From positions 151 to 64,150 of the forward strand of contig JAYVNP010000119.1 in NCBI GenBank assembly GCA_043758385.1: a stretch of DNA of 64,000 nucleotides, read 5' to 3'. Shown here one piece after another: positions 1 to 64,000 of the stretch. Source of the stretch: Saprospiraceae bacterium (GTDB taxonomy: Bacteria > Bacteroidota > Bacteroidia > Chitinophagales > Saprospiraceae). Numbering within the stretch: position 1 is the first letter of the stretch; each line of letters begins with the position of its first letter. Below the pieces are notes generated by a model. It saw nothing but the letters and a program-made list of their open reading frames with translations. It had not been told where the DNA came from and did no database searches. The position numbers and the translations under genes are program-made.

Positions 1-1130
1 GCGTTAATGGTTGCTGTTTGAATGGCTTGTAACGGTGTGTAACCATAACGCACCATAAATTCAAAATCTTTTGATTGTGGTTCTTTCCAATCGTAACCAC
101 CAATATCAGTTCCGTAAGCGATTTTCACACCCGCTTTTTGCGCTTTCGCAAACAGTGCCGGTTCTGAATCGGCGAATAATTTATTGATGCTACTGCCCGC
201 TTTTGCGCGACCTTCGGCGACAAAATCGTTCACATAAATCGTCGGACACCAATAAATACCTTTTTGCACCATCAGTTTTATGCACTCATCATCCATACCA
301 AATCCGTGTTCTATACTGCTCGCACCCGCATTAATAGCTGCTAAAATTCCATCGCGCGTGACGGCGTGTGCTGCCATTTTTCTTCTGCTTTTAAGCGTTT
401 CATCGCCGATTGCCGTAATCTCTTCCGTCGTAAAATTCGGCGAACTGCGATAACTACCGTCGGGTAATTTGTAATAACTTCTGTCGGCATAAATTTTTAT
501 CCAATCGGCACCATGCGCAATTTGCGTTCTGACGGCACGGCGTGCTTCGTCAGCACCTGTAATTTCCTGCAAACCTTTGGGCATCATTAATTCCCAAGCA
601 TACGTTTGTTCACTGAGCGGATAATGCCCCGTTGTATTAATGGCGAGCGTAGAAACAAACATTCTCGGACCAATCATCTCGTTGTTTTTAATCGCTTTTT
701 TTAAATCCACGTCGGCATAACCTGCACCTTCAGTTCCTAAATCGCGAATAGTTGTAAAGCCGTTCATCAATGCTTGTTTGCAACTCCGCACCGCGCGAAT
801 AGTACGATAGGGTACCGATTCTTTTAAAACCTGCACATCGTAATCTTCCGCCGTGATGTCGCCTTGCAACAAAACGTGCGTGTGGCAATCAATTAAACCC
901 GGCAAAACGGTATAGTCCGAGAGGTCGATCGTCGTATCGGCTTTGTATTTAATCACGCGCGCATCAGCAACACTTTTTACCATGTTGTCTTCAATTAAAA
1001 TAACACGATTGAGGAGCATTTCACCTGTGCGCACATCTAAAAATTTTCCGCATTGGATAGCGGTGATGCGCTGTGCTTGGGTATTAAAAAATAAACCTAA
1101 AACAAAAAAAACGGCTAATAAATTTTTCAT
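1..1130 (-). CDS. Secreted amidohydrolase-family metallohydrolase; 3' end lies outside the window, so it is absent from the ORF track
   Basis: Own translation from ATG at 1130: MKNLLAVFFVLGLFFNTQAQ..LPGLIDCHTHVLLQGD..AAHAVTRDG..SIEHGFGMD. HxH metal motif and amidohydrolase layout; frame stays open to position 1. Confidence 0.8.
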   Translation of the reverse strand, partial: MKNLLAVFFVLGLFFNTQAQRITAIQCGKFLDVRTGEMLLNRVILIEDNMVKSVADARVIKYKADTTIDLSDYTVLPGLIDCHTHVLLQGDITAEDYDVQVLKESVPYRTIRAVRSCKQALMNGFTTIRDLGTEGAGYADVDLKKAIKNNEMIGPRMFVSTLAINTTGHYPLSEQTYAWELMMPKGLQEITGADEARRAVRTQIAHGADWIKIYADRSYYKLPDGSYRSSPNFTTEEITAIGDETLKSRRKMAAHAVTRDGILAAINAGASSIEHGFGMDDECIKLMVQKGIYWCPTIYVNDFVAEGRAKAGSSINKLFADSEPALFAKAQKAGVKIAYGTDIGGYDWKEPQSKDFEFMVRYGYTPLQAIQTATIN

Positions 1131-1411
1131 ACTTAATTTGATTTATGAAGAACAAATTTAGTAAATATTGTAGGATTAACCAAATAGAAATCTTAAAAAA
1201 TTATTTCACTATCATTTATTCGATGATTAAGAGGAGTAATAAATTATTATCATTTTTGCAATATGTTTGGTGCGAATAGCCCAACGCTAAACCCTGCTCT
1301 CACCACTTAGTTTGCAACGCGCCTTGTTACAGAAACTGAAAATTACCAGGGCATTATAGATGGTGCCAAACAAGTTGTGCAAAAGTGAAATATCGCGCCC
1401 ACAGCAAAACT

Positions 1412-1906
1412 TCAATCCAAATATACACTGCAAGCGCCATCTTCTGAAAATTTCACTAAAATATTTTCTTGAAGCGTTGTAGCCAAAGAAAGTCCCACAT
1501 AATCGGGTTGAATAGGATACGATTTGTGTTTGCGATCAACCAGAACGGCAACTTCAAATTTGGTATACGCCGCTTTTACAAACGGCGTGATGGCATAAAA
1601 TAAAGTTCTACCCGTATTGGTTACATCATCAACGATGATGACGTGACAGTTTGTGCTGTTTTCAAAATCAAAACTCGTCGAAATAGGGTTTTGCAACGGC
1701 GCTTGCGGACTAATTAGTAAATTTTCAAGTTGTGCATCAATAGTTAGACGCGATTGCCATTCATCGAAAAAAAGTTTGGCAATTTTAAAACCAGTGGCAT
1801 TTATACCGACAAAAACCATTTTTGGTGCAGAAAGATTGCGCTCACAAATCTGAATCGCGAGGCGTTTTAATTTTGTCCGAACTTGTTTTTCGTTGAGTAA
1901 AAGCAT
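1412..1906 (-). CDS. Phosphoribosyltransferase-family protein, PyrR-like
   Basis: PRPP-binding loop VIIVDDVTNTGRTL; about 160 aa, typical of PyrR/uracil PRTase-like proteins. Confidence 0.7.
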   Translation of the reverse strand: MLLLNEKQVRTKLKRLAIQICERNLSAPKMVFVGINATGFKIAKLFFDEWQSRLTIDAQLENLLISPQAPLQNPISTSFDFENSTNCHVIIVDDVTNTGRTLFYAITPFVKAAYTKFEVAVLVDRKHKSYPIQPDYVGLSLATTLQENILVKFSEDGACSVYLD

Positions 1907-1956
1907 AAATGAGTTATCAGTTGTTGTCAGTTGTCAGTTTTATCAATACTTGTTTT

Positions 1957-2721
1957 TTACCATTCACCAGTCACCACCGATTTATCGCCACTTACCATCG
2001 TTTTCTTTTTTTTATTTTTATGTAAACGCATATTCAATAGTTCTACGCCGAGCGAAAAAGCGATCGAAAAATATAAATAACCTTTAGAGAAGTGCTGATG
2101 AAATCCTTCGGCAATGAGCATAACGCCAATAAGAATTAAAAACGACAGTGCCAACATTTGCATCGTTGGATGCGTGTTTATAAATTTACTAATCGCCGCC
2201 GAAAATAACATCATAACAACTATTGAAAGCACAACTGCAACCATCATCACCCAAATAATTTTCGTCATGCCAATAGCAGTCAGAATGGAATCGAATGAAA
2301 AAACGATATTCACAATACAAATTTGACTGATAACTTGTACGAGCGACATTTTTTTCTTCGATTCTATTTCTTCTTCTTCGCCTTCGAGTTTGCTGTGAAT
2401 TTCGAGTGTACTCTTGTAAAGCAAAAAAATACCGCCACCAATGAGTATTAAATCTTTAAAACTGATAAGGATGGGTAAATCGAAAATGCCAAAGTCGGGC
2501 AGTTTAAAAAGTGGCTCTTCTAAAGAAAGAATAAAACGCACACCCAATAGCAACAATAGTCGAAAACACATTGCCAACAATAAACCGTAATTGCGCGCCT
2601 TTGCGCGTTGCGTGTGTTCTACTTGTTGCGCAACTATGGAGACAAAAATAATATTATCTACACCTAAAACAATTTCTAAAAATGTAAGCGTAATGAGGCT
2701 TATGAATATTTCTGTCGTCAT
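1957..2721 (-). CDS. TerC-family integral membrane protein
   Basis: Multi-TM protein with a VLGVDNIIFVSIV-type motif and an acidic central loop, as in TerC/YjbE. Confidence 0.8.
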   Translation of the reverse strand: MTTEIFISLITLTFLEIVLGVDNIIFVSIVAQQVEHTQRAKARNYGLLLAMCFRLLLLLGVRFILSLEEPLFKLPDFGIFDLPILISFKDLILIGGGIFLLYKSTLEIHSKLEGEEEEIESKKKMSLVQVISQICIVNIVFSFDSILTAIGMTKIIWVMMVAVVLSIVVMMLFSAAISKFINTHPTMQMLALSFLILIGVMLIAEGFHQHFSKGYLYFSIAFSLGVELLNMRLHKNKKKKTMVSGDKSVVTGEW

Positions 2722-2809
2722 CGGACACGATTAAACTGATTAAATGATTTTTTAGGCTTCGGTAAAATTAAAATAAATTTTGAATTTCAAAGAAAAGAAT
2801 CAGTGATTA

Positions 2810-5800
2810 TCAATTAATTTTTTTATTCTGTTCCGTCCTTTTAATCATTTTTTGTTTAACAATTTTCAATTTGTCGTTATTCTGCGCAATGATGTAGGCT
2901 ATTTCATTTTTTATTTTAATCGGTTTTATATCGCGACCAGCCGAGCGCAAATTTAAACCGCTTTGTGCGTAAGGCTCAAAAACAAATCCGCCTTTGCCAT
3001 CGCCGAGTAAAATGGTGCCGTAGTTTGCATCATATCGTCCCATTTCTGGTTTAGCTTCAAAAAAATTACCCACCAACATTAAATCTATATTCCCGTCGCC
3101 GTTAAAATCGGCAGCAGTGATGCCGTAAACGGGTGCAAATTGCGCCTGAATTGGTAAATTTTTTATTGTAAAATTCCCTTTGCCATCGTTAATCGCTACT
3201 GCAGATTGCAAAGTGTAGCACGTATTTTTAACGCTTTTATCTAATTCCACTTTTCCGATAACATTTTCGGGCGATTTACCCGCGTAGTCTCTCCAATGTA
3301 AATATTTTTTCTTGATGCTCGGCATTTGTGCCGCAATATCTTGTCGTAGAGCGCAGGGCAATTCTACATCGCCTTCGTACTGACAAATCATTTGTTCCGT
3401 CGAGCCGTTGTGATCGAAATCGCCAAAATACAAATGAATCGGATGCGTTGAATCGGCGTGAAAGCGCGAATTTAATCCCCAATTACCGAGAATTAAATCG
3501 GGCGCACCGTCGTTATTCACATCTGCAACTTCCATTGTTTGCCACCAACCGTTTGTCATCGGCATTTCGCGCTTTTCAAATTTACCGTTGTTGTTTATGA
3601 AAACGGTAATCGGCATATATTCACCTGTAATCACTAAATCCAAATCTTTGTCGCCATCTACATCTATCCATTGCGCAGATGTAATGATACCGATATCTTT
3701 CAGCTGTGGTGCTAAATCATTCGATTTATTATCAAATCCACCTTTTTGGTCATTCTGTAATAAATAACCGCTCACAGGTTTACCGTACGTTGTCGGATCG
3801 AAACGCATCCCACAGAATAAATCCATGTAACCATCATTATTAAAATCTGCCACTGCCACTGCGCCAGTTGCTAAATTATGTTTTTCAGCGAGTGCCGAAA
3901 ACGCGCGTTTAAAATTGCCTTTTCCGTCGTTAATATAAATCCTATCGTTAAACGTTCTACCATCCGAACCACCCGAACCGACAAACAAATCGAGATCGCC
4001 ATCGTGGTCGGCATCAAAGAAAACACATACTACATCTTCGGCTAAAGCGTCGAGTTCTAAAGCGGGTTGTTTAGTTTTTACAAATTTTCCATCTATTTGT
4101 AAAAAAATGGCGCCGGCTTGATTTTGCGCACCACAAACAAAAATGTCGTCCGTGCCGTCGCCGTTTAAATCACCTACGCAAACTTTCGGACCTAAAGTAG
4201 AATTCATGTGAAACAACAAACGGTCGTAATCGAAATCGGAAAAAATATTTTCGGTGTGTTTAAAATCTAAACCCGTTGAACTTGTTATGTCATCGAAATG
4301 AACATACAGCAATGCGCTTTGCGCTTCGCGCTTTGCGCTGCTATTCGAGGGCGGAAGCTCAGAACTGAAAGCTAATAGCGCATTGCTAAATTTTGGTGTT
4401 ATCGTTTTTGCATCCTGTTGTCGTAGACTTAAACACGTATCGGTTTTAACATTGCGCAGCGTAAGACGTTTACCATTTGTAAAATCGGCGGTGACGGAAT
4501 CGAGTAAGGTAATATTTCCTAAACCAAAGGTTAGTTTTAAATCCATAGAAGATTGAAAACCACGCATCGGCATTTGCTCTTGATAAAATATTTGTCCACC
4601 CGAGTAGCACGTCACTTGTGTGCCGAGCGCAAACGTATTTTTTGTATCGCTACTGAGTTTAATTTGGAGGAAATGGTTTTGTGGCATTTGTTGTCGGGCT
4701 TCGTTTCTGTAAACAAAGCACTCCATGTTAACATTATTGACGATGAGATCTAAATCGCCATCGCCGTCTAAATCGGCATACGCTGCACCGTTAGAAAAAC
4801 TCGGATCGCCTAAACCCCATGCTGCGGCAACGTCTTTAAATTGTAAGTTGCCTTCGTTGTGAAAACAAAAATTCGGTATTTTTTCACTCGGGATGGTATC
4901 AATCAGTTTTTTAAAATCAACACCTTTTTCTGTAATGATTGAGCGTTTTGTATCATCGTCGGCAATAAACTGAATGTAATCTTGATCGGTTAAATCTTTA
5001 GCAATGCCATTGGCGACAAAAATATCTTTTTTACCATCGTTATCAAAATCGGTTATCAAAGCACCCCAACTCCAATCGGTGGCACCCACGCCAGAAAGAA
5101 AAGCAATTTCTGAAAAACTGCCATTACCGTTATTGAGTTGCAAACAATTGTGCGTGAATTGCGGAAAGTATCCGTACGATTCGTTCAATTTTAATCTGTT
5201 CCAACTATCGAACGTCGTTTTAGTTTTCAATCGCCTATCACTCGAAGGCAACATTTCTGTATTGAAAATATCGGGATAACCGTCATTATTAATATCCGCT
5301 AAATCAGAACCCATAGATGCCGCACTCATGTGGTTGAGTTGCTCGGTAGCAACTTCTTTAAACTTTCCATTTTTCTGATTGATGTAGAGATAATCTTGCT
5401 CAAAAAAATCGTTGCAGACGTATAAATCATCCCAACCATCGCGGTTCACATCGCCCACAGTTACACCCAAACCAAACGCTTGCTCGCTGCCATAAATTCC
5501 TGCTTCTGCACTAATGTCTTTGAATTTACCGTTGTCGTTGCGCAAAAGTTTATGACCGCCTTTAGCATCGCGCGTGTTCCGAATATTGTTTTGTAGATTA
5601 AAACTACCAATCGGTTTATACGAATTGTTGAGCAAGTAGCAATCTAAATCACCATCGTGATCGTAATCGAAAAAAACAGCGTGCGTCGAATAGCCACCGT
5701 CCACTAAACCGTATTCTGCTGCGCGCTCCGTAAATGTTCCGTCGTGATTATTTATAAAAAGTTCGTTGCCCCGTTTATCGCCTTCAATTTCACCTGAATT

Positions 5801-6253
5801 ACAAACATAAATATCGAGCCAGCCATCGCCATTAATATCGGCTATCGTGCAACCGGTTGACCAAGCTTTTGTTCCGGCAACGCCCGCTTTTTCTGTTGCG
5901 TCTTCAAACTTCATATTGCCTTTATTAATGAACAATTTATTATGATTGAAGTTTGACGTCATATAGACATCGGGTAATCCGTCATTGTTTAAATCGCCGA
6001 TAGCTACGCCACCACCGTTATAAAAATTGCGGTATTTATAAATATTGAATTTAGAATCGAACTGCAAATCGTTCCTGAAATTGATACCACTTTCGGCGGA
6101 CGAAAGTTTTGTAAACAACGGATGCTGCGGCGTTTTAGCTATGGTTGTAGCATTTTTATTCTGGCATTCTGTCAAAAAAAGAATTGCTAAGAACGATACG
6201 CAAAGCGTTAGCATTAAAACTTTTTTATTTTTTATTTTAAAAGATAAGTGCAT
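2810..6253 (-). CDS. FG-GAP/VCBS-repeat protein with ASPIC/UnbV-like region (CRTAC1-family), lipoprotein-type signal
   Basis: Many DxNxDGxxD(L/I) FG-GAP/VCBS repeats across 1147 aa; N-terminal signal peptide with Cys. Confidence 0.8.
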   Translation of the reverse strand: MHLSFKIKNKKVLMLTLCVSFLAILFLTECQNKNATTIAKTPQHPLFTKLSSAESGINFRNDLQFDSKFNIYKYRNFYNGGGVAIGDLNNDGLPDVYMTSNFNHNKLFINKGNMKFEDATEKAGVAGTKAWSTGCTIADINGDGWLDIYVCNSGEIEGDKRGNELFINNHDGTFTERAAEYGLVDGGYSTHAVFFDYDHDGDLDCYLLNNSYKPIGSFNLQNNIRNTRDAKGGHKLLRNDNGKFKDISAEAGIYGSEQAFGLGVTVGDVNRDGWDDLYVCNDFFEQDYLYINQKNGKFKEVATEQLNHMSAASMGSDLADINNDGYPDIFNTEMLPSSDRRLKTKTTFDSWNRLKLNESYGYFPQFTHNCLQLNNGNGSFSEIAFLSGVGATDWSWGALITDFDNDGKKDIFVANGIAKDLTDQDYIQFIADDDTKRSIITEKGVDFKKLIDTIPSEKIPNFCFHNEGNLQFKDVAAAWGLGDPSFSNGAAYADLDGDGDLDLIVNNVNMECFVYRNEARQQMPQNHFLQIKLSSDTKNTFALGTQVTCYSGGQIFYQEQMPMRGFQSSMDLKLTFGLGNITLLDSVTADFTNGKRLTLRNVKTDTCLSLRQQDAKTITPKFSNALLAFSSELPPSNSSAKREAQSALLYVHFDDITSSTGLDFKHTENIFSDFDYDRLLFHMNSTLGPKVCVGDLNGDGTDDIFVCGAQNQAGAIFLQIDGKFVKTKQPALELDALAEDVVCVFFDADHDGDLDLFVGSGGSDGRTFNDRIYINDGKGNFKRAFSALAEKHNLATGAVAVADFNNDGYMDLFCGMRFDPTTYGKPVSGYLLQNDQKGGFDNKSNDLAPQLKDIGIITSAQWIDVDGDKDLDLVITGEYMPITVFINNNGKFEKREMPMTNGWWQTMEVADVNNDGAPDLILGNWGLNSRFHADSTHPIHLYFGDFDHNGSTEQMICQYEGDVELPCALRQDIAAQMPSIKKKYLHWRDYAGKSPENVIGKVELDKSVKNTCYTLQSAVAINDGKGNFTIKNLPIQAQFAPVYGITAADFNGDGNIDLMLVGNFFEAKPEMGRYDANYGTILLGDGKGGFVFEPYAQSGLNLRSAGRDIKPIKIKNEIAYIIAQNNDKLKIVKQKMIKRTEQNKKIN

Positions 6254-6271
6254 TTTTGAGTTGTAAGTTAT

Positions 6272-6306
6272 CAGTGGTTAAATAGCTCTGAGCTATTTAA
6301 CCACTG
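6272..6306. repeat. Perfect 17-bp palindrome overlapping the stop codon of the 6293..6877 gene, 18 nt before the next start
   Basis: cagtggttaaatagctc-t-gagctatttaaccactg read directly. Confidence 0.85.
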
Positions 6307-6877
6307 TTAGATCTGTAAATTTAGCTAAAACAAATTGATCGTCTTTTTTATTTACAGTAATTCTTCTATTCGCGTCAATATGTACGTAAATAGTATCTTT
6401 TCCTGGTTTAAAAACTGGAATAAACTTGCCATAATCGTGCGCTAAAAGTTTTAAAACTTGTGGCATTAAAACTTTTGAATGATATCGCTCTGCATACGGG
6501 AAAAAAGATTCATAAGTGTAATACACAGGCATTTCTGTAATGTGATATTGCGCGTCAAACACCGGATAAAAATACATATACACCTTCGCGTCAGTTAATG
6601 TTGAATCAATTTTACGCAAAACTTGTACATTTAAACCGGCACCACTACCGTCTTCCGTTACACCTGCTTGATTGAGTTTGCGGCATTTATCGAAAAAATC
6701 TTTTTTGCTGTCGCCAAACTTTAATCCTAAAAAAATAGAATCAACCCGAATATTGCGCGCTTGTTCGCGTTTTACCATTTGCGCATATTCCGAATCTTGG
6801 CAACTTGAAAAGCAAAAAGCAAAGGGCAAAAAGCAAAATACAAAACACTGAAAAGTTAATCTGAAAGATTTCAACAC
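6293..6877 (-). CDS. Hypothetical lipoprotein
   Basis: Signal peptide ending FSSC; no recognisable domain. Confidence 0.5.
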   Translation of the reverse strand: MLKSFRLTFQCFVFCFLPFAFCFSSCQDSEYAQMVKREQARNIRVDSIFLGLKFGDSKKDFFDKCRKLNQAGVTEDGSGAGLNVQVLRKIDSTLTDAKVYMYFYPVFDAQYHITEMPVYYTYESFFPYAERYHSKVLMPQVLKLLAHDYGKFIPVFKPGKDTIYVHIDANRRITVNKKDDQFVLAKFTDLTVVK

Positions 6878-6976
6878 AAAAAAAGAAATTTTACGTTATC
6901 AAATGAATACTACTAAAAACACAAGGTATAATGGAAGGTTTACATTAACGCGTAAAAATAGCGAAAGTAAAATTCA

Positions 6977-7543
6977 ATGAAAAAAATAAGGACATTAAAA
7001 AAATATTTCGGTCATAAACTGATGGTATTTAGTTTTGGTTTACTCCTCTTTTCATCGCTCAGTTGCAATAAAAAAATTGTGGGTTTCGATATGTATTACA
7101 AACGCACGTATAATATTCCGGTCGGAATAAATCCGTTTGTTTCTACGGTTTGGAATTCCGACTACATCACACCGGATACGACAACTTTTTTTTCGGTGAA
7201 TGCATCGAGTAGTGCCAAGGTTTTAAAAGTTATTCCGAAAAGTATGCAACTGAGTTCTATTTACCCGAGCGGAAGCACAACGCTCGATAATTTAACGCGC
7301 GTTGAAGTTACTATTTTCGATCCTGCACGACCTACAGTACCGGCGCAAACTATTTTTTACCGCGATAACGTGCCCGCCAATACTGCTTACACTTTAGATT
7401 TACTCCCGAATGCCGTGGATGTTAAAGATTTAGTGATTTACAGCAAAAAATTTATCATTTCCATTTCTATTCAAGTCGCGCAACCGCCGCCGCGCACCAT
7501 CGAAACGCAGTTCAGCGTTTACTTTACGGCGCAAACGGAATAA
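6977..7543 (+). CDS. Hypothetical lipoprotein
   Basis: Signal peptide ending SLSC; no recognisable domain. Confidence 0.5.
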   Translation: MKKIRTLKKYFGHKLMVFSFGLLLFSSLSCNKKIVGFDMYYKRTYNIPVGINPFVSTVWNSDYITPDTTTFFSVNASSSAKVLKVIPKSMQLSSIYPSGSTTLDNLTRVEVTIFDPARPTVPAQTIFYRDNVPANTAYTLDLLPNAVDVKDLVIYSKKFIISISIQVAQPPPRTIETQFSVYFTAQTE

Positions 7544-7549
7544 AAAAAT

Positions 7550-8725
7550 TTAGATTCGCTCAATAATCAGAGCACTTGCGCCACCGCCACCGTTGCAAAT
7601 TGCTGCTAAACCATATTTACCACCTTCGTTTTGTAAAACAGAAGTAAGCGTTACAATTATTCGCGCACCCGAACAACCCAGCGGATGACCGAGCGAAACA
7701 CCACCACCATACACATTCATTTTGTTTATATCGGCATTAAGAACTTTTGCGAATGCCAACGGAACAACGGCGAAAGCCTCATTTACTTCTATAAAATCTA
7801 TTTGATTAAGCGTTAACCCCGATTTTTTAAGCGCTTTTGGTGCTGCAATTGTTGGCGCAATAGTAAACCATTCTGGCGCAACTTCGCCATCGGCAAAACT
7901 GATAATGCGTGCAATTGGTTTTAAATTATGTTGCTTTACGGCTTCACCCGATGCTAAAATAATTGCCGCTGCACCGTCGTTCATTGTAGAAGCATTTGCA
8001 GCAGTGACTGTGCCTTTACTCGGAAAAGCCGATTTAAGTGTTGGAATTTTATCGAACATTACATTGCGAAATTCCTCATCTTCCGAAATAGTTACAACAC
8101 CTTTACGCGTTGCAATATCAATAGCAGAGATTTCATTTTTAAATTTGCCGTTTTCGGTAGCAGAAGCGGATCTTTTATAAGAATTAATGGCAAATTCATC
8201 TTGCGCTTCGCGCGAAATTTGATATTGCTCGGCGGTTTTATCGGCAAATTCACCCATCGCTTTATTGTCATACGGGTTAACTAAACCATCTCTGCTCAAA
8301 CCATCAATTAAAGCAGCATCGCCATATTTGTAACCAAACCGTGCTTTCGGAACATAAAACGGTGCTTGCGACATACTCTCAGTACCGCCCACAATTACAA
8401 TATCAGCATCGTTCATTAAAATACTTTGCGCGCCATACATTGTAGCTTTCATACCCGACGCACAAACTTTATTAACTGTTGTACAAATAGTAGATTCGCT
8501 CAAACCTGCTGCCAGCGCAATTTGTCGGGCAGGAGCTTGACCAACATTGGCAGAAACCACATTGCCAAAAATTAATTCTTCTATTAAATCTGGATTGAGA
8601 TTAATTTTTTGCAAAGCCGATTTGACAGCATGCGTTCCTAAATGAACTGCAGAGAGTTCAGCTAATTTGCCACCAAAACTTCCAATGGGTGTACGCGCCA
8701 CCGAAACAATGAAAACTTCTTTCAT
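7550..8725 (-). CDS. Acetyl-CoA C-acetyltransferase (thiolase II)
   Basis: VCASGMKA active-site Cys, NEAFA, and GHPLGCSGARI..CNGGGGA C-terminal motifs. ATG at 8725 (MKEVFIVS) is preferred over the TTG at 8743. Confidence 0.92.
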   Translation of the reverse strand: MKEVFIVSVARTPIGSFGGKLAELSAVHLGTHAVKSALQKINLNPDLIEELIFGNVVSANVGQAPARQIALAAGLSESTICTTVNKVCASGMKATMYGAQSILMNDADIVIVGGTESMSQAPFYVPKARFGYKYGDAALIDGLSRDGLVNPYDNKAMGEFADKTAEQYQISREAQDEFAINSYKRSASATENGKFKNEISAIDIATRKGVVTISEDEEFRNVMFDKIPTLKSAFPSKGTVTAANASTMNDGAAAIILASGEAVKQHNLKPIARIISFADGEVAPEWFTIAPTIAAPKALKKSGLTLNQIDFIEVNEAFAVVPLAFAKVLNADINKMNVYGGGVSLGHPLGCSGARIIVTLTSVLQNEGGKYGLAAICNGGGGASALIIERI

Positions 8726-8822
8726 TTTAATTAATTTTTGCAAAATTATAGGAGGGTAAGTAGAATTTAAAAATAAAAGGTTATTCAGTTCTGAATAACC
8801 TTTTTACTTCTTTCAAAATAAA

Positions 8823-9302
8823 TTAATAACCCATTCCTGGTCTGCCGCCCATGCCGCCGTTCATTCCACCACGACGACCGCCACCCATTGGCATAGGTCT
8901 TGGTCCACCGTTTTCGGCTTCGCGTTTCATTTTCTTAACTAATTTATCGAATTTAACTTTTTGTTCTGTGCTGAGCAAAGGTTTGATTTCATTATTTTTT
9001 GCCATCATTACGCCGTCTATTCTATTTCTAACAGTCGAAAAATCGCCTGCTGCTTTGGCTTCATCAAAAATTATTCTGAATTCGCCATTATATTTTAAAT
9101 TAATAGCGGCTACTTGCGTAGTTTGTTCGTCGGTTAAAGCCAATTCTTTTTTATAGCGTTGCGTTTCGCGGTCTGCCATTTCTTTAGGTGTTGGCATTTT
9201 AGGTGCAGCTTTATCATCGCCTCCTTGTTCTTCGGATTGTTGCGCACTAACAAAATTGATTGCGCCGAGTATAAACATCAGTAGAAAAAAAAATTTCTTC
9301 AT
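8823..9302 (-). CDS. Periplasmic Spy/CpxP-like (LTxxQ-type) protein with a Gly/Met/Arg-rich tail
   Basis: Signal peptide; LTDEQ and LSTEQ motifs; tail GGGRRGGMNGGMGGRPGMGY. Confidence 0.45.
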   Translation of the reverse strand: MKKFFFLLMFILGAINFVSAQQSEEQGGDDKAAPKMPTPKEMADRETQRYKKELALTDEQTTQVAAINLKYNGEFRIIFDEAKAAGDFSTVRNRIDGVMMAKNNEIKPLLSTEQKVKFDKLVKKMKREAENGGPRPMPMGGGRRGGMNGGMGGRPGMGY

Positions 9303-9492
9303 TTCAGATTTTTAATTGAATAAATAATACGCAAAATTAAGATAAATCTGCGGTTTCTAAATATTTTTACAAATTAATACCAGCTTTAACAGAAGTTTAA
9401 ATTTTGATACGGTGATAAATTTAATTTTAAAATAAAAAAATCATAATCTAATTGTAAGTACAGAAGATTGTTGACCTTATCTTCGTGCTATT

Positions 9493-9571
9493 TAGTTGTT
9501 GGTTATCAGTTATTGGTTGTTAGTTTACGAGAACGCTATAACCATAACTAACAACCAACAACCAACAACTA
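9493..9571 (+). promoter_or_regulatory. Long bipartite hairpin in the gpsA 5' leader
   Basis: tagttgttggtt (9493-9504) pairs with aaccaacaacta (9560-9571). ttggttgttagtt (9513-9525) pairs with aactaacaaccaa (9546-9558). It ends 10 nt before the ATG. Confidence 0.5.
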
Positions 9572-9581
9572 TCAAATTTTT

Positions 9582-10613
9582 ATGCCCATTGGAGTTATTG
9601 GTTCGGGAAGTTTTGGAATGGCGATTGCGCTTTTGTTGCAAGAAAATACAGACGTATTGATTTATACGCGCAATGCTGAAACGGCACAAGCGATTAATGC
9701 CACGCACAGTTTAAACGGAATTGCTTTGAGTGAAAACGTAAAAGCTACTACGGATGCCAAAGAAGTATGCGATAAGTGTCTTCTCATTATGCCAATGGTG
9801 CCATCCGGTTTTTTCAGAGAAACTATTCGCTTGTTTGCGCCTTATTTAAAACCGCATCATTTAATCATTCATGGGACTAAAGGGCTTGACTTGGTTGGCA
9901 TTAGCGAGGAAGAATTGCCTAAAGTGCGCCAATGCACGCGCGCTAACGTACGCACCATGAGTGAAGTAATTGCGGAAGAAACGTCGGTTATTCGTATTGG
10001 GTGTTTATCCGGACCAAATTTAGCCAAAGAGTTGATTGAAAAACAACCCGGCGCAACACTTATTGCGAGTAAATTCGACGAAGTAATTGATGCAGGTCAG
10101 AAAGTTTTAGGATCGAAACGTTTTCACGTTTTTGGTTCTTATGAAATTCTCGGCGTTGAATTAGCAGGTGCATTAAAAAATATTATTGCACTCGGTTCAG
10201 GTATTTTGGGCGGGAAAAAACTTGGCAGAAATTTACAAGCAATGCTCATTTCGCGTGGGTTAACAGAAATGATTGCGTTGGGTGCAAAACTTAATGCCTC
10301 GAATAAAGCGTTTTTAGGTACAGCGGGTATCGGCGATTTAGTTGCGACTGCAACAAGCACAGATAGCCGAAATTATAAATTTGGTATGCGTTTAGCCACT
10401 GGCGAAAAATTAGAAGACATCGTGGCTTCCGAAAAAGAAATAGCAGAAGGCGTGCGCACTTTGCGAATCACTTACAAATTGGCTAAAAGTTATAGGTTGC
10501 ATTTGCCAATTATTCAAAGAATGTATCTCATGGTTTTTGAGAATTACGATATTGATAAAGCCATTGAATATTTAATGGAATACCCCTATGATGTTGACGT
10601 TGATTTTGTTTAA
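9582..10613 (+). CDS. gpsA: NAD(P)H-dependent glycerol-3-phosphate dehydrogenase
   Basis: N-terminal GSGSFG Rossmann motif; GxxKN..A.G and TEM motifs; length 343 aa. Confidence 0.9.
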   Translation: MPIGVIGSGSFGMAIALLLQENTDVLIYTRNAETAQAINATHSLNGIALSENVKATTDAKEVCDKCLLIMPMVPSGFFRETIRLFAPYLKPHHLIIHGTKGLDLVGISEEELPKVRQCTRANVRTMSEVIAEETSVIRIGCLSGPNLAKELIEKQPGATLIASKFDEVIDAGQKVLGSKRFHVFGSYEILGVELAGALKNIIALGSGILGGKKLGRNLQAMLISRGLTEMIALGAKLNASNKAFLGTAGIGDLVATATSTDSRNYKFGMRLATGEKLEDIVASEKEIAEGVRTLRITYKLAKSYRLHLPIIQRMYLMVFENYDIDKAIEYLMEYPYDVDVDFV

Positions 10614-10618
10614 TTTTG

Positions 10619-10700
10619 GTTGACAGTCAACAGTCAACAGTTGATAGTTTGTAATACAATCCACGGCTGTCAACTATCAACCGTCAACGAACAACTATTT
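10619..10700. repeat. Cluster of GTCAAC/GTTGAC/GTTGAT words with 7-bp periodicity and a 10-bp stem
   Basis: gttgacagtcaacagtcaacagttgatagtt ... ctgtcaactatcaaccgtcaacg. gttgatagtt (10640-49) pairs with aactatcaac (10672-81). Confidence 0.8.
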
Positions 10701-10706
10701 TGCTTC

Positions 10707-13001
10707 ATGAAAAATAAACTTTTACTCTTTTTTTTAGTGTTTTCGATGACTCACAGCGCACAGCTCATGGGTCAGAGCGCGTCAAGCATCATTCGCGGAA
10801 CTATTTTAAATAAAAAAGATGGTCAGCCATTGGCGTATGCAACCGTTTATGTAGATGAACTTAAAAACGGAACGACATCAGACATCAATGGATTTTTTCA
10901 AATCTCAAATGTCGCCACAGGCGATTATAATTTAAAAATTAGTTTGGTCGGTTTTGAAAACATAGAAGCTAAAATTACCGTCGCAGCTTCGAGCATTTTT
11001 AATAAATTTTTTTTTTTAACCGAAGACGATAAGACGCTACAAACGGTAGAAATTTCGGGTAAAAAAGAATTGCGCCGATTAACGCCGCTTGTATCGCAGG
11101 TAACAATTTCGCCACAACAAATAAAAAATTTACCGTCGGTGGGTGGCGAACCCGATATAGCACAATACATTACAACGCTGCCGGGTGTTGTCAGTTCGGG
11201 CGATCAGGGCGGACAAATTTATATTCGCGGTGGTTCACCCGTTGAAAATAAAATCTTGCTCGATGGAATGCCGATTTACAATCCGTTTCACTCCATCGGT
11301 TTTTTTTCTGTTTTTGAAACTGAAGCGGTGCGTTCGGTGGATGTTTTCACCGGTGGATTTAACGCACAATACGGTGGCAGAATTTCATCAGTAATTGATG
11401 TTAAAATGCGCGAAGGCAATAAATCAAATTATTCGGGTTTGGCGAGCGTTTCACCGTTTCAAGCCAAAGCCATTTTGGAAGGACCGCTTTTAAAACTTCG
11501 CGAAGATGGTAACACAGCGATTTCTTTTTTAGTAACGGCTAAACATTCGCTTCTGCCACAAACGTCGCAAAATTTATACAAATACGCACTTAAAGATAGC
11601 GCAACGAGTTTGCCTTTTGCTTACGACGATTTTTACGGCAAAGTATCGCTTGTAGCTAAAGGTGGCAGCAAACTCAATATTTTTGGTTTTAATTTTTCGG
11701 ACGGTGTAAACTATCCGAATGTAGCAACGTTAAGTTGGAAAAATAACGGTTTTGGTTCAAACTTTACTTTGGTGCCTGCTACTTTAAACATGATTATTGA
11801 CGGTGCAATAACGTACTCGAATTATAATTTAAGTTTAAAAGAAGCTGCACCCGACCCGAGAACAAATGTGCTCAGTAATTTTACAGCTAAACTCGATTTC
11901 ACTGTTTTCGGAAATAATGGCGAACTGAAGTACGGTGCAGAATATAATGCTATTGGTACCGATTTAGCGTTTAAAAATCCGTTAGGTTTTTCTTTTTTGC
12001 AAAGCAATAATACGAATGAGCTTTCTGCTTATGCTAAATATTTATACCGTAGAGGAAGATTAGTGATTGAACCCGGCTTACGCGTTCAAAGTTATTCTGC
12101 ACTCGGTGAAACAACTTTTGAACCACGCATTGCCGTGAAATTAAATGCGAGCGACAATTTTAGGTTGAAATTTTCGGGTGGATTGTATTCTCAAAATTTA
12201 ATTTCAACCGTTAATTCAAACGATATTGTAAACCTGTTTGTTGGTTATTTAACCGGACCTGAGGAAAGTTTTAATAAACCTGGCACAAGCCAAACCGTTG
12301 ACACACGTTTACAGAAATCTTCGCAAATTGTTGGTGGTTTTGAAGCCGATTTAAATCCGAATCTTTCGCTCAACGTGGAGAGTTATTATAAAAATTATAA
12401 CCAACTGATTGATATAAACAGTTCTAAATCGAAAAATACAGAAGCTAATTATATTGCTGAAACGGGACAAGCCTACGGTACAGAATTTACACTGATCTAT
12501 AAATATGCGCGTTGGGATATAAATACCAATTATACACTCGCTTATGTTAATCGGTTCGATGGTACACAAACCTATCCAACCAATTTTGACAGGCGCAACA
12601 GCGTGAATGTAGTTTTAAACTATACTGCTGGTGCGCATAATGAATGGAATTTTTCAGCGCGCTTTAATTACGGCTCAGGCTTTCCTTTCACGCTCACTCA
12701 AGGTTTTTATACCAATTACACGCTCTCGAATGGCGTGAACACCGATGTTTTGCGTGGCAATCCCAGTCAAGGAATTATTTACTCTGCAACAAAAAATGAA
12801 GGTCGCTTACCCGATTTTCACCGTTTAGATGTTTCTATACGTAGAAATTTCAAATTTAGTAAATCGGCAGGTTTAGATATTGTCGCCTCTGTAACAAATG
12901 CTTACAACCGCAATAATATTTTTTACTTCGACCGCCTGACTTATAAACGCGTTGATCAATTGCCAATACTACCGGCGCTTTCTGCCACTTTCAGATTTTA
13001 A
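10707..13001 (+). CDS. TonB-dependent receptor with N-terminal carboxypeptidase-regulatory-like domain
   Basis: Signal peptide MKNKLLLFFLVFSM; CarboxypepD_reg pattern (GTILNKKDGQPLAYATVYV..TTSDINGFF); plug and barrel; C-terminal aromatic residue. The ORF-track start at 10620 reads through the repeat. Confidence 0.85.
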   Translation: MKNKLLLFFLVFSMTHSAQLMGQSASSIIRGTILNKKDGQPLAYATVYVDELKNGTTSDINGFFQISNVATGDYNLKISLVGFENIEAKITVAASSIFNKFFFLTEDDKTLQTVEISGKKELRRLTPLVSQVTISPQQIKNLPSVGGEPDIAQYITTLPGVVSSGDQGGQIYIRGGSPVENKILLDGMPIYNPFHSIGFFSVFETEAVRSVDVFTGGFNAQYGGRISSVIDVKMREGNKSNYSGLASVSPFQAKAILEGPLLKLREDGNTAISFLVTAKHSLLPQTSQNLYKYALKDSATSLPFAYDDFYGKVSLVAKGGSKLNIFGFNFSDGVNYPNVATLSWKNNGFGSNFTLVPATLNMIIDGAITYSNYNLSLKEAAPDPRTNVLSNFTAKLDFTVFGNNGELKYGAEYNAIGTDLAFKNPLGFSFLQSNNTNELSAYAKYLYRRGRLVIEPGLRVQSYSALGETTFEPRIAVKLNASDNFRLKFSGGLYSQNLISTVNSNDIVNLFVGYLTGPEESFNKPGTSQTVDTRLQKSSQIVGGFEADLNPNLSLNVESYYKNYNQLIDINSSKSKNTEANYIAETGQAYGTEFTLIYKYARWDINTNYTLAYVNRFDGTQTYPTNFDRRNSVNVVLNYTAGAHNEWNFSARFNYGSGFPFTLTQGFYTNYTLSNGVNTDVLRGNPSQGIIYSATKNEGRLPDFHRLDVSIRRNFKFSKSAGLDIVASVTNAYNRNNIFYFDRLTYKRVDQLPILPALSATFRF

Positions 13002-13027
13002 AACTATTTCTCTCAAACTTCGCTGAG

Positions 13028-13088
13028 TTCGCAGACTTTCGCAGAAAATTTAAATAAAAGTCTGCGAAAGTCTGCGAAAGTCTGCGAG
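13028..13088 (+). terminator. 18-bp perfect-stem hairpin after the TonB receptor; right arm is a 3x 10-bp tandem repeat
   Basis: ttcgcagactttcgcaga / loop / (agtctgcgaa)x3. There is no clear T-run, so terminator function is inferred from position. Confidence 0.45.
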
Positions 13089-13133
13089 AAACTTTCCTAT
13101 TAATTTTGTTACAAATAATTTAGTCGCTGGCTT

Positions 13134-13262
13134 ATGGAAAATAAACTTCTCATTTTTTTTAGGCTCTTAAAATATATCGCCATTCTCGGCATCGTGTTTT
13201 ATTTATTTTACTGGGGAATGTATTGGTTGTTTAAACGGATGCACGAAAAAGGAAAATTATAA
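13134..13262 (+). CDS. Possible 42-aa single-TM small protein
   Basis: Own translation MENKLLIFFRLLKYIAILGIVFYLFYWGMYWLFKRMHEKGKL; below the ORF-track length cut-off; no homology evidence. Confidence 0.2.
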   Translation: MENKLLIFFRLLKYIAILGIVFYLFYWGMYWLFKRMHEKGKL

Positions 13263-13354
13263 ACGGTAATGGTTCTTTAAACGTTTTTTTCAAGTTGTTC
13301 GTCGTAAATTTTGGTTTGCCGCTTAAACAAACGCTACCTTTGAATAAAAAAATA

Positions 13355-13921
13355 ATGGAGCAAAGTAAAAGAGATCGCGCAGAACAAATTATCAGAATGC
13401 ACATTGGTTATGCAGCATCGGCTGCGCTTGTACCGATTCCGGGTGCGGACATTGCTGCTGTTGGTGCCGTTCAACTCGATATGTTGCGCCAAATTGCTGG
13501 CGTTTACGATATTGGTTTTATGGATTCGCTCGGAAAAAATATTATCACATCACTCGTTGGTGGTAGCATTGCACGATTGGGTGCAAGTTTAATTAAAGCC
13601 ATTCCGGGTTTCGGTACTATTGTAGGCGAATTAACGATGCCCGTGATGGCAAGTATTTCAACGTATTCGATGGGACAAATTATTGTGCGACATTTAGAAA
13701 ACGGTGGCACTATGGATAATTTAGATTTGCGCGCCAGCAAGAAAAAAGTTGCCGAAGTGGCGAAAGAAGATTTAGAAAAATTTAAAAAAGAAGCCCCAGC
13801 CGATGTGGAAAAAACAGATGTTGTAACGCAACTTAAACGTATGGGCGAACTGCACCAATCAGGTATTCTTTCCGACGAAGAGTTTGAAAAAATTAAAGCT
13901 AAATTGATTGCGCAGATGTGA
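13355..13921 (+). CDS. DUF697/YcjF-like membrane-associated domain fused to a C-terminal SHOCT domain
   Basis: GYAASAALVPIPGADIAAV..L.ML pattern; C-terminal LKRMGELHQSGILSDEEFEKIKAKLI is SHOCT-like. ATG at 13355 preferred. Confidence 0.5.
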   Translation: MEQSKRDRAEQIIRMHIGYAASAALVPIPGADIAAVGAVQLDMLRQIAGVYDIGFMDSLGKNIITSLVGGSIARLGASLIKAIPGFGTIVGELTMPVMASISTYSMGQIIVRHLENGGTMDNLDLRASKKKVAEVAKEDLEKFKKEAPADVEKTDVVTQLKRMGELHQSGILSDEEFEKIKAKLIAQM

Positions 13922-13978
13922 TAAACACTGCTTAATGAGTCAAATGCTGATTTTTAGTTAAGAACATGATTCTTTAAC

Positions 13979-15283
13979 TCATTGTGTTGCATTAACTGTA
14001 AATATTTTTTCAGCTGCGTCATTCCACTTCATCGATTTAATTTTTTCAGAATGAGGTTTCATTCCAACGTCGCCGTTCGTTTGCCATTCCTCGAATAATT
14101 TCGCAATCCAAGAAATAGCATTTTCTAAATCTTTATCAGAATAAAAAACGATCCCAGCATTCATCTCTGTTAAAATGTTTTCAAATTCTATATCTTTTAC
14201 GCCATCAATTAAAACCAAAATAGGATTTTGCGCAGCCAAATATTCAAAAAGTTTTCCTGTAAGAATACCAGAAAAATTTGGAAGCGTATATGAGAAAATT
14301 AAATTGAGGTGTGCATTACGTTGAATTTCTAAAGCTTGAGTACGCTTAACCTGACCAAAGGATTTTAAAAATGTGTCAATATTATTTTCTTTTAAAAATA
14401 CTTTGAGTGTTACAACATCCTTACCGGCATAAACAATCTGAAAGTTTTGTTCTGAAATAATTTTTCTTTCACTCAAAGTTAAAATAATTCTGGACAGAAA
14501 ACGCAGCGTTGCATCATAACCATAAATTGAACCAGTATATGCGATTGTAAATTTTTCAAAGGGTTGTCGTTCAAAATTAAAAAGCGCAGCATCAATACCA
14601 TTTCTAATGACTTCAACTTGGGAATTATATTTAAGCAGATGATTTTTTAATCCAGCTGAAACGGTTGTCAGTTTTGAAGCGCGCTTTAGCATAAATTTTA
14701 AAACGCGGTCTTGAAAATTTGGGAAGTATGTGTTTTGAAAATATGGATCAACGGGTAAATCGCGAAAATCGCAAACCCAAATAATTTTTGGGCAAAATAA
14801 TATAATTAAATACCCAACGTAGATGTCCGCTAAAGGATAAAAAGAGGTTAGTAAATTTTCTATTTTTTGTTTCCTGATAAGTTGAATGCTTTTGAGCGTG
14901 GATAAAAAAATATAAAACATACTACCTTCGCTCAAAACGATGGAAAATGGGAAAGAGGATTTGATTTTTAAAAAAAATTTTGCAATTACACTTTGTTTAG
15001 CATCGTCGGAAATTTGCGCGTTATTATTTTTTCGTTTTAGGAAATAAATAAGTGTTTTGAAATCGAAAGTAAAAATTATTTTTGTTTTAAGATTTTTACT
15101 TTGTGTTTCGAGATTTTCTAAAATTTTAAGATTTGAATTAGATTTTATAAAATTATTCGATGAAGTTAAAACATAAGTCTCGTCAAACAATTTACAAAAT
15201 TCAGGAATTAACGCGGCGTTGCGAATTACCGAAACGGATTCTAACGGCGGATGAAAATAAGTAACGACTAATATTTTAGACAA
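13979..15283 (-). CDS. Putative glycosyltransferase (GT-B fold, divergent)
   Basis: N-terminal KILVVTYFHPP and C-terminal GKLFEYLAAQNPIL patterns; TTG start 12 nt after the upstream GT gene. Confidence 0.5.
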   Translation of the reverse strand: MSKILVVTYFHPPLESVSVIRNAALIPEFCKLFDETYVLTSSNNFIKSNSNLKILENLETQSKNLKTKIIFTFDFKTLIYFLKRKNNNAQISDDAKQSVIAKFFLKIKSSFPFSIVLSEGSMFYIFLSTLKSIQLIRKQKIENLLTSFYPLADIYVGYLIILFCPKIIWVCDFRDLPVDPYFQNTYFPNFQDRVLKFMLKRASKLTTVSAGLKNHLLKYNSQVEVIRNGIDAALFNFERQPFEKFTIAYTGSIYGYDATLRFLSRIILTLSERKIISEQNFQIVYAGKDVVTLKVFLKENNIDTFLKSFGQVKRTQALEIQRNAHLNLIFSYTLPNFSGILTGKLFEYLAAQNPILVLIDGVKDIEFENILTEMNAGIVFYSDKDLENAISWIAKLFEEWQTNGDVGMKPHSEKIKSMKWNDAAEKIFTVNATQ

Positions 15284-15295
15284 GTTGGTTAAGCA

Positions 15296-16495
15296 TTAAG
15301 AATTAATACCCTGATACTCTTTTATTTGCAATTCATCATTCGTAATTGTTTCCGTTTCGCCTAAAGCTGTTGCAATAACTTGAGCTATTTGTTTGGCAAT
15401 TAATCTATCATCAAATATTTCTATTACTTTTTTTCTGCCAGCTTTGCCAAAACTTAATCGCTCTTCTGCACTCATTTTAATAACGCGCACAAAAGCGTCC
15501 GTTAACTGGTTTATATTTTTAGCATCCACTAAAAAACCATTTTTATTATCATCAACAGCTTCGTAACAACCCGGTACATTTGTAGTTATTACAATTTTTT
15601 CCATCGCCATACCTTCTTGTATTACACGCGGAATAGCTTCGCGATAAGAAGGACAAACGATACAATCGGATTGCGCAATCGGAATACGCACGTCTTCAGC
15701 AAAACCTTTATCAATTATTATTTTTTTTGTTACCCAATCATTTAATTCTATTTCTTTAACAGATGTTGGGTTACCAAAATCGGCGCAGCCAATTAGCCAA
15801 AATTCAACTTCAGAAAATTGTTGTTTTACCCGTTGTGCCGCGTTTACAAATTCTAAAATTCCTTTGTCGTATAAATATCTACCGACGTAGCTAATAATAA
15901 TTTTATCGTCTGATTTAAGTATTTTTATAGGTTGAAAGTGGGCAATGTTTGTACCACAGCCTTTCATTGAAACGGATTTGTTGGCTTCAACTATTTTATT
16001 TTCGATAAAAACTTTTCTATCGTCAATGTTTTCAAAAATTACACTTTGCGCATTTTTAAGCCCTACCCGATACATAAAGTTGGTAAACGAATGGAGCAAT
16101 CCTTTATTAATGAAAGTATATCCTAAACCTGTAATGATGGGAATATTTTTTATCTTCAGGATGCGCGTTACAAGTCCGCCATAAATATTAGGTTTTATAG
16201 TGTAATGAATAATGGCGTCAGGATTTATTTTTTTATAAATTTTGAAGAGTTCCAACAAAAGTTTTAAATCGCTTAAAAAGTTAGTGCTTTTTCTTTTTAA
16301 TGAATTCAATGGTACATGAACAACTTCAGGGAATTTATCTAAGTAGGTAATATATTTATCGGTAGGAGCAACAACAAAAACGGTATAACCCTCTGTTAGA
16401 AGTCTTTCTATGAGATTTAAACGAAAATTATAAATATTCCAAGTGCTGTTAGCAACAAGTATGATTTTTTTCACAGTAAAAAAATTATCAAACAC
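15296..16495 (-). CDS. Glycosyltransferase family 4 (GT1-type)
   Basis: C-terminal EAIPRVIQEGMAMEKIVITTNVPGCYEAVDDNKNGFLV (E-x7-E region). An alternative GTG start at 16474 gives VKKIILVAN. Confidence 0.8.
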   Translation of the reverse strand: MFDNFFTVKKIILVANSTWNIYNFRLNLIERLLTEGYTVFVVAPTDKYITYLDKFPEVVHVPLNSLKRKSTNFLSDLKLLLELFKIYKKINPDAIIHYTIKPNIYGGLVTRILKIKNIPIITGLGYTFINKGLLHSFTNFMYRVGLKNAQSVIFENIDDRKVFIENKIVEANKSVSMKGCGTNIAHFQPIKILKSDDKIIISYVGRYLYDKGILEFVNAAQRVKQQFSEVEFWLIGCADFGNPTSVKEIELNDWVTKKIIIDKGFAEDVRIPIAQSDCIVCPSYREAIPRVIQEGMAMEKIVITTNVPGCYEAVDDNKNGFLVDAKNINQLTDAFVRVIKMSAEERLSFGKAGRKKVIEIFDDRLIAKQIAQVIATALGETETITNDELQIKEYQGINS

Positions 16496-16583
16496 GAAAA
16501 TATTTTATTCTTTGGTGTTTCTGTTTAACCATATCTTTTAATTATTTTATCACAAAGTTTTGCAAGTTATGCCTTTTTTTAAT

Positions 16584-17648
16584 TTATTTGTTCATTAAAA
16601 TGCTGATTTGCTTTATTTCTTGTTCATCCGATTTAGGATAAATGAGTAAAACACCATTTTCATCAATTATGACGAAATTTTCTAAACCTTTTATGACGAC
16701 TTTTTTATTTTCAGGTGCGCGAACAATACAGTTAAATGTTTCCACAAGGTGGGATTTATTATTCTGAACGACGTTGTTCTCAGCATTTTTTTCTACCTCA
16801 TCGAATAAAGAATTCCATGTACCTACATCCGACCAACCACAATCGCATGGAATTGTAAAAACATTTTTTGCCTTCTCTAAAATGGCGTAATCCACTGAAA
16901 TATTTGGAGTCTTCGGGTAATTTTCATTTATAAACGCTTTTTCGCCGCCATTGTTCCAGATTGAACTATCGGTTGGTGATAAAATATTTAAAATTTCGGG
17001 TGCGTTTTCCTTAAAAGATTTTAGTAAACTCGAAACCGACCAAATAAAAATACCAGCATTCCAAAGATACTCTTTTGAATCTAAAAATTTTTGTGCAGTG
17101 GCTTTGTCTGGCTTTTCTGTGAACGTTTTTACTTTATAAATTCCGTCTTTGTTCTTTGTGTGTTCGTATTTGATGTAACCATAACCAGTGTTGGCATTTG
17201 TGGGATGAATGCCGAGTGTCATAATAGCATCGTGGTGCGCGCAATAATGAAATGCTTGCTGAATTTTTTCTAAAAAAATATCCTCCTTTCTAATAGAATG
17301 ATCCGAAGAGGCGACAACAAAAACAGCATTCGGATTAATACTCTGAATTTTTAATGCCGTATAAGCGACGGAAGGTGCTGTATTATTCCGAGACGGTTCC
17401 GATAAAATTCTATCAGTCAACATTTCGGGTAATTGCTCTTTTACTAATTCGGTGTAACTATCGTTCGTGACAACTAAAATATTTTCTATCGGTAGTATTT
17501 TCTGAAACCTATCGAAAGTTAATTGCAGCATGGTTCTACCTGTACCCAAAATATCTAAAAATTGTTTAGGCTTGTGTTCCAAACTGGCGGGCCAAAATCG
17601 CGAACCCACGCCACCTGCCATAATTGCTACATAAAAATTCTTATTCAT
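16584..17648 (-). CDS. manC: Mannose-1-phosphate guanylyltransferase
   Basis: MAGGVGSRFWPAS nucleotidyltransferase motif; about 350-aa short form. Confidence 0.85.
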   Translation of the reverse strand: MNKNFYVAIMAGGVGSRFWPASLEHKPKQFLDILGTGRTMLQLTFDRFQKILPIENILVVTNDSYTELVKEQLPEMLTDRILSEPSRNNTAPSVAYTALKIQSINPNAVFVVASSDHSIRKEDIFLEKIQQAFHYCAHHDAIMTLGIHPTNANTGYGYIKYEHTKNKDGIYKVKTFTEKPDKATAQKFLDSKEYLWNAGIFIWSVSSLLKSFKENAPEILNILSPTDSSIWNNGGEKAFINENYPKTPNISVDYAILEKAKNVFTIPCDCGWSDVGTWNSLFDEVEKNAENNVVQNNKSHLVETFNCIVRAPENKKVVIKGLENFVIIDENGVLLIYPKSDEQEIKQISILMNK

Positions 17649-17661
17649 TGTATGTTTTTTA

Positions 17662-18588
17662 TCAAATTATGGTTTGAACCGAATCAATAACAGACGTTAA
17701 GCCCTCTTTTAAATCAATTGTATAACGCCAACCTAAAGCATTAATTTTAGCGACATCCGTTAATTTGCGTGGCGTGCCGTCGGGTTTTGTTGTGTCATTA
17801 ATTATATTTCCTTCAAAACCGATAATATTTGCAATCATCTGAGCCACATCTCTTATGGTAATGTCAGTCCCCGTTCCGATATTTAAAAAACCTGGTTCAT
17901 TAAAATTTTGCATCAAAAAATAACATGCCTCAGCTAAATCATCAACGTGTAAAAATTCGCGCAGTGGTGTTCCAGTTCCCCAAATAACGGCTTCGTTGGC
18001 GTTGGTTCTTTTAGCAGTAATAAATTTACGAATCAATGCTGGAATTACGTGGGATGTATTTAAATCGTAGTTATCATTCGGTCCGTACAAATTGGTCGGC
18101 ATTGCCGAAATAAAATTGCAACCATATTGAGCGCGGTAAGCATCGCACATTTTTATACCAGTAATTTTTGCAATGGCGTAAGGTTCGTTTGTCGGCTCTA
18201 AAGTGTTTGTCAACAAATATTCTTCTTTTAGTGGTTGCGGTGCTAATTTCGGATAGATGCACGAAGAACCCAAGAATAGTAATTTTTCTACTCCATGCGC
18301 GTAAGCCGAATGAATAACATTGGCTTCAATCATTAAATTATCGTACAGAAAATCGGCGCGATAGGTATTGTTAGCTAAAATTCCGCCTACTTTAGCCGCT
18401 GCTAAAAAGATATACTTGGGTTTTTCTTTTTTAAAAAATTCATTCACTGCCGACTGATTGCGCAAATCTAATTCGTTAGAGCGACGCAAAACAATATCAT
18501 CGAAACCTTTGCTTCTTAAATTTCTCACTATTGCCGATCCTACCATGCCTCTATGTCCCGCCACAAAAATCTTATCCTTAAATTTCAT
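17662..18588 (-). CDS. fcl: GDP-L-fucose synthase
   Basis: [15 protein letters not shown] Rossmann motif; SSCIYP and YAIAK catalytic motifs. ATG at 18588 preferred over the track start. Confidence 0.9.
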
Positions 18589-18674
18589 ACCGTATTTCAA
18601 GTGATTAAAATTTGTTATCAATTTTGCTTTCTGTTGCAAAAGTAGTTAACAATCAGTTGTTTTGAAATATACTT

Positions 18675-20021
18675 TTACTCTACTTTTAAAAATTTTTCAG
18701 TTTTAACAGCGATTTTATTTCGAATAGAAAACAAATAGACACCTACACTCAAATTTTCAATAGGTGTTTTAAAATTTTCAGTTTCTATTAAAAAACTTCC
18801 CGAATTATAAATTCGCCCATTTATATCTGTTATTTGCCAATAGGTATGGCTTTTAAAACTCCCAAAACAATTTAAAAATCCATCGTTAAGACAATTAGGT
18901 GAAATTTTAAAACTTAATGCCTCAATTTCGTTTGTAGGGGTCGTAGTATTACAAGTATTTACAGTGGCGACCACCCGTGCACGTAATTGGGGTAAATAGT
19001 TCCAAACCATTTCACCAGGGCAATCGGTTGCACAACCACTTCTATGTCCATCTATATTACTAACAATTGTTCCGCCGAGTAGAGCCGCACCATTCGGATT
19101 AATCTTTTCTTTTTTCGCTTTCCATGCTAAAATTTTAACCAAAGTTTGCAAGGCTGTATCGGTTGGTAAAACATCGTTGTAAGTGCCTATCATACAAACG
19201 CCCATTGTATGGGCATTTTTACCGCAATAATGCGCACCTACTACATTATCTCCACCACCACGACCAACAAATAAAGTTCCATCTGGAGCAACCAAATAAT
19301 TATACCCAATATCGCTCCAACCATTTGTATTCACATGATAATCGAAATAAGAGGCAACTACTGCTGCCCAATTTGGTGCTACATTGGGCGAAGAACCGTG
19401 ATGAACAATGAGATGTGTTACAGTAGTGTATTCGGGAATATTTTTATATTGAATGAGGTCATTCAGATTGTAGGATGCACCCCAAATACTTCTTGAGACT
19501 GCCTTTGGTGACGAACAATCGTCGCTTCCTCGAAATTGAGTTTGGTTATCTACAACGGAATTGCTCGCATTACCTGGAAAAAATAGGCGTAATTTAAGTT
19601 CATGTTTGGAAAAATCAATGCCCATATTACTTTCAATTTCTATAGTCAAATGACTGCTATTATTTTCAAGAAAAATAAGTTCAGATACATAATTCACATC
19701 ATCATCTACATCTTGCGCAGGTTTGATTTGAATGTATTGTGACACCGAAGAATTTAAAGTTTCAAGTTTTAATCGTACTGAATTAATTTCCTCTTTCTTA
19801 ATTCCATAAAATTTAAGAGAAAGTGCTACAAAAGGAGATACCCTTTGCGGTACAAAATTTATCAAAAAATTACTATTGAATATTAGTTTTTCACCTGATT
19901 GTGTCACACTTCTTTTTGAGATATTACCATCATTTAACCGAAACTCTTGCGCTGATTGTGCAGTCATGAATAGCGATTGAAAAATTAATAAGTACAAACT
20001 GAACAGGAATTTATTCATCAT
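18675..20021 (-). CDS. Secreted N-acetylmuramoyl-L-alanine amidase (Amidase_2/PGRP fold) with T9SS type A C-terminal domain
   Basis: HLIVHH..WSDIGYNYLV..GAHYCGKN..DGHRSGCATDCPG zinc-amidase pattern; C-terminal VGVYLFSIRNK..KFLKVE sorting domain. Confidence 0.75.
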   Translation of the reverse strand: MMNKFLFSLYLLIFQSLFMTAQSAQEFRLNDGNISKRSVTQSGEKLIFNSNFLINFVPQRVSPFVALSLKFYGIKKEEINSVRLKLETLNSSVSQYIQIKPAQDVDDDVNYVSELIFLENNSSHLTIEIESNMGIDFSKHELKLRLFFPGNASNSVVDNQTQFRGSDDCSSPKAVSRSIWGASYNLNDLIQYKNIPEYTTVTHLIVHHGSSPNVAPNWAAVVASYFDYHVNTNGWSDIGYNYLVAPDGTLFVGRGGGDNVVGAHYCGKNAHTMGVCMIGTYNDVLPTDTALQTLVKILAWKAKKEKINPNGAALLGGTIVSNIDGHRSGCATDCPGEMVWNYLPQLRARVVATVNTCNTTTPTNEIEALSFKISPNCLNDGFLNCFGSFKSHTYWQITDINGRIYNSGSFLIETENFKTPIENLSVGVYLFSIRNKIAVKTEKFLKVE

Positions 20022-20071
20022 TTCAAATTTGATACTAAGATAAACTTTTAAACTCTATTTTAATTGTGAAA

Positions 20072-20109
20072 ACAAAAAAGCCATCAAACAAATGCGCTTG
20101 ATGGCTTTT
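20072..20109 (-). terminator. Rho-independent terminator
   Basis: On the minus strand: aaagccatcaa-loop-ttgatggcttt followed by a T-run. Confidence 0.65.
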
Positions 20110-20186
20110 AATAAAAGAGAACCAACCAAAAATGTATGAAAAAACTTAACTTAGTGCAAAATTAAACTTTGAGAACATCTTCAACG

Positions 20187-21131
20187 TTACCCCAATATTA
20201 ACTTTATAGTTAAGACAGTTTGTCGCGCAATCGTAAACTTCTGATAACTCGGTTGCGCGCCTTTGCGCTGAATACTCACCACATATTCACCTGTTTGCCA
20301 CGCTTGCGTATTAATTTCAAACTTGCCCTCACCTTGTGCTGTGAATTTTGTGACGTACAAAGTTTGTCCCGACAAAGTATTAAACCCGACGGTGAGTTCT
20401 GTGGCTTGCTCGTAATTGTAATGCAGATACAAAACATCATCGGAGGGATTGGGTGCAAAGCGAATGGAATTATTACCCAATGCCGCGTTTTGCGCTTGCG
20501 CTTGCGCAATACTATCTTGCAATCGCTGCGCTTCGGTACGATTTTGCACCGCTAATTGCTGAATATCCGGCACAAGAATTTTGGGTTGTGCAATGGCTAC
20601 TTTTGACGGCAGCATCGCGCCGATTTTGTTACCCGTTGTGTTGCGCACCGTGAAAACAGGTATTGTAATTTCACTTTTGCGTGCGCCTTCTTTAATTTCT
20701 ATTTTGTCGCGGTCGTCGCTCAGGTGAATAAACACTACTGCTTTTGCACCCTTTTTTTGCGCACTCACTGCCATGTCTGTTGCATCTGTGCATTTTCCCA
20801 TGTCAATCACCGCCACTTTACCTGCTACATCGCCACTAATTTGCGCACAACCGTGCGTTACTTTTAGCTGTTTGTAGCTGTTGCGTTGTTTGCAACTGTC
20901 GCACGTTTTGGCAGTCCACGTGTGGAGTGTATCAACACCTAAAACCATTTCGCCCAGAAATGCACCTTTGCTAAAAAGTGTTTTAACATCTGCGCCAAAA
21001 CCTGCGGGTGCAATGCGGTATTTTGCGCCTGTGTTAAAAACAGAGAGCATAATGGTGTCGTACCGCGCTGTTTGAGCGCGCATTTGTAATGTAGTTGCAA
21101 CTACATAAATTAAAATTATGTATTTTCTCAT
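20187..21131 (-). CDS. Secreted PA (protease-associated) domain protein with T9SS-type C-terminal domain
   Basis: Signal peptide; GKVAVIDMGKC..AQKKGAKAVVFIH PA-domain pattern; C-terminal RFAPNPSDDVLYLHY..GEYVVSIQ beta-sandwich. Confidence 0.6.
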   Translation of the reverse strand: MRKYIILIYVVATTLQMRAQTARYDTIMLSVFNTGAKYRIAPAGFGADVKTLFSKGAFLGEMVLGVDTLHTWTAKTCDSCKQRNSYKQLKVTHGCAQISGDVAGKVAVIDMGKCTDATDMAVSAQKKGAKAVVFIHLSDDRDKIEIKEGARKSEITIPVFTVRNTTGNKIGAMLPSKVAIAQPKILVPDIQQLAVQNRTEAQRLQDSIAQAQAQNAALGNNSIRFAPNPSDDVLYLHYNYEQATELTVGFNTLSGQTLYVTKFTAQGEGKFEINTQAWQTGEYVVSIQRKGAQPSYQKFTIARQTVLTIKLILG

Positions 21132-21171
21132 TGTTTAATTATTAAAAATTTTCAAGAAAGCAAATTTTGTT

Positions 21172-21441
21172 TTAGAAGTTCTGTGCACTGATCTTTTTTT
21201 ACCCTTTCATTTGGATCTAAAAAAATTTTAGAACCTCTTCTTCATCTCTATCTCAATCGATTAAGTAAATTTCAAGCTAACCTGAAGACCATATATCAAA
21301 GCCGCCATCTTTACTATTACCTTTAAATTCGTTTCGATCTAAATCACCAAAGTCTCCATCCTTAAAAGATCTAAATTCTATTTCAAATCCTTTTGATTTA
21401 AACTGCTTGAAAAAACTCTTAACCCATAAAAAATCTTTCAT
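21172..21441 (-). pseudogene. Decayed small gene (immunity-like) with four in-frame stops
   Basis: Own translation: MKDFLWVKSFF..GGFDIWSSG*LEIYLID*DRDEEEVLKFF*IQMKG*. The first two stops (TAG, TGA) sit where TGG/Trp would fit. Confidence 0.3.
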
Positions 21442-21449
21442 ATTTACGA

Positions 21450-21806
21450 TTATGATAAAGCAACATTTTCTGAAGGAACTAAAATAAAATAGTGTGTTGG
21501 AGTTTCTCCTTTGTGATACTCCGCTATATACTTTCTTGATTCATAGGCACTTCTCCTTACAAAGGCATTAAGGTCTTCGTTTAGTCCCTTATCATTGAAC
21601 CAACTATCATATGTTAGAACCAATTTGCCCTTAATCAAGGTACAAACATCTCCCCCTAATATAGGTGAACCAAGCATTTCAAGTTTCGAAATAGCATCAT
21701 AAGCTTGTTCTTCTTTTAAGCCCCAGTTATTTATTCCAATAGTATCTAATGGAATCCCAACAGATAAAATCTCTAAAATTTTAGTACTCCAAATAAAAGA
21801 ATTCAT
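21450..21806 (-). CDS. Putative polymorphic-toxin immunity protein (GGD-motif type)
   Basis: 118 aa, cytoplasmic. Starts 7 nt after the toxin-like fragment. WG..EE..A...L..LG.PILGGDV pattern resembles immunity families; not verified by search. Confidence 0.4.
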   Translation of the reverse strand: MNSFIWSTKILEILSVGIPLDTIGINNWGLKEEQAYDAISKLEMLGSPILGGDVCTLIKGKLVLTYDSWFNDKGLNEDLNAFVRRSAYESRKYIAEYHKGETPTHYFILVPSENVALS

Positions 21807-21813
21807 AATTAAT

Positions 21814-22128
21814 TTATTTATGCTCTACAAAAAGCCTGTGATTGATAGAACCATCGGATTCTTTTATAAATTCAAAATGGCCTTTTTTACCTTTAAAAGA
21901 TCCTGATATCTCTAATTTCAGTCTCTTAACATTATCGCTTCCAATTATCTCAGAAACAACTCCATCGTGCTCAAAAGCTTTTATATTTTCAGGGAAACTA
22001 TGAAAATCACCACTACGCATTTGTAGTTTTACTTTTTGAGTATAAACTGTCCCATCAAAAAAGCTATTACTTTTAGCAACTAGACTTTCAGTAAGTTCAG
22101 TTGTTCTCGCCCCTATAGACCCCGATCG
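21814..22128 (-). pseudogene. Orphan 3' fragment of a toxin-like gene, truncated at its 5' end
   Basis: The frame is open upstream of the track's Met back to a stop at 22129-22131, with no plausible start and no N-terminal domain. Confidence 0.35.
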
Positions 22129-22192
22129 CTACAAGTCTTACGAAAATTACCAAAGCTTGTTAAACTATCTACCCCTCTTCCAATAACGCAGT

Positions 22193-22471
22193 CGCTTGTT
22201 TCAGTTTTCAAACTGAAATCTACTATTTTACGGTCTTTGACCGCTTTCTAAAACTGAGCCAGATTATATGTTTGAACTTCAACCATAAGAAATGAGAAAT
22301 TCAGACATTTTATTAATGCGTCCTCAATTTCAAATTACTTTGAAAAAAAATATGTTCAAACGTTAAGAATATACAATTTCTACTTAACCTTTAAGAATAC
22401 TTGATAGAACTAACAAGTAAGCGTCTGAGACGCTAAAATAACAGGATTCAGTTTGAAAACTGAATCAAGCG
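22193..22471. repeat. Pair of inverted 27-28-bp repeats, each with an internal 9-bp-stem palindrome, bracketing about 225 bp of non-coding DNA (MITE-like)
   Basis: cgcttgtttcagttttcaaactgaaatc (22193-22220) versus the reverse complement of gattcagtttgaaaactgaatcaagcg (22445-22471). Confidence 0.7.
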
Positions 22472-22671
22472 GCTTTTTAAAACGTAGTAGTTTTAATATT
22501 AAAATATTCAAAAATTCCCGCAATTGACACAAAATTGTAAAATTTTCCGTTCAAGTTACTAAAGTGCATCTTTTTTTATTTTAAATACGATATTTGAGTT
22601 GTAAATAATAATCCGACGGTATTATTAGCGAAACGTGCTCACAGTTCATGGCTCACAGTTTATAAAAGTTT

Positions 22672-23664
22672 ATGCAACTCAACAAGATTAATATTTTTTT
22701 CTTCATCTCAGCTTTTTTAACGCTGTTGGTTTTTGGCTGGTGGACAAAACTTTTATTGACAAAAAATGAAGAGAGTTGGGAATTTAAAATCAAAATTTTT
22801 CAGCTCGAGCAAAAAATTCAGCATACTTTTATTGAAGACCAAGACGTAAAAAAATTACCCGAAGTGATTGAAATGCGCTCCGATTGGCATCAGCAACAGA
22901 ACTTTATTTTATTTCAAGGTTCATTTTTTTTAATTGCGTTACTATTCGGTATCTGGAAAATTAGAGACGCTATCAATAAAGATATTGATAATAATTTGGC
23001 GCGTTCAAACTTTATGTTTTCTATCACGCACGAATTAAAATCGCCGATTGCTGCTATTTCTTTAGCGCTGCAAACACTGAATCGCCGTGAATTTGACACA
23101 TCTAAACGGCAAGAACTCACGCAAAATGCGATGGAAGATATTGAACGCTTGAGTTTTTTGGTTGATAATATTTTATTGGCGGCGCAACTACAGAATTATG
23201 CACCCCATTTTCAACCGCTCGATTTTTCAAAAATTCTTTCCGATTTAACTGATACTTTTTCGGATAAGTTTCCGAATGCACATTTCAAATTCGATGAAGT
23301 TAATTTACCGCCTATTAATGGCGATAAGCAAAGTTTATACTCCCTGTTTTCTAATTTAATTGAAAACGCGTTGAAATATTCGGGCGAAAAACCTGAAATA
23401 TTTGTACGATTAGAACACGCCCAAGATAAATTTATTTGCGACGTGTGCGATAACGGCGTCGGTGTTCCGTTGAGTGAACGCCGAAAAATTTTTGATCGTT
23501 TTTATCGCATCGGCAATGAGTTGACGCGTAAAAGTAAAGGAACAGGTTTAGGATTATTTATTGTAGCAGAAATTGTAAAAATTCATGGCGGCACTATTCG
23601 CGTGTTGGATAATCAACCTAAAGGTTCGATTTTCAGAGTGACGTTGCCGTCGCAAATAATTTAA
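22672..23664 (+). CDS. Membrane sensor histidine kinase
   Basis: Two TM segments; H-box SITHELKSP; N-box NLIENALKYS; G-boxes DNGVG and GTGLGL. Confidence 0.88.
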   Translation: MQLNKINIFFFISAFLTLLVFGWWTKLLLTKNEESWEFKIKIFQLEQKIQHTFIEDQDVKKLPEVIEMRSDWHQQQNFILFQGSFFLIALLFGIWKIRDAINKDIDNNLARSNFMFSITHELKSPIAAISLALQTLNRREFDTSKRQELTQNAMEDIERLSFLVDNILLAAQLQNYAPHFQPLDFSKILSDLTDTFSDKFPNAHFKFDEVNLPPINGDKQSLYSLFSNLIENALKYSGEKPEIFVRLEHAQDKFICDVCDNGVGVPLSERRKIFDRFYRIGNELTRKSKGTGLGLFIVAEIVKIHGGTIRVLDNQPKGSIFRVTLPSQII

Positions 23665-23673
23665 GAGCAAAGA

Positions 23674-23745
23674 GAAAACGCAAATGATTTTGAAAACGCA
23701 AATGATTTTGAAAACGCAAATGATTTCATTTTTCATTTTTCATTC
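23674..23745. repeat. Tandem repeat: 3 x 18 bp (gaaaacgcaaatgatttt) followed by cattttt units
   Basis: Read directly. It fills most of the 95-nt spacer between the kinase and regulator genes. Confidence 0.95.
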
Positions 23746-23759
23746 TTTAATTTTTAGTC

Positions 23760-24443
23760 ATGCGCATATTATTAGTTGAAGACGAGCAGAATATTCGGAA
23801 ACTCTTGAAAATGAATTTAGAATGGGAGAATTACGAAGTGGTTGAGGTATCGGACGGCAAGCAAGCCGTTATACTTTCGCACGATCAGCATTTCGATCTT
23901 ATCATTCTCGACGTGATGCTACCCGAAGTGAGTGGTTTCGATGCTTGTGAGCAAATTCGATTGAGAAATTCGGAGGTACCGATTATTTTTTTAACTGCCC
24001 GAGATACACCACAAGATCGAATTTTTGGCTTAAAAAAAGGTGGCGACGATTACCTGACAAAACCGTTTCAGATAGAAGAATTAATTTTACGCGTCAATAA
24101 TTTAATTCGCAGGAGTAATAAGACTGTAGCGGAAGCTTTAGAAACTTTTTCCTTCGGAGGAAACACAGTAAACTTTGTGACGATGGAAGCGCAATGTCTG
24201 AATGGAAATATAAAGCTCACAAAAAAAGAAATGTTGCTACTTAAACTTTTAGTAGAGCGCAAAAACGAAGTGATTAGTAGAAACCAAATTTTACAAGCCG
24301 TTTGGGGTTACGATGTTTACCCTTCAACGCGAACGATTGATAATTTTATTCTCAATTTTAGAAAATATTTTGAGTCCGACCCAGGTGAACCAAAGTTTTT
24401 TATGTCAATCAGAAGTGTGGGGTATAAATTTGTAATGAATTGA
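23760..24443 (+). CDS. OmpR/PhoB-family response regulator
   Basis: Receiver domain (DLIILDVMLP, K at DDYLTKPF) plus winged-helix C-terminus (SIRSVGYKF). Confidence 0.9.
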   Translation: MRILLVEDEQNIRKLLKMNLEWENYEVVEVSDGKQAVILSHDQHFDLIILDVMLPEVSGFDACEQIRLRNSEVPIIFLTARDTPQDRIFGLKKGGDDYLTKPFQIEELILRVNNLIRRSNKTVAEALETFSFGGNTVNFVTMEAQCLNGNIKLTKKEMLLLKLLVERKNEVISRNQILQAVWGYDVYPSTRTIDNFILNFRKYFESDPGEPKFFMSIRSVGYKFVMN

Positions 24444-24478
24444 AGTATGAAAAAGTAGAAAACTTAAATTTCGATTTT

Positions 24479-25426
24479 TCAAAACCCAAAACCGCCGTAA
24501 AACCATTTTACAATTTGTGTGTAAATCGGTATGCCTAAAATAATATTGAAAGGAAAAGTTACGCCCAATGCCGCTGATAAATAGTAAGTTGGATTGGCAT
24601 TCGGAATGGATAAGCGTGCAGCGGTGGGTGCTGCAATGTACGAAGCACTCGCTGCCATTGTACCCAAAACAATAGCACCACCCATCGATAAGTTTAAGAA
24701 TTTAGCGAAAAGCATACCGATTGTAAAAGAAATACACGGCATAATTACGCCAAAAGCGATGAGTTTGATACCGATAGTTTTTAAATCGGAAAATCTTTCG
24801 GCAGTAACTATGCCCATTTCGAGCATAAAAATTGCCAAAAAACCTTTGAATAAATCGAGGAAGAAAAAATTGAGTTGTTTGTTCCCACTGTATGATATAA
24901 AGGCACCTATAATTAAACCGCCTAACAAAAGCATCATGCTTTTGCCAAAAAAAATTTCATGGAAAATGTCTCCAAATTTAGTTTCTTTGGTTTTTCTGGC
25001 ATAATTAAAAATGATAAGTGCCACTGCAATAGCCGGCACTTCGAGCATTACCAAAAGTACGGTCATAAACTCCTCATAAGGAATTTGTTTAGAGTTCATA
25101 TAACTCGTAACAACAGCAAATGTAACGGCACTTACCGAACCGTAGTGCATGGCTATGGCTGCGGCATTGTCTAAATTAAATTTTAAAATTTTTTGTAAAA
25201 TCAAAAAAGCTACGATGGTAATAATTATTCCGAGAATTAGCGTGCCTAAAATGGGCAAAATAACTTTACTAAATTCGGTTTTGTACAATTCAATACCCCC
25301 TTTAATACCAATAGAAAGCAAAAGATAAATGCTGAGTACGTTGTAGAAACTTTGTGGAATCCGTAAATCAGATTTAACTAAGCAAGCAATAAAACCTAAC
25401 AAGAAAAAAAGAATAACTGGATCCAT
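24479..25426 (-). CDS. Sodium-dependent bicarbonate transporter family permease (SbtA/DUF897-like)
   Basis: About 10 TM segments, 315 aa, family-typical length and pattern; divergent neighbour is a carbonic anhydrase. Confidence 0.65.
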   Translation of the reverse strand: MDPVILFFLLGFIACLVKSDLRIPQSFYNVLSIYLLLSIGIKGGIELYKTEFSKVILPILGTLILGIIITIVAFLILQKILKFNLDNAAAIAMHYGSVSAVTFAVVTSYMNSKQIPYEEFMTVLLVMLEVPAIAVALIIFNYARKTKETKFGDIFHEIFFGKSMMLLLGGLIIGAFISYSGNKQLNFFFLDLFKGFLAIFMLEMGIVTAERFSDLKTIGIKLIAFGVIMPCISFTIGMLFAKFLNLSMGGAIVLGTMAASASYIAAPTAARLSIPNANPTYYLSAALGVTFPFNIILGIPIYTQIVKWFYGGFGF

Positions 25427-25602
25427 CGTTTTGAATTTAATTTAGATTTTATTATTTAAACCGACACGTTTTATGTTAAAACGCAAAATGTACAAATCAA
25501 AGAGTTATCTTTGTTTTAAAAAAACTATGAGATCGTATTGCAGACACAAATATAAGGTCTGGATTAATATTTTTAAAATTCAAGCCTGATAATTAATTTT
25601 GA

Positions 25603-26232
25603 ATGACCGTTTACGAAAGACTATTAAACAATAACGAACAATGGGCAGCAAAAAAAGTCCAAGAAGATCCGGAATATTTTAATCGGCTTGTCAATGTTCA
25701 ATCACCACAATTTTTATGGATTGGTTGCTCCGACTCGCGCGTGCCACCTAACGAAATTACACAAACCGAACCTGGTGAAGTTTTTATTCATCGCAACGTC
25801 GCAAATTTGGTTGTGCATACCGATATGAATATGCTCTCGGTTTTGCAATATGCCGTTGAAATTTTAGAAGTAAAGCACATTATTGTGTGTGGGCATTATG
25901 GTTGTGGTGGTGTTAAAGCGGCACTAACCACCAAGAATTATGGACTAATTGATAACTGGTTGCGCAACATAAAAGATGTGTATCGGCTATATCAAGAGAA
26001 AATTGAAGCATTACCCGAAAAAAATAGATTCAACGAACTTGTAAGGCTTAATATATACGAGCAGTCGCTCAATGTAGCCAAAACAACGATTGTTCAAAAA
26101 GCATGGGCAAACGGCAATAATATTTCTATACACGGTTGGGTGTATGATTTACGCGACGGCATCATTGATCCAATTTGCGAAATTGATGCCCTTACAAATT
26201 GGGATAATCCGATTTATCGGTTTAAGGATTAG
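25603..26232 (+). CDS. can: Beta-class carbonic anhydrase
   Basis: FLWIGCSDSRVPPNEI..HRNVANLV..VCGHYGCGGV closely mirrors E. coli Can. Confidence 0.92.
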   Translation: MTVYERLLNNNEQWAAKKVQEDPEYFNRLVNVQSPQFLWIGCSDSRVPPNEITQTEPGEVFIHRNVANLVVHTDMNMLSVLQYAVEILEVKHIIVCGHYGCGGVKAALTTKNYGLIDNWLRNIKDVYRLYQEKIEALPEKNRFNELVRLNIYEQSLNVAKTTIVQKAWANGNNISIHGWVYDLRDGIIDPICEIDALTNWDNPIYRFKD

Positions 26233-26287
26233 GTTTTGTATTTTAGAATTGGGAAAAATGACTTAACTTTGTACGTAAATTTTAAAT

Positions 26288-26896
26288 ATGACAGAAGTAG
26301 TAAATCTCTCACAACTCGATCCAAACGGAGAATACTCATACTCTGATTACTTGACATGGAAATTTGAACAAGCCATTGAAATTTTCAAAGGGAAAATTTT
26401 TCCGATGGCGAGTCCGAGTAGCACGCATCAAAGAGTGGCACTTAGGATTATTAATGGGCTTGAAAAGTATTTGATAGCAAAGCCTTGTGAACTATTCATA
26501 GCTCCTTTAGATGTTCGATTGTACGACAGAAAAAAATCGCTTAAAGCAGATAAAGATATTTTAACCGTTTTGCAACCCGACTTATTTATCGTGTGTGACC
26601 TTAATAAATTGGAAGAGCGCGGTTGCCTCGGTGCACCAGATTTAGTGATTGAAATACTTTCGCCGGGTAACTCAAAACGAGAAATGAAAATTAAGAAAGA
26701 ACTGTACGAAGAATCGGGCGTAAGAGAGTATTGGATTGTTGACCCAAACCACGAAACAGTTGCGCGATTCAATATAGAAACCGAAGAAAAATTTGGAAAC
26801 CCGAAGATGTTCTCGAGCGATGATGAATTAAACAGTATTATTTTTCCGGATTTGATTTTAGATTTAAATAAAGTTTTTCCTGCCGAAATACTTTAA
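26288..26896 (+). CDS. Uma2-family (DUF820) endonuclease
   Basis: PDLVIEILSPGN..E...K...Y...GV.EYWIVDP signature. Confidence 0.8.
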   Translation: MTEVVNLSQLDPNGEYSYSDYLTWKFEQAIEIFKGKIFPMASPSSTHQRVALRIINGLEKYLIAKPCELFIAPLDVRLYDRKKSLKADKDILTVLQPDLFIVCDLNKLEERGCLGAPDLVIEILSPGNSKREMKIKKELYEESGVREYWIVDPNHETVARFNIETEEKFGNPKMFSSDDELNSIIFPDLILDLNKVFPAEIL

Positions 26897-26914
26897 AAGT
26901 TTTTTAAAAAATAC

Positions 26915-28396
26915 TCAAAATGCTCTGGCAGCGCGCACCGCAGCTTTCCAACTTTTGTACAATTTTTCGCGATTAACTTTCGCCATATTGGGTGTAAAAA
27001 TCTTATCTACTTTTCTGTGGTGAGCAATATCGTTTAAGTCTTTCCAATAACCTATTTGTAAACCTGCAAAATACGCTGCACCGAGTGCCGTTGATTCTTG
27101 CATAATCGGTCGTTCAATCGGTACGTGCAAAATATTGCTCTGAAACTGCATCAAAAAATTATTCGCTACCGCGCCACCATCAACACGCAACGTTTTAAGT
27201 TTTGTTTTCGATTCGCGTACCATCACCATTAAAACGTCTTTGGTTTGGTAGGCAATACTTTCTAAAGTGGCACGCGCAATGTGCGCTTTAGTTGTGCCAC
27301 GCGTTAAACCAAACAACGCACCGCGCACACTCGAATCCCAATAAGGTGTACCCAAACCAACAAACGCAGGAACGAAAATTACACCGCCGTTGCTATCGAC
27401 GGCATTTGACATTTTTTCTGTTTCAGCCGCGTTTTCAATAATTTCGAGGTTATCGCGTAGAAACTTTACCGCCGAACCCGCCACAAAAACCGATCCTTCG
27501 AGTGCATAAGTAATTTCATTATTCAATCCCCAAGCAATGGTAGTGAGCAAACCTTTGTGCGATGTAATTGCTTGCGCGCCGGTGTTCATCAACATGAAAC
27601 AACCTGTGCCATAAGTATTTTTGGCGTCGCCCGTTTCAAAACATGTTTGACCAAACAATGCCGCTTGCTGATCGCCCGCCATGCCTGCAATCGTTATATC
27701 ATCTCTTCCAAAAATATCTTTGCGCGTTGTACCAAAATCGTGAGAACAGTTGTGCACAGTTGGTAACATCGAAGCTGGAACGCGCAGTGCAGCACAAATT
27801 TCAGCATCCCATTTTTTTTCATGAATGTTATAAAGCATCGTGCGCGAAGCATTCGTATAATCGGTGGCGTGATTTTTTTCGTTACTTAAATTCCAGAGCA
27901 GCCACGTATCAATCGTACCAAAAAGCAATTCGCCATTTTGCGCTTGTTGCAAAGTGCCGGGTACGTTGTCGAAGATCCATTTAATTTTTGAACCTGAAAA
28001 ATAGGCATCAACGAGTAGTCCCGTTTTTTCGTGAATACTTTTTGCTAAACCTGCTTCTTTGAGTGCTTCGCATTGCGGCACTGATTGACGACTTTGCCAC
28101 ACGAGTGCATTGTACACAGATACGCCCGTTTTTTTATTCCATACTACCGTTGTTTCGCGTTGATTAGTAATACCGACAGCCGCGATGTTTTCCGCGCCGA
28201 CTCTGTAAACAACTTCGTTTATTGCCCAGCGAATCGAGTCTAAAATTTCCATCGGGTTGTGTTCCACCCAACCTTCTTTCGGAAAAATTTGCTCGAACTC
28301 TTTTTGAGCAATTGTAATAATGTGTCCGTGTTTATCGAAAACGATAGCGCGCGAACTCGTTGTACCTTGATCTATGGCGAGAATATATTTCATCAA
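26915..28396 (-). CDS. glpK: Glycerol kinase
   Basis: [17 protein letters not shown]; [12 protein letters not shown]; end-to-end FGGY kinase layout. Confidence 0.95.
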
Positions 28397-28819
28397 TCGA
28401 AAAATTTTTATAGAAAAACTATTATTTGGGCTAAATTATGAAATAATTCTTTGTTGAGAAACTTATTCATAAAGGCTAATGTTTTAGAAACAAAAAGAAG
28501 GTAAAAAAATTTTATTTTAATGCTATTTTGAGTCTTTTCGAGATAAAATTTTGACTTTATTTCAGCACAAAGAATAAAAAAGGAAGCAATAACTGCCTTA
28601 ATATCTAATAGCCGAAAGGATAACAAATCACTTTCCAAATAAGTTATAGTTCTTAATGTTTTGCTCCGTGTTAAATTGTTAAATATTTCCTAAAATAGAT
28701 CCAAAGTATTGCAGTGTTTGCCTTTTTATCTATTTTTGATTTTAGTGTGCATTTTTAGAATTCGTCACTACAATCATATAAACAATTTGAGTAAACAAAA
28801 TTCATGTAAGTATAGATGT

Positions 28820-29197
28820 ATGCACTCTGTTGGCAACGTCAACAAAATTAATTTCCAAGTCAAAAGTTTGGGCCTGGCGATTCTCATGATTTTTTCTTTA
28901 CTGACCAAAGAATTACATCATCTCAGCCCACTTCATAATGCAATCGTCAAAAATTGCGCTACAACTAATGCAGATAATTGTAGGATGTATAGAGTGCACT
29001 TACATGGTGCTGATTTCATACCTCATGAATGTTCTTTGTGTGATTTTACTTTTTCTGTTTATGAATTTAATTTACCTAAAATAAATGTGGCTCAGGTTGA
29101 AAATATTCAACACCTACTTTCAAAAATACATTACGCCTCATTCATCTCTAATAACTCCTATCTTTTCTCATCGCTTCGTGCACCGCCTTTTGTTTAA
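28820..29197 (+). CDS. Small Cys/His-rich membrane-anchored protein ending in ..RAPPFV (DUF2946 / HYC_CC_PP-like?)
   Basis: One TM segment (LGLAILMIFSLL), then HHLSPLH..C..C..HLH..HECSLCDF..SLRAPPFV. Lies directly upstream of a TonB receptor. ATG at 28820 preferred. Confidence 0.35.
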   Translation: MHSVGNVNKINFQVKSLGLAILMIFSLLTKELHHLSPLHNAIVKNCATTNADNCRMYRVHLHGADFIPHECSLCDFTFSVYEFNLPKINVAQVENIQHLLSKIHYASFISNNSYLFSSLRAPPFV

Positions 29198-29330
29198 GTA
29201 TTTAATAATAGTAAAATAGGAATAATAATTCCTGATTTATTTCTCTGAAAAAATATTTTTTACTTTCGATATTTCTTGTTAGGGTACTCTTGTATCCCCT
29301 AACAGATATATCCATATCAATTCAATAGTC

Positions 29331-31808
29331 ATGGTCATAAAGCTAAATATAGTCTTAAATTATTTTTTGATTTTAGGGTGTTTTAATCCTTTATTGGGGA
29401 TTAATCTGAAAAAAAATCCTGTTAGCGCCAATACGCTGTCAGGCATAATTACAAACCATAAAGATAAAACTACACTCATTGGCGCAATAGTTTACATCCA
29501 CGATTTAAAACTTGGTACATCAACCGATGAAAATGGTGTTTATACTTTTACTAACTTACCTAAAGGCACATTTGTTGTAGAGTTTAGTTTTGTTGGATTT
29601 AAGCCTTTGAGTGCTCAAGTAACAATTGACGGCGATACAAAATACAATCTCGTTTTAAGCGAATCTGCTATCGAAGAGTCAGAAGTAGTTGTGACGGGTG
29701 TTTCAAAAGCCACGCAAACGCGTCGAAGTCCGATACCCATTCTTTCTGCTAAGCGCGAATACCTCGAAACACATCTCGAAACCAATATCATTGATGGTAT
29801 TGCTAAATTACCAGGTGTTTCGGCAGTTACCACTGGACCAAACATATCCAAACCATTTATTCGTGGGTTAGGTTACAATCGTATTTTAACGCTATTTGAT
29901 GGCGTTCGACAAGAAGGACAACAATGGGGTGATGAACACGGAATTGAAGTTGACCAATATGGTATTGATCACGTTGAGGTTGTTAAAGGTCCTGCGAGTT
30001 TAAGTTACGGTTCGGATGCTTTAGCAGGGGTAGTAAATCTTATACCTACTCAAACCGCACCCGATGGTCAAATAATTGGTAATTTTTTATCCGAATACCA
30101 TTCTAATAACGGATTAATTGGTACGTCTGTTATGCTCGGTGGCTACAAAAAAGGTTTTGAATGGATGACGCGCCTATCACACAAACAAGCTACGAATTAT
30201 CAAAATTCTGTTGATGGCAAGGTTTACGGAACTGCTTTTAACGAAACCGATGCCAGTGCATCTCTCGGTTTGCATAAAAAATGGGGCTATTCGCACTTAC
30301 AACTTTCATTGTATAATGATGAACAAGAAATTCCTGACGGTAGTCGCGACTCTGCCACGCGAAAATTTACAGTTCAAACGACAGAAATTGATACGTTGCC
30401 GCGCCCAATTGTTTCCGATGCTGCCTTAAAAAGTTATACCATCGCACCAGTGCATCAATTGGTTCAGCATTATCGCGCAGCACTGAATAATAATTTTATA
30501 ATCGGTGATGGACAATTAAATGTGAATGTGAGTGTGCAGCGCAGTGTTCGGCGTGAATATAGTCATCCGGAAAATATTAATTTACCGGGTTTATATCTTC
30601 AACTCAACACTTTTGGTTACGATATAAAGTATGCTTTGCCAGAAAAAAATGCTTGGAATTTTGTTTTAGGATCAAATGGATTCGGACAGACTAACGATGT
30701 TACGGGTGGTACAGATTTTATAATTCCGAGTTATTCTCAGTTCGATGCGGGTGTGTTTGCTTTGGCAAAACGCACTTTCGATAAATTAGATATTGCCGGT
30801 GGTGTGCGCTATGATACGCGTTTTTTTTCAAACGATGCACTTTATACTAAACCTAATAAAATTACAGGATTTTCGGAGTTTACCGCCGATACTTTTGGTA
30901 CGGATAAAATTTATTCGGCACGCTCAACGCGCTTTTCGGGTGTGTCAGGCAGCCTTGGTTTAACTTATAATTTCAGTAAAGAACTTTCGTTAAAATTCAA
31001 CGTCGCACGTGGATATCGCGCGCCAAATGTCTTAGAAATTACGGCGAATGGTGTTCACCCCGGAACAAATGTTTATCAAATTGGAAACCCTAATTTTAAT
31101 CCCGAATTGAGTATTCAAGAAGATTTTGGTATTACCTACGCTTCTTCAACAATCTCTGTTTCGCTCAGTTTGTTCAATAATCATATAGACAATTATATTT
31201 TTAATGAAAAATTAAATTCCCTTTTCGGTGGCGATTCTACAATAGTAGCCGGTAATCAGACATTTAAATTTCAACAAGGCAACGCCAATTTATACGGTGG
31301 GGAATTCACTTTGGATATTCACCCGATACCCGAATTGCATTTTGAAAATAGTTTATCGGTCGTTTATGGAAATAATGCCGGTTCCGTTACCGATAGTACA
31401 CGCTATTTACCGTTTATTCCGCCGTTTCACGGTACTTCTGAATTGAGATATACTACTGCTTTTACACGAGCGCATATTTCAACCGCATTTGTTTACACCG
31501 AAATGCAATACTATGCAACACAGTCTCGCATTTTCAGCGCATACGGTACAGAAACGATAACATCAGGTTATGTTTTAACTAATATTGGTTTGGGTGCCAC
31601 TTTTTTAAATCGAAAAGGTAGTCCTTTGCTAACGCTATCTGTTATTGGCAATAATATATTTGACGTGGCGTATCAAGATCATTTGAGCAGATTAAAATAT
31701 TTTGAACCTTATCCGGACAACACTTCGGGTAGAAGTGGAATCTATAACATGGGTAGAAATTTTGCCCTGAAAGTGAATGTGCCATTGAGTTGGAGTTTAA
31801 AAAGGTAA
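29331..31808 (+). CDS. TonB-dependent receptor with CarboxypepD_reg domain
   Basis: GIITNHKDKTTLIGAIVYI..TSTDENGVY N-terminal domain; plug (DGIAKLPGV, FDGVRQ); barrel. Confidence 0.85.
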   Translation: MVIKLNIVLNYFLILGCFNPLLGINLKKNPVSANTLSGIITNHKDKTTLIGAIVYIHDLKLGTSTDENGVYTFTNLPKGTFVVEFSFVGFKPLSAQVTIDGDTKYNLVLSESAIEESEVVVTGVSKATQTRRSPIPILSAKREYLETHLETNIIDGIAKLPGVSAVTTGPNISKPFIRGLGYNRILTLFDGVRQEGQQWGDEHGIEVDQYGIDHVEVVKGPASLSYGSDALAGVVNLIPTQTAPDGQIIGNFLSEYHSNNGLIGTSVMLGGYKKGFEWMTRLSHKQATNYQNSVDGKVYGTAFNETDASASLGLHKKWGYSHLQLSLYNDEQEIPDGSRDSATRKFTVQTTEIDTLPRPIVSDAALKSYTIAPVHQLVQHYRAALNNNFIIGDGQLNVNVSVQRSVRREYSHPENINLPGLYLQLNTFGYDIKYALPEKNAWNFVLGSNGFGQTNDVTGGTDFIIPSYSQFDAGVFALAKRTFDKLDIAGGVRYDTRFFSNDALYTKPNKITGFSEFTADTFGTDKIYSARSTRFSGVSGSLGLTYNFSKELSLKFNVARGYRAPNVLEITANGVHPGTNVYQIGNPNFNPELSIQEDFGITYASSTISVSLSLFNNHIDNYIFNEKLNSLFGGDSTIVAGNQTFKFQQGNANLYGGEFTLDIHPIPELHFENSLSVVYGNNAGSVTDSTRYLPFIPPFHGTSELRYTTAFTRAHISTAFVYTEMQYYATQSRIFSAYGTETITSGYVLTNIGLGATFLNRKGSPLLTLSVIGNNIFDVAYQDHLSRLKYFEPYPDNTSGRSGIYNMGRNFALKVNVPLSWSLKR

Positions 31809-32150
31809 AATAAAATTGCGCTTCAATAAAAAGTGAAATAAAAAGGTGTAGTTTTTTTATAAAAAGGTAATAAGTTTTTGAATGTTTTAAGTTTGAATTT
31901 TCTCGATGTATCTTAACGTAAAATAGCATTAACATATACTTCACAGTGTAAAGGTTTTCTAATTGAAAGTAAACAATTACGTTTGCACTCATACTTTTAT
32001 AATTTTTAAAAAATTTTATTATAATTTTTAAAATTTGTTAGTATAATAATTTTATGGCATTGAATTTGATACTACAGAAGTGTTACAATAAAACATCAGC
32101 ACTCGTGCTTTAAGATAGTGTTTGTTCATAGTGTTTGTTTTTTGTTTTGT

Positions 32151-32180
32151 CCCTGTCATAAACTGACAGGGTTTTTTTTT
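32151..32180 (+). terminator. Rho-independent terminator with no annotated upstream gene nearby
   Basis: ccctgtca-taaac-tgacaggg followed by a 9-nt T-run; 343 nt after the TonB receptor stop and 27 nt before pdxH. Confidence 0.65.
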
Positions 32181-32206
32181 GTTTAAAATTGAAATATCTT
32201 TACAAC

Positions 32207-32866
32207 ATGAATAACACAATTGCTAATCTTCGCGAAGATTATAAACTCGCAGAACTTACAGAAGACAATATTTTTAACGAACCGATGCAACAGTTCGAAA
32301 AATGGTTTAATGAAACATTGAAATCGGAAATTAAAGAACCCAATGCCATGGTTTTAGCGACGTGCGAAGTGGAAAGTCACGTGCCACATGCACGAGTGGT
32401 TTTATTAAAAGATTTTAGAATGATGGAAGGTTTTGTTTTCTTTTCAAATTATGAATCGAATAAAGGACGAGAACTCGAAGCGAATCCTCAAGCAGCATTG
32501 TGTTTTAATTGGCTCGACTTAGAACGACAAATTAGAATTGAAGGCGTAGTAGAAAAAATTCCTGCGCATCAATCCGATGAATACTTTGCTATGCGCCCTT
32601 ACAAAAGTAAAATTGGTGCTTTAGCTTCGCCGCAAAGTCAATCAGTTCCCAATCGTGATTATTTAGAAGCGCGCGACCAACAATTTAAATCTATTTATCC
32701 CGAAGATGCTGTTGTTCCAAGACCTACGCATTGGGGTGGTTATATTGTAAAACCTTTGCGCATAGAGTTTTGGCAGGGTAGGAGAAGCCGTTTGCATGAT
32801 AGATTGGTTTTTACGCGTACTGATATACATTCAACCGATTGGCAGCGCGCGCGATTAGCACCTTGA
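32207..32866 (+). CDS. pdxH: Pyridoxamine 5'-phosphate oxidase
   Basis: RVVLLK..F.FF.NY.S.K..EL..NP.AAL.F.W..L.RQ.RIEG..EFWQGR..RLHDR motifs. ATG at 32207 preferred over the TTG at 32189. Confidence 0.92.
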   Translation: MNNTIANLREDYKLAELTEDNIFNEPMQQFEKWFNETLKSEIKEPNAMVLATCEVESHVPHARVVLLKDFRMMEGFVFFSNYESNKGRELEANPQAALCFNWLDLERQIRIEGVVEKIPAHQSDEYFAMRPYKSKIGALASPQSQSVPNRDYLEARDQQFKSIYPEDAVVPRPTHWGGYIVKPLRIEFWQGRRSRLHDRLVFTRTDIHSTDWQRARLAP

Positions 32867-32999
32867 GTAAAAGTATTAATTCCAAATCACCGCCGTTTGT
32901 GCTGTCTAAATTAAAACTATAAAAGATTTTATTTCGTTTATGTAGTCTGGAGTTGCTTCTGAAAACAAAAAAGCTGTAAAGACCTCTGCAATCTCCGCG

Positions 33000-33059
33000 A
33001 TTCCTTTGCATCTCTGCATTAAAATTATGTTTAGTTTCAACACAGAGACGCAAAGGAAT
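33000..33059. repeat. Imperfect 17-bp-stem hairpin built from ctctgc/gcagag-type words
   Basis: attcctttgcatctctg (33000-16) versus cagagacgcaaaggaat (33043-59); one mismatch. Confidence 0.7.
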
Positions 33060-33165
33060 TGCCAAGGTGGCAAAGAATGATTAATACTAAGAGCTCAGTT
33101 TTTTATAAGAAATCGAAGATTATTCCTCGAAAACCCCTATTTACAAAATAAAGTTTACCAAAATT

Positions 33166-34167
33166 ATGCACAATATGCCCTTCTTAAAAACGAGTCTCAT
33201 CGTTTACTTTTTTTCTATCACACAAATAATAATAGCTCAAACTGCATCACTCGATTACAGCGATATGAATTTATGGGCAGCACATCCACTAAAAAAAGAT
33301 TTTGCTGATAGCGTGCCGAGACATTCTGATTTAAAAGATTTGCAAGCGCAGTCTGAAGTAGATGTTTTTTTTATTCATCCAACAACTTTTGTAAAAAAAG
33401 TTAATGATAGCATTTGGAATGCGAATATTACAGACGCTGAATTGAATAAAAAAACGGACGAAAGCACTATACTCAATCAAGCAAGTGTTTTTAATGCGGC
33501 AGGTAAAATTTACGCGCCACGCTATCGTCAGGCGCACATAAAAGCGTTTACTGTCCATGACGAAGATACATTAACCGCAAACGCTGCTTTTGATTTAGCT
33601 TACAGCGATATTGCTAACGCGTTTAAATATTATTTATCGCACTACAACAACGGCAGACCGATAATTATTGCATCGCACTCGCAAGGTAGCAAACACGCAC
33701 AAAGGTTGCTGAAAGATTTTTTCTCGAATCAAGCACTTAAAAATAAATTAGTTATAGCGTACATCATCGGTTTTGCTACGCCCAATGATTTATGCGCCGA
33801 TATTCCCGCTTGTACTTCGCCAGAACAAACGGGTTGTATTTGCGCTTGGCGCACTTTCCGAGATGATTATGAACCCACTAAATTTTATCCCAACGAGATT
33901 TGCGTCAATCCGATTAGTTTCAGGACCGATACAGAATTAGCACCGAAAGAGTTACACGGAGGTGCTGTATTATTTGGTTTTAAATTGACTGAGCCACACA
34001 CACAATCGGCACAAATTTATAAAAATATTGTCAGAACCAATAAACCGCATTTTTTGGGCAGCTTTTTATGGAACAAAAAAAACTATCACATCGGCGATAT
34101 AAATTTGTTTTACATGAACGTACGCCAAGATGTCGTTCGTCGTGTGGGTTATTTTTGGAAAAGATAA
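33166..34167 (+). CDS. DUF3089-family alpha/beta-hydrolase-like secreted protein
   Basis: Signal peptide; DVFFIHPT..YAPRYRQA..ASHSQG pattern. Confidence 0.6.
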   Translation: MHNMPFLKTSLIVYFFSITQIIIAQTASLDYSDMNLWAAHPLKKDFADSVPRHSDLKDLQAQSEVDVFFIHPTTFVKKVNDSIWNANITDAELNKKTDESTILNQASVFNAAGKIYAPRYRQAHIKAFTVHDEDTLTANAAFDLAYSDIANAFKYYLSHYNNGRPIIIASHSQGSKHAQRLLKDFFSNQALKNKLVIAYIIGFATPNDLCADIPACTSPEQTGCICAWRTFRDDYEPTKFYPNEICVNPISFRTDTELAPKELHGGAVLFGFKLTEPHTQSAQIYKNIVRTNKPHFLGSFLWNKKNYHIGDINLFYMNVRQDVVRRVGYFWKR

Positions 34168-34353
34168 ACGCTGTTTAAATACTTTTTAAAATTCCTATCC
34201 AGCCTAAATTTAGTCAACAACAAGTTAAAGTTTTAAAAAAATTATTTCAGTAATTGTAATTCAGATATTTTTATAGCGTTAATACAGCGTTACTGTTTTT
34301 CATGCGCGCTAAGGCATACCCAAACCGATTATAATACATTTAAGGCAAGCATC

Positions 34354-37173
34354 ATGGCACTGAGAAATACATTTTTCATTTTTTCATTTTTCATTTTTTC
34401 ATTTCATGCTTTTGCACAACCCGCGAATGATGAATGCGAGAATGCGTATAATATTTCCAATTCTACGGATTTTTGTATGACTCTTAACAACGCTGGTGCA
34501 ACAGCAAGTTCATTTCCTAAACCCAGTTGTTTTTTAAATTCTGGTAAAGATATTTGGTTTGCTTTTACTGCCTTAGGAACACAAGCTCAACTTGATATTG
34601 TCGGAATTAAAGATAAAAATATTAATGCACTAAACGGTGTTGAAGCTGTTTTTTATTATGGAAGTTGCTCAAGTTTTAGTGTACTACCTTGTAAAAGTAC
34701 GAAATCTGGTGCACTTGAACTTGTTGTATCGGGCCTGATATTAGCAGAAAAATATTACATCAGAGTACAAGGTTATAATAACACTGAAGGTGCATTTCAA
34801 TTGTGTTTAAAAAACTTTAACCCACCAACAAGTTTTAATGCCGATTGTATTTCAGGACCAACTTTATGCGATAAATCTTCTTTTGCAGTTCCAAATCTAA
34901 TTGGTGCTGGAAAAGATCCAACAGATTTAAATGACGCGAGTTGTTTAAACAATGGCAGTGGGCAAAATGCAGAAACAAATTCTACTTGGTTTCGATTTAC
35001 GTGCGATTCATCGGGTCCACTCACTTTTACCCTCACTCCGTTTTATGGTGGCGATGGTACGAAAGATAATTTAGGTGATGATATTGATTTTGCCGTTTAC
35101 GAATTACCAAATGGCGTTGATAATTGTACAAAAAAAACTTTATTGCGTTGTGAGGGTGGAGGACCATACGTTGAGCCGGATTCGAGTACTACGTATCAAC
35201 AAGCTCTAAGATGTAAAGGGGCAACAGGATTGCGCGCAGGCGAAACAAATACTGTTGAACCGGGAGGTTGCGCAGGGAGTTTTAATCATACTAATTTTTT
35301 AAAACCAGTGGATATGATAGCTGGTCACTCTTATGCTATCGGAATCAATAGTTTTCAACCCAAGAGTACAGCAGCACAAAGTGGCATTTATGTAGAGTTT
35401 GGTCAATCATTAGGTTCTGGAACATTCGTTGGCCCGAAAGCAAAAATTTCATATAGCGTACCGAGTAAATCAATATGTATTGGCGAAAATATTACTTATA
35501 CTGATGCTTCGAGTTTTGCGAACGGACAAATAGTTGATTGGCAATGGTCATTTGGTAAAGATGCGTCTATTGCGAAAGCATCTGGCAAAGCGCCTAATAC
35601 TATTTATTATAGAACGCCTGGTTGGAAATCAGTGGTGCTAACTGTAACTACTGCGCGGAATTGCGCAATTTCAACAATTCTCGATTCCGTGTATGTAAAA
35701 GGTTTTCAGTACGATTCAACGATTCGGAAACCGACGTGTACGTTAGGTAACGATGGATTAATCAGACTTAAAGTAACGGCTTGCGGCAAAGCACCCATCA
35801 AATACAATTGGGAAAATACGGGTTACACTACGCGCGATTCGCTCGGCGGTATTGGTCGTGGTACTTATCGGGTGGCAGTTACCGATTCGTCGGGCATTTA
35901 TGTTGATACATTGGTTTTTAAATTACAGGAGTTAACGCTTTCGCTCGATACAGCCGTTAATGCTATTCAAAATCCAAGTTGTAACGGATTGACGAACGGA
36001 AAAATTATTGTGAGTCCATCAACAGGTACGCGACCTTACGTTTTCAATTATGGCAAAAATAATACGCTCGATAGCACGCTTGCAGGTTTAGGCGAAGGCA
36101 CATACACCGTTAAAGTTGTTGATGCTAACAATTGCAAAGGTAGTTTTACTTTCGATTTAATGAATCCACCCAAAGTTCAACTCGACATCGACACGTTTAA
36201 TATTTCGTGCTATGGCAAAACCGATGGAGCATCGGTGGCGCATCCGTCAGGTGGTGTGGGTAATTATTCCGTCAGTTGGAGTACAGGAAGTATCGGCGAT
36301 ACGGTGCGGAATTTATCGTCCGGCGCATACAACGTTTTCGTGAACGATGGCAACAAATGCGAAGCGCGACAAAGTTTTACGATTGCAGAGCCACCCCAAT
36401 TATTTCTCGATACGATACGGATAAAACCTGCCAATTGTTTTGGCGATAGCACAGCAGAATTAGTAGTGAAAGGCCGCGGTGGCACGCCACCATTTAAATA
36501 TAGTATTGATGGTTATCAATATAGTATGGATTCTTCTTTTTTGAAAATTCCTGCTAAAAATTATAAAGTTTATGTGCGCGATAGCACAGGTTGCCAAAGC
36601 ACTTTTAATGTTAATGTACCGCAGCCGAATCAGTTACAAGTTAGTGCCGGTGCAGACCAAACGATTGAACTCGGTTTTTCGACAACCATTGCAGCTATTG
36701 TTGTGCCATCAAAAAATCCGGTAAAATATGCTTGGACTCCCGCTGACACGACGCTGCAATGTGCTACGTGCGCAGTCGCCACCGTCACGCCGTATCATAC
36801 AACCGATTACACAATCACGGTGCGCGATTCTCAAAACTGTGTTGCGTTTAATGTTGTAGAAATTCGCGTGTCAAAAAATCGCCCCATTTATATTCCGAAT
36901 TCGTTTTCGCCCAATGGCGATGGTGTGAACGATTATTTTACCGTTTATGGCAATCCAGCATCTGTAATCATAAAAGAGTTTAAAGTTTTTAATCGCTGGG
37001 GAAGTTTAATTTGGGAGACAAACGATATGCCACTCGGTGTTGACCAAAAAGGTTGGGATGGTTTTTTTGGCGGTAAACTCCTTTCGCCCGATGTGTACGC
37101 TTTTTACGTAAAAATTTTATTTTTAGACGGCGAAGAAATTATTTATCGCGGTGATATAACTTTAGTCAGATAA
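34354..37173 (+). CDS. Large secreted adhesin-like protein with PKD domain, SprB-type repeats and T9SS type B (gliding-motility-associated) C-terminal domain
   Basis: PANDECENA N-terminal module; PKD (WQWSFG..); repeated C.G..DG.I....GG..PY.Y; C-terminal IPNSFSPNGDGVNDYF..FNRWG..WDG. Confidence 0.8.
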   Translation: MALRNTFFIFSFFIFSFHAFAQPANDECENAYNISNSTDFCMTLNNAGATASSFPKPSCFLNSGKDIWFAFTALGTQAQLDIVGIKDKNINALNGVEAVFYYGSCSSFSVLPCKSTKSGALELVVSGLILAEKYYIRVQGYNNTEGAFQLCLKNFNPPTSFNADCISGPTLCDKSSFAVPNLIGAGKDPTDLNDASCLNNGSGQNAETNSTWFRFTCDSSGPLTFTLTPFYGGDGTKDNLGDDIDFAVYELPNGVDNCTKKTLLRCEGGGPYVEPDSSTTYQQALRCKGATGLRAGETNTVEPGGCAGSFNHTNFLKPVDMIAGHSYAIGINSFQPKSTAAQSGIYVEFGQSLGSGTFVGPKAKISYSVPSKSICIGENITYTDASSFANGQIVDWQWSFGKDASIAKASGKAPNTIYYRTPGWKSVVLTVTTARNCAISTILDSVYVKGFQYDSTIRKPTCTLGNDGLIRLKVTACGKAPIKYNWENTGYTTRDSLGGIGRGTYRVAVTDSSGIYVDTLVFKLQELTLSLDTAVNAIQNPSCNGLTNGKIIVSPSTGTRPYVFNYGKNNTLDSTLAGLGEGTYTVKVVDANNCKGSFTFDLMNPPKVQLDIDTFNISCYGKTDGASVAHPSGGVGNYSVSWSTGSIGDTVRNLSSGAYNVFVNDGNKCEARQSFTIAEPPQLFLDTIRIKPANCFGDSTAELVVKGRGGTPPFKYSIDGYQYSMDSSFLKIPAKNYKVYVRDSTGCQSTFNVNVPQPNQLQVSAGADQTIELGFSTTIAAIVVPSKNPVKYAWTPADTTLQCATCAVATVTPYHTTDYTITVRDSQNCVAFNVVEIRVSKNRPIYIPNSFSPNGDGVNDYFTVYGNPASVIIKEFKVFNRWGSLIWETNDMPLGVDQKGWDGFFGGKLLSPDVYAFYVKILFLDGEEIIYRGDITLVR

Positions 37174-37266
37174 AATTTAGAACCACAGCTTATAGAAAAT
37201 ATTTTTTTGCTGTCGGCGTTATTGAATGAACGTAAAAATACACGCCTTTATCTTTATCTTTCCCGT

Positions 37267-37758
37267 ATGAAAAAAGTAAATTTTTTTGCATCATTCCTCA
37301 TATCATCTTTATTGTTTTTTACAAATTGCGGGAGTGTAAAATCTGCTGATTCAAATTCTTCTGCAAAAAGTAGTGAAGAGCCGCACGAGTATTCTGCAAT
37401 TAATTTTAATTACACCGCCGATTTAGACGGCGCGATGGTGCGCGCAAAAAAAGAAAACAAACCTATTTTTATTGATTTTTATACAACTTGGTGTGCCCCT
37501 TGCAAACTCATGGATCAAGGAACTTTTAAAGACCAAGATGTTGCAGTTTACTTGAATGATAATTGTGTTACTCTAAAAGTAGATGCCGAAAAAGGAAACG
37601 GTCGAGCATTGCGCGTTCAGTACAATATCGCTGCTTTCCCGACACTTATTTTTATTGACCCAGATGGAAATGTTGTATCGCAAAAAGAAGGCAGTTTGGG
37701 AATAGATGGTTTCAAACAATTTATGAAAGCAGCCGTTTGGAAGTATAAAGGCAACTAA
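37267..37758 (+). CDS. Thioredoxin-fold lipoprotein
   Basis: Signal peptide with FTNC; WCAPCK active site. ATG at 37267 preferred. Confidence 0.75.
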   Translation: MKKVNFFASFLISSLLFFTNCGSVKSADSNSSAKSSEEPHEYSAINFNYTADLDGAMVRAKKENKPIFIDFYTTWCAPCKLMDQGTFKDQDVAVYLNDNCVTLKVDAEKGNGRALRVQYNIAAFPTLIFIDPDGNVVSQKEGSLGIDGFKQFMKAAVWKYKGN

Positions 37759-37875
37759 TCGAAATACAAAAATCAACCCACGAAAAATTCTTTTTCCTTG
37801 TATTTAAAACTAATTCAACTTTGCAAGTGTTTGACTAGCGTCTTTTCTTTTTGTTTATACATAAAAATACTTTTA

Positions 37876-39687
37876 ATGAAAAATTTGTACTTTCTATTAT
37901 TTGCAATGATTTTAGGTTTTAACTTAACTTCGATGCAAGCGCAGCGCAAAGACGCGCGCGTTTTATTTGTAGCGAATTTAGACGGTTCGCAAGAAGTCCC
38001 TGCCGTTAACACAAAAGCAAAAGGTTTAATAACCGTTATGCTGGAAGAAGATGGCAAATTAACTATTAATGGTGTTTTCGATAGTTTATCGAGTGTTGCA
38101 ACGCTTTGTCATTTTCATTTAGGCGATTCAAAAACGGCTGGAAAAGTTATTTACGATTTAACATCGGGAATAAAAAACGGCAATAGCATCTATTTTAAAA
38201 CGCCCACGCGCGTACCTGATAGTTTAATCTCGGGCATTTTAAATGCTGGTGTTTATTTAAACGTGCACACTGCCGCTAATCCGGGCGGCGAAATTCGCGG
38301 TATTCCGATAGTAGAAAGCGATTCGCATTACACAGCATTTTTGAGTGCAGCGAGTGAAGTACCGACAAACGCATCGAAAGGTTTTGGTTTACTTTCTATG
38401 GTGGTTTCAAAAAATTTAATGACCGTTGAGGTGAAAGCTGTTCTGTATGGCTTAACGGGTGCCATTGCAGCTTCACATCTTCATTTCGGTGCAACAGGTG
38501 TAAACGGTTCCGTTAATGTGCCACTCACTTATTCAGGTAATGTAATTTCTGGTACTTACACCGTTACACAACCTTTTATTGATAGTTTATCGGCAGGAAA
38601 AATTTATATGAACGTGCATACTGCTACTTATCCGGGCGGTGAAATTCGCGGACAAGTCACGCCGATTGCAGCTAACACAATCGGTTTTGATGCGCTGTTA
38701 GAAGGAGCAAACGAAATACCTGCTGTAATATCCGATGCAAAAGGTGTTTTAGTGGGTACGTTAAACGCTACACTCGATACGCTTTCGTACTCCGTTTTAT
38801 ATGCAGGCTTAACGCCTCTTTACGGACACATTCACGACGGTACGAAAGATTCAGCAGGTGCTGTAATCAATAATTTTGTCGCCGATGCTAACTATACAAA
38901 TATCTATCGCGGTACTTTTCCGCTGACTTTAGCGCAACGTTTGCGGTTAGTTAAAGGCAGCAATTACGCTAATATCCATTCAAGTGCAAATCCAGGTGGT
39001 GAAATTAGAGGACAGGTTTACTCAAGTATTCGCGAAGGTTTAGTATCAAATTTGTGTGCAGGTCAAGAGCCAACAACGAATACATCAAAAGCGGTTGGTG
39101 CAGCAGCAATTTCAGTTAACCGACTAAAAACAGATCTTTCGGTTAATTTAGTCACTACAGGTTTAACAGGTAATATAATAGTGTCGCATATTCACAAAGG
39201 TGCAATTGGTGTTAACGGCGCGGTATATGTACCGTTTGTAGTCAATTCAAACAACACCGTTAAAGGTGTCTACACGCTCTCAACTCCAGGTGGTGGCGAC
39301 TCGATTATTAACGGACAGACGTACGTGAATGTACATACTGCTGCCAACGGCGGCGGTGAAATTCGCGGTCAGGTGGATAAAGTTTTGAACACAACTTGTT
39401 TAACAACTGGTACTTTTGAGCTTAATGGAAAACAATTTACTGTTACTGTTGCGCCCAATCCATCACAAGATATTGTAAACATTACTTTCGATGCCAATTT
39501 GGATATTGCTACACAATTAACGGTGAGTGATATTGCTGGCAGAACTGTAATTTCTAAAAAGGTAGAAATTTTAAACGGTGTTAATCAAATTGGATTAAAA
39601 GTTTCTGATTTAGTGAACGGTATTTATTTCATTCAACTCAAGAACAATAATGAAATACTATTTACCGAAAAATTAATTAAGAACTAA
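37876..39687 (+). CDS. Secreted protein with four CHRD domains and a T9SS type A C-terminal domain
   Basis: NVHT..NPGGEIRG signature occurs four times; C-terminal VAPNPSQD..NGIYFIQLK sorting domain. ATG at 37876 preferred. Confidence 0.8.
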   Translation: MKNLYFLLFAMILGFNLTSMQAQRKDARVLFVANLDGSQEVPAVNTKAKGLITVMLEEDGKLTINGVFDSLSSVATLCHFHLGDSKTAGKVIYDLTSGIKNGNSIYFKTPTRVPDSLISGILNAGVYLNVHTAANPGGEIRGIPIVESDSHYTAFLSAASEVPTNASKGFGLLSMVVSKNLMTVEVKAVLYGLTGAIAASHLHFGATGVNGSVNVPLTYSGNVISGTYTVTQPFIDSLSAGKIYMNVHTATYPGGEIRGQVTPIAANTIGFDALLEGANEIPAVISDAKGVLVGTLNATLDTLSYSVLYAGLTPLYGHIHDGTKDSAGAVINNFVADANYTNIYRGTFPLTLAQRLRLVKGSNYANIHSSANPGGEIRGQVYSSIREGLVSNLCAGQEPTTNTSKAVGAAAISVNRLKTDLSVNLVTTGLTGNIIVSHIHKGAIGVNGAVYVPFVVNSNNTVKGVYTLSTPGGGDSIINGQTYVNVHTAANGGGEIRGQVDKVLNTTCLTTGTFELNGKQFTVTVAPNPSQDIVNITFDANLDIATQLTVSDIAGRTVISKKVEILNGVNQIGLKVSDLVNGIYFIQLKNNNEILFTEKLIKN

Positions 39688-39731
39688 GCAATCGCAATTT
39701 CGAAAAATAAGTTTAAATAAGTTCGGCATTA

Positions 39732-39768
39732 AACGGCGTAGATTTTTAAAAATCTACGCCGTTTTTTG
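39732..39768 (+). terminator. Rho-independent terminator
   Basis: aacggcgtagattttt / aaaaatctacgccgtt perfect 16-bp stem followed by a T-run. Confidence 0.8.
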
Positions 39769-39887
39769 TTTTGATTTTCGTTTTGGTATTAATTCAGACA
39801 TGAAACATCCTGAACATTCCCATTTTTCAAATGCGCGTTGTTTCATTTTTTTTTGCAACCCACAACTGTTTCAGCCGTATTTAAGTC

Positions 39888-41075
39888 ATGGCTAAATCAG
39901 AAACACCTACTATTTACACAAGTGCATTTATTTTCTTGTGCCTCAGTAATTTTCTATTTTCTGCCAGCTTCCAAATGCTCATTCCAGAACTGCCCAATTT
40001 TTTGACGCGTTTGGGCGGTGCGTCCTACAAAGGATTTATTATTGCAGCGTTTACATTAACAGCAGGCTTATCGCGACCGTTCAGCGGGAAATTGACAGAT
40101 ACGATTGGCAGAGTACCTGTTATGATTTTTGGTTCGTTGGTGTGTGTGGTATGCGGAATTTTTTATCCGTTGGTAACAAGTGTGGCAGGTTTTTTTATTT
40201 TACGAACTTTTCACGGATTTTCGACGGGCTTTAAACCCACTGCAACAGCTGCTTATGTAGCAGATTTAACGGATTACGCACGTCGCGGAGAAGCAATGAG
40301 TGCGCTCGGCATGAGCAGCAGTATTGGTTTTAGTTTGGGTCCGGCACTCGGTAGTTATGTATCTAATATTTATGGATTGAACGGCATGTTTGTGCTGAGT
40401 ACGTTTGCTGCGTTGATGTCGGTTGTAATTTTAACATCACAACTGAAAGAAACCGTAAAAAACAAACAAAAATTTTCTTTGCGTTTATTAAAAGTAAATC
40501 GCGCCGATATTTTTGAACCAAAAGTGATTGAACCTTTCGTCATTCAATTTATTATGGCTTTTGTTCTCGGTACGCTTTTAACCATCGTTCCCGATAGGAG
40601 CGAAATCTTACACATCAGCAATAAAGGTTTATTTTTTACCGTTTACACGCTCTCTTCGCTCGCCATTCGGGTATTTGCCGGTAAAAGTTCCGATAAGTTC
40701 GGGCGTTTGCCCGTCATTAAATTTGTAGTTATTTGTTCGGCTGTATCTATGTTTTTTATGGCGCAAGCACAATCAGCGTTTATGTTTTTGTTTGGCGGTA
40801 TTTTGTACGGATTTTCCTACGGATTGAGTACGCCCACATTACAAGCGTGGACGGTTGATTTAACACCCGAAATAAATCGCGGTCGCGGACTTGCTACCAT
40901 GTTCATTGCTTTAGAAGCCGGCATCGGCACAGGTTCAATTGTTTCGCAAGCGGTGTATAATAATGTTGCGGCACAAATTTCGTCTCCTTTTTATTTAGCT
41001 GCCGCTTTGGCATCGGTCGGCTTTATTGGTTTATTTTTTTTGAAAAAAGAAAAATCATTTAAATTAATAGCGTAG
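39888..41075 (+). CDS. MFS transporter
   Basis: 12 TM segments; G.L.D..GR motif in loop 2-3 (GKLTDTIGRVPVM), repeated in the second half (GKSSDKFGRLP). Confidence 0.85.
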   Translation: MAKSETPTIYTSAFIFLCLSNFLFSASFQMLIPELPNFLTRLGGASYKGFIIAAFTLTAGLSRPFSGKLTDTIGRVPVMIFGSLVCVVCGIFYPLVTSVAGFFILRTFHGFSTGFKPTATAAYVADLTDYARRGEAMSALGMSSSIGFSLGPALGSYVSNIYGLNGMFVLSTFAALMSVVILTSQLKETVKNKQKFSLRLLKVNRADIFEPKVIEPFVIQFIMAFVLGTLLTIVPDRSEILHISNKGLFFTVYTLSSLAIRVFAGKSSDKFGRLPVIKFVVICSAVSMFFMAQAQSAFMFLFGGILYGFSYGLSTPTLQAWTVDLTPEINRGRGLATMFIALEAGIGTGSIVSQAVYNNVAAQISSPFYLAAALASVGFIGLFFLKKEKSFKLIA

Positions 41076-41192
41076 TTCAACGCGTACCTTCGCACTGTCA
41101 AATAATTTTTTAAATGATTACGCCCATTAAACAAATATTAAACACGCGAAAAACACTCTGAGTTACCTCTTGTTAATTTTAAAAATTTATTC

Positions 41193-41200
41193 TACATTTG
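41193..41200 (+). promoter_or_regulatory. Bacteroidota -7 box candidate (TAnnTTTG)
   Basis: tacatttg lies 15 nt upstream of the ATG at 41215. Confidence 0.3.
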
Positions 41201-41214
41201 TATAGATTATTCTT

Positions 41215-41412
41215 ATGGAAAACACATTATTGATAGAAATTACTAATCCAAAAGTATTAACCCTCTTACAAGATTTAGAGGAACTTAAACTCATTAAAGT
41301 GCTAACAAAAAAAATACCTAATCCCAAATCAAAGCTTTCTGAGAAATATAGAGGCGTACTTTCAAAGCAAACAGCTGACAAAATGAGGACACATTTCATT
41401 ACAGAATTTTGA
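41215..41412 (+). CDS. Small antitoxin-like protein with no adjacent toxin
   Basis: EITNPKVLTLLQDLEELKLIKV..KLSEKYRGVLSKQTADKM resembles small Bacteroidota proteins that usually precede RelE/HigB-type toxins. This is from memory, not a search. Confidence 0.3.
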   Translation: MENTLLIEITNPKVLTLLQDLEELKLIKVLTKKIPNPKSKLSEKYRGVLSKQTADKMRTHFITEF

Positions 41413-41446
41413 GGTTTATTTCATCGAATCCCACTATTAGTTATGC

Positions 41447-42604
41447 TTATTTTGTTGGTAGTATTAATTTTTGCTTTAAATTTTTACCGAAAATTTCGGT
41501 ATGAATTTTCTCATTATTTAAATCAGAAATAATTTTTTTTATAGACTTTTGTGAGAAAACAACTTTTCTATTATTATTAATAGAGTCAAAATTCTCTATC
41601 CAAATATATTCATCAAATTTAGGGTTAACAGTATTTTCTTCAGGGTTTTCGACTTTAAATTTTTCGTCATTAACCCAACCCAAATGTCTCATAACAATTT
41701 TTAAATGTAAATTGTTAATAGCATATTTGCAATCCTTCACAACCTCTTTCTCTAGAGTTGTCATTAAAATATAGTCTTTTCGTGTAGAAATTTCACCAAC
41801 TATTTTATATAGGGGCTTACCTGCATCATTTGAAATTTTACCAATTTCACCTGCTGAAATTGCGTTTAAAATAACATTAAATACACCATTCTTACTTTTA
41901 TCTATTTCAATTTCACTGCTTGACAGAATATTGTCCTTTCCATTAAAACCATAAATTTTATTATTTTTTGGGCTAATAATTAAAACTTCTCTAGGATTTA
42001 TATTAAATATTTCTGGAAGTAGTTTTGACCATATCTCCATAAATTCTTTTTTCTTTTCATCCGCTTTAATTTGCAAAAAATTGTTGAATTCTTGTGTTGT
42101 GTCATTTGCAACTGCATTTTTACCTGAAGTCCTATATATTATTTCACCTTTTTTAATATTATATTCTTTAAAATCTAATTTTGGTATTAAGACTTGATTT
42201 TGTTTAGCTACCAAAAGATAATAAAATTCCTTTGTGCCCACTTGGAACTTTTGTAAGTCAATGCTTACATTCAGTCCAACTATTTTTTCAAATTTTTGAT
42301 TAACTAAGTTTAAATCTATACTACTCAATAATTGGAGGTTTTTATCATCCAAACCTACTTCTATATACTTTCCAGTTACTTTATTTTCCTCAAATCCCAA
42401 TAGAATTATTCCGCCGTTTCCATTACAAAATGACAAGATATCTTTTGCAAAATTTTTTAAAAAGATTTCTATTGGATTTTCATCACCAGAAAAATTTAAT
42501 TTCAATTTATAGTCATAAAGGTCGTTTTCTTTCGGTAAATTTCCAGTATTTTTAAAATTATCGATTATATCTTTAATTTTAATTTGTAAATCTTGTAGCG
42601 TCAT
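41447..42604 (-). CDS. AlbA_2 (Schlafen-type, divergent AAA_4) domain protein with an uncharacterised C-terminal half
   Basis: YDYKLKL......FAKDILSFCNGNGGIILLGFEE..GK..EVG..; later IYRTSGKNAVA, the typical AlbA_2 pattern. ATG at 42604 preferred. Confidence 0.5.
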   Translation of the reverse strand: MTLQDLQIKIKDIIDNFKNTGNLPKENDLYDYKLKLNFSGDENPIEIFLKNFAKDILSFCNGNGGIILLGFEENKVTGKYIEVGLDDKNLQLLSSIDLNLVNQKFEKIVGLNVSIDLQKFQVGTKEFYYLLVAKQNQVLIPKLDFKEYNIKKGEIIYRTSGKNAVANDTTQEFNNFLQIKADEKKKEFMEIWSKLLPEIFNINPREVLIISPKNNKIYGFNGKDNILSSSEIEIDKSKNGVFNVILNAISAGEIGKISNDAGKPLYKIVGEISTRKDYILMTTLEKEVVKDCKYAINNLHLKIVMRHLGWVNDEKFKVENPEENTVNPKFDEYIWIENFDSINNNRKVVFSQKSIKKIISDLNNEKIHTEIFGKNLKQKLILPTK

Positions 42605-43070
42605 AAATGTAAAAGTTGTCAAATTTTGATCCAACGAGAAGATATTGATGCCAGTGTAAAAACAGAATTCCATTTGCCCATAACCGAACTAATGAATGAA
42701 ATATTGTCAATATTTTATTCAAGAGCTAAATTTACAACTTACTGCTGAAACTAAAGCTCAATAGTAGCAAGAATGTTAACATTTTTCCACGACCTTCCAT
42801 TGGCAACACCAATGTTGGAGGCAATTTTAATTTTAAGCACTAAATTAAATTTAGGCCTCCAACATCAATTATATGTTTGTAGTTCAAATTGCCATACCAA
42901 AATTTGCGTAATAAATGTTTACACTTTAAGCGATTGAGAGTGTTATATTTGTATAAAAAAAGTGTGTGGTTGAAAAACAGGTTGTTCTAATAAAGCTGAG
43001 TTCAAAGGGGTTTACGCCTATTTTGAAAAAACTCCTCACGATAAATAAATGTATTGATTATTATTTTCCT

Positions 43071-43379
43071 ATGGTAATTCGCCTTGTAAAACTCACGTTC
43101 AAACCAGAAAATATCTCCACTTTCATCAACATTTTTGAAAGTAGTAAAAATAAAATTCGCGCTTTTGAAGGGTGCGAACATGTCGAACTTTTAAATGACG
43201 TAGAAAACCTAAATATTTTTTTTACGCGCAGTATTTGGCGGAGCGAAACCGACTTAAATTTGTATCGCCAATCGGAATTGTTTAAAACAACGTGGGCAAA
43301 AACGAAAGTTTTGTTTGCTCAAAAACCCGAAGCATGGACAACAAAATTATTAAATGAAGGGAAGAATAATGATTTTTAA
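43071..43379 (+). CDS. ABM-type (antibiotic biosynthesis monooxygenase-like) small protein
   Basis: About 100-aa ferredoxin-like pattern: IRLVKLTFKPE....F..IFE.SK..I..F.GC.HVELL...E...IFFT.S.W.SE.DL..YR.S. Confidence 0.5.
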   Translation: MVIRLVKLTFKPENISTFINIFESSKNKIRAFEGCEHVELLNDVENLNIFFTRSIWRSETDLNLYRQSELFKTTWAKTKVLFAQKPEAWTTKLLNEGKNNDF

Positions 43380-43432
43380 CAGTTAACGATTAACTGCTAA
43401 CAACCTTCAACTAACAACTAATAACTAAATTT

Positions 43433-44836
43433 ATGGATTACAGAATTGAAAAAGATACAATGGGCAAGGTGGAAGTGCCTGCCGATAAATATTGGGGCGC
43501 GCAAACGCAACGCTCGATAATGAATTTCCCCATTGCGCAAGATATTAATAAAATGCCGCGCGAAATTATAAAAGCGTTCGCTTATTTAAAAGCAGCAGCT
43601 GCACTAACCAATTTCGATTGTGGTGTTTTAGATGCGCAAAAGTGTCAACTCATCGGCGATGTGTGCAAAGAAATTATTGAAGGTAAACTGGATGATCAAT
43701 TTCCGTTGGTAGTTTGGCAAACAGGTAGCGGCACGCAATCGAATATGAATGTGAATGAAGTTGTGGCGTATCGCGCGCACGTTTTAAATGGCGGTTCGTT
43801 ATCGGATGAGAAAAAAATAATCAATCCGAACGATGATGTGAATAAATCGCAAAGCTCGAACGATACTTTCCCGACAGCGATGCACATTGCAGCGTATAGT
43901 ATTTTGATGGAAAAAACGATTCCAGGCATCACCAAACTGCGCGATACTTTGCGCGAAAAAGCAAAAGCGTTTGCACACGTTGTTAAAATTGGTCGCACAC
44001 ATTTAATGGATGCAACGCCGTTAACACTTGGTCAAGAATTTTCGGGTTATGCAGCACAACTTTCCCACGGATTGAAAGCGATTAATAATTCTTTGTCGCA
44101 TCTTTCCGAATTGGCTTTGGGTGGAACTGCCGTTGGAACAGGAATTAACACGCCGCCGAATTATTCAGAGAGGGTTGCGGCACATATTGCTGCACTCACA
44201 GGTTTACCTTTTATGACAGCCGAAAATAAATTCGAATCACTTGCTGCACACGATGCAATTGTTGAAGCACACGGCGCATTAAAAACTGTTGCGTGTTCGA
44301 TGATGAAAATTGCGAATGATGTGCGATTATTAGCATCTGGTCCGCGCGCAGGATTTGGCGAAATTTCTATTCCGGATAACGAACCCGGTTCGAGTATCAT
44401 GCCAGGCAAAGTAAACCCAACACAATGCGAAGCGATGACAATGGTTGCAGCGCAAGTTTTAGGTAATGATGTAGCGATAAATATTGGTGGTGCATCAGGT
44501 CATTTTGAGTTGAATGTTTTCAAACCGATGATGATTTATAATTTCTTACATTCTGCGCGTTTAATCGGCGATGTGTGCGACTCGTTTAACGACCGTTGCG
44601 CTGTGGGTATTGAACCCATTTACGCAAACATCGAAAAGCATTTGAACAGTTCATTGATGCTCGTAACAGCACTCAATCCGAAAATTGGATATTACAAAGC
44701 GGCTGAAATTGCACAAACGGCACACCGCGAAGGTGGCAACCTTAAAGATACTGCTATTAAATTGGGTTATTTGACTGCCGAAGAATTTGATGCGTGGGTA
44801 AAACCCGTTGATATGTGTGGAGAGATTAAAATTTAG
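43433..44836 (+). CDS. fumC: Class II fumarate hydratase
   Basis: [16 protein letters not shown] signature; end-to-end FumC layout. Confidence 0.96.
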
Positions 44837-44881
44837 GCGTGCTAAATGGGAGCAGAAAGAATAATTCTATTCTCGTATCAT

Positions 44882-45274
44882 TTAAAATGACATTGGCACA
44901 CCGTTTTCAAGCCACAATTTTTCATTTACAAAATCAATGCTTAAAATATGGCGACCACGAAAAAAATCGAGCCCTAAAATACAATCGTAAGGACTTAAAA
45001 CACCTTTGGCAATAAAATCGTAGGCTAAAACGATAAAATTTTGAAGACTATTGTCTAAAGTTGCGAATTGATTTAATGAAAAAAGTTGCGCTTCAATAAT
45101 GCCATTCGATGTTTCTAAAGTCACCCAATCTTTGCCATTTTCAGGGACATAACCAATCATCATAAGCATATTCCAATCTATAACAGTGTGCGTTGCTGCT
45201 GTATCAACGGCTAACCTAATGGGATAACCATCAATCAATGAATCTACAATAATAACACACCTCATCTGTTTCAA
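44882..45274 (-). CDS. Retropepsin-like (clan AA) aspartic protease, single-domain
   Basis: 130 aa with hydrophobic-hydrophobic-D-T-A-A-T (LAVDTAATHTVI) at the expected position and ILGLDFF near the C-terminus. Gly of the canonical DTG is replaced by Ala. Confidence 0.55.
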   Translation of the reverse strand: MKQMRCVIIVDSLIDGYPIRLAVDTAATHTVIDWNMLMMIGYVPENGKDWVTLETSNGIIEAQLFSLNQFATLDNSLQNFIVLAYDFIAKGVLSPYDCILGLDFFRGRHILSIDFVNEKLWLENGVPMSF

Positions 45275-45299
45275 GGCTAAAAGAATATTTTTTCATAAA

Positions 45300-45668
45300 C
45301 TATTTAGATATTCTCCGCATCAAACCTATACGCCTATGATTAGGGAATTCGCCCGTATAAAAATGATTAACATCTGGATATTGTCGAATGAGGTCTTTGC
45401 CTTTCAGCGCTAATTCCCGTTTGTCTGCCTCGTGAAGAAGAATTTTTCCACCTAAAATTTGTGTGCCGTTTTTGTGCGTGTAAGCTATTAATATCCATTC
45501 ATTAGGATGCATTTTTTTAATTTCCTCAGTTGTTATATATCCTTCAACAGGTGAACCAAAAATGGTATTACTGACGTTGTCTTCTTCGGAAAATGCTTTT
45601 ACAGATTGCACAAAATCTAAAGATTGCACAAAATCTAACAACTTCTGAATCTTTAAATTGAATGGCAT
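45300..45668 (-). CDS. Small partner protein of the retropepsin-like protease (DUF5678-like core?)
   Basis: 122 aa; ends 25 nt before the protease gene. EWILIAY..NGTQILGGKILLHEADKRELALKG resembles antitoxin-like DUF5678 (from memory). Contains a 6-aa duplication. Confidence 0.4.
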   Translation of the reverse strand: MPFNLKIQKLLDFVQSLDFVQSVKAFSEEDNVSNTIFGSPVEGYITTEEIKKMHPNEWILIAYTHKNGTQILGGKILLHEADKRELALKGKDLIRQYPDVNHFYTGEFPNHRRIGLMRRISK

Positions 45669-45868
45669 ACGTTGTTGACATTAACTTTTATTTTTAATGT
45701 TTATCGATACACAAATATATCCCTCTTTTATCGAAGAATAATTTTTTTACAAAATATTCTTCTTTTATTTCGTCGTTCATATTGAAAAACTTTCATTAAA
45801 TTCTAAAAATTTAATGTTCTGTTAAAATTGAAAACAAATATAGGTCGCATCTTTGTAGAATTATAAAA

Positions 45869-46792
45869 ATGTTAATGGCAAATAAAACCAGTTCAAAACG
45901 CAAAGTTGAAATAGTTGTAATCTCCGATACACATTTAGGCAGTGTAGGCTGCCATTCTAAAGAACTTGCCAACTATTTAAAAAGTATAAAAACGGAAAGG
46001 CTTATTTTGAATGGCGACATTATAGATATGTGGCAATTTAAAAAATCTTATTTCCAAAAATATGAGCTTTTAGTTGTTAATCGCATTTTAAAAATGTTAG
46101 CCAATGGCACTATCGTGTATTATCTGACGGGCAACCACGACGATATTTTACGTCGCTTCTCGGGATTTCAAAACGGCAATTTTTATCTGCGCGATCAAGT
46201 CGTATTTTTATTAAATGGCAAAAAACATTGGTTTTTTCATGGCGACGCATTCGATGTAGCGATGCTGAAAACGCGTTGGCTTTCAAAATTAGGCGGTACT
46301 ATCTACGATTGGCTCATCATGGCTAATAAATTTATCAATAAAATTACAGGATTTTTTGGCGCACCACCTATTTTTTTTGCTACACTCATTAAAATGGGAA
46401 TAAAAAAGGTTGTAAAATTTATTTCCGATTTTGAAGACAAAGCGATTGATGCAGCTAAAACAAATGGTTACGATGTTGTAGCGTGTGGTCATATTCACAG
46501 ACCAGCAATTGCTGAAAAGCAAAGCATTCTATATCTCAATTCAGGCGATTGGATAGAAAATTTGACGGCATTAGAATATAATGACGGCAAATGGACTTTA
46601 TTTAAGTATAACCCAAACGATTTTATTGACGCTGCGCCAAAAGAAAAAACCAAACCGACGGACGAAGACGCGCTCATGTCGCTTTCTCAAGAAGAATTAA
46701 TTAATAACTTTATAAATAAAAAACCAGCATTTGTATCTTTGCAAAGTAACGAAGCTGTTGAAAATAAATTTTGGGATGGCATTGAGCATTAA
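45869..46792 (+). CDS. LpxH-family metallophosphoesterase, PlcP-like by context
   Basis: ISDTHLG, NGDIIDMW, GNHD, HGD and GHIHRP calcineurin-like motifs. Confidence 0.7.
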   Translation: MLMANKTSSKRKVEIVVISDTHLGSVGCHSKELANYLKSIKTERLILNGDIIDMWQFKKSYFQKYELLVVNRILKMLANGTIVYYLTGNHDDILRRFSGFQNGNFYLRDQVVFLLNGKKHWFFHGDAFDVAMLKTRWLSKLGGTIYDWLIMANKFINKITGFFGAPPIFFATLIKMGIKKVVKFISDFEDKAIDAAKTNGYDVVACGHIHRPAIAEKQSILYLNSGDWIENLTALEYNDGKWTLFKYNPNDFIDAAPKEKTKPTDEDALMSLSQEELINNFINKKPAFVSLQSNEAVENKFWDGIEH

Positions 46793-46837
46793 AATAATCA
46801 TTCCATACTCTTTCTGATACATTAATAGAACCATACC

Positions 46838-47980
46838 ATGTCAAAAATTTCTAACTGGGTATTTAATAATGTCCATAATAATAACCTGATTTACAATACT
46901 TGTTGGGAAGATCCGCGTTGCGATCGCCAACTATTACAACTAAATAAAAAAAGCGAAGTTGTAATGATAACTTCTGCGGGTTGTAATGCACTCGATTATG
47001 CTTTGGATAATCCGTTTGCTATTAATTGTATTGATATGAATCACCGTCAGAATGCGCTGTTGCAATTAAAATTGTCTTCTATACAAAATACGGCGTTCAA
47101 CGATTTATTTAATATTTTTGGTGAAGGCGTTTACAAAAACGTTAACTCGATTTACAAAGACGTTTTGAGTAAAAATATGCCCGAATTTGCGCGACAGTAT
47201 TGGGATAAAAACATTAAACTTTTCAAAGGTAACGGCATTCGCAAATCTTTTTATTGGCACAGCACGTCGGGTAGTTTTGCTTGGTTGCTGCTAAAATATA
47301 TGCAATTTAAGAAATCGAACCGCATTGCGTTAGATAATATGTTCGCCTCGAAAAATATGGATGAACAACGCGAAAATTATTTCAGACTCGAACGCGGCAT
47401 CATAAATGATTTTATTAAATGGGTGATGGATTTACCGATTATTATGACGATGCTCGGCGTTCCAGCCAGTCAACATAAAATGGTTTCAAAAGATGATAGT
47501 GCCATTGGTTACATTATTAGTTGTTTGCGCCACGTTTTTGCTGAATTACCGATTCAAGATAATTACTTTTATTATCTGTATTTTACAGGAAGATACGATA
47601 CCAATTGTGCGCCGAATTATTTAAAAAAAGAAAATTTTGATATTTTAAAAGAAAATTCGCGTGCAATTTCTACACACACTACTACTTTAACAGGCTTTTT
47701 AAAAGAAAATCCAAAACCGTATTCGCATTTTGTACTTTTAGACCATCAAGATTGGTTGGCAGCTAACGATGTACCAGCATTGAATGAAGAATGGGAAACT
47801 ATTTTAAATAATAGTCAATCGGGTACACGCATTCTTTTACGCTCGGCAGCAAAAGAGATCAATTTTTTTCCTACATTTGTGAATGAACGCGTTGAGTTTG
47901 AAAAAGAACTCACTGCCATAACACACAAACAAGATCGCGTTGGTACGTATGCCAGCGTTTATTTAGGAATAGTAAAATAA
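46838..47980 (+). CDS. DUF3419-family protein (BtaA-like S-adenosylmethionine:diacylglycerol 3-amino-3-carboxypropyl transferase)
   Basis: N-terminal Y.TCWEDP..D...L, a SAM-binding-like TSAGCNALDY, and C-terminal VLLDHQDWL. Confidence 0.72.
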   Translation: MSKISNWVFNNVHNNNLIYNTCWEDPRCDRQLLQLNKKSEVVMITSAGCNALDYALDNPFAINCIDMNHRQNALLQLKLSSIQNTAFNDLFNIFGEGVYKNVNSIYKDVLSKNMPEFARQYWDKNIKLFKGNGIRKSFYWHSTSGSFAWLLLKYMQFKKSNRIALDNMFASKNMDEQRENYFRLERGIINDFIKWVMDLPIIMTMLGVPASQHKMVSKDDSAIGYIISCLRHVFAELPIQDNYFYYLYFTGRYDTNCAPNYLKKENFDILKENSRAISTHTTTLTGFLKENPKPYSHFVLLDHQDWLAANDVPALNEEWETILNNSQSGTRILLRSAAKEINFFPTFVNERVEFEKELTAITHKQDRVGTYASVYLGIVK

Positions 47981-48000
47981 ATTGAACCTGAAAAGTAATA

Positions 48001-48669
48001 ATGGAATCGAACACCAAAACCAATAATTTAGAACACGAAAAATCACAGCAAGCGCATCGCATAAGCAACTATTATAAATTACACGCCAAAATTTACGACG
48101 CGTCGCGTTGGTCGTTTTTATTTGGTAGAAAAACCATTTTAAAACTCATTCCTTTTAGTGCCGACGCAGCAATAAAAATTATTGAAGTCGGTTGCGGAAC
48201 TGGTATTAATCTGCAAAAATTAGCCAATCAATTCCCGAACGCTCAAATTATAGGTTATGATGTTTCAGGCGACATGATTAACGAGTCGAAAAAAAAAATA
48301 GATATTTTTGGCGACCGCGTACGACTGATTTGTGCGCCGTATGGCGATAACCTGAAAGCAGAAAGCGAAAATGCCGATTGTATTTTATTTTCTTATTGTT
48401 TAACGATGGTTAATCCGCAATACAACGAACTTATTGAGCGCGCACGCGTTGATTTAAAACAAAATGGTGTTATTGCCGTCGTAGATTTTTACGATTCAAA
48501 CTCTAATTTATTTAAAAACTGGATGGCAGTTAATCATGTCAGAATGGAACAACACCTTTCTCCGCATTTATTGCGCAACTTTATTACTGAGCAAAGTTTT
48601 ACGCATAAAGCATACGCAGGTTTGTGGCGTTATTTTTTATTTATTGGGCGTAAAAAGTTTGAAAGGTGA
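48001..48669 (+). CDS. Class I SAM-dependent methyltransferase (BtaB-like by context)
   Basis: IIEVGCGTGINL motif I; starts 20 nt after the DUF3419 gene. Confidence 0.6.
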   Translation: MESNTKTNNLEHEKSQQAHRISNYYKLHAKIYDASRWSFLFGRKTILKLIPFSADAAIKIIEVGCGTGINLQKLANQFPNAQIIGYDVSGDMINESKKKIDIFGDRVRLICAPYGDNLKAESENADCILFSYCLTMVNPQYNELIERARVDLKQNGVIAVVDFYDSNSNLFKNWMAVNHVRMEQHLSPHLLRNFITEQSFTHKAYAGLWRYFLFIGRKKFER

Positions 48670-48688
48670 GGTATTTCAATTTAAAAAT

Positions 48689-49417
48689 TTATAATTGCTT
48701 TTTCTCACGTTCTGTTTTATTCGGCGAGCGTATTTCAAAATTAAATCCCGATTCAACGTACTTATTGTATTTCTTTTCATCAAAAGCATACAGCAAAGCA
48801 GGTCTGTGTGCCATGCCTCGTTGCACCTCGTGCGCTTGCAAAATATCCATTTTCAAAAACTTAGTTCTAAAATTGCGCTTGTTGAGCCCAATTCCTAAGA
48901 TAGATTCGTATAGTTTTTGAAGTTGACTGAGCGTAAATTTTTGTGGCAATAATTCAAAACCAATCGGTTGATAGCGTACTTTTGAGCGTAACCTTTCAAT
49001 AGCGGTTTCAAGAATGATGTTATGATCGAAAGCCAAAGACGGAAGTTTTTCGAGCGAAAACCAATCCACGTCTTTAGAAGTAGTTTCAGATCCAATTTTA
49101 TGCTCTTCTAAATTAATAAGCGCATAATAAGCCACAGTTACAACGTGTCCGCGTGGATCGCGTTTGGGCGTACCGAATGTAAAAAGTTGTTCAATAAAAA
49201 TATCTGTTACGCCTGTTTTTTCTTCCAACTCACGCAATGCTGCAGCCTCAAGTGTTTCGGTTTCATTTACAAAACCGCCTGGTAAAGCCCACGCGTTTTT
49301 AAACGGATCGTTGTTGCGTTGAATAAGTAATACCTTTAAGCGACTCGAAGTATCTAATCCGAAAATGACGCAGTCAACTGTGAGCGTCGGTCGAGAAAAC
49401 TCATAAGTATAAGCCAT
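48689..49417 (-). CDS. NrtR-type Nudix hydrolase / winged-helix regulator
   Basis: Nudix box [24 protein letters not shown] plus a C-terminal wHTH region ([22 protein letters not shown]). Confidence 0.75.
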
Positions 49418-49599
49418 TAAAAATTAAATTTTTCTTATTTTTTAGTTGTTCAGTAAGCATTTTAAAACAAAAAAAAGTATGTGGTGTATTATGACTCCGC
49501 AAATTTCTTCTTTTCACGCACAAATATAAATTTAAGACGCATTGTTGCCTCAAAGAAAGACATAAAACTTGTTTTAAACGTTATTAATAAAATTATGCC

Positions 49600-50136
49600 A
49601 TGTTAAAAAGTTCAAAATTTTATTTTCTTTCCTCAATTTTAATTATCAGCCTTTCTTTACCTTGGCAAAATTATAAAAATGAAGTCGGTAAATTTTCGGT
49701 TTCCGTTCCAGCACCCGTGAAAGAAACAACATCGAAAATAAAAACGGTTACTGGCGAACTGATATATCATCAGTTTGTATGCAAAACGCTTTCTAAAAAC
49801 GATGGTAAAATTCTTTACACTATCAATTATTGCGATTATCCACCTGGTACTTTTCCGAAAGATTCAGCCGATTTACGCGAAGAATTTTATAGAGCGACGA
49901 TTGAATCATCAACCGAAGTGATAAAAGGAACAGTTGCATATCAAGATAATATTTTACAACAAGATTACAACGGTAAAATTTGGCGCGTTGATTTTAATAA
50001 AGAAACGGCGCATATTAAGAGTAAATGTTTCCTTATTGGCGATAGATTTTATTTACTTCAGATTATTGTTGCCAATAACGAAAAAAATGATCCCAATGCG
50101 GATAAATTTTTCGACACATTCTTTGTACAGTTGTAA
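49600..50136 (+). CDS. Hypothetical secreted protein
   Basis: Signal-like N-terminus; no recognisable domain. Confidence 0.45.
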   Translation: MLKSSKFYFLSSILIISLSLPWQNYKNEVGKFSVSVPAPVKETTSKIKTVTGELIYHQFVCKTLSKNDGKILYTINYCDYPPGTFPKDSADLREEFYRATIESSTEVIKGTVAYQDNILQQDYNGKIWRVDFNKETAHIKSKCFLIGDRFYLLQIIVANNEKNDPNADKFFDTFFVQL

Positions 50137-50179
50137 TTAAGCACCACTTTTGCGTGTTGTAAATTAAGAATTGAAATAA

Positions 50180-50665
50180 ATGAAAGTGTGTGTGTTTCCA
50201 GGTTCTTTTGATCCAATTACTTCAGGCCACGTTGATTTAGTGCGTCGTGCATTGCCACTTTTCGATCGTATTATTATTGCTATTGGCGTTAATAACGAAA
50301 AAAAATACTTGTTCAGTTTAGAGCAGCGCAAAGCGTGGATAAGTAAAGTATTTGAAAATGAGCGCAAGGTGTATGTTGATTCGTTTGAAAAACTTACTGC
50401 TGAATATTGCAAGCGCGTGAGTGCCCAATGGATTTTACGCGGTTTGCGCAACGCCAGCGATTTTGATTACGAAAAAACAATTTCTCAACTCAACTATATT
50501 GTCGGCGATGGCGTTGAAACGGTGTTTTTAATTTCTCAACCACAATTCTCACACATTTCATCAACCATAGTGCGAGAAATTATTCGCGGCGGCGGCGATG
50601 TATCGCCGTTTGTACCAGACATTCCTGAAATGAAAGAATTAAAAAATGAAGGAATAAAGAAATAA
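50180..50665 (+). CDS. coaD: Pantetheine-phosphate adenylyltransferase
   Basis: FPGSFDPITSGHVDLV and ISST.VRE motifs. Confidence 0.92.
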   Translation: MKVCVFPGSFDPITSGHVDLVRRALPLFDRIIIAIGVNNEKKYLFSLEQRKAWISKVFENERKVYVDSFEKLTAEYCKRVSAQWILRGLRNASDFDYEKTISQLNYIVGDGVETVFLISQPQFSHISSTIVREIIRGGGDVSPFVPDIPEMKELKNEGIKK

Positions 50666-50717
50666 CGAAAATCAAAATAGTAACGGCTCAAAAATGAATC
50701 ATTACTATTTTGATTTT
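50664..50717 (+). terminator. 16-bp-stem hairpin after coaD that runs into a T-rich hexamer tract
   Basis: aaaatcaaaatagtaa (50668-83) pairs with ttactattttgatttt (50702-17). Confidence 0.55.
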
Positions 50718-50843
50718 GATTTTCGTTTTGATTTTCGTTTTGATTTTCGTTTTCGTTTTCGTTTTCGTTTTGATTTTCGTTTTGATTTTCGTTTTGATTT
50801 TCGTTTTGATTTTGATTTTCGTTTTGATTTTCGTTTTGATTTT
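50712..50843. repeat. 22 uninterrupted hexamers drawn from only two words, GATTTT and CGTTTT (11 each)
   Basis: Order read directly: D D C D C D C C C C D C D C D C D D C D C D, where D=GATTTT and C=CGTTTT. Followed by attacttcttc-type repeats to 50880. Confidence 0.95.
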
Positions 50844-50888
50844 ATTACTTCTTCATTACTTACTTCTTCATTACTTCATTTATAAAAT

Positions 50889-52520
50889 ATGAGCGACGCA
50901 AATTTTAGAATTCCAACCGCAGTGAACGAACCTATTTTGAGTTATGCGCCTGGTACACCTGAAAGAAAACTTCTAAAAGATGCCCTTCAAGTGATGCAAT
51001 CGGAGCGTATAGAAATACCAATGATTATTGGATCGGAACGTGTAATGACAACCGATAGGCGCGCGCTAACACAACCGCATAAACACGCGCACGCTTTAGG
51101 TTATTTTCATTACGGTGAAAAAAAACACGCTGAATTGGCTATTGAAACTGCTTTAACAGCAAAATACAATTGGGAGAAAATGCCTTGGCACCAACGCGCT
51201 GCCATATTTTTAAAAGCTGCCGATCTGATTTCCACAAAATATCGCTATAAAATGTTGGCGGCAACAATGCTCGGTCAATCTAAAAATGTATATCAAGCAG
51301 AAATAGATTGCATTGCTGAATTGGTTGATTTTTTGCGCTTCAATGTTCAGTTTGCAAACGAAATTTATTCGCAACAACCCATAAGTAGTGTCGGCGTTTG
51401 GAATAAGGTAGAATACAGACCGTTGGAAGGATTTGTTTTTGCAATCACGCCTTTTAATTTTACCGCTATTGCAGGTAACTTGTGTACTGCACCCGCAATG
51501 CTCGGTAACGTTGTAGTTTGGAAACCTTCTGATACACAAATTTATGCAGCGCATTTATTCATGGAAATTTTGCTTGAAGCGGGATTACCCGCTGGTGTCA
51601 TTAATTTAATTTATGGCGACGGACCAACGATTGGTGACGTGGTGTTTAATCATAAAGATTTTGCAGGATTGCATTTTACAGGATCAACTGCGGCGTTTCA
51701 AAGTATGTATAAAACAATTGGCGCAAACATTTCAAACTACAAAAACTATCCGAGAATTGTTGGCGAAACAGGCGGAAAAGATTTTATTGTTGTTCATAAT
51801 TCAGCAGATGTTGAAGCTGTGGTGACGGGTATGATTCGTGGCGCATTCGAGTTTCAAGGACAAAAATGTTCGGCAGCGTCGCGTGCGTATGTGCCGCATT
51901 CGCTTTGGGCGCAAATTAAAGCGGGTTTAATGCGCGATTTCAAGTCTATAAAAATTGGAAGTACGGAAGACTTTTCCAATTTCGTAAATGCTGTTATTGA
52001 TTCGCGCTCGTTTCAAAAAATTAAAGGCTATCTCGATTATGTAAAATCTTCGACGATGGCAGAAATTATTTGTGGCGGGAATACGGACGATTCGACTGGT
52101 TATTTTATTGAGCCGACGGTTGTAGTAACAACTAATCCGAGATTTAAAACGATGGAAGAAGAAATTTTCGGACCTGTTCTGACGATTTATGTTTATGAAG
52201 ATGCGCAATTCGAGCATATTTTAGAACTAACCGATACGACTTCTAATTATGCACTGACAGGTGCTATATTTGCACAATCGCGCGAAGTTATAACGCACGT
52301 TACAGAACGATTACGCCATAGTGCAGGCAATTTTTACATAAACGACAAACCTACGGGTGCCGTTGTTGGTCAGCAACCTTTCGGCGGCGCGCGCGCATCC
52401 GGAACAAACGATAAAGCGGGTTCGATTCTGAATTTATACCGTTGGGTATCTGCCAGAACAATAAAAGAAACGTTAGTATCGCCGACGAATTATCGCTATC
52501 CTTTTTTGCTAACGGAATAA
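50889..52520 (+). CDS. pruA: L-glutamate gamma-semialdehyde (1-pyrroline-5-carboxylate) dehydrogenase
   Basis: 543-aa aldehyde dehydrogenase with ETGGKD and GQKCSAASR catalytic motifs. Confidence 0.9.
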   Translation: MSDANFRIPTAVNEPILSYAPGTPERKLLKDALQVMQSERIEIPMIIGSERVMTTDRRALTQPHKHAHALGYFHYGEKKHAELAIETALTAKYNWEKMPWHQRAAIFLKAADLISTKYRYKMLAATMLGQSKNVYQAEIDCIAELVDFLRFNVQFANEIYSQQPISSVGVWNKVEYRPLEGFVFAITPFNFTAIAGNLCTAPAMLGNVVVWKPSDTQIYAAHLFMEILLEAGLPAGVINLIYGDGPTIGDVVFNHKDFAGLHFTGSTAAFQSMYKTIGANISNYKNYPRIVGETGGKDFIVVHNSADVEAVVTGMIRGAFEFQGQKCSAASRAYVPHSLWAQIKAGLMRDFKSIKIGSTEDFSNFVNAVIDSRSFQKIKGYLDYVKSSTMAEIICGGNTDDSTGYFIEPTVVVTTNPRFKTMEEEIFGPVLTIYVYEDAQFEHILELTDTTSNYALTGAIFAQSREVITHVTERLRHSAGNFYINDKPTGAVVGQQPFGGARASGTNDKAGSILNLYRWVSARTIKETLVSPTNYRYPFLLTE

Positions 52521-52577
52521 TACGCAGATTTGAAACATTTTTAAAGTTAAATATTTTTAAAATTGAAAAATCATTCA

Positions 52578-53027
52578 ATGAAATTCAAATACTTTTTTTT
52601 GTTTCCAATAATTACAATCTTTATTTCTTGTAATAACGCAACAACGCCAAACAATAAAACGGTTAACTCTAATGCGCCCTTACCAACAGTTAGCAGAGTT
52701 CAAAAACCAATTAATATGGCTGCACCTTTGAAAAACGCAGCATCAACTGATATTTACGTTAAAGCTGCGGATGAAACTTGTGCTTGTTTGCAGCCATTAA
52801 TAACAAAAGTAAAACAGATGGTAGAGCTGCAGAAAGAAAACAAAGCTGCCGAAATAAAAATTTTAGCAGATGAAATTCGCGTTATAGAACCGCAAATAAC
52901 GGCGTGTAGCGAAAACATTCGCAAAAAATACGGTGATATGAAAACCGAAGAAGATAAAAAACGTATTTTTTATGCGTTGAGAGATCTTTGTCCTGATGCT
53001 GTTAATATTGGTACAGGATTGAAATAA
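52578..53027 (+). CDS. Hypothetical lipoprotein
   Basis: MKFKYFFLFPIITIFISC lipobox. ATG at 52578 preferred. Confidence 0.5.
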   Translation: MKFKYFFLFPIITIFISCNNATTPNNKTVNSNAPLPTVSRVQKPINMAAPLKNAASTDIYVKAADETCACLQPLITKVKQMVELQKENKAAEIKILADEIRVIEPQITACSENIRKKYGDMKTEEDKKRIFYALRDLCPDAVNIGTGLK

Positions 53028-53138
53028 AAAAAAATCTTTGTCATTTGCCCGATGTTCGTTACTCACAAACAGTTGGGTAGTAGGGGTTTATTTTTGAACA
53101 CTAAAAAGCCAACAACAAACAACGAACAACAAACACGT

Positions 53139-53735
53139 ATGTTTAAAGGAATTTCAAATATTCTCATTATTGTTGTAGCACTTGTTGCGGGCATACTTTT
53201 GTCTCGAATGTGGTATATGCAACCAGTATCGGTTACGCGCACTGATGCCAATGTGATGATTGAACAGATAAAAAATGTTTCCAAAATAGTAAACACCGAA
53301 GGTTATTTTTCAGAAGTTTACACCGAAACTGATACAAAATCTTTTTATGGCTTTCCTTCAACAAAAAAAATAATCATAAAAGTGAAGGCGCGTGTTTTGG
53401 CAGGCTACGATTTAAATAACCTTAAAATTGATATTGATTCTTCTGCAAAAAAAATTAGAGTTAAAGGTTTAAACAATCCGCAAATAATTGGCATCGAACC
53501 TGAAATTCAATATTACGACGTTAACAACGGTGTACTCAATCAATTCAGTGGTGAAGATTTTTCGCGTCTAAACCAAAAAGCAATTGATACAATTCGCTAC
53601 TCGGCTCTGCACAGTAATTTACTCAACAACGTGGCGAAGCAAGGCGTTAGTAATTTCCAAAGTTTGCAAATATTAGCGCAACAAATGGGTTGGCGCATTG
53701 AATTTATTAATTCGGAAAAAACAATTAATAATTAA
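53139..53735 (+). CDS. DUF4230-family membrane-anchored protein
   Basis: One TM segment, then IKNVSKIVNTEGYFSEVY...KARVLAGYDL pattern. ATG at 53139 preferred. Confidence 0.65.
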   Translation: MFKGISNILIIVVALVAGILLSRMWYMQPVSVTRTDANVMIEQIKNVSKIVNTEGYFSEVYTETDTKSFYGFPSTKKIIIKVKARVLAGYDLNNLKIDIDSSAKKIRVKGLNNPQIIGIEPEIQYYDVNNGVLNQFSGEDFSRLNQKAIDTIRYSALHSNLLNNVAKQGVSNFQSLQILAQQMGWRIEFINSEKTINN

Positions 53736-53756
53736 TGACACACAAACTACGGTTAA

Positions 53757-54347
53757 TTACACCCAATGCCCCATCAAAAATTTTTTGGTATTCAAGTATC
53801 GCTCATTTTCAGTGCGTGGTGAAATAACGATAGATTCTCTCGAAACTACCTTAATACCGAGTTTTTCTAATTCGGTAATTTTTAACGGATTATTGGTGAG
53901 CAGACGCACCTTTTGTATTTTTAAATCGGATAAAATTTTGGCAGCATGTTCGTAATGGCGCTCATCGTCTAAAAAACCCAATGCTTTATTCGCCTCAATA
54001 GTATCTAAACCTGAATCTTGCAGTTTATATGCTTTAAGTTTATTGATTAAACCAATGCCGCGACCTTCCTGCCGTAAATAAATTAAAATGCCGCCCTCTT
54101 CATTAATTTTTTTGAGTGCGTAGTCGAGTTGTTCGCCACAATCGCAACGCAACGAATGAAACACATCACCCGTCATACACTCGGAATGAATGCGAACTAA
54201 TATTGCAGATGTATCGGCATTTTTTTTTTCAGAAACTAAAACGATATCTGGTTGAGGTTCGTTGGGTGAAGTGGCGTAAGCTAAAACTTTAAAATTACCG
54301 AGCGCAGTGGGTAAACTTGTTTCTACTTGTAAAACGTAATCGGACAT
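53757..54347 (-). CDS. ribA: GTP cyclohydrolase II
   Basis: VRIHSECMTGDVFHSLRCDCGEQL zinc site; EGRGIGL. Confidence 0.92.
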   Translation of the reverse strand: MSDYVLQVETSLPTALGNFKVLAYATSPNEPQPDIVLVSEKKNADTSAILVRIHSECMTGDVFHSLRCDCGEQLDYALKKINEEGGILIYLRQEGRGIGLINKLKAYKLQDSGLDTIEANKALGFLDDERHYEHAAKILSDLKIQKVRLLTNNPLKITELEKLGIKVVSRESIVISPRTENERYLNTKKFLMGHWV

Positions 54348-54419
54348 TAACTTTAGTTATAATTGAGGCAAAATTAAACACTAACAGTGCATCACTAACC
54401 AATTATTAAAAAAATTGTT

Positions 54420-54466
54420 TACAAAAAATAAACTCTTCCAAGATTACACCTTGAAAGAGTTTATTT
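54420..54466 (-). terminator. Hairpin (12+4 bp stem) with T-runs on both strands
   Basis: aaataaactctt (54426-37) pairs with aagagtttattt (54455-66); an inner caag pairs with cttg. Confidence 0.55.
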
Positions 54467-54490
54467 TTATCGTTTTTACAACCTCTGTAT

Positions 54491-54583
54491 TTAGCTGTTG
54501 TAACGGCGAGTACCCGATTTAGAAACGGCATTCGAAAATGCTACTACGGTAAATATTAACGCAGCAATGTAAAAAATAATCAT
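54491..54583 (-). CDS. Possible 30-aa single-TM small protein
   Basis: Own translation MIIFYIAALIFTVVAFSNAVSKSGTRRYNS; followed by the 54420-54466 terminator. Confidence 0.25.
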   Translation of the reverse strand: MIIFYIAALIFTVVAFSNAVSKSGTRRYNS

Positions 54584-54899
54584 AGCACAAGTAAGTTTAG
54601 ATGTTGATAACTCGATAGATTTTAAAGATTCGTACTTTCTCAAAAGTGCAACGCTAAGGTAACCTTTTTACAATTAACAGCCTATTTAAAAGAATTATTT
54701 TATTGCTAATTTTTAAGAATTTCTTTTGAAAATAATTATGAAATAATCGAACTCTAAAAATTCTGCCTAATGAACAAGATTTTAGACTAAAAAAATACAA
54801 AAGGCACAATTAAAAACAATTTACTGAATTGATTTACTTATAAAGGTTATGAAAACTCAAAAAAACAACACTTGTATTAAGTTTGAACAAATTTATAAA

Positions 54900-54907
54900 T
54901 ACTTTTG
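54900..54907 (+). promoter_or_regulatory. Bacteroidota -7 box candidate (TAnnTTTG)
   Basis: tacttttg lies 22 nt upstream of the TTG start at 54930. Confidence 0.3.
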
Positions 54908-54929
54908 CGATAATTAAAATTAAATTAAT

Positions 54930-55325
54930 TTGCGAAATCCATCATTATATATTGCACCAAGTAAATTAGGTGGTCGAGGTGTTTTCACAGGCGTTCACAT
55001 AAAAAAAGGGGAATTAATAGAAATTTGTCCGGTTATAATTTTAAAAGATGGTGAATCTAAATTATTGGACGCAACCACACTGTACGATTATTATTTTTTT
55101 TGGGGCGAAGGCGAAAAACAAAGTTGTATTGCGCTCGGATATGGCTCATTGTACAATCATAATGCACCGTCGAACGCCGATTATTTAATGGATTATGGCA
55201 CAACTTCTATTGAAGTATTTGCGGTGCGCAATATCGATATTGGCGACGAAATAACTATTAATTACAACGGCGACCCGAACGATAAAACACCACCTTGGTT
55301 TTTAATGGATGGGAAAAAAAGATGA
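54930..55325 (+). CDS. SET-domain protein (putative lysine methyltransferase)
   Basis: GRGVFT...I.KGELI; GYGSLYNHN..N; EITINY. TTG start. Confidence 0.7.
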   Translation: MRNPSLYIAPSKLGGRGVFTGVHIKKGELIEICPVIILKDGESKLLDATTLYDYYFFWGEGEKQSCIALGYGSLYNHNAPSNADYLMDYGTTSIEVFAVRNIDIGDEITINYNGDPNDKTPPWFLMDGKKR

Positions 55326-55407
55326 ATAGCAGCGGGCTTGGGGCTTTGAGCGTTATTGAAACAATATTAATTACTTTGAACGAGCACAAAGCTCATAGCT
55401 AATAATT

Positions 55408-56514
55408 ATGCGCGTAATTTTTTCAGCAGGCGGAACAGGTGGACATATTTTTCCAGCACTTTCGGTAGCGGATGCGTTAAAAAAAATACTGCCCGACACT
55501 GAAATTTTATTTATTGGTGCGCTCGGTAGAATGGAAATGGAACGCGTGCCTGCACAGGGTTACAAAATTATTGGATTACCGATTGCAGGATTTCAACGCC
55601 AACTGAGTTTAAAAAATGTACGGCTGAATATTCAACTGCCGTTTAAAATTGTAAGTTCTCTCCTGAAAGTGCGCGAAATTATAAAAAATTTTAAGCCCAA
55701 TATAGTTGTTGGTTTTGGTGGTTACGCATCTGGCCCGACTTTGCGCGCCGCCGCATCTGCCAATATTCCAACTATTTTGCAAGAACAAAATTCTTATGCA
55801 GGTGTAACGAATAAAATTTTAGCGCGCAATGCAAAAAAAATTTGTGTTGCTTATCCAGATATGGAAAAATATTTTCCTTCCGAAAAAATTATTTTTACCG
55901 GCAATCCTGTACGCGCTGAAATTTCTTCTAAAAAAAATTTTAAAAATGCGGAGGCTTATAAATATTTCGGTCTTGACGAATCAAAAAAAACTATCGCTAT
56001 TCTCGGCGGTTCGCTCGGTGCGCGTACTTTGAATAATATTATGTCAGATAATATTGAATTTTGGAAATCGCATAACGATGTACAAGTTATTTGGCAATGT
56101 GGAAAGTTTCATTTCGAGAATTTAAAAAATAGTGAAACGGCGCAATTGCCGAACATAAAAATTATGCCCTTCGTTCAGCAAATGAATTTTTTATACGATT
56201 CTGCCGATGCAATTATCACGCGATCTGGCGCGCTTACGGTTTCTGAATTGTGTGTTGTTGGAACACCTACAATTTTTGTACCTTCGCCGAATGTTGCGGA
56301 AGATCATCAGACAAAAAATGCAATGGCTTTAGTTGATAAGCAAGCTGCGCTTTTTTTAACTGATGAAACAGCGCAAAATTTGGCTCCACAGCTTGTAATT
56401 GATTTGCTAAAAAATGAAAATTTGTGTGCACAACTCAAAAAAAATATGGAATCTCTTGCAAAACCGAATGCTGCGACTGAAATTGCAGACATTATTCTGA
56501 AAATAGCAAAATAA
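55408..56514 (+). CDS. murG: UDP-N-acetylglucosamine--N-acetylmuramyl-(pentapeptide) pyrophosphoryl-undecaprenol GlcNAc transferase
   Basis: GGTGGHIFPALSVA N-terminus; C-terminal ITRSGALTVSEL and HQTKNA. Confidence 0.92.
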   Translation: MRVIFSAGGTGGHIFPALSVADALKKILPDTEILFIGALGRMEMERVPAQGYKIIGLPIAGFQRQLSLKNVRLNIQLPFKIVSSLLKVREIIKNFKPNIVVGFGGYASGPTLRAAASANIPTILQEQNSYAGVTNKILARNAKKICVAYPDMEKYFPSEKIIFTGNPVRAEISSKKNFKNAEAYKYFGLDESKKTIAILGGSLGARTLNNIMSDNIEFWKSHNDVQVIWQCGKFHFENLKNSETAQLPNIKIMPFVQQMNFLYDSADAIITRSGALTVSELCVVGTPTIFVPSPNVAEDHQTKNAMALVDKQAALFLTDETAQNLAPQLVIDLLKNENLCAQLKKNMESLAKPNAATEIADIILKIAK

Positions 56515-56576
56515 ATTCTTTTTTGTTATTTTTTTGATCCATACCCACTATAATTTGTTAGTAACATATTTTCTAA

Positions 56577-57377
56577 ATGGCGCGTACGCAACAAGAAACC
56601 AGAAGTTATAAAGTTAATAAAACTCGCGTTGTTTGGGTTGTTGGTGCAATTTTGTTGCTCTTGCTTTTAATTTTTGCTACTCAGAAAAAGAATGATGGTA
56701 TAATTTCAGGTGTTGAGGTTGAAATAATTCCGTTAGCGAATGAAGAAAATGTTTTTATCACTGAAAGCGATATAAAAACTATCATAAAAAATAATTTCGA
56801 TGGCGACTTAATAAATACACAACTTTCGAGAGCCAATGTTTCGCGTATCGAATCGGTTTTGAAACAAGATCCATTTATTGATCATGTTGAAACGTATGTA
56901 GATGCTTCCAATGCAATCCATGTTAAAGTCTATCAGAGAAAACCTATTTGCCGAATTATTGACAATGAAAACCGACAATATTATTTATCGGAAAAAGGCG
57001 ATTATGTGCCACTTTCAAAACATTATACATCACGTGTAATTGTTGTAACGGGTGCAGTTTCAAATTTTTCAACCGATTATTTAACAAATCCGAATTACAA
57101 AGGGAATTTGCGGGATACATACAACCTTATAAAACTTTTAACAGCCGATAATTTTTTTCAACCCCTTGTTCAACAAATTTATATTGATGCCAATAGCGAA
57201 TTTACTTTAGTCCCAAATGTTGGTGAACAAAAAATACGCATCGGAGATTGTAATGACATAGACGATAAATTCAATAGGATAAAGATTTTTTACAAAGAAG
57301 CAATGCCTTACACCGGTTGGAATACTTACAGTTCGATTTCAGTAAAATTTAAAGGGCAAATTGTTTGTAAAAAATAG
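56577..57377 (+). CDS. ftsQ: Cell division protein FtsQ (POTRA-containing)
   Basis: N-terminal TM segment, then POTRA-like region; position after murG; size 266 aa. Confidence 0.6.
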   Translation: MARTQQETRSYKVNKTRVVWVVGAILLLLLLIFATQKKNDGIISGVEVEIIPLANEENVFITESDIKTIIKNNFDGDLINTQLSRANVSRIESVLKQDPFIDHVETYVDASNAIHVKVYQRKPICRIIDNENRQYYLSEKGDYVPLSKHYTSRVIVVTGAVSNFSTDYLTNPNYKGNLRDTYNLIKLLTADNFFQPLVQQIYIDANSEFTLVPNVGEQKIRIGDCNDIDDKFNRIKIFYKEAMPYTGWNTYSSISVKFKGQIVCKK

Positions 57378-57572
57378 TGACTTTCGTCATAATTTCAGTT
57401 TGAATGTTTGAACAAGAAAGTTAAATTGTTTTTTTCCATAAAATAGTAAAAAAATGTTTATGCAAGAAATGAAAAAATGTTAATTCTTTTTTTTTAAGCA
57501 CTGTATTTATAATTTTGTTATTACTTTTATGTGTCAAATTCAGATCGTTAAAACTTAAAACAACACGGAATT

Positions 57573-59795
57573 ATGGTCAACGAAGATTATTTACATTGTA
57601 GTGCTTATGAAGGTCATGCTCTACATCCAACGGAAGCTAATTTTACCGCTTTTTTACACGAGGAAAGCAAACTAAATTTTTTCGCGCTATTAGATGCCGA
57701 TGGCGCAGTTCTTTTAAAAAGTGAGGGCTATCCACAAGAAGCATCGCGCGAAAACGGCATCCAATCGGTTATAAAAAACCGCTCTAACCGCGATTTCTAT
57801 TCTGTTAAAGAATTAGAAGGTGAGTATTATTTAAGTTTACGCGCAGCCAATTATCGCGAAATTGCGCGTACTTGTCGCCACAAAACAGAAGCTGAAGCTT
57901 TGGCACTTCTTCCTTTTGTTACAGGTCAACAAATTCGTAAGAAGGTTGTCACTGAAACTGTTGCTGTTGCAACAACAACTGCTACGCACACAAATGACCG
58001 TCGTGAAGACGATTATTTAGCTTGTCATTTTTATGAAAATCAACCATCTGTCAATCATGAAGACGGAATGGTAAAATTCACACACACTAACGAAGAACAT
58101 TATTTTGCTTGGTACGACGAAAATAATCAGTTATTAATGCGCTCAGAAGGCTATCCGTCAACTGCTGCGCGCGATAATGGTTATGCATCAGTTTTAAAAA
58201 ATCGCGATTTAGAAGAGCGTTATGCTATTGAAGAGAAAATGGGTTATTACTTTGCATATTTAAAAGCAGGTAATCATCAAGAAATTGCACGTGGCTGCGG
58301 AAAGAAAACTTACGAAGAAGCTGCTGCTTTATATCCGAGTGCGCGCGCTGAAGCAAAACGCAAAGCGACTATTGTGGTGGCTACGCCAATTGTAGAAGCT
58401 CCTAAAGTTTCTGTTCCAATAATTGAAGTTCCGAAGGTCTCTGTACCAACACCAACGGTAGAAATTCCAAAAATTTCTGTACCTATTGTAGAAGCACCAA
58501 AATTAGAAGTTCCAGTTATTGCCGCTGCTGTCGTCGCTTCAATTCCTCACGTTGAATTACCAAAAGTGGAAATTCCGCACGTAGAAGTTCCGCATATCGA
58601 ATTACCTAAAGTTGAAGTTCCGCACATTGAAGTTCCTCATGTTGAAGTACCAGTTGTTGCGGCTACAATTGCTGCCGTTGCTGCTACTGTACCTCATATC
58701 GAATTACCTAAAGTGGAAGTTCCTCATGTTGAAGTACCAGTTGTTGCGGCTACAGTTGCTGCCGTTGCTGCTACTATACCTCATATCGAATTACCTAAAG
58801 TGGAAGTCCCTCACGTGGAATTACCAAAATTGGAAGCTCCTCATGTAGAAGTACCGCATTTGGAATTGCCTAAGGTAGAAGTACCTCATGTTTCAATTCC
58901 TGCGGTTGCACTTGCTGGCGCTGCGGTCGCTGCTGCGATTCCTCATGTAGAGATTCCGAAGGTGGAGATTCCGAAGGTGGAGATTCCAAAAGTGGAGATT
59001 CCAAAAGTAACTGTTGAAGTTCCGAAAGTAGAAGTACCAAAAATTGTTGTTGAAGCACCTAAAGTGGAAGTCAAAAAAGTTGTTGCTGCTGCTGCAGTTA
59101 CAGCTGCCGCTGTTGCTGTAACGCATATCCCGCACAAAAAAGAGGAAGTCAAAAAAGTTGTTACACCCGTAGCACCCATTGTTGAAACACCCATTGTTGA
59201 AGAGAAAAGTTGGCTTTCTAAATATTGGTGGTTGCCACTTCTTTTACTCTTAGGTCTTGGATTTTTATTGCTCAGAGGTTGCAATTCAGATACAACAACA
59301 GCAACTGTTACGCCACCTATTCCGGTAGAAACGCCTAAACCAGTTGTTTCGGAAGCACCAAAAGTTGCAGAGGTACCAAAAGTTGTTGCGCCTTCTTGCG
59401 ATTTACACTGGATCTATTTCGATTACAATAAATCTGACCTTCGTGCTGAGTCGAAAAAAGAACTCGACCACTTAGCAGATTTGTTGAAAGAAAATAAAGG
59501 TTCGGTTGCGGTGTTAAAAGGTTTCACGGATAGTAAAGGCGATGTTGCTTACAACGATGCACTTTCTAAACGTCGCGCCAATGCAGCGCGCGCTTATTTA
59601 ACGGGTTCAAAGAAAATTTCTGACGCACAAATTAAAGAAGATGCTTCCGGAAAAAGCGCACCCGTAGCGAAAAATACAGATGACGATTCAGGACGTAAGT
59701 ACAATCGTCGTGTAGAATTGTACATTCAAGATGCCACAGGAAAAAATATCTGTCAATCTATTGAGTTGACTATTCCGACAACTTTAAAGGAATAA
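57573..59795 (+). CDS. Multidomain protein: 2x YegP/DUF1508-like modules, long P-[HK]-[VI]-E-x pentapeptide repeat region, one TM helix, C-terminal OmpA-like peptidoglycan-binding domain
   Basis: LLKSEGYPQEASRENGIQSVIKN..YYLSLRAANYREIA and LLMRSEGYPSTAARDNGYASVLKN..YFAYLKAGNHQEIA; repeats such as PHVEVPHIELPKVEVPHIEVPHVE; TM segment YWWLPLLLLLGLGFLLL; OmpA motif GFTDSKGD..YN..LS..RA..NRRVEL. Confidence 0.8.
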   Translation: MVNEDYLHCSAYEGHALHPTEANFTAFLHEESKLNFFALLDADGAVLLKSEGYPQEASRENGIQSVIKNRSNRDFYSVKELEGEYYLSLRAANYREIARTCRHKTEAEALALLPFVTGQQIRKKVVTETVAVATTTATHTNDRREDDYLACHFYENQPSVNHEDGMVKFTHTNEEHYFAWYDENNQLLMRSEGYPSTAARDNGYASVLKNRDLEERYAIEEKMGYYFAYLKAGNHQEIARGCGKKTYEEAAALYPSARAEAKRKATIVVATPIVEAPKVSVPIIEVPKVSVPTPTVEIPKISVPIVEAPKLEVPVIAAAVVASIPHVELPKVEIPHVEVPHIELPKVEVPHIEVPHVEVPVVAATIAAVAATVPHIELPKVEVPHVEVPVVAATVAAVAATIPHIELPKVEVPHVELPKLEAPHVEVPHLELPKVEVPHVSIPAVALAGAAVAAAIPHVEIPKVEIPKVEIPKVEIPKVTVEVPKVEVPKIVVEAPKVEVKKVVAAAAVTAAAVAVTHIPHKKEEVKKVVTPVAPIVETPIVEEKSWLSKYWWLPLLLLLGLGFLLLRGCNSDTTTATVTPPIPVETPKPVVSEAPKVAEVPKVVAPSCDLHWIYFDYNKSDLRAESKKELDHLADLLKENKGSVAVLKGFTDSKGDVAYNDALSKRRANAARAYLTGSKKISDAQIKEDASGKSAPVAKNTDDDSGRKYNRRVELYIQDATGKNICQSIELTIPTTLKE
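58629..58802. repeat. 87-bp tandem duplication (2 copies, 3 mismatches) inside the repeat region of the OmpA-domain gene
   Basis: Copy 1 is 58629-58715 and copy 2 is 58716-58802; each encodes EVPHVEVPVVAAT[IV]AAVAAT[VI]PHIELPKV. Confidence 0.9.
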
Positions 59796-59823
59796 AATTT
59801 AATAGTTTAAATTAAAAACATAA

Positions 59824-59867
59824 AACACCTCGCGTTTACAAAATGTAAATGCGGGGTGTTTTTTTTG
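59824..59867 (+). terminator. Rho-independent terminator
   Basis: aacacctcgcgtttaca / tgtaaatgcggggtgtt imperfect stem followed by a T-run. Confidence 0.65.
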
Positions 59868-60050
59868 CGGGTATTAAAAAAAATGTAAGGGAAAAATAAT
59901 TAGCAGTATTTTTTTGAATTGCCGATTGTGCCAATTGAAAGCAAAGTGAGGTGCTTGTTAATGCGCAACAAAATTTTAAAAAATTCAATTGGAAGATTCA
60001 ATTTGTTTAATTGTCCAAAAAGACTTAACTTTACTAAGAAAATACATTGT

Positions 60051-60284
60051 ATGAATCCTTTGTTGAATAGAATTACTATCAATCCTGAAATTTGTCATGG
60101 CAAACCAACGGTGCGTAATATGCGCTACCCAGTGGAAATGATTTTGGATTTGATGTCATCGGGCATGACACAACAAGAAATTCTCGAAGATTACCCGGCT
60201 TTGCAAACTGAAGATTTATTGGCATGTCTTTCTTATGCGTCGAGGCTAACTAAGGTAAAATCAATAAATAAAGTTTTAGTATGA
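60051..60284 (+). CDS. DUF433-family antitoxin-like protein
   Basis: INPEICHGKPTVRNMRYPVEMILDLMSSGMTQQEILEDYPALQTEDLLACLSYA. ATG at 60051 preferred. Confidence 0.8.
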   Translation: MNPLLNRITINPEICHGKPTVRNMRYPVEMILDLMSSGMTQQEILEDYPALQTEDLLACLSYASRLTKVKSINKVLV

Positions 60285-60634
60285 AATTCTTGATAGACGC
60301 ACAGTTGCCTTATGGTTTGAAGAAATTCTTATCGTTAAAAGGCTATGATGTAATTCATACCGATAATCTACCCAATAAAGAACGGACTACAGACAACGAA
60401 ATAAAAGATTTATCACTTGCAGAGAATCGCATAGTCATTTCCAAAGATTCTGATTTTATCGATTCATTCTATGTACGAGGTGTTCCTCGAAAGCTACTCA
60501 TCATTTCAACTGGCAATATCAAAAATAGGGATTTATTCACCTTGTTTGAAAACAACATGCAGCATATTACCGAACTATTTTCTCACAATAATCTTTTAGA
60601 AATGGATAATTTTGAGATTATTGTACACGAATGA
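60281..60634 (+). CDS. DUF5615-family PIN-like toxin (Mut7-C-like)
   Basis: MKFLIDAQLP..G.DV.H......TD.EI...A..ENRIVISKDSDF; ATGA 4-nt overlap with the DUF433 gene. Confidence 0.8.
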   Translation: MKFLIDAQLPYGLKKFLSLKGYDVIHTDNLPNKERTTDNEIKDLSLAENRIVISKDSDFIDSFYVRGVPRKLLIISTGNIKNRDLFTLFENNMQHITELFSHNNLLEMDNFEIIVHE

Positions 60635-60691
60635 CACAATTAATCAATGAATAAAGCTGTATATGGAACACTCTTAAAGTACATACAAACT

Positions 60692-60726
60692 AAAAAAGCC
60701 GTTGCACTTGTTCAGTGAAACGGCTT
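60692..60726 (-). terminator. Rho-independent terminator closing the caspase/FGE operon
   Basis: On the minus strand: aagccgtt-loop-aacggctt followed by tttttt. Confidence 0.65.
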
Positions 60727-60819
60727 AGTATATGTAGTTGGCAGCCACCTACTTTTCCGATGTGCAGAACAAAACCCGCTTTATTATTGCTAAAAGTTAA
60801 GTCGTACTGACAAAGCATT

Positions 60820-61608
60820 TCACTGGGAGTCAAAAACCACGCGGAAGCCTATATCGTTATCGCAATTCGTAGGCGCGCTGTAATGGCGATAAGCGACACG
60901 GCAGTGCCGCGGAAAGTTGTTCCAACCTCCACCGCGAAGAATACGGCTCGAGCCGCTTGAAGGCCCTGTTGAATTGTCTGCCTCTACCGGTGAGTCTGAA
61001 TAATCGCCGTACCAATCGCTGCACCATTCCCAAACATTGCCACTCATATCGTAAATATCCAATTCATTGGCAGTTCTCGTACCAACTTCGTGGGTCTTGC
61101 ATAAGGAATTACCAAAGTACCAGCTAACCTCATCTGCATTATTACTGCCGCTGTACTTGTAACTCCCGCTTTTAACACCACCTCTTGCAGCATACTCCCA
61201 TTCCGCTTCTGTGGGTAAACGGAATTTTGTGTCGGTTTTTTTCGTCAGCCATACACAGTATGCCACTGCATCGTTCCAAGAAACTCCGACAATTGGCAAT
61301 TTCACGTTTCCTAGACGTTTGTAACCTCTGCTTTTGTAGTATTCATTTGTTCCTGTCTTTATATTATATTCGTTTCCTTTCTCAAGCCAAAGCGGAAAAT
61401 GTGTTTTTGTACTATTGACAAACTGCAAGTATTGTTCTACTGTCACTTCAAATTTGCCGATGTTAAAATCGTTTAGAATGACTTCATGTGTAGGTTTCTC
61501 ATGTTCAAAACAATCGCTGCGTTGTTCATTTGTACAGCCCATTTTAAATGTGCCGCCTTGTACGAAAATCGTTTCCGGATTTAAATCAAATTTTGTTTGT
61601 GCAATCAT
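60820..61608 (-). CDS. FGE-sulfatase/SUMF1-domain protein, cassette 1 (cytoplasmic, probably non-catalytic)
   Basis: MGCT..EKP.H.V....F.I.K.EVT; LPTEAEWEYAARGG; YDMSGNVWEWC.DW; LRGGGW; GFRVV. No signal peptide. Confidence 0.8.
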   Translation of the reverse strand: MIAQTKFDLNPETIFVQGGTFKMGCTNEQRSDCFEHEKPTHEVILNDFNIGKFEVTVEQYLQFVNSTKTHFPLWLEKGNEYNIKTGTNEYYKSRGYKRLGNVKLPIVGVSWNDAVAYCVWLTKKTDTKFRLPTEAEWEYAARGGVKSGSYKYSGSNNADEVSWYFGNSLCKTHEVGTRTANELDIYDMSGNVWEWCSDWYGDYSDSPVEADNSTGPSSGSSRILRGGGWNNFPRHCRVAYRHYSAPTNCDNDIGFRVVFDSQ

Positions 61609-61614
61609 GGCATT

Positions 61615-61803
61615 TTATTGACTGAAAATTATAAAATCGCCGCCGAATTGGTGGCTGGAATCTTGCAATAAATTAATCTCGGCTTACTACCTCAAATTGC
61701 AACATACGTTCTTAGTTACATATATTTGCAGTTCTGTGGCAGCTATTACACTCTTATTCAAAAATTGTCGAAGAATGTGCAATATAAAACGCACATCTTT
61801 TTT
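61615..61803 (-). pseudogene. Decayed copy of the last 62 codons of the caspase gene
   Basis: Own translation KKDVRFILHILRQFLNKSVIAATELQIYVTKNVCCNLR**AEINLLQDSSHQFGGDFIIFSQ*. It aligns with the tail of the 62544..63326 gene (..KKETNSPFAASILRHLKNLNENAIAATKLKVLMSDDVDYNFRHTVKIEVLKDWNHQLGGDFIFYKQ*). Confidence 0.55.
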
Positions 61804-61834
61804 GCTCAAAGTTAAGCCAGACTGACAAGCCTTC

Positions 61835-62536
61835 TCATTGAAGAGAAATAACCACGCGGAAGCCTATATAGGTATTACGATTCGTAGGCGTGTTGAAATT
61901 GAGACCAACGACACGGCAGCCCCTCGAATCGTCACCCCAACTTCCACCGCGAAGAACATGGCTCGAGCCGCTTGAAGGCCCTGTTGGATTATTTGTCGGT
62001 GAGACTGAATCAACCCCGTCAAACCAATCGCTGCACCACTCCCAAATATTGCCGCTCATATCGTAAATGCCCAGTTCATTGGCTTTTTTTGCGCCAACTT
62101 CGTGCGTCTCACCTCCAGAATTGTCTTTGTTCCAAGCAACCTCATTAAGTATGTTGCTGCCGCTATACTCGTAATTTTTGCTTTTATCACCACCTTTCGC
62201 AGCATATTTCCATTCCGCTTCTGTGGGTAAACGGTATTTTTTGCCGGTTTTTGAATTAAGTTTCTTTAAATAAGTTTGAACATTTTCCCAACTGACTCGT
62301 TCAACTGGCAATTTATCGCCTTTAAATTGAGAAGGATTTGAGCCCATAACACTTTGCCATTCATCTTGTGTCACTTCATATTTGCTGATGTTAAAATCGC
62401 TTAAGGTAACTTTATGGGCGGGTTTTTCATCCTCGCTACAATCGCTGCTTTGTTCACTTGTGCAGCCCATTGTAAAGGTGCCACCTTTTACGAAAATCAT
62501 TTCGGGCTCAAAATCAAATTTTGTTGGTGGAATCAT
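61835..62536 (-). CDS. FGE-sulfatase/SUMF1-domain protein, cassette 2
   Basis: Same motifs as cassette 1 (LPTEAEWKYAAKGG, YDMSGNIWEWCSDW, LRGGSW, GFRVV). ATG at 62536 (MIPPTKFDF) parallels MIAQTKFDL of cassette 1; the track's GTG at 62572 overlaps the caspase tail. Confidence 0.8.
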   Translation of the reverse strand: MIPPTKFDFEPEMIFVKGGTFTMGCTSEQSSDCSEDEKPAHKVTLSDFNISKYEVTQDEWQSVMGSNPSQFKGDKLPVERVSWENVQTYLKKLNSKTGKKYRLPTEAEWKYAAKGGDKSKNYEYSGSNILNEVAWNKDNSGGETHEVGAKKANELGIYDMSGNIWEWCSDWFDGVDSVSPTNNPTGPSSGSSHVLRGGSWGDDSRGCRVVGLNFNTPTNRNTYIGFRVVISLQ

Positions 62537-62543
62537 GATAGTT

Positions 62544-63326
62544 TTATTGTTTATAAAATATAAAATCGCCACCTAATTGGTGGTTCCAATCTTTCAATAC
62601 TTCAATCTTGACTGTGTGCCTAAAATTGTAATCCACGTCATCGCTCATCAATACTTTCAATTTGGTCGCCGCGATGGCATTCTCGTTCAGATTTTTCAGG
62701 TGTCGCAAAATACTCGCCGCAAACGGACTATTAGTTTCTTTTTTTCCTTTGTCCGCTACTTCACCAAATCAGGAGCAAAAAATTTGGCGTGATCTATTGA
62801 GTTTATTCTGTTCCAATGTATAATTTGCCTTATTATTTTCACTCAGCATCAATAAGGATCCGCCGAAACAACAATCACAAACCAACAATATATGTTTGGG
62901 CTTGGAAATGGATTGAATGATGTCGCGCAATTCTTCGTTGCGAATCAAACTGGTACTACTGTCTTTTTTGCCGCCGTAAGGAATCAAAAATCCTTTAGTC
63001 CAGTCATTATCATCGGGTTTGCCGTGTCCTGCAAAATAAATTAGCAATTTATCGTTTTCCGTCAATAATGCATTTTTTCTAAGTGCTCTCAATCCGTCAA
63101 TAATCGCCGTTCTTGTCGCTTGGTGATTAGCTAAAATGCCTAAGCTTTCATAATCAAAATCAGCCGCTAAACAATTGTAGATGTCGTTCACGTCTTTCAC
63201 AGCATTTTGCAAATGCCTGAACTCTGGATAAGTGTCTATCCCGATACCAAAAAAGTAATTTTTACCTTTCGGACTATTCATTTCTGCTGTTTGTTTTTCG
63301 TAACCAATTGCGCGATTGTCGGACAT
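62544..63326 (-). pseudogene. Caspase-fold (peptidase C14, orthocaspase-like) gene interrupted by one in-frame TGA at 62769-62771
   Basis: Catalytic His (IYFAGHG) and Cys (LVCDCCFGGS). After ..SRQIFCS* the same frame continues for 74 codons with the family-typical SPF..L..L and GDF.F ending. Confidence 0.75.
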
Positions 63327-63676
63327 AAAGCGGAGTGCTTTTTAACGTTCAACAAAAATATTAAAATAAATTGTATTTTTCAATTTATTTTATTTGATTT
63401 TCAGAATGGGGTCAACTTTTATTTGATTTTTAAAACAAAATTTGCTGATGACACAATTATAGCTGTGAGCGAAAGATTTGGGAAAAGCAATTGGGAGACG
63501 CATGCAATGCGTCTGTACGAGGGTGAGAAACGCGCGAGCGTAAATTTCATAAAAAAGGTATCACATTGCATTTTAAATAATAAAACTTTTACTTACGCAA
63601 AAATGATTGTTATATTGTAATATTAGATATTATTCAGAAAACATTTTAGGTTTTTGAATTCTGATTTACTTTGTGA

Positions 63677-64000
63677 ATGAAATACGAAGAACAAATCACA
63701 AATCGAACTATGTTTTTGTCTTTAACGAGCTTGCATCCAGAAGAATTTGAGTATCTTTTAGAACACTTTACTCCTATTTGGAATGCCTATTACAGACATT
63801 ATACAACCGAAGGTAATAAGCGTAAAATTCTCATGTTTAAAGAACATAAGAGCGCTAAATTACAAGGTACTGCTCAGAAATTATTTTTTTTGCTCGTTTA
63901 CCTTAAGATGAACTCCTTGCAAAGTTTCCAAGGTGCAGTCTTCGGAATTTCGCAATCAAAAGTTTCAAAAATAGCAGCTATTCTGTTAAATATTTTAGAT
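63677..64000 (+). mobile_element. 5' part of an IS5-group (DDE_Tnp_4 / HTH_Tnp_4 type) transposase gene, running off the window
   Basis: Own translation MKYEEQITNRTMFLSLTSLHPEEFEYLLEHFTPIWNAYY..KRKILMFKEHKSAKLQGTAQKLFFLLVYLKMNSLQSFQGAVFGISQSKVSK matches the N-terminal HTH layout of these transposases. Absent from the ORF track because it has no stop. Confidence 0.6.

Follow-up and report, generated by a model that had tools for sequence, protein, structure and literature searches.

The locus lies in the window, the whole 64,000-nucleotide stretch of Saprospiraceae DNA analysed here, and comprises two open reading frames on the minus strand, encoding 122 and 130 aa and spaced 25 nt apart. They sit between fumC (43433–44836), which is convergent with them, and a divergent metallophosphoesterase/DUF3419/methyltransferase operon, a placement borne out by gene calls and Pfam. 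The 467-aa fumC and the operon genes of 307, 380 and 222 aa beside the pair are all intact. An earlier sequence-only reading had described this arrangement together with the motifs LAVDTAATHTVI and ILGLDFF and the basic tail HRRIGLMRRISK, and we found all of them in the window proteins; it had also stated that neither protein has a signal peptide, and inspection of both N-termini indeed revealed no hydrophobic signal-like stretch. It had, however, taken the ORF boundaries as genuine, and alignments with homologues show them to be frameshift artefacts. We refer to the upstream gene, which encodes the partner, as gene A, to the downstream gene, which encodes the protease, as gene B, and to both with their promoter region as the cassette. 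Its features are as follows.

44863–45753, minus strand: whole cassette (promoter region, gene A and gene B), the sole stretch with DNA similarity to the copies on other contigs
45712–45719, minus strand: TATATTTG box, candidate promoter, invariant in the upstream alignment of five long-form loci
45643–45681, minus strand: codons 1–13 of ancestral gene A (MSTTYAIQFKDSE), left in a different frame from the rest, by three-frame translation
45650/45651: gene A breakpoint of a 17-nt deletion, from DNA alignment with copies L093, L094 and L001, its position ambiguous by a few nt
45300–45668, minus strand: gene A remnant ORF (partner, 122 aa), with a fortuitous internal ATG as its start
45303–45338, minus strand: C-terminal tail HRRIGLMRRISK of the partner, conserved in the clade and predicted to be unstructured
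45261–45296, minus strand: codons 1–12 of ancestral gene B (MKKYSFSLETDE), separated from the remnant ORF, by frame and alignment comparison
45257–45259: 1-nt insertion that shifts the gene B frame after codon 12 (GAGG-AC in relatives, GAGGTGT in the window), from DNA alignments
44882–45274, minus strand: gene B remnant ORF, a retropepsin-like aspartic protease by PF13650, family alignment and the fold of an intact homologue
45191–45205, minus strand: catalytic-loop motif D-T-A-A-T, with Ala for the canonical Gly, read directly from the sequence
44981–44983, minus strand: Gly-to-Cys change in gene B (TGT in the window, GGT in copies L091, L092 and L093)
44894–44896, minus strand: lost gene B stop codon (CCA in the window, TGA in the 92%-identical copies)

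Lesions in the window copy

Intact relatives carry a gene A of 132 aa (MSTTYAIQFKESE...) and a gene B of 133 aa (MKKYSFSLETDED...), and comparison with them revealed four lesions in the window copy. The ancestral N-terminal residues of both window genes are still present in other frames, from 45681 for gene A and from 45296 for gene B, and the HMM of the N-terminal domain matches the gene A region in two different frames. The ancestral ATG of gene B lies 3 nt past the gene A stop codon TAG (45300–45302), giving a true intergenic distance of 3 nt (TAG TTT ATG). Loss of the gene B stop adds four C-terminal residues (130 versus 126 aa) before a TAA at 44882–44884, and the remnant measures 130 aa when counted from a TTG or 127 aa from the ATG at 45265. 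The Gly replaced by Cys is a near-invariant family position in D-G-[ILV]-[LI]-G-L-D-F-F. The core domain of gene A (about residues 45–122) is intact, with a core HMM E-value of 1.6e-24, and the N-terminal extension domain is truncated. A second contig, independently assembled from another sequencing run and 100% identical over 6,053 nt, has the same lesions, and the identical allele was found in at least two samples.

The alignments indicate that the window copy is a recently inactivated cassette. Its gene B product would lack the native start and the N-terminal strand, carry the Gly-to-Cys change and run past the ancestral stop; its gene A product would lack the first strand of the extension domain and keep the core. 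The sequence-only reading had implicitly treated the pair as a working module. Because both genes are frameshifted, the pair is most likely non-functional as a system, and four lesions in 0.8 kb relative to a 92%-identical intact copy are a signature of relaxed constraint.

We consider it unlikely that the window copy still works, which was the implicit view of the sequence-only reading and would mean that the 122-aa and 127- or 130-aa ORFs are translated from new starts, that the core of the partner suffices and that the protease tolerates a shortened N-terminus. The intact partner core fits this possibility, as do the in-frame starts available to both remnants and the fact that core-only proteins of 76–89 aa make up the majority of partners in the family. 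The allele recurs in at least two samples, and dN/dS between the window and its closest intact copy, L091, is low at 0.15, slightly above that of intact–intact pairs only; given this value, the remnant ORFs, the partner core above all, could still be expressed and useful. Against this, the protease would have to work without the 12 N-terminal residues that every relative conserves, without its tight coupling to the gene A stop codon, with a Cys at the near-invariant Gly and with its ancestral stop read through. Moreover, the four lesions are independent of one another, and similar decay of the protease is seen in other copies. We therefore prefer inactivation to continued function, and the window ORFs merit annotation as a disrupted cassette instead of as two intact genes.

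The two proteins and their family

The window protease matches Pfam Asp_protease_2 (PF13650) at 42.4 bits, above the gathering score of 24.3 (E 1.2e-10), over profile positions 5–90 of 90, which confirms the earlier suggestion that the second ORF is a stand-alone clan-AA retropepsin-like protease. Against NCBIfam TIGR02281 (clan_AA_DTGA) it scored 27.5 bits, below the cut-off of 57.95, and its intact relatives reach 21.7–26.5 bits. The predicted retropepsin fold was found in a monomer model of the intact homologue P0023 rather than of the window remnant: the AF2 model of this 93% identical protease has a pLDDT of 90.7 and a retropepsin fold, and Foldseek ranked Rickettsia APRc (5c9f; E 1e-7, TM 0.72) as its top PDB match, followed by HIV-1 protease. 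By profile-sequence search, the closest solved structures are the RVP domains of Ddi1 (E 2e-4). In intact cassettes, gene B encodes a single-domain retropepsin-like aspartic protease of about 131 aa and is translationally coupled to gene A.

In the catalytic D-[TS]-G triad of the window protease, the Asp and Thr are present and the Gly is an Ala. The sequence-only reading had noted this DTA and had called activity uncertain on its account. The motif is there as described, but it does not mark degeneration: among 78 family proteases, 60 carry DTAA[TS] and 15 carry DTGA[ST]. Since DTA is constant throughout a large clade that evolves under purifying selection, the comparison indicates that it is a clade trait and not decay. 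Being small, the Ala may be tolerated, or catalysis may be weakened or changed by it; DTAAD is classed only as 'potentially active' in a survey of endogenous retroviral proteases (PMC6058741).

The product of gene A is predicted to be a small cytoplasmic protein with a core of about 80 aa, to which the Saprospiraceae clade of the window adds an N-terminal strand-helix extension of about 45 aa. Kinship of this extension with a nearby 65-aa ORF (41215–41412) was considered and rejected, there being no HMM match. The label 'DUF5678-like', given to the window partner earlier, could not be upheld: the window partner has no Pfam match at E ≤ 0.1, and the intact partner P0001 has none to PF18929 at E ≤ 10. 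DUF5678 (PF18929) is nevertheless the recurrent top Pfam match of partners, over the W-V-L-[LI] strand that opens the core. It was touched by 1 of 8 family members and, among distant members, by 3 of 43, at E 0.015–0.07 and below the gathering score; the one match that came with a bit score reached 13.3, where the cut-off is 23.2 (E 0.074), and covered 14 of 49 profile positions; on these profile scores, the link of the partner family to DUF5678 is marginal. No Foldseek match of the partner model to the PDB was better than E 0.38, no PDB sequence matched in a profile search at better than E 0.5, and Pfam, PDB and structure searches detected no DNA-binding domain. The partner family amounts to 871 word-index matches in 545 representative clusters at 50% identity; among the best 120 matches listed, none has a Pfam domain, and the source names, given for few of the listed matches, are nearly all 'hypothetical protein'.

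The partner tail follows the consensus R-x-IG-[IL]-[LM]-[KR]-[KR]-I in alignments of the clade, and in the AF2 model its residues 121–132 have a pLDDT of about 63–65 and no secondary structure. Tail type co-varies with protease clade: an NRKFWL tail goes with DTGAS in 9 of 11 cases, and an IGILKRI-type tail with DTAA[TS] in 55 of 59. The basic tail singled out by the sequence-only reading is therefore real and conserved in its clade, but it is not universal in the wider family, whose distant members have EETAVVL or an acidic tail at the C-terminus.

The sequence-only reading had made its proposal depend on the two genes being neighbours in other genomes, and they are. A homologous small gene lies directly upstream at 78 of 80 protease loci in reference genomes, and the adjacency is kept in the most distant relatives found and in one cyanobacterium (L055). 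Most pairs overlap by 4 nt (ATGA), and the clade of the window has the 3-nt gap. The dN/dS of both genes is 0.03–0.20, indicating purifying selection. By these homologue searches, which gave at least 313 genome matches, the cassette is widespread, occurring in hundreds of Bacteroidota genomes.

Decay of the cassette is uneven between its genes. A broken protease accompanies an intact partner core in eight copies (L018, L038, L050, L057, L069, L087, L093 and the window), both genes are broken in one (L075), and the partner alone is broken in none. If lesions were proportional to gene length, the probability of the 8-versus-0 asymmetry would be about 0.02, a value based on 8–9 cases, mostly MAGs. 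This asymmetry is suggestive: it fits a protease that acts as a harmful effector and a partner that acts as its restraint.

Mobility and kinship with PDC-M08

Alignments by blastn with L091 and L092 (92% identity) span 45479–44863, and that with L093 (84%) spans 45753–44897; the flanks of all three copies are unrelated to those of the window. The confinement of DNA similarity to 44863–45753, among copies 84–92% identical, substantiates the 'insertion-like position' that had been proposed for the pair. Contexts are almost never shared: 137 cassette neighbours fall into 117 clusters, and 123 neighbours carry 207 Pfam families, each of which recurs at most three times. Most neighbours are housekeeping genes. 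One insertion separates both subunit genes of a 2-oxoacid:ferredoxin oxidoreductase, one copy adjoins an MNT/HepT pair, and four MAGs hold two copies each. In an empty-site comparison via fumC, none of 80 reference loci, whose identity to the window copy is at most 83%, shares the window neighbours or has the cassette beside fumC. These comparisons indicate that the cassette is an autonomous, horizontally mobile two-gene unit of about 0.9 kb.

Several candidate explanations and signals were tried and set aside. By tblastn, the cassette proteins had no match in INPHARED phages or PLSDB plasmids, and motif-seeded scans of IMG/VR gave no confirmed match; a phage or plasmid origin was rejected on this absence from the three collections. 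Enrichment in defence islands was likewise rejected, as no PADLOC family occurs more than twice among the 123 nearest neighbours. The 10-mer AAGAATAATT, found at 44857–44866 and 45734–45743, was considered as a target-site duplication; such a repeat is expected by chance in an AT-rich 1.1 kb, and it was therefore not interpreted. A palindrome at 45733–45762 was rejected as an operator since it is not conserved in other long-form loci, and the alignment of these loci revealed no conserved palindromic operator upstream of gene A. The TATATTTG box lies about 31 nt upstream of the ancestral gene A ATG and fits the Bacteroidota −7 promoter consensus, TAnnTTTG. Intact cassettes would bring their own promoter.

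[quoted passage not shown] Its B component, PDC-M08B, is matched by 27 of 30 family proteases (best E 2.5e-9), and PDC-M08A is matched weakly by 19 of 34 and 20 of 43 partners (best E 1.2e-3 and 7.9e-5). For the window copy, the protease match to PDC-M08B is marginal (E 1.7e-3), and PDC-M08A gave no match to the window partner (E limit 1) or to P0001 (E limit 10); PADLOC would probably miss this locus. The gene order is identical, with A immediately upstream of B on one strand, and the model lengths (A 86 positions, B 93–128) compare with an A core of about 81 aa and a B of about 131 aa in the cassette. The two differ in setting, PDC-M08 having been defined from copies inside BREX, DISARM and type I RM loci whereas the Bacteroidota copies are mostly among housekeeping genes, and the window clade differs further in the extra N-terminal domain on A and in DTA for DTG in B. 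Taken together, the profile matches indicate that the two cassette genes are remotely homologous to components A and B of this candidate defence system. Among cassettes of this known but uncharacterised kind, the window locus is a divergent and broken one.

A possible role for the intact cassette

The sequence-only reading had likened the pair to toxin-antitoxin or abortive-infection modules. Coupling, variable context, multiple copies and homology to PDC-M08 speak for this resemblance; a DNA-binding domain and a conserved operator were not found. With classical type II toxin-antitoxin operons (PMC4487406) the cassette shares a pair of small genes that overlap in one orientation, the presumably protective one leading, together with mobility, scattered multi-copy distribution and frequent decay. 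The cassette indeed has two small, tightly coupled genes and the variable context, patchy distribution and multiple copies of a mobile unit. It departs from the classical systems in that its partner has no detected DNA-binding domain or operator palindrome, so that classical type II autoregulation is not evident. In the literature we found no described toxin-antitoxin family with an aspartic protease toxin, and searches for DUF5678, PDC-M08 and retropepsins together with toxin-antitoxin systems or anti-phage defence returned nothing relevant.

Our preferred reading, to which we give about an even chance of being right, is that the window holds an inactivated mobile cassette whose intact form is a harmful protease restrained by its partner. 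The protease, presumably a homodimer, would be the harmful effector, and the co-translated partner would bind and restrain it, much as in toxin-antitoxin or abortive-infection systems. Contact would most plausibly be made by the C-terminal tail of the partner, unstructured but conserved in the clade, which could occupy the cleft as a pseudo-substrate or add a strand to the dimer interface. If the partner were lost or titrated away during stress or infection, proteolysis would be set free. A narrower claim, that the intact family is a new type of toxin-antitoxin or abortive-infection system in which a cytoplasmic DTA protease toxin is held by the C-terminal peptide of the partner, is one we put forward tentatively and are inclined to doubt.

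Some observations run against an effector model: the neighbours are mostly housekeeping genes, the cassette is absent from phage, plasmid and viral-contig collections, and the tail is not universal.

A distinctly unlikely alternative dispenses with toxin-antitoxin logic and makes the protease a maturase, with the partner as its dedicated substrate, so that the tail is trimmed or a peptide released and the processed product is the functional entity. Retropepsins favour hydrophobic P1/P1' residues, and the tail has hydrophobic residues beside basic ones; it is conserved yet unstructured, it co-varies with the protease clade, and the two genes co-occur strictly and are translationally coupled. 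However, where the protease has been lost the partner stays intact, apparently under constraint (8 versus 0), which would be unexpected if the function of the partner needed processing. Tails are also radically different in distant members, an export or modification gene is absent nearby, and both proteins appear by inspection to lack a signal peptide.

It is very unlikely that the pair is an ordinary cellular protease with its adaptor, serving regulated proteolysis in the manner of Ddi1 or RimB/Rlo and neither selfish nor defensive. Among solved structures, the nearest relatives by sequence are indeed Ddi1 RVP domains and Rickettsia APRc, the neighbours are mostly housekeeping genes, and bacterial retropepsin-like enzymes with physiological roles exist (PMC4140852; PMC11957051). 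The best structural match, Rickettsia conorii APRc/ApRick (PDB 5c9f; PMC4140852), is a bacterial single-domain clan-AA enzyme, but its sequence identity to the modelled cassette protease is only 15–19%, and, from PMC4140852 and general background, it is membrane-embedded and autoprocessing, has DTG and is not known to have such a partner gene. Ddi1-type RVP domains (PDB 4z2z, 2i1a, 3s8i) align with the cassette protease both at the loop D-[ST]-G-A and at the helix motif [IL]-G-[LM]-D-x-[LF]; Ddi1 proteins, however, are eukaryotic multidomain ubiquitin-shuttle proteins with canonical DSG or DTG and without a small partner gene. Pseudomonas RimB/RloA are bacterial stand-alone retropepsin-like enzymes in small operons, and the Rlo enzymes are secreted, with an ATP-grasp protein and an inactive transglutaminase as operon partners (PMC11957051). 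The cassette, unlike these, appears mobile and, by inspection, cytoplasmic, and has no ATP-grasp or transglutaminase gene nearby. A housekeeping role also sits poorly with the patchy distribution and non-syntenic context, the sharp DNA boundaries across contexts at 84–92% identity, the two copies in each of four MAGs, recurrent pseudogenisation, and the homology of both genes to a cassette embedded in defence systems.

That the frameshifts are sequencing or assembly errors in a genome with intact 132- and 133-aa genes is highly improbable, for although the window appears metagenome-derived, related records are MAGs or read-set assemblies and single-base indels are a common type of error, a 17-nt deletion is atypical as an error, the independently assembled contig, which comes from a public sequencing run and is present in two samples, is 100% identical across both frameshifting lesions, fumC and the operon genes alongside are intact, and the indels are joined by two substitutions, one abolishing the stop codon and one changing Gly to Cys.

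Returning to the restrained protease, if the reading of the intact family as a toxin-antitoxin or abortive-infection system is true, prokaryotic conflict systems would have their first aspartic-protease toxin, with a partner of a previously unannotated fold, and the regulated retroviral protease would have a free-living counterpart in bacteria. If the mechanism holds, aspartic proteases would join the effectors of toxin-antitoxin and defence modules in bacteria, and the conserved DTA would test in nature whether the Gly of the D-T-G loop is as essential as supposed. The candidate PDC-M08 would then gain a testable mechanism and a large Bacteroidota branch, in hundreds of species genomes, that annotation resources have mostly missed.

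The broken pair in the window and its neighbours

An ORF call placed the small upstream gene (gene A, the partner) and the downstream retropepsin-like gene (gene B, the protease) on the minus strand, just where the sequence-only reading had put them, between a convergent fumC and a divergent operon of metallophosphoesterase, DUF3419 and methyltransferase genes (Pfam). The gene B ORF scored 42.4 bits against Pfam Asp_protease_2, above the gathering score of 24.3, with gag-asp_proteas as a second Pfam match, and fell under the cut-off of NCBIfam TIGR02281; Pfam, NCBIfam and PADLOC profile searches returned no match for the gene A ORF.

Features and lesions of the pair (ORFs from the ORF call; lesions from nucleotide alignment with intact copies)
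45300-45668, minus: gene A remnant ORF, 122 aa
44882-45274, minus: gene B remnant ORF, 130 aa
43433-44836: fumC, convergent to the pair (Lyase_1 and FumaraseC_C domains)
45650/45651: 17-nt deletion in gene A
near 45258: 1-nt insertion in gene B
44894-44896: ancestral stop codon replaced, TGA to CCA
44981-44983: GGT to TGT at the near-invariant Gly of DG[ILV][LI]GLDFF

Intact partner homologues have 132–134 aa and begin MSTTYAIQFKESExxRIQKLLDFVQSLDFVQSV, and intact protease homologues have 131–133 aa and begin MKKYSFSLETDEDVIII; in the window the N-terminal residues of the ancestral A and B forms sit in other frames, from 45681 and 45296. An HMM of the partner's N-terminal domain matches two separate frames of the window, confirming the split of gene A independently. 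The genes described from sequence are real and the window copy is broken, and the 25-nt gap reported between them is 3 nt, from A stop to B ATG, in the intact arrangement. A one-off assembly error does not account for the lesions, since window 44690-50742 is 100% identical to a contig assembled from a separate, public sequencing run and present in two samples. The genes flanking the pair are intact. Against an intact relative of 92% identity the window protease has a dN/dS of 0.15, little higher than intact–intact pairs, so the inactivation is recent.

The divergent operon (45869-48669, plus; DUF3419 at E 9e-108, SAM methyltransferase) is followed by a NUDIX/NrtR-like regulator (48689-49417, minus); we take DUF3419 and the methyltransferase to resemble the BtaA/BtaB betaine-lipid synthesis genes, which would fit the "lipid operon" named earlier. 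A 408-aa protein at 41447-42673 (minus) has a Schlafen/AlbA_2 domain (PF04326, E 3.4e-8), met twice among 123 module neighbours in other genomes; its gene region has a very low GC of 0.26–0.28, against 0.42–0.44 in fumC, and the gene may be foreign or defence-type. The 65-aa ORF at 41215-41412 (plus; MENTLLIEITNPKVLTLLQDLEELKLIKVL...) has no Pfam match, and its likeness to the partner's N-terminal extension is superficial, with no match to the N-domain HMM.

Conservation and mobility of the cassette

In a motif-seeded scan covering one genome per species, 313 protease relatives were confirmed. In 78 of the best 80 of these 313, the gene just upstream, on the same strand, is a partner homologue (HMM E-values 1e-12 to 1e-70), usually in an ATGA overlap of 4 nt, so the adjacency of A and B is conserved; the other two loci are L020, at the edge of a contig, and the degraded L075. 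A partner-core gene precedes even the most distant protease relatives (33–37% identity), one intact cassette occurs in a cyanobacterium (L055), and purifying selection acts on A and B alike (dN/dS 0.03–0.20). Most partners, of 76–89 aa, are the core alone (YP[DN]EWVLLGNP...VLGG.VL.HSKDK[KR]E...[YF][TA]G), to which the window's Saprospiraceae clade adds an N-terminal strand-helix extension of ~45 aa with an SLDFV motif. In this extension an 18-nt tandem repeat (45600-45635, minus) encodes LDFVQS-LDFVQS; the duplication is kept clade-wide (LLD[FY]VQSLDFVQSV) and is thus a repeat internal to the domain rather than a lesion. The partner family is large: a word-indexed search gave 871 matches, and the family's representative clusters at 50% identity number 545; no Pfam domain was found among the 120 best matches listed, and where a source name came with a match, as it did for a few, it was nearly always "hypothetical protein".

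The window shares DNA similarity with 84–92% identical copies only over 44863-45753, the flanking genes being unrelated. The cassette lies between a methyltransferase gene and polA in one locus (L001), and between both subunit genes of 2-oxoacid:ferredoxin oxidoreductase, normally a single operon, in five others (L003–L007). In L003 (3926-4728), and likewise in L004–L007, this copy is intact and has the POR alpha/gamma gene on one side and the TPP-binding beta-subunit gene on the other. The 137 nearest neighbours at the 80 loci form 117 sequence clusters; housekeeping genes make up most of the 123 that were scanned, alongside small numbers of IS110, HTH_3, ORF6N, Schlafen/AlbA_2 and OLD/Gabija-like ATPase genes, and the 123 together carry 207 Pfam families, each seen at most 3 times. 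Four MAGs hold two copies each. These comparisons indicate that the cassette is a mobile unit. It also appears to carry its own promoter, as a TATATTTG box ~31 nt 5' of the gene A ATG, invariant in five loci with the N-terminal extension, fits the Bacteroidota -7 promoter consensus; no conserved palindrome was found upstream of gene A. Searches of phage, plasmid and viral-contig collections did not find the module, and the lack of conserved synteny in available genomes precluded an empty-site comparison via fumC.

Three further observations concern the cassette edges and surroundings. L176, a contig from another sequencing run with 4 mismatches to the window in 5 kb, stops at window 45726, which is 27 nt within the left boundary at 45753; this may be a sign of strain-level polymorphism, in presence/absence or in allele, of the cassette. 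Close to both edges (44857-44866 and 45734-45743) stands the 10-nt direct repeat AAGAATAATT; we do not read it as a target-site duplication, a 10-nt match being expected by chance in this AT-rich region. In L094 (1093-2662) the cassette is directly followed by an NTP_transf_2 nucleotidyltransferase and HepT-like (MNT/HepT) pair, a known toxin-antitoxin type.

Protease and partner proteins

P0023, an intact homologue 93% identical to the window protease and modelled in its place, is predicted with a pLDDT of 90.7. The best PDB match of the model is APRc, a retropepsin-like protease of Rickettsia (5c9f; E 1e-7, TM 0.72), HIV-1 protease being next, and profile-sequence search gave Ddi1 RVP domains as closest solved relatives. 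Across 78 family proteases the active-site motif is DTAA[TS] in 60 and DTGA[ST] in 15; the Asp and Thr are invariant in the family alignment (A2). The DTA motif, once read as casting doubt on activity, is thus a clade trait and not an accident of the window copy. In a survey of endogenous retroviral proteases DTAAD was classed as "potentially active", the Gly position having to stay small (PMC6058741).

In the partner model (pLDDT 76) the N-terminal extension has a single helix, followed by a disordered linker and a strand-helix-hairpin-helix-strand core; structure and sequence searches of the PDB gave no significant match for the partner. The DUF5678 label is marginal (best E 0.015, below the gathering score). 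The C-terminal tail, predicted to be unstructured, is conserved within the clade, with Gly125 invariant in one partner-family alignment (A4), and its type follows the protease clade: NRKFWL with DTGAS, IGILKRI-type with DTAA[TS]. The most distant modules (L178:2777-3393 and L182:656-1335; proteases 33–37% identical) keep the partner-core gene with non-basic tails (…EETAVVL; …DEDDEPLPVESEPGVA), so the basic tail is clade-specific.

Decay polarity and relation to PDC-M08

Toxin-antitoxin and abortive-infection cassettes have a small gene first, a coupled effector-like enzyme, mobility, multi-copy spread and recurrent decay. From a small gene followed by a translationally coupled enzyme, mobile, multi-copy and recurrently decayed, we infer a similar character here. 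In eight disrupted copies (L018, L038, L050, L057, L069, L087, L093 and the window) the protease is broken and the partner core intact, in one (L075) both genes are broken, and no copy shows the reverse, an intact protease beside a broken partner. Eight of eight losses on the protease side would have a probability of ~0.02 if lesions were proportional to gene length. This asymmetry of 8 versus 0 fits a protease that would be the costly component and a partner that would be the protective one, and argues against the reverse polarity. It likewise argues against an obligate precursor–maturase relation between the two, as disrupted copies lose the protease yet keep the partner core. Among the eight, L050 (4962-5400) illustrates protease-first decay, with DTD for DTG, a C-terminal frameshift and an intact partner gene.

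For a costly protease held by a protective partner, the most plausible candidate for the contact element would be the partner's conserved flexible tail, which is not universal in the family. Since neither a DNA-binding domain in the partner nor an operator upstream was detected, classical autoregulation is not evident. What survives of the sequence-only interpretation is a conserved, mobile, toxin-antitoxin- or defence-like pair, with DTA a trait of the clade and DUF5678 a marginal link.

A better link than DUF5678, judged by profile matches, is PDC-M08 in PADLOC: PDC-M08B is matched by 27 of 30 family proteases (best E 2.5e-9), and PDC-M08A by 19/34 and 20/43 partners (best E 7.9e-5). The PDC-M08 cassette comprises two genes (FAM_03167>>FAM_00414; 381 RefSeq occurrences) and is one of 145 predicted "phage defence candidates" from guilt-by-embedding in BREX, DISARM and type I RM loci (bioRxiv 10.1101/2024.01.29.577857). 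Our literature search found no description of aspartic-protease toxin-antitoxin or defence modules, and PADLOC would probably not call the window copy. Among PDC-M08-like cassettes, a candidate kind that is already known, the window locus is a divergent member in decay.

Follow-up and report, generated by a model that had tools for sequence, protein, structure and literature searches.

The window analyzed here, a 64,000-nucleotide stretch of a Saprospiraceae bacterium genome, carries a gene for a protein in which two YegP (DUF1508) modules, a long low-complexity spacer, a single transmembrane (TM) helix and an OmpA-like domain follow one another. The features of the locus are given below.

57510 to 57517, forward strand: TAATTTTG, putative promoter-like box, a TAnnTTTG match read from the sequence
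57573 to 59795, forward strand: coding sequence (P0001), 740 aa, from the open reading frame
57573 to 57932, forward strand: YegP module 1 (aa 1-120), an EDYLHC9SAYE extension and a double DUF1508 repeat ending in EIARTC101 (Pfam, alignment to PDB 2K8E, AlphaFold2 (AF2), Cys coupling)
57933 to 58004, forward strand: basic linker between the modules (aa 121-144, pI 10.9), predicted to be disordered (AF2 pLDDT <50 at aa 125-144)
58005 to 58358, forward strand: YegP module 2 (aa 145-262), DDYLAC151HFYE and a double DUF1508 repeat ending in EIARGC242 (Pfam, alignment to PDB 2K49, AF2, Cys coupling)
58359 to 59207, forward strand: low-complexity spacer (aa 263-545, 283 aa) with 33 PxVEx pentapeptides and 5-6 Pro-flanked Ala/Val blocks (sequence, AF2)
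58629 to 58826, forward strand: 87-bp unit in 2.3 copies of 94% identity, each copy with one Ala/Val block and flanking PHxE/PKVE units (Tandem Repeats Finder)
59223 to 59273, forward strand: single Trp/Leu-rich TM helix YWWLPLLLLLGLGFLLL (aa 551-567; Hessa scale, AF2, family conservation)
59274 to 59282, forward strand: R568-G569-C570, the family-wide [KR]-G-C motif right behind the TM helix (178 family proteins)
59283 to 59396, forward strand: predicted periplasmic linker rich in Thr, Pro, Val, Glu and Lys (aa 571-608; composition, AF2 of low confidence at aa 571-595)
59397 to 59792, forward strand: OmpA-like, putatively peptidoglycan-binding domain (aa 609-740) with FTD653sKG, N661daLSkRR668A, NRRVE and a conserved Cys609/Cys727 pair (Pfam, Foldseek, phmmer, invariant columns)
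59822 to 59870, forward strand: intrinsic terminator, a 19-bp perfect stem followed by a U-run (RNA fold)

The promoter-like box lies inside the 195-bp gap behind the upstream gene, and TAnnTTTG is the Bacteroidota -7 promoter motif. The terminator folds at -28 kcal/mol (z = -6.6 against shuffles). With its own box, a strong terminator and no recurrent neighbor, the gene appears to stand alone. What the preliminary description had observed between 57573 and 59795 was confirmed; its interpretation was only partly supported.

The two DDYLxC..YE plus YegP/DUF1508 modules that had been read in the first ~260 residues were recovered by Pfam, phmmer and AF2/Foldseek alike. DUF1508 (PF07411, UPF0339) is matched in two stretches at 81.3 bits against a cut-off of 22 (Pfam), and the motifs EDYLHCSAYE (aa 4-13) and DDYLACHFYE (aa 146-155) each stand ahead of a full YegP-like double repeat. 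Each module aligns with both halves of PDB 2K49 or 2K8E (phmmer; E 4e-8 and 2e-5). The AF2 model, with pLDDT values of 95-97 in module 1 and 91-98 in module 2, has a repeated strand-strand-strand-helix pattern, and the module fold superimposes on 2K8E with a TM score of 0.72 and an rmsd of 1.7 (Foldseek). DUF1508/YegP is widespread, and we know of no function for the domain. The literature that we searched, judged largely by titles and abstracts, holds neither a functional assignment for DUF1508/YegP nor anything on DUF1508/YegP/UPF0339 in the present architecture. Tandem DUF1508 has been guessed on structural grounds to be a PC4/Whirly-like nucleic-acid binder (PMC12065111). Since the modules are acidic (pI 5.1-5.3), this guess supplies no ligand for them; their charge lends no support to nucleic-acid binding of the PC4/Whirly type, though it is no proof against it.

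At the other end of the protein, the claim of a single TM helix followed by a genuine OmpA-like domain was upheld by the Hessa scale, AF2, Pfam and Foldseek. The 19-residue window from aa 552 has the lowest Hessa-scale sum of the protein (+1.7), AF2 places a helix at 553-568, and the family consensus for the segment is GGF(K/N)WWWLLLPLLLLL, i.e. GGFxWWWLLPLLLL. In all 178 family proteins that were parsed, the first Cys follows the hydrophobic core by 2-5 residues; in 148 of them it is the third residue. Lipoboxes end an N-terminal signal peptide with L-[AS]-[GA]-C, position -2 being uncharged. A bacterial lipoprotein was rejected because the hydrophobic segment begins only at residue 551 and a charged residue, Arg or Lys, occupies position -2 ([KR]-G-C). 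OmpA (PF00691) matches aa 615-708 at 67.5 bits (cut-off 27.2), and the domain superimposes on OprF (5U1H), Pal (4G4W) and AbOmpA (3TD3) with TM scores of 0.81-0.92 and rmsd values of 1.1-1.3 (Foldseek). The TD..G / N..LS.RRA / NRRVE signature, including D653, G656, N661, L664, S665 and R668, is invariant across 64 aligned relatives, and the same motifs occur in OprF and Pal (phmmer). The Asp and Arg of TD..G and N..LS.RRA presumably form the DAP-binding pocket, as in the A. baumannii OmpA complexes 3TD3-3TD5. By fold and signature, the domain most likely binds peptidoglycan. The named OmpA-family models, MotB and TssL among them, all score far under their cut-offs; a long-form TssL/DotU was rejected in particular (TIGR03350 matches only the OmpA part, at 44.6 where 139.8 is required, and no type VI secretion genes lie nearby). 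In about 50 relatives the OmpA domain is swapped for an orphan Cys/His-rich domain with the patterns CxC and C-x2-H...C-x2-H...C, which has no fold match in PDB or BFVD (best E 0.25-0.31).

The protein belongs to a family sharing the plan of YegP array, spacer, TM helix and periplasmic domain, which comprises ~200 clusters at 50% identity and 349 at 90%; 682, 380 and 200 representatives are found at E <= 1e-3, 1e-10 and 1e-30, respectively. Its carriers are mostly Saprospiraceae metagenome-assembled genomes with a few Cytophagales, including the cultured Arcicella sp. LKC2W, whose homologue occupies positions 3968-5914 of the locus taken from NZ_JAYGIN010000001.1. Most members have 2-6 modules (1-9 by a looser count). 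All of the family marks, namely the DDYLxC..YE...EIARxC modules, the TM helix with [KR]-G-C and the ~190-aa C-terminal domain, are present in the window's protein, which is 33-88% identical to 63 aligned members. The databases name the relatives "DUF1508 domain-containing" or "OmpA family", and none is characterized. Thus the earlier remark that no characterized protein has this combination stands, but the protein is not a one-off, being one of a family of several hundred. What is new here is the coupling of the module cysteines, the clade-limited PxVEx/His repeat, the exchangeable OmpA domain and the linkage to murG-"ftsQ" in four loci only.

Based on the domain identities, the predicted disorder, the distribution of the family, the coupled cysteines and the absence of any conserved partner gene, we lean, by a little better than an even chance, toward a wall-anchored tether with its N-terminus in and its C-terminus out (N-in/C-out), presenting cytoplasmic YegP modules on a disordered spacer. 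From these observations we infer its topology, the binding of peptidoglycan, the tether role and, for the Cys pair, a redox or ligand function. The protein would be a bitopic inner-membrane protein with a cytoplasmic N-terminus and a periplasmic C-terminus. The OmpA-like domain, reached through a flexible linker of ~40 residues, would bind the peptidoglycan stem peptide non-covalently and so immobilize the protein laterally within the membrane. On the cytoplasmic side, the 283-residue spacer would carry the two YegP double-repeat modules, in each of which the "DDYLxC" Cys may be functionally coupled to the "EIARxC" Cys at the module end. The tether could thereby present binding or sensing modules under the membrane. 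The core of the family would be the YegP array, the W-rich TM helix with [KR]-G-C and the periplasmic domain, while the PxVEx His/Lys array may be a lineage-specific, expandable spacer with Ala/Val "sticker" blocks that sets reach and flexibility and not the core function.

The two cysteines of a module are kept or lost jointly. Among 782 family modules, 727 have both, 49 have neither, none has the first only and 6 have the second only, several of the latter being regex mis-registrations. Most simply, such a pair would form a disulfide reversibly or bind a ligand jointly. A C2H2 zinc site was rejected, as the candidate His is not conserved across modules in the alignment of relatives. Several separate lineages have lost both cysteines with the module otherwise retained, which indicates that the fold does not need the pair. 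These patterns bear on a refinement of the tether model, compatible with it, in which the modules are thiol-switch sensors: oxidation would close the Cys9-Cys101 and Cys151-Cys242 disulfides, alter what the modules bind and so let a wall-anchored site respond to oxidative or envelope stress. The strict co-occurrence, the absence from the alignment of a third or fourth conserved metal ligand and the description of E. coli YegP as stress-induced (bioRxiv 10.1101/2024.11.21.623966) favor such a switch, whereas the persistence of modules that have lost both cysteines and the lack of a redox partner gene or conserved neighbor in 86 loci speak against it. We consider the refinement unlikely, if worth keeping in mind.

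The spacer has a net charge of -9 and contains 15 His and 35 Glu in its 283 residues. Its P-x-[VIL]-[EST]-x units number 33 and run from aa 272 to 500, with Lys at x in 16, His in 13, Ile in three and Thr in one, in the order IKIKTKIK HKHHKHH HKH HKHKHHKH HKKKKKK. The pentapeptide repeats described earlier are real, but His and Lys do not alternate strictly in them, the order being mixed. Similarly, of six reported Ala/Val-rich blocks five are clear (313-323, 360-373, 389-402, 443-456 and 502-517) and the sixth (264-271) is weak. Tandem Repeats Finder detects periods of 15, 30, 45 and 87 bp, and the copies of the 87-bp unit mark recent repeat expansion; this repeat type is absent elsewhere in the 3.79-Mb genome. 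AF2 gives aa 281-546 a pLDDT below 50 and no secondary structure. Close relatives (71-79% overall identity) have 7-29 PxVEx units, including 3-13 with His in every one of them, and 3-6 Ala/Val blocks. The blocks were rejected as TM segments, given their Hessa sums of +6 to +8, the lack of an AF2 helix and their variable number, since with three to six membrane crossings the OmpA domain would end up on different sides of the membrane in close orthologues. Only the closest relatives have the PxVEx/His repeat; the spacers of other members are Ala-rich or Gly-zipper-like. Across the family, the stretch between the last module and the TM helix measures 21-363 aa, with a median of 75, and that of the window's protein is the second longest of 178.

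Could the His/Lys array nevertheless be the point of the protein, as an arm that compacts and extends in response to pH or metals? Its wealth of His and Glu, the retention of His units in all close relatives and a composition of P, E, V and K like that of titin PEVK and the TonB EP/KP rod are in keeping with this idea. However, the repeat is confined to the nearest clade, the other spacers are chemically different and mostly short, the unit number drifts several-fold between relatives that are otherwise so similar, and AF2 predicts no structure. In addition, the bacterial cytoplasm usually has a near-neutral pH, at which His is largely uncharged. An array that is clade-restricted, variable in number and predicted to be disordered would make a pH or metal spring at most a local add-on, and we doubt strongly that responsive extension is what the protein is for. 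The array looks instead like a fast-changing local version of the spacer. By analogy to the composition of TonB and titin PEVK, the spacer may plausibly form an extended or entropic-spring element. A bolder idea, for which we hold out little hope, joins the two preceding ones: a thiol-switch YegP array might hang from the wall on a "stickers-and-spacers" chain whose Pro-flanked Ala/Val or Gly-zipper blocks self-associate into an elastic or condensate-like sub-membrane layer that would respond to redox and, by virtue of this clade's His-rich PxVEx units, also to pH or metals. If true, such a wall-hung array would be a previously unrecognized device for coupling the envelope to the cytoplasm and the first functional handle on DUF1508/YegP.

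The tether model depends on the N-in/C-out orientation, which the preliminary description had also predicted and which our follow-up left as the only workable topology. The protein has no signal peptide, as had been stated: there is no hydrophobic segment at the N-terminus and, because only 7 further in-frame codons are open upstream of the start, a hidden signal peptide is impossible. AF2 also models the first 260 residues as folded with high confidence. The charges around the TM helix oppose this orientation. On average, the 15 residues ahead of the helix contain 1.0 K+R and those behind it 2.0, and the more basic flank is the C-terminal side in 120 of 178 family proteins and the N-terminal side in 14, a bias that contradicts the positive-inside rule for N-in/C-out. 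The strict coupling of two cysteines in each module also counts against a cytoplasmic N-terminus, as one would sooner expect such a pair to form a disulfide outside the cytoplasm than to belong to a cytoplasmic domain. Both features are accommodated by an inverted arrangement, with the YegP array and the spacer outside, stabilized by structural disulfides, and the C-terminal domain inside, where the CxC and C-x2-H patterns of the alternative domain could equally be a cytoplasmic zinc site. Against this, no family member has a signal peptide, all of them beginning M-x(2-3)-EDYLxC; no signal-less export route is known for 550 to more than 1000 residues of folded N-terminal domain; and an OmpA-like domain with an intact peptidoglycan signature has no ligand in the cytoplasm. 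We therefore judge the inverted arrangement to be very unlikely. Down to ~E 1e-27, DUF1508 is present in nearly all of the proteins that best match the TM-linker-OmpA cassette. For this reason the idea of a portable cassette joined to other N-terminal domains was rejected, and the cassette provides no independent check of the topology.

The neighbors of the gene are murG and an FtsQ-like open reading frame upstream, and a DUF433/DUF5615 pair. The placement directly after murG-ftsQ was correct for murG. The bitopic "ftsQ" frame (56577-57377) matches nothing in Pfam, NCBIfam or PDB, and FtsQ_DivIB_C and POTRA_1 have no match anywhere in the genome, so the name derives from position and topology only and the frame is at most a putative ftsQ. 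As for ftsA and ftsZ, which had been said to follow normally at this place, they lie intact on another contig, and the linkage to murG-"ftsQ" is conserved only in four loci. An accessory role in cell division or wall synthesis, tied to murG-ftsQ and occupying the usual place of ftsA/ftsZ, would find some encouragement in the order SET-murG-ORF-X, which is kept in four close relatives, and in the combination of a cytoplasmic domain, TM helix and periplasmic peptidoglycan binder, which also fits DamX and FtsN. However, murG and the FtsQ-like frame lie upstream in only four non-self, near-identical loci (74-79% identical) of ~86 examined, and the synteny is missing from all others, even from a same-genus genome at 61% identity. 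A promoter-like box and a terminator belong to the gene alone, and its distribution, only 42 of the 150 genera of its host's own taxonomic family, is too patchy for a core division factor. A division role thus strikes us as highly improbable. No conserved partner gene emerged, no neighbor family occurring in more than 11 of 86 loci by all-ORF clustering (two larger clusters, left aside, are antisense shadow ORFs within the gene itself).

Finally, a MotB-type stator or a Tol/Ton-like energy transducer, to which the N-in/C-out topology with an OmpA-like anchor and weak NCBIfam matches to MotB, MotS and MotD on the OmpA part might point, deserves almost no credence, and membership of the MotB family was refuted, since the helix YWWLPLLLLLGLGFLLL contains no Asp or Glu, no MotA, ExbB or TolQ gene is adjacent, the MotB models reach 22-35 bits where 259-301 are required and the cytoplasmic part has 550 residues instead of ~30; the "MotB-like" label thus survives for topology and not for stator identity.

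The tether model gives DUF1508/YegP a predicted, fixed cellular address, under the inner membrane and tied to the wall, and the co-inherited Cys pair offers a testable chemical feature for the domain. Together with the exchangeable periplasmic domain, the cultured carrier Arcicella sp. LKC2W makes the role of YegP experimentally approachable. For annotation, the His/Lys repeat and the murG-ftsQ neighborhood are local to one species cluster and should not be over-read.

Parts of this architecture can be recognized in several known systems. E. coli YegP and Shewanella SO_3888 (2K8E, 2K49) share the tandem DUF1508 pseudo-dimer with each N-terminal module. YegP is a soluble, stand-alone protein of ~110 aa, whereas the 740-aa protein described here fuses two modules to a spacer, a TM helix and a periplasmic domain, and its modules add the N-terminal "DDYLxC..YE" extension and the coupled Cys pair and have a shortened helix in the second half-repeat. 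The domains of Pal, OprF, A. baumannii OmpA, PorE and TagL have the same fold and DAP-binding signature at 31-38% identity. The proteins that carry these domains are outer-membrane barrels, lipoproteins or components of secretion machinery, while the present one would be anchored in the inner membrane by its helix and face a large cytoplasmic part. MotB and PomB have the same N-in/C-out bitopic topology and OmpA-like wall anchor, and differ in their TM Asp, MotA partner and short N-tail. The polar hubs HubP, FimV and TspA are similar in concept, with a periplasmic peptidoglycan binder, one TM helix and an acidic, repeat-rich cytoplasmic region. In these hubs the long cytoplasmic region positions client proteins. 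Their orientation is opposite, with an N-terminal LysM binder behind a signal sequence, and there is no sequence relationship. The Pro-rich (Glu-Pro/Lys-Pro) spacer of TonB and titin PEVK likewise place low-complexity Pro/Glu/Val/Lys sequence between an anchor and a globular domain; the spacer here would lie on the cytoplasmic side, includes His and Ala/Val blocks, is non-homologous to either and is not conserved within its own family. A precedent for the overall plan is TssL/TagL of type VI secretion. No DotU/TssL fold is found here, the cytoplasmic part being a YegP array with a disordered spacer. According to published accounts (PMC3426401, PMC8253398), the long form of TssL has the same large cytoplasmic N-terminal domain, single C-proximal TM helix and periplasmic OmpA-like extension, and in both proteins the OmpA-like domain would fix a cytoplasmic assembly to the wall.

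P0001, the 740-aa protein, is encoded by a single ORF and belongs to a sizeable, uncharacterised and mostly Saprospiraceae family. Its layout was confirmed by Pfam, AlphaFold2 and Foldseek as the preliminary description had it, with two YegP modules, a TM helix and an OmpA-like end in one polypeptide; the interpretation first placed on that layout is supported in part, and we read P0001 as a predicted inner-membrane protein with a peptidoglycan anchor, which is a known kind. The main features are as follows.

Window 57573-59795, forward strand: P0001 gene, one ORF of 740 codons
P0001 aa 1-120: YegP module 1, aligning over both halves of 2K8E/2K49
P0001 aa 145-262: YegP module 2, aligning over both halves of 2K8E/2K49
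Window 59274-59282, forward strand: [KR]-G-C motif directly after the TM helix, family-wide

By Pfam, two stretches are DUF1508 (81.3 bits against a cut-off of 22) and aa 615-708 are OmpA (67.5 bits against 27.2); each module covers both halves of 2K8E and 2K49, which are solved YegP-family proteins. In an AlphaFold2 model run with 64 relatives, pLDDT is 91-98 for both modules and >90 for the OmpA-like domain, a helix is predicted at aa 553-568, and aa 281-546 lie below 50 without secondary structure. Foldseek matches for the C-terminal domain are OprF, Pal and A. baumannii OmpA (TM 0.81-0.92, rmsd 1.1-1.3), and a module matches E. coli YegP (TM 0.72). In the peptidoglycan-binding signature (FTD653sKG, N661daLSkRR668A, NRRVE) every position lines up with OprF and Pal, and the signature is invariant across the family alignment. 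Since the frame upstream of the start is open for just 7 further codons, it hides no signal peptide, in agreement with the absence first reported.

P0001 is not a one-off. A word-seeded search returned 349 clusters at 90% identity, and among the 120 matches listed nearly all carry DUF1508 and most also OmpA. When 1.84 billion representatives were searched exhaustively by HMMER with aa 1-265, 682 proteins fell at E <= 1e-3, 380 at 1e-10 and 200 at 1e-30. For the TM-linker-OmpA cassette, nearly every one of the closest matches, to about E 1e-27, has DUF1508 as well. Among species-representative genomes, 42 of 150 genera in the window's own family have the N-terminal region, and none of 295 genomes sampled from other families of the phylum has it. 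A pattern scan of all GTDB species genomes recovered mostly Saprospiraceae and Chitinophagales MAGs, together with Arcicella, Pseudarcicella and Spirosomataceae. These include a cultured and tractable organism, the Cytophagales isolate Arcicella sp. LKC2W, whose 648-aa homologue (L074:3968-5914, NZ_JAYGIN010000001.1) has two modules, a duplicated Gly/Ala 'zipper' (DGIGAGVIGAGLAGAAAL) as spacer in place of PxVEx, the same W-rich TM helix with RGC after it, and an OmpA-like end that has diverged. The sole database names are 'DUF1508 domain-containing protein', 'OmpA family protein' and COG-style YegP/OmpA labels, and among the papers listed for DUF1508, YegP or UPF0339, titles and abstracts point to none on this architecture; to that extent, the claim that no characterised protein shares it holds.

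What the family conserves is the module, a small-residue block before the membrane, the membrane helix and its flank. The module has the form (D/E)DYLxC..Y(E), a double DUF1508 and EIARxC, and is present mostly in 2-6 copies per protein (1-9 by a looser count). The TM helix reads GGF(K/N)WWWLLLPLLLLL, then [KR]-G-C, and is followed by ~190 residues. The spacer from last module to TM helix is not conserved (median 75 aa, range 21-363 in 178 proteins, that of P0001 being the second longest). Conserved within it is a hydrophobic small-residue block flanked by Pro, of which 166 of the 178 have one or more. Among 782 modules parsed from 248 family proteins, the DDYLxC and EIARxC cysteines are both present in 727, both missing in 49, and the second stands alone in 6, several of which are pattern mis-registrations; the first never stands alone. 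The modules are phylogenetically related, so that the Fisher p-value overstates the strength of this coupling. Both cysteines have, however, been lost in several separate groups (P0024, P0037, the P0072 group, P0115 and P0122, and also P0123, P0149, P0151 and P0159), and this repeated joint loss, with the first cysteine never left singly, argues that the two act jointly, through a disulfide or a common ligand site. The family alignment shows no conserved third or fourth ligand. The cysteine pair suggests a redox-switchable or ligand-holding site. PC4/Whirly-like nucleic-acid binding has been proposed for tandem DUF1508 (PMC12065111), an idea that gains no support from the modules of P0001, which are acidic (pI 5.1-5.3).

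We assign the first 550 residues to the cytoplasm because there is no signal peptide and the 260-residue N-terminus is confidently folded, and the C-terminus in the periplasm because an OmpA-like domain is sensible beside peptidoglycan alone. The positive-inside rule for an N-in/C-out protein calls for the opposite of what the family shows: mean Lys/Arg doubles from the 15 residues before the TM helix to the 15 that follow, and the more basic flank is C-terminal in 120 of 178 proteins and N-terminal in 14. An inverted topology, which this charge bias and the coupled cysteines of the modules would favor, is thus formally alive, but it would leave a cytoplasmic OmpA domain without its ligand, and we know of no export route that would move such an N-terminus. 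The [KR]-G-C motif was rejected as a lipobox, having a charged residue at -2 and not being N-terminal; it may make a disulfide between molecules or lie at the membrane interface.

The periplasmic domain, its location being predicted, is exchangeable. At least 54 of 248 family proteins have, in place of the OmpA-like end, a Cys/His-rich domain of ~150 aa with invariant Cys and His residues and the motifs LGTNPEFGNSH and FMKTCGNHFFFC (P0098, at its C-terminus, L005:10368-10955; P0060, P0076, P0091, P0114, P0116 and ~50 others). Its core is modelled at pLDDT >90 (AF2) and has no Foldseek match in PDB or BFVD (best E 0.25-0.31), making it, as modelled, an orphan fold.

The repeat region of P0001 comprises 33 P-x-[VIL]-[EST]-x units (aa 272-500). 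At x, 16 of them have Lys, 13 His, 3 Ile and 1 Thr; the repeats described earlier are real, and the order is mixed rather than strictly alternating. Tandem Repeats Finder gives periods of 15, 30, 45 and 87 bp, the last of these in 2.3 copies at 94% identity, and no PxVEx-type repeat occurs elsewhere in the genome (3.79 Mb, 36.5% G+C). Of the six Ala/Val blocks said to break the array, all Pro-flanked, five are clear and the sixth is weak. They were rejected as membrane-spanning: over 19 residues they sum to +6 to +8 on the Hessa scale, versus +1.7 for the W/L-rich helix, the AlphaFold model has no helix there, and they number 3 to 6 among 71-79% identical orthologues, so that the OmpA domain would switch sides between them. 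High Pro (15-18%) and His (5-8%) are confined to the eleven closest relatives (P0002-P0011; P0012, which has lost most of the array), which carry 7 to 29 [HK] units and are 578-822 aa long; spacers in other clades are Ala-rich or Gly-zipper. The best reading of the array is a spacer that is specific to its clade and evolves fast. It may respond to pH or metals, and such a response cannot be the core function of the family. ORFs of 80 and 113 aa run antisense to the repeats (window 58893-59284, reverse strand), and antisense ORFs within the gene form clusters across related loci too; they are shadow frames of the repeats, not genes.

Upstream of the P0001 gene (X) lie a SET-domain gene, murG, as originally named, and a 266-aa bitopic ORF (window 56577-57377). 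The name ftsQ for this ORF found no backing in Pfam, NCBIfam or PDB, and neither FtsQ_DivIB_C nor POTRA_1 matched across the whole genome (97% complete); the ORF may be a very divergent FtsQ, and FtsQ in this genome is either extremely divergent or missing. ftsA-ftsZ are found on a different contig (C38), preceded by an unrelated 656-aa gene, to the eye a putative alpha-amylase family glycosidase. The order SET-murG-ORF-X is kept in four loci alone, with proteins 74-79% identical; the next clade has queA-DUF2795-X and further clades differ again. With all flanking ORFs clustered, no neighbour occurs in more than 11 of 86 loci. In 10 of the 86, all in one sister clade, the YegP-OmpA gene directly follows a 73-aa DUF2795 gene, which queA precedes in turn, and this pairing is clade-specific.

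L004 7405-7626: DUF2795 gene
L010 5404-5625: DUF2795 gene
8 further loci: DUF2795 gene

A TAATTTTG box 56 bp upstream of the P0001 ATG and a terminator stem after the gene (19 bp perfect, -28 kcal/mol, z = -6.6) indicate that it is most likely its own transcription unit. Directly downstream is a DUF433/DUF5615 (PIN-like) gene pair (window 59919-60634) with overlapping stop and start, an arrangement typical of type II toxin-antitoxin systems; since tblastn finds it in none of the related loci, it is a local insertion.

The family offers a concrete route toward the function of the YegP domain. We propose that the OmpA-like domain, through its predicted binding, would fix P0001 immobile on the wall and hold the YegP modules beneath the membrane. 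In most relatives they would be near it, whereas in P0001 they would hang on a disordered chain of 283 residues. Such a protein would parallel TssL/TagL, and HubP/FimV in mirror image, as a wall-fixed anchor for something cytoplasmic.

Follow-up and report, generated by a model that had tools for sequence, protein, structure and literature searches.

Throughout, "the window" denotes the whole 64-kb stretch of DNA that was analyzed. On its minus strand a Peptidase_C14 (caspase-like) gene is followed after 7 nt by a 233-aa ORF with the fold of the formylglycine-generating enzyme (FGE). A second FGE-fold ORF, of 262 aa, comes next, separated from the first by a decayed copy of the caspase 3' tail, and a terminator lies after it (Table 1). 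An initial annotation, made from the sequence, had listed these same elements and all of them were recovered. The caspase-like gene matched both Pfam PF00656 (E 2.2e-13) and the PADLOC caspase model (E 4.7e-17), Pfam PF03781 (FGE-sulfatase) covered the full length of both FGE ORFs, the caspase tail between them contained stop codons, and a hairpin with a run of six U's was found after the second ORF. Probably, the locus consists of a caspase-like protease and non-catalytic, lectin-fold FGE binding proteins, and constitutes a split, tandemly duplicated and partly decayed member of a known pairing that occurs in many bacteria.

Table 1. Features of the locus and its flanks, with positions in the window.
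Feature	Position	Strand	Remarks
Caspase-like (Peptidase_C14 / orthocaspase) gene, 260 codons	62544..63326	-	Profile matches and alignment; called ORF only 185 aa
Premature in-frame TGA, codon 186 of caspase gene	62769..62771	-	Invariant Gly position (SG motif, ...CS-G-R..EV.DG)
FGE2, 233 aa, free-standing FGE fold (C-type-lectin subtype), short subtype	61835..62536	-	Pfam FGE-sulfatase 2.3e-53
Variable-region-like patch of FGE2, codons 185-229 (TGPSSGSS...IGFRVV)	61850..61984	-	Framework as in FGE1
Decayed copy of caspase 3' end (...ILRQFLNKSVIAATELQIYV..HQFGGDFIIFSQ, stop)	61615..61805	-	Internal stops
FGE1, 262 aa, free-standing FGE fold, long subtype	60820..61608	-	Pfam FGE-sulfatase 2e-59
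Variable-region-like patch of FGE1, codons 214-258	60835..60969	-	Differs from FGE2 at canonical DGR-variable codons
Duplicated 3' flank, about 70 nt	60750..60819 (other copy 61765-61834)	-	Part of ~1015-nt repeat unit
Intrinsic terminator	60690..60726	-	3' of FGE1; 12-bp interrupted stem, then UUUUUU; MFE -17.3 kcal/mol, z = -3.3
DUF433 antitoxin-like and DUF5615/PIN-like toxin pair	59919..60634	+	Convergent with array; missing in syntenic relative L170
IS transposase gene, 5' end (HTH_Tnp_4)	63677..64000	+	Cut by end of window/contig (64,155 nt)

The toxin-antitoxin pair and the IS transposase that had been placed in the flanks were both found, the former as a DUF433 and DUF5615 pair and the latter as an N-terminus. 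The surrounding genes are housekeeping genes (MurG, FtsQ-like, RibA, OmpA), and the description of the setting as defence-island-like was therefore not upheld. The contig ends at the IS, 700 nt upstream of the caspase gene, and the transposase at the contig end hides the region upstream of that gene. Two matches to the Bacteroidetes -7 promoter motif TAnnTTTG, at 63360 and 61814, are about as many as chance would give and were of no use as evidence.

The protease gene had been described as a split orthocaspase. We observed no frameshift and no division of the caspase gene into cistrons; instead, a single in-frame TGA is present at codon 186, and because of it there is no uninterrupted frame through the whole caspase domain. 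The caspase dyad is intact, with H101 (YFAGHG) and C153 (DCCFGG) in invariant columns of the subfamily alignment (A3), and in the same alignment the column of G186 is invariant in eight homologues. A single-base change of GGA to TGA would give the premature stop. An independent Logan assembly (L001) contained the same shortened ORF, 100% identical. Recoding of TGA (code 4/25 or selenocysteine) was rejected, as TGA ends 6 of the 28 long ORFs in the window as well as both FGE genes, and the replaced residue is Gly, not Cys. With a nonsense codon at an invariant Gly the module is therefore most likely inactive at present in this strain, i.e. the sensor-protease system in this genome is probably not working.

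The ATG of FGE2 lies 7 nt past the TAA of the caspase gene, with a change of frame between the two genes, and neither FGE1 nor FGE2 has a signal peptide. The best PDB sequence match of FGE2 was TvpA of Treponema denticola (2Y3C, E 6.5e-36), a variable protein of a diversity-generating retroelement (DGR), compared with E 6.5e-22 for FGE. This was paralleled by the AF2 model of FGE2 (pLDDT 82), for which Foldseek returned 2Y3C as the best match (TM 0.80, rmsd 2.6 Å) and human and bacterial FGE at a TM of about 0.74. The catalytic, copper-binding Cys pair (human C336/C341) is incomplete in both proteins: in the alignment the C341 equivalent is present, while that of C336 is replaced by Gly in FGE2 and by Asn in FGE1, in agreement with the single Cys already noted in the annotation. 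The loss of one catalytic Cys, together with TvpA as top match in both sequence and predicted structure, supports the earlier proposal that the FGE ORFs encode non-catalytic binding modules. Full-length Pfam FGE-sulfatase matches, the TM of about 0.74 to human and bacterial FGE and names given in databases, e.g. 'formylglycine-generating enzyme family protein', could also be read as signs of genuine formylglycine formation or a related redox activity (SUMF1/EgtB/PvdO type) on a sulfatase or small-molecule substrate, with the caspase as a coincidental neighbour. We find this extremely improbable, given the substituted Cys336 equivalent and the far better match to TvpA. Moreover, no sulfatase was among the top families of the 43 other window proteins or among the scanned neighbours, FGE is recurrently fused to caspases, kinases and TIR domains, and hypervariability falls in the very region where the active site would be.

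The two FGE copies had been called near-identical at the DNA level in their outer thirds. Repeated blocks do exist, but the DNA identity there is 76-80%, and of a 27-mer reported at 60945 and 61960 the exact shared part is a 22-mer, which is unique to those two sites and was matched in 0 of 100 shuffles. The protein cores of FGE1 and FGE2 are 63% identical to each other, as compared with 63-68% to homologues in other orders, and core dS is 0.56-0.8; judged from their sequences, FGE1 and FGE2 are old paralogues. What had looked like an insertion in FGE1 belongs to the ancestral long FGE subtype and is shared with the Saprospiraceae fusion L022 and with FGEa of the relative L185. The middle segment of FGE1 is 60% identical to L022 and just 19% to FGE2.

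The sensor was thought to have been duplicated together with its upstream junction. The junction is indeed present in both units, and the unit extends further than proposed, as it also takes in ~70 nt 3' of each stop codon; we looked for a conserved hairpin or fold in this duplicated 3' flank and found none. The decayed caspase tail is, by its sequence, what survives of the caspase end in a second caspase-FGE repeat unit formed by tandem duplication; possibly, it may instead mark a lost second caspase gene. A weak match (E 0.2) to an HRDC accessory gene, located 3' of the FGE genes, was discarded as a candidate remnant, since it is the decayed caspase tail. The stop-7 nt-ATG junction is common to both units, and the split between caspase and FGE must therefore be older than the old duplication. 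The ancient duplication would thus have copied a caspase-FGE unit in which the two genes were already separate (stop, 7 nt, ATG), only the decayed 3' end of the caspase would remain from the second unit, and the two sensors would now differ in the middle segment by being of long and short subtype, respectively. Gene conversion was clearly active elsewhere in the unit, at the 5' patch.

The initial annotation had interpreted this layout as a tandem array with exchangeable sensor modules. An exchange of such cassettes through recombination beside the protease, as in silent/expressed cassette systems, would be in line with the tandem layout with its duplicated upstream junction, and with the mosaic structure (like ends, middles of two FGE subtypes), which is shared by FGEa and FGEb of L185. 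We nevertheless regard it as very unlikely, because no more than two copies exist, each a complete ORF with a start codon of its own, promoterless silent copies are missing, and there is neither a site-specific recombinase nor an invertible element. The core dS shows that the copies are old, just one, fused gene occupies the syntenic site in the relative L170, and strain-level variation of relatives occurs in the C-terminal patch and not in whole cassettes. The locus is better described as two old paralogues with patchy homogenisation.

Diversification had been expected in the middle third of the FGE genes, where the two copies simply represent two different FGE subtypes. The idea of a diversifying recognition surface finds support in another part of the protein, as the variation is found in a C-terminal patch typical of DGR targets. 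In the last 45 codons FGE1 and FGE2 have nearly the same framework (CTTCGCGGTGGA...TGCCGTGTC...CCTACGAAT...ATAGGCTTCCGCGTGGTT), within which 24-26 sites differ. Here pS is 0.09, compared with 0.37-0.64 elsewhere, whereas pN (0.23) is similar; the resulting pN/pS of about 2.5 comes from only three synonymous changes. The differences are concentrated at codon positions 1-2 (24, versus 2 at position 3), and the third base is kept in 17 of the 19 amino-acid-changing codons of the patch as compared with 36 of 77 elsewhere (p = 7e-4). Both the size (about 135-144 nt) and the position of the patch match real variable regions in the relatives L021 and L025. The variable codons of FGE1 and FGE2 coincide with AAY codons of the real template repeats in these two loci, although 4-5 of them are without A in the template repeats of relatives. 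Furthermore, the FGE family consensus is undefined exactly at the RGG..GFR variable positions. The framework of the patch was also depleted in adenine (p = 1.5e-5); this was given low weight, because conserved amino acids explain most of the depletion.

A repeat finder, A-bias self-BLAST and mismatch-tolerant pattern searches of the 64-kb window detected no template repeat or A-biased repeat and no third copy of the framework, while the template-repeat scan did recover the repeats in L021 and L025. Likewise, tblastn with the reverse transcriptase (RT) and HRDC proteins of these two loci gave no match in the window, and an HRDC/Avd accessory gene was not found there. One FGE copy as template for the other was also considered and rejected, as the mismatches are not unidirectional at adenines. 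From the near-identical framework and the differences at DGR-mutated codons, we therefore infer a single template repeat off this contig from which both patches would have been written, and give this an even chance of being correct.

Alternatively, FGE1 and FGE2 could be ordinary tandem paralogues shaped by patchy gene conversion and by positive selection on binding-site residues, with no DGR ever in the lineage. Conversion plus selection could mimic part of a DGR footprint, and low-dS patches are also present at the FGE 5' end and in codons 46-60, where a DGR cannot be invoked. That neither an RT nor a template repeat is encoded on the contig, the few synonymous changes behind the pN/pS ratio, and a patch without variation in three of the six 90%-identity homologue clusters point in the same direction. 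We find this explanation possible but on the unlikely side, since selection alone would not predict the retention of third bases in changed codons to exceed the 47-58% seen elsewhere, the size and position of the patch are those of the true variable regions in L021 and L025, and the nearest homologue of solved structure, TvpA, is a DGR variable protein. In the three other homologue clusters (P0135, P0123 and P0062) variation is almost confined to the RGG..GFR patch. A much clearer instance of the pattern was seen among three L185 paralogues and between the L185 and L187 strains, where the differences are mainly within the variable patches. In a collection of 15 billion proteins FGE1 and FGE2 were each represented by one sequence, and there were no caspase variants.

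The pairing of caspase and FGE proposed in the annotation was supported by comparison with relatives. Fusions to FGE of caspases from this subfamily are present in L031, L022, L098 and L132, and L185 and L187 have arrays in which C14 and FGE genes alternate, C14-FGE(long)-C14-FGE(short)-C14; these arrays preserve intact the layout of which the decayed caspase tail is a remnant. In L170, from a related species, the flanking proteins are 88-94% identical to those of the window and a single fused caspase-FGE gene of 595 aa occupies the same site, although it is only 36-52% identical to the caspase and FGE genes of the window. Taken together, these sequence comparisons support a link between protease and sensor, but the pairing is a minority arrangement, seen in 3 of 80 caspase loci and 5 of 80 FGE loci among relatives. 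A fragment of a DGR HRDC accessory gene adjoins the L022 fusion. Further relatives with the Aldedh gene (L178-L184) had no synteny beyond RibA and were uninformative on the locus.

Caspase-FGE fusions, and caspase or trypsin effectors with DGR-diversified FGE/C-type-lectin sensors, have been described before (PMC5756287, PMC4933709, PMC7159879, PMC10907252, PMC12642450), and the locus is a known kind of system. The fused architecture (Metacaspase/FGE-sulfatase) is exemplified by MaOC4 of Microcystis aeruginosa (PMC5756287, PMC4933709). These fusions have the same two domains as the window and in the same order, caspase N-terminal and FGE C-terminal, but in one polypeptide with a linker of 85-130 aa, whereas the window has separate cistrons without a linker, the sensor gene twice and a protease gene with a premature stop. 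TvpA has the same FGE-type C-type lectin fold, with its variable residues in the C-terminal RGGSW...C.R...P...GFR. In contrast to the FGE proteins of the window it is a lipoprotein and is served by its own template repeat and reverse transcriptase; the contig has neither of these two, and FGE1 and FGE2 are without signal peptide.

In the conflict systems described by Kaur et al. (2020, PMC7159879) and Dore et al. (2024, PMC10907252), DGR-diversified FGE/C-type-lectin sensors are coupled to caspase- or trypsin-like peptidases. The shared logic is a hypervariable FGE/CLec domain as presumed sensor, always C-terminal, with a peptidase effector and multiple targets per locus. Those systems mostly involve MoxR-vWA-VMAP, STAND NTPases or EAD adaptor domains and occur in multicellular cyanobacteria, actinobacteria and others. 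None of the protein families of the 64-kb window was a MoxR AAA+ ATPase, vWA protein, VMAP or iSTAND component, nor were STAND NTPases or EAD adaptor domains found among its proteins; by comparison the window has a minimal, two-component Bacteroidota version. A further likeness is to the L185/L187 arrays from Bacteroidota metagenomes, where split protease and FGE genes also stand in tandem and long and short FGE paralogues with near-identical 3' frameworks differ at variable codons. In L185/L187, however, every one of these proteins has a signal peptide and additional N-terminal domains, which places it outside the cytoplasm, and the caspases are of a different C14 subfamily, whereas the proteins of the window are presumably cytoplasmic and its second caspase unit is cut down to a decayed 3' remnant.

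Based on these likenesses, a working module of this type might function as follows. The free-standing FGE-fold proteins would, as suggested by their family, be cytoplasmic ligand binders, with binding by the hypervariable C-terminal face that is the counterpart of the variable region of TvpA. Once bound, the ligand would bring about recruitment or activation of the caspase-like protease, whose gene lies just upstream and whose counterpart in relatives is covalently joined to the same FGE domain. Cleavage of cellular or effector substrates by this protease would then result in growth arrest, cell death or signalling. A bolder version, which we consider unlikely, is that a retroelement elsewhere in the genome diversifies free-standing cytoplasmic FGE/C-type-lectin sensors in trans, and that these dock non-covalently on a minimal caspase. 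The tandem (caspase-FGE)n arrays of Bacteroidota would then provide an abortive-infection protease with a small set of receptors under constant rewriting, located at a chromosomal hotspot with turnover between sister species.

If the proposed mechanism is true, the locus would be a minimal two-component form of sensor-protease conflict modules, of which most descriptions so far concern large fusions or ternary systems of multicellular bacteria, and sensor and protease would be open to study as separate small proteins. The comparative data (the fused L170 gene, the alternating arrays and the strain-level patch variation) may be of more use than this broken copy. Sequence data further indicate that Bacteroidota hold many caspase-FGE modules, for which the annotation 'formylglycine-generating enzyme family protein' is misleading. 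In addition, a Fib_succ_major lectin domain was found fused in one relative (L091) and adjacent in another (L006).

The array elements on the minus strand between 60,690 and 63,326 are mostly those that the initial annotation had named, and its anatomy of the locus was largely correct: a caspase gene, two FGE ORFs, a decayed caspase tail and a terminator are present. The caspase carries no frameshift, its frame being interrupted by a single in-frame TGA; the copies of the ~1,015-nt repeat unit are 76-80% identical, less than the near-identity that the initial annotation had described. FGE2 is followed by a 3' flank of ~70 nt and then by a decayed caspase 3' end bearing stop codons, and FGE1 by a second copy of that flank and then an intrinsic terminator (z = -3.3).

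Features of the locus and of the related loci compared with it
Feature	Location	Strand	Remarks
Peptidase_C14 (C14, caspase-like) gene, 260 codons	63326..62544	-	Pfam E 2e-13; PADLOC caspase model 5e-17
In-frame TGA, the only one, at an invariant Gly of the caspase	62769-62771	-	Subfamily alignment
FGE2, 233 aa	62536..61835	-	Begins 7 nt past caspase TAA
FGE1, 262 aa	61608..60820	-	Begins 6 nt past decayed caspase tail
Variable patch (TGPSSGSS...IGFRVV), last 45 codons	60835-60969 (FGE1), 61850-61984 (FGE2)	-	
DUF433 + DUF5615/PIN-like toxin-antitoxin pair	59919-60634	+	Between OmpA gene and FGE array
Fused caspase-linker-FGE gene, 595 aa, single	L170 19699-21486	-	Same position after OmpA gene as window array
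C14-FGE(long)-C14-FGE(short)-C14 array, then WD40 gene, third FGE gene	L185 3499-17171; L187 4576-18248		
Canonical DGR: HRDC accessory, RT, two 240-aa FGE targets	L025 5076-10690		Template repeat at 7359-7493

The core of FGE1 and FGE2 has a pS of 0.56-0.8 and a protein identity of 63%, not above the identity to foreign homologues, so the two genes are old paralogues. Since, in addition, a stop-7nt-ATG junction is common to both units, the split between caspase and FGE is old and no recent accident. Among homologues on long contigs, the one nearest to FGE1 (P0135, 56% identical) sits in the alternating C14-FGE arrays of two loci, L185 and L187. By this comparison, the decayed tail between FGE2 and FGE1 is what remains of the caspase part of another caspase-FGE unit; it arose by tandem duplication of a ~1-kb segment, or possibly because most of a second caspase gene was lost. 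Near the L185/L187 arrays the third FGE gene is 5'-truncated and on the opposite strand; each of the five array proteins that were translated (C14a-c, FGEa and FGEb) has a signal peptide.

The His (YFAGHG) and Cys (DCCFGG) of the caspase align with positions that are invariant across the subfamily. Because TGA is an ordinary stop in this genome, closing 6 of 28 long ORFs and also both FGE genes, and here replaces an invariant Gly, it is a nonsense mutation, compatible with GGA to TGA; recoding was ruled out on the same stop usage. An independent Logan assembly of SRR22198274 has the same sequence (100% identity over 4,675 nt). The protease appears to be broken in the window strain.

Pfam FGE-sulfatase spans both FGE ORFs end to end (E 2e-53 for FGE2, 2e-59 for FGE1). 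Both lack signal peptides and, unlike catalytic FGEs with their Cys pair, both lack the first Cys of that pair. The nearest solved protein by sequence is a non-enzyme, the Treponema denticola diversity-generating retroelement (DGR) variable protein TvpA (PDB 2Y3C, E 6.5e-36), with weaker matches to PvdO (3e-23) and human FGE (6.5e-22); TvpA is also the top structural match of the FGE2 AlphaFold model (pLDDT 82; TM 0.80, rmsd 2.6 A). Bacteroidia have a great many members of this family, with >7,700 matches at E < 1e-20, typically 60-67% identical, and effector or signalling domains frequently carry its FGE at their C-terminal side. Among 44 N-extended relatives were Pkinase (6), Peptidase_C14 (4) and PEGA (4), and TIR-FGE fusions were also found.

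Several lines of evidence suggest that protease and FGE sensors are functionally linked. A word-indexed search with the caspase gave only 8 similar proteins, and profile-guided scans were then used; these turned up two MAGs of Saprospiraceae in which a caspase of the same subfamily and FGE form one protein (L031, 560 aa; L022, 787 aa, where a transmembrane segment separates the two domains). Together with fusions in metagenome loci L098 and L132, the syntenic fused gene of L170, which is the most telling example, and the L185/L187 arrays, this makes the sensor-protease proposal of the initial annotation sound. Fib_succ_major, another lectin-fold domain, is fused or adjacent to the subfamily in L091 and L006. 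In L109 (2992-4254) a 272-aa caspase and an FGE domain without its own start codon share one frame with a single TAA between them, again an interrupted fusion, and L097 (5225-10778) holds three tandem caspase paralogues of the subfamily with differing C-terminal extensions (478, 686 and 667 aa).

The diverged middles of the FGE genes had been taken as cassette exchange, but they correspond to two FGE subtypes. The extra segment of FGE1 (THFPLWLEKGNEYNIKTG...) marks the long subtype, while FGE2 belongs to the common short one, and L185 repeats the pairing of one long and one short paralogue with similar ends. As the segment is shared with L022 (60% identity there), L185 FGEa and true FGEs, a novel insertion was ruled out. 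The divergence reflects mosaic evolution between paralogues and no cassette-exchange system.

Diversification would instead act through the C-terminal patch, whose nucleotide framework is nearly identical in FGE1 and FGE2, including an exact 27-mer and an exact 18-mer. The two patches differ at 26 sites, of which 24 are first or second and 2 are third codon positions; pS in the patch is 0.09 vs. 0.37-0.64 elsewhere, with pN unchanged (0.23), and the third base is kept in 17/19 amino-acid-changing patch codons vs. 36/77 in the gene remainder (p = 7e-4). In three of six homologue clusters (90% identity) variation falls almost wholly inside RGG..GFR (14/27, 15/18 and 15/17 variable positions). 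The pattern is clearer than in FGE1/FGE2 among the three L185 FGE paralogues, whose 3' ends are ~90% identical and differ at variable codons, and mismatches between the 98% identical strains L185 and L187 cluster in the three FGE patches. The second caspase gene is also rich in L185-L187 mismatches.

The variable patch codons align with AAC/AAT codons of genuine template repeats beside two relatives, L021 (kinase-FGE target, HRDC, reverse transcriptase (RT) and template repeat) and L025, where 15/16 differences between the two variable regions are at template adenines. An HRDC accessory-gene fragment of 34 aa directly follows the L022 caspase-TM-FGE fusion (10945-11160). No RT, accessory gene or template repeat was found within the 64-kb window, which leaves the locus a candidate DGR target, nor a template repeat in the 17-18 kb of L185/L187; the contig, only 64,155 nt long, runs out in an IS that lies ~350 nt beyond the 5' end of the caspase gene, and databases contained no sequence variants of these proteins. 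Low-dS patches at the 5' end of the repeat unit show that gene conversion also acts within it, so conversion plus selection, without a retroelement, is a live alternative for the patch. We give a retroelement step about an even chance. In L025 the two FGE targets flank the RT cassette together with an LRR-Roc-COR GTPase gene, and upstream in L022 (6528-7040) is a block of short overlapping ORFs built of 'GFTDYDDYGFRLRIYGF' repeats.

Systems of this kind were known before. Proteins that join a metacaspase/orthocaspase to FGE-sulfatase have been described (PMC5756287, PMC4933709). FGE-type lectin domains that serve as DGR-diversified sensors and occur, in conflict systems, with peptidases of the caspase or trypsin type were reported by Kaur et al. 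2020 (PMC7159879) and by Dore et al. 2024 (PMC10907252); protease-FGE sensor fusions are mentioned in a preprint of 2025 about effectors activated by proteases (PMC12642450). The window does not belong to the fusion family, since its genes are split, nor to the catalytic FGEs, since one Cys is absent, nor to the MoxR-vWA ternary systems, of which it has no component. The locus would nevertheless work like these known systems in every testable feature.

The flanking genes encode MurG, an FtsQ-like protein, RibA, aldehyde dehydrogenase and an OmpA/DUF1508 repeat protein. One toxin-antitoxin pair and an IS are also present. The setting is no defence island: the locus is a small variable spot among housekeeping genes, and T9SS sorting domains show that the genome is one of Bacteroidota. 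In L170, from a related species, Aldedh and FtsQ-like proteins are 94% and MurG 88% identical to those of the window, but identity of its fused gene to those of the array is only 36% for the caspase, 52% for FGE2 and 40% for FGE1, with no detectable DNA similarity, so the site is a hotspot of fast turnover. The toxin-antitoxin pair is absent at this position in L170 and was therefore either inserted into this hotspot or lost from it. The L170 contig stops ~360 nt upstream of the fused gene.

The OmpA-family protein (57573-59795, +) has two N-terminal DUF1508 domains, and its gene a long run of 15-nt repeats (VEVPK/IELPK-type, about 58390-59100); in several related strains (L171-L176) the contigs break within it. 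A 12-nt tandem repeat (GATTTTCGTTTT, ~16 copies, 50683-50880) is intergenic, upstream of the aldehyde dehydrogenase gene, with a related 27-mer at 39766. The ORF at 37798-39687 (+) has four internal repeats of ~355 nt, each with one CHRD domain (GGEIRGQ motif). A relative sharing the Aldedh-RibA block (L178 15635-17173 and L182 15739-17277, both -) encodes, at a different variable spot, a 512-aa protein with an EAD11 effector-associated domain.
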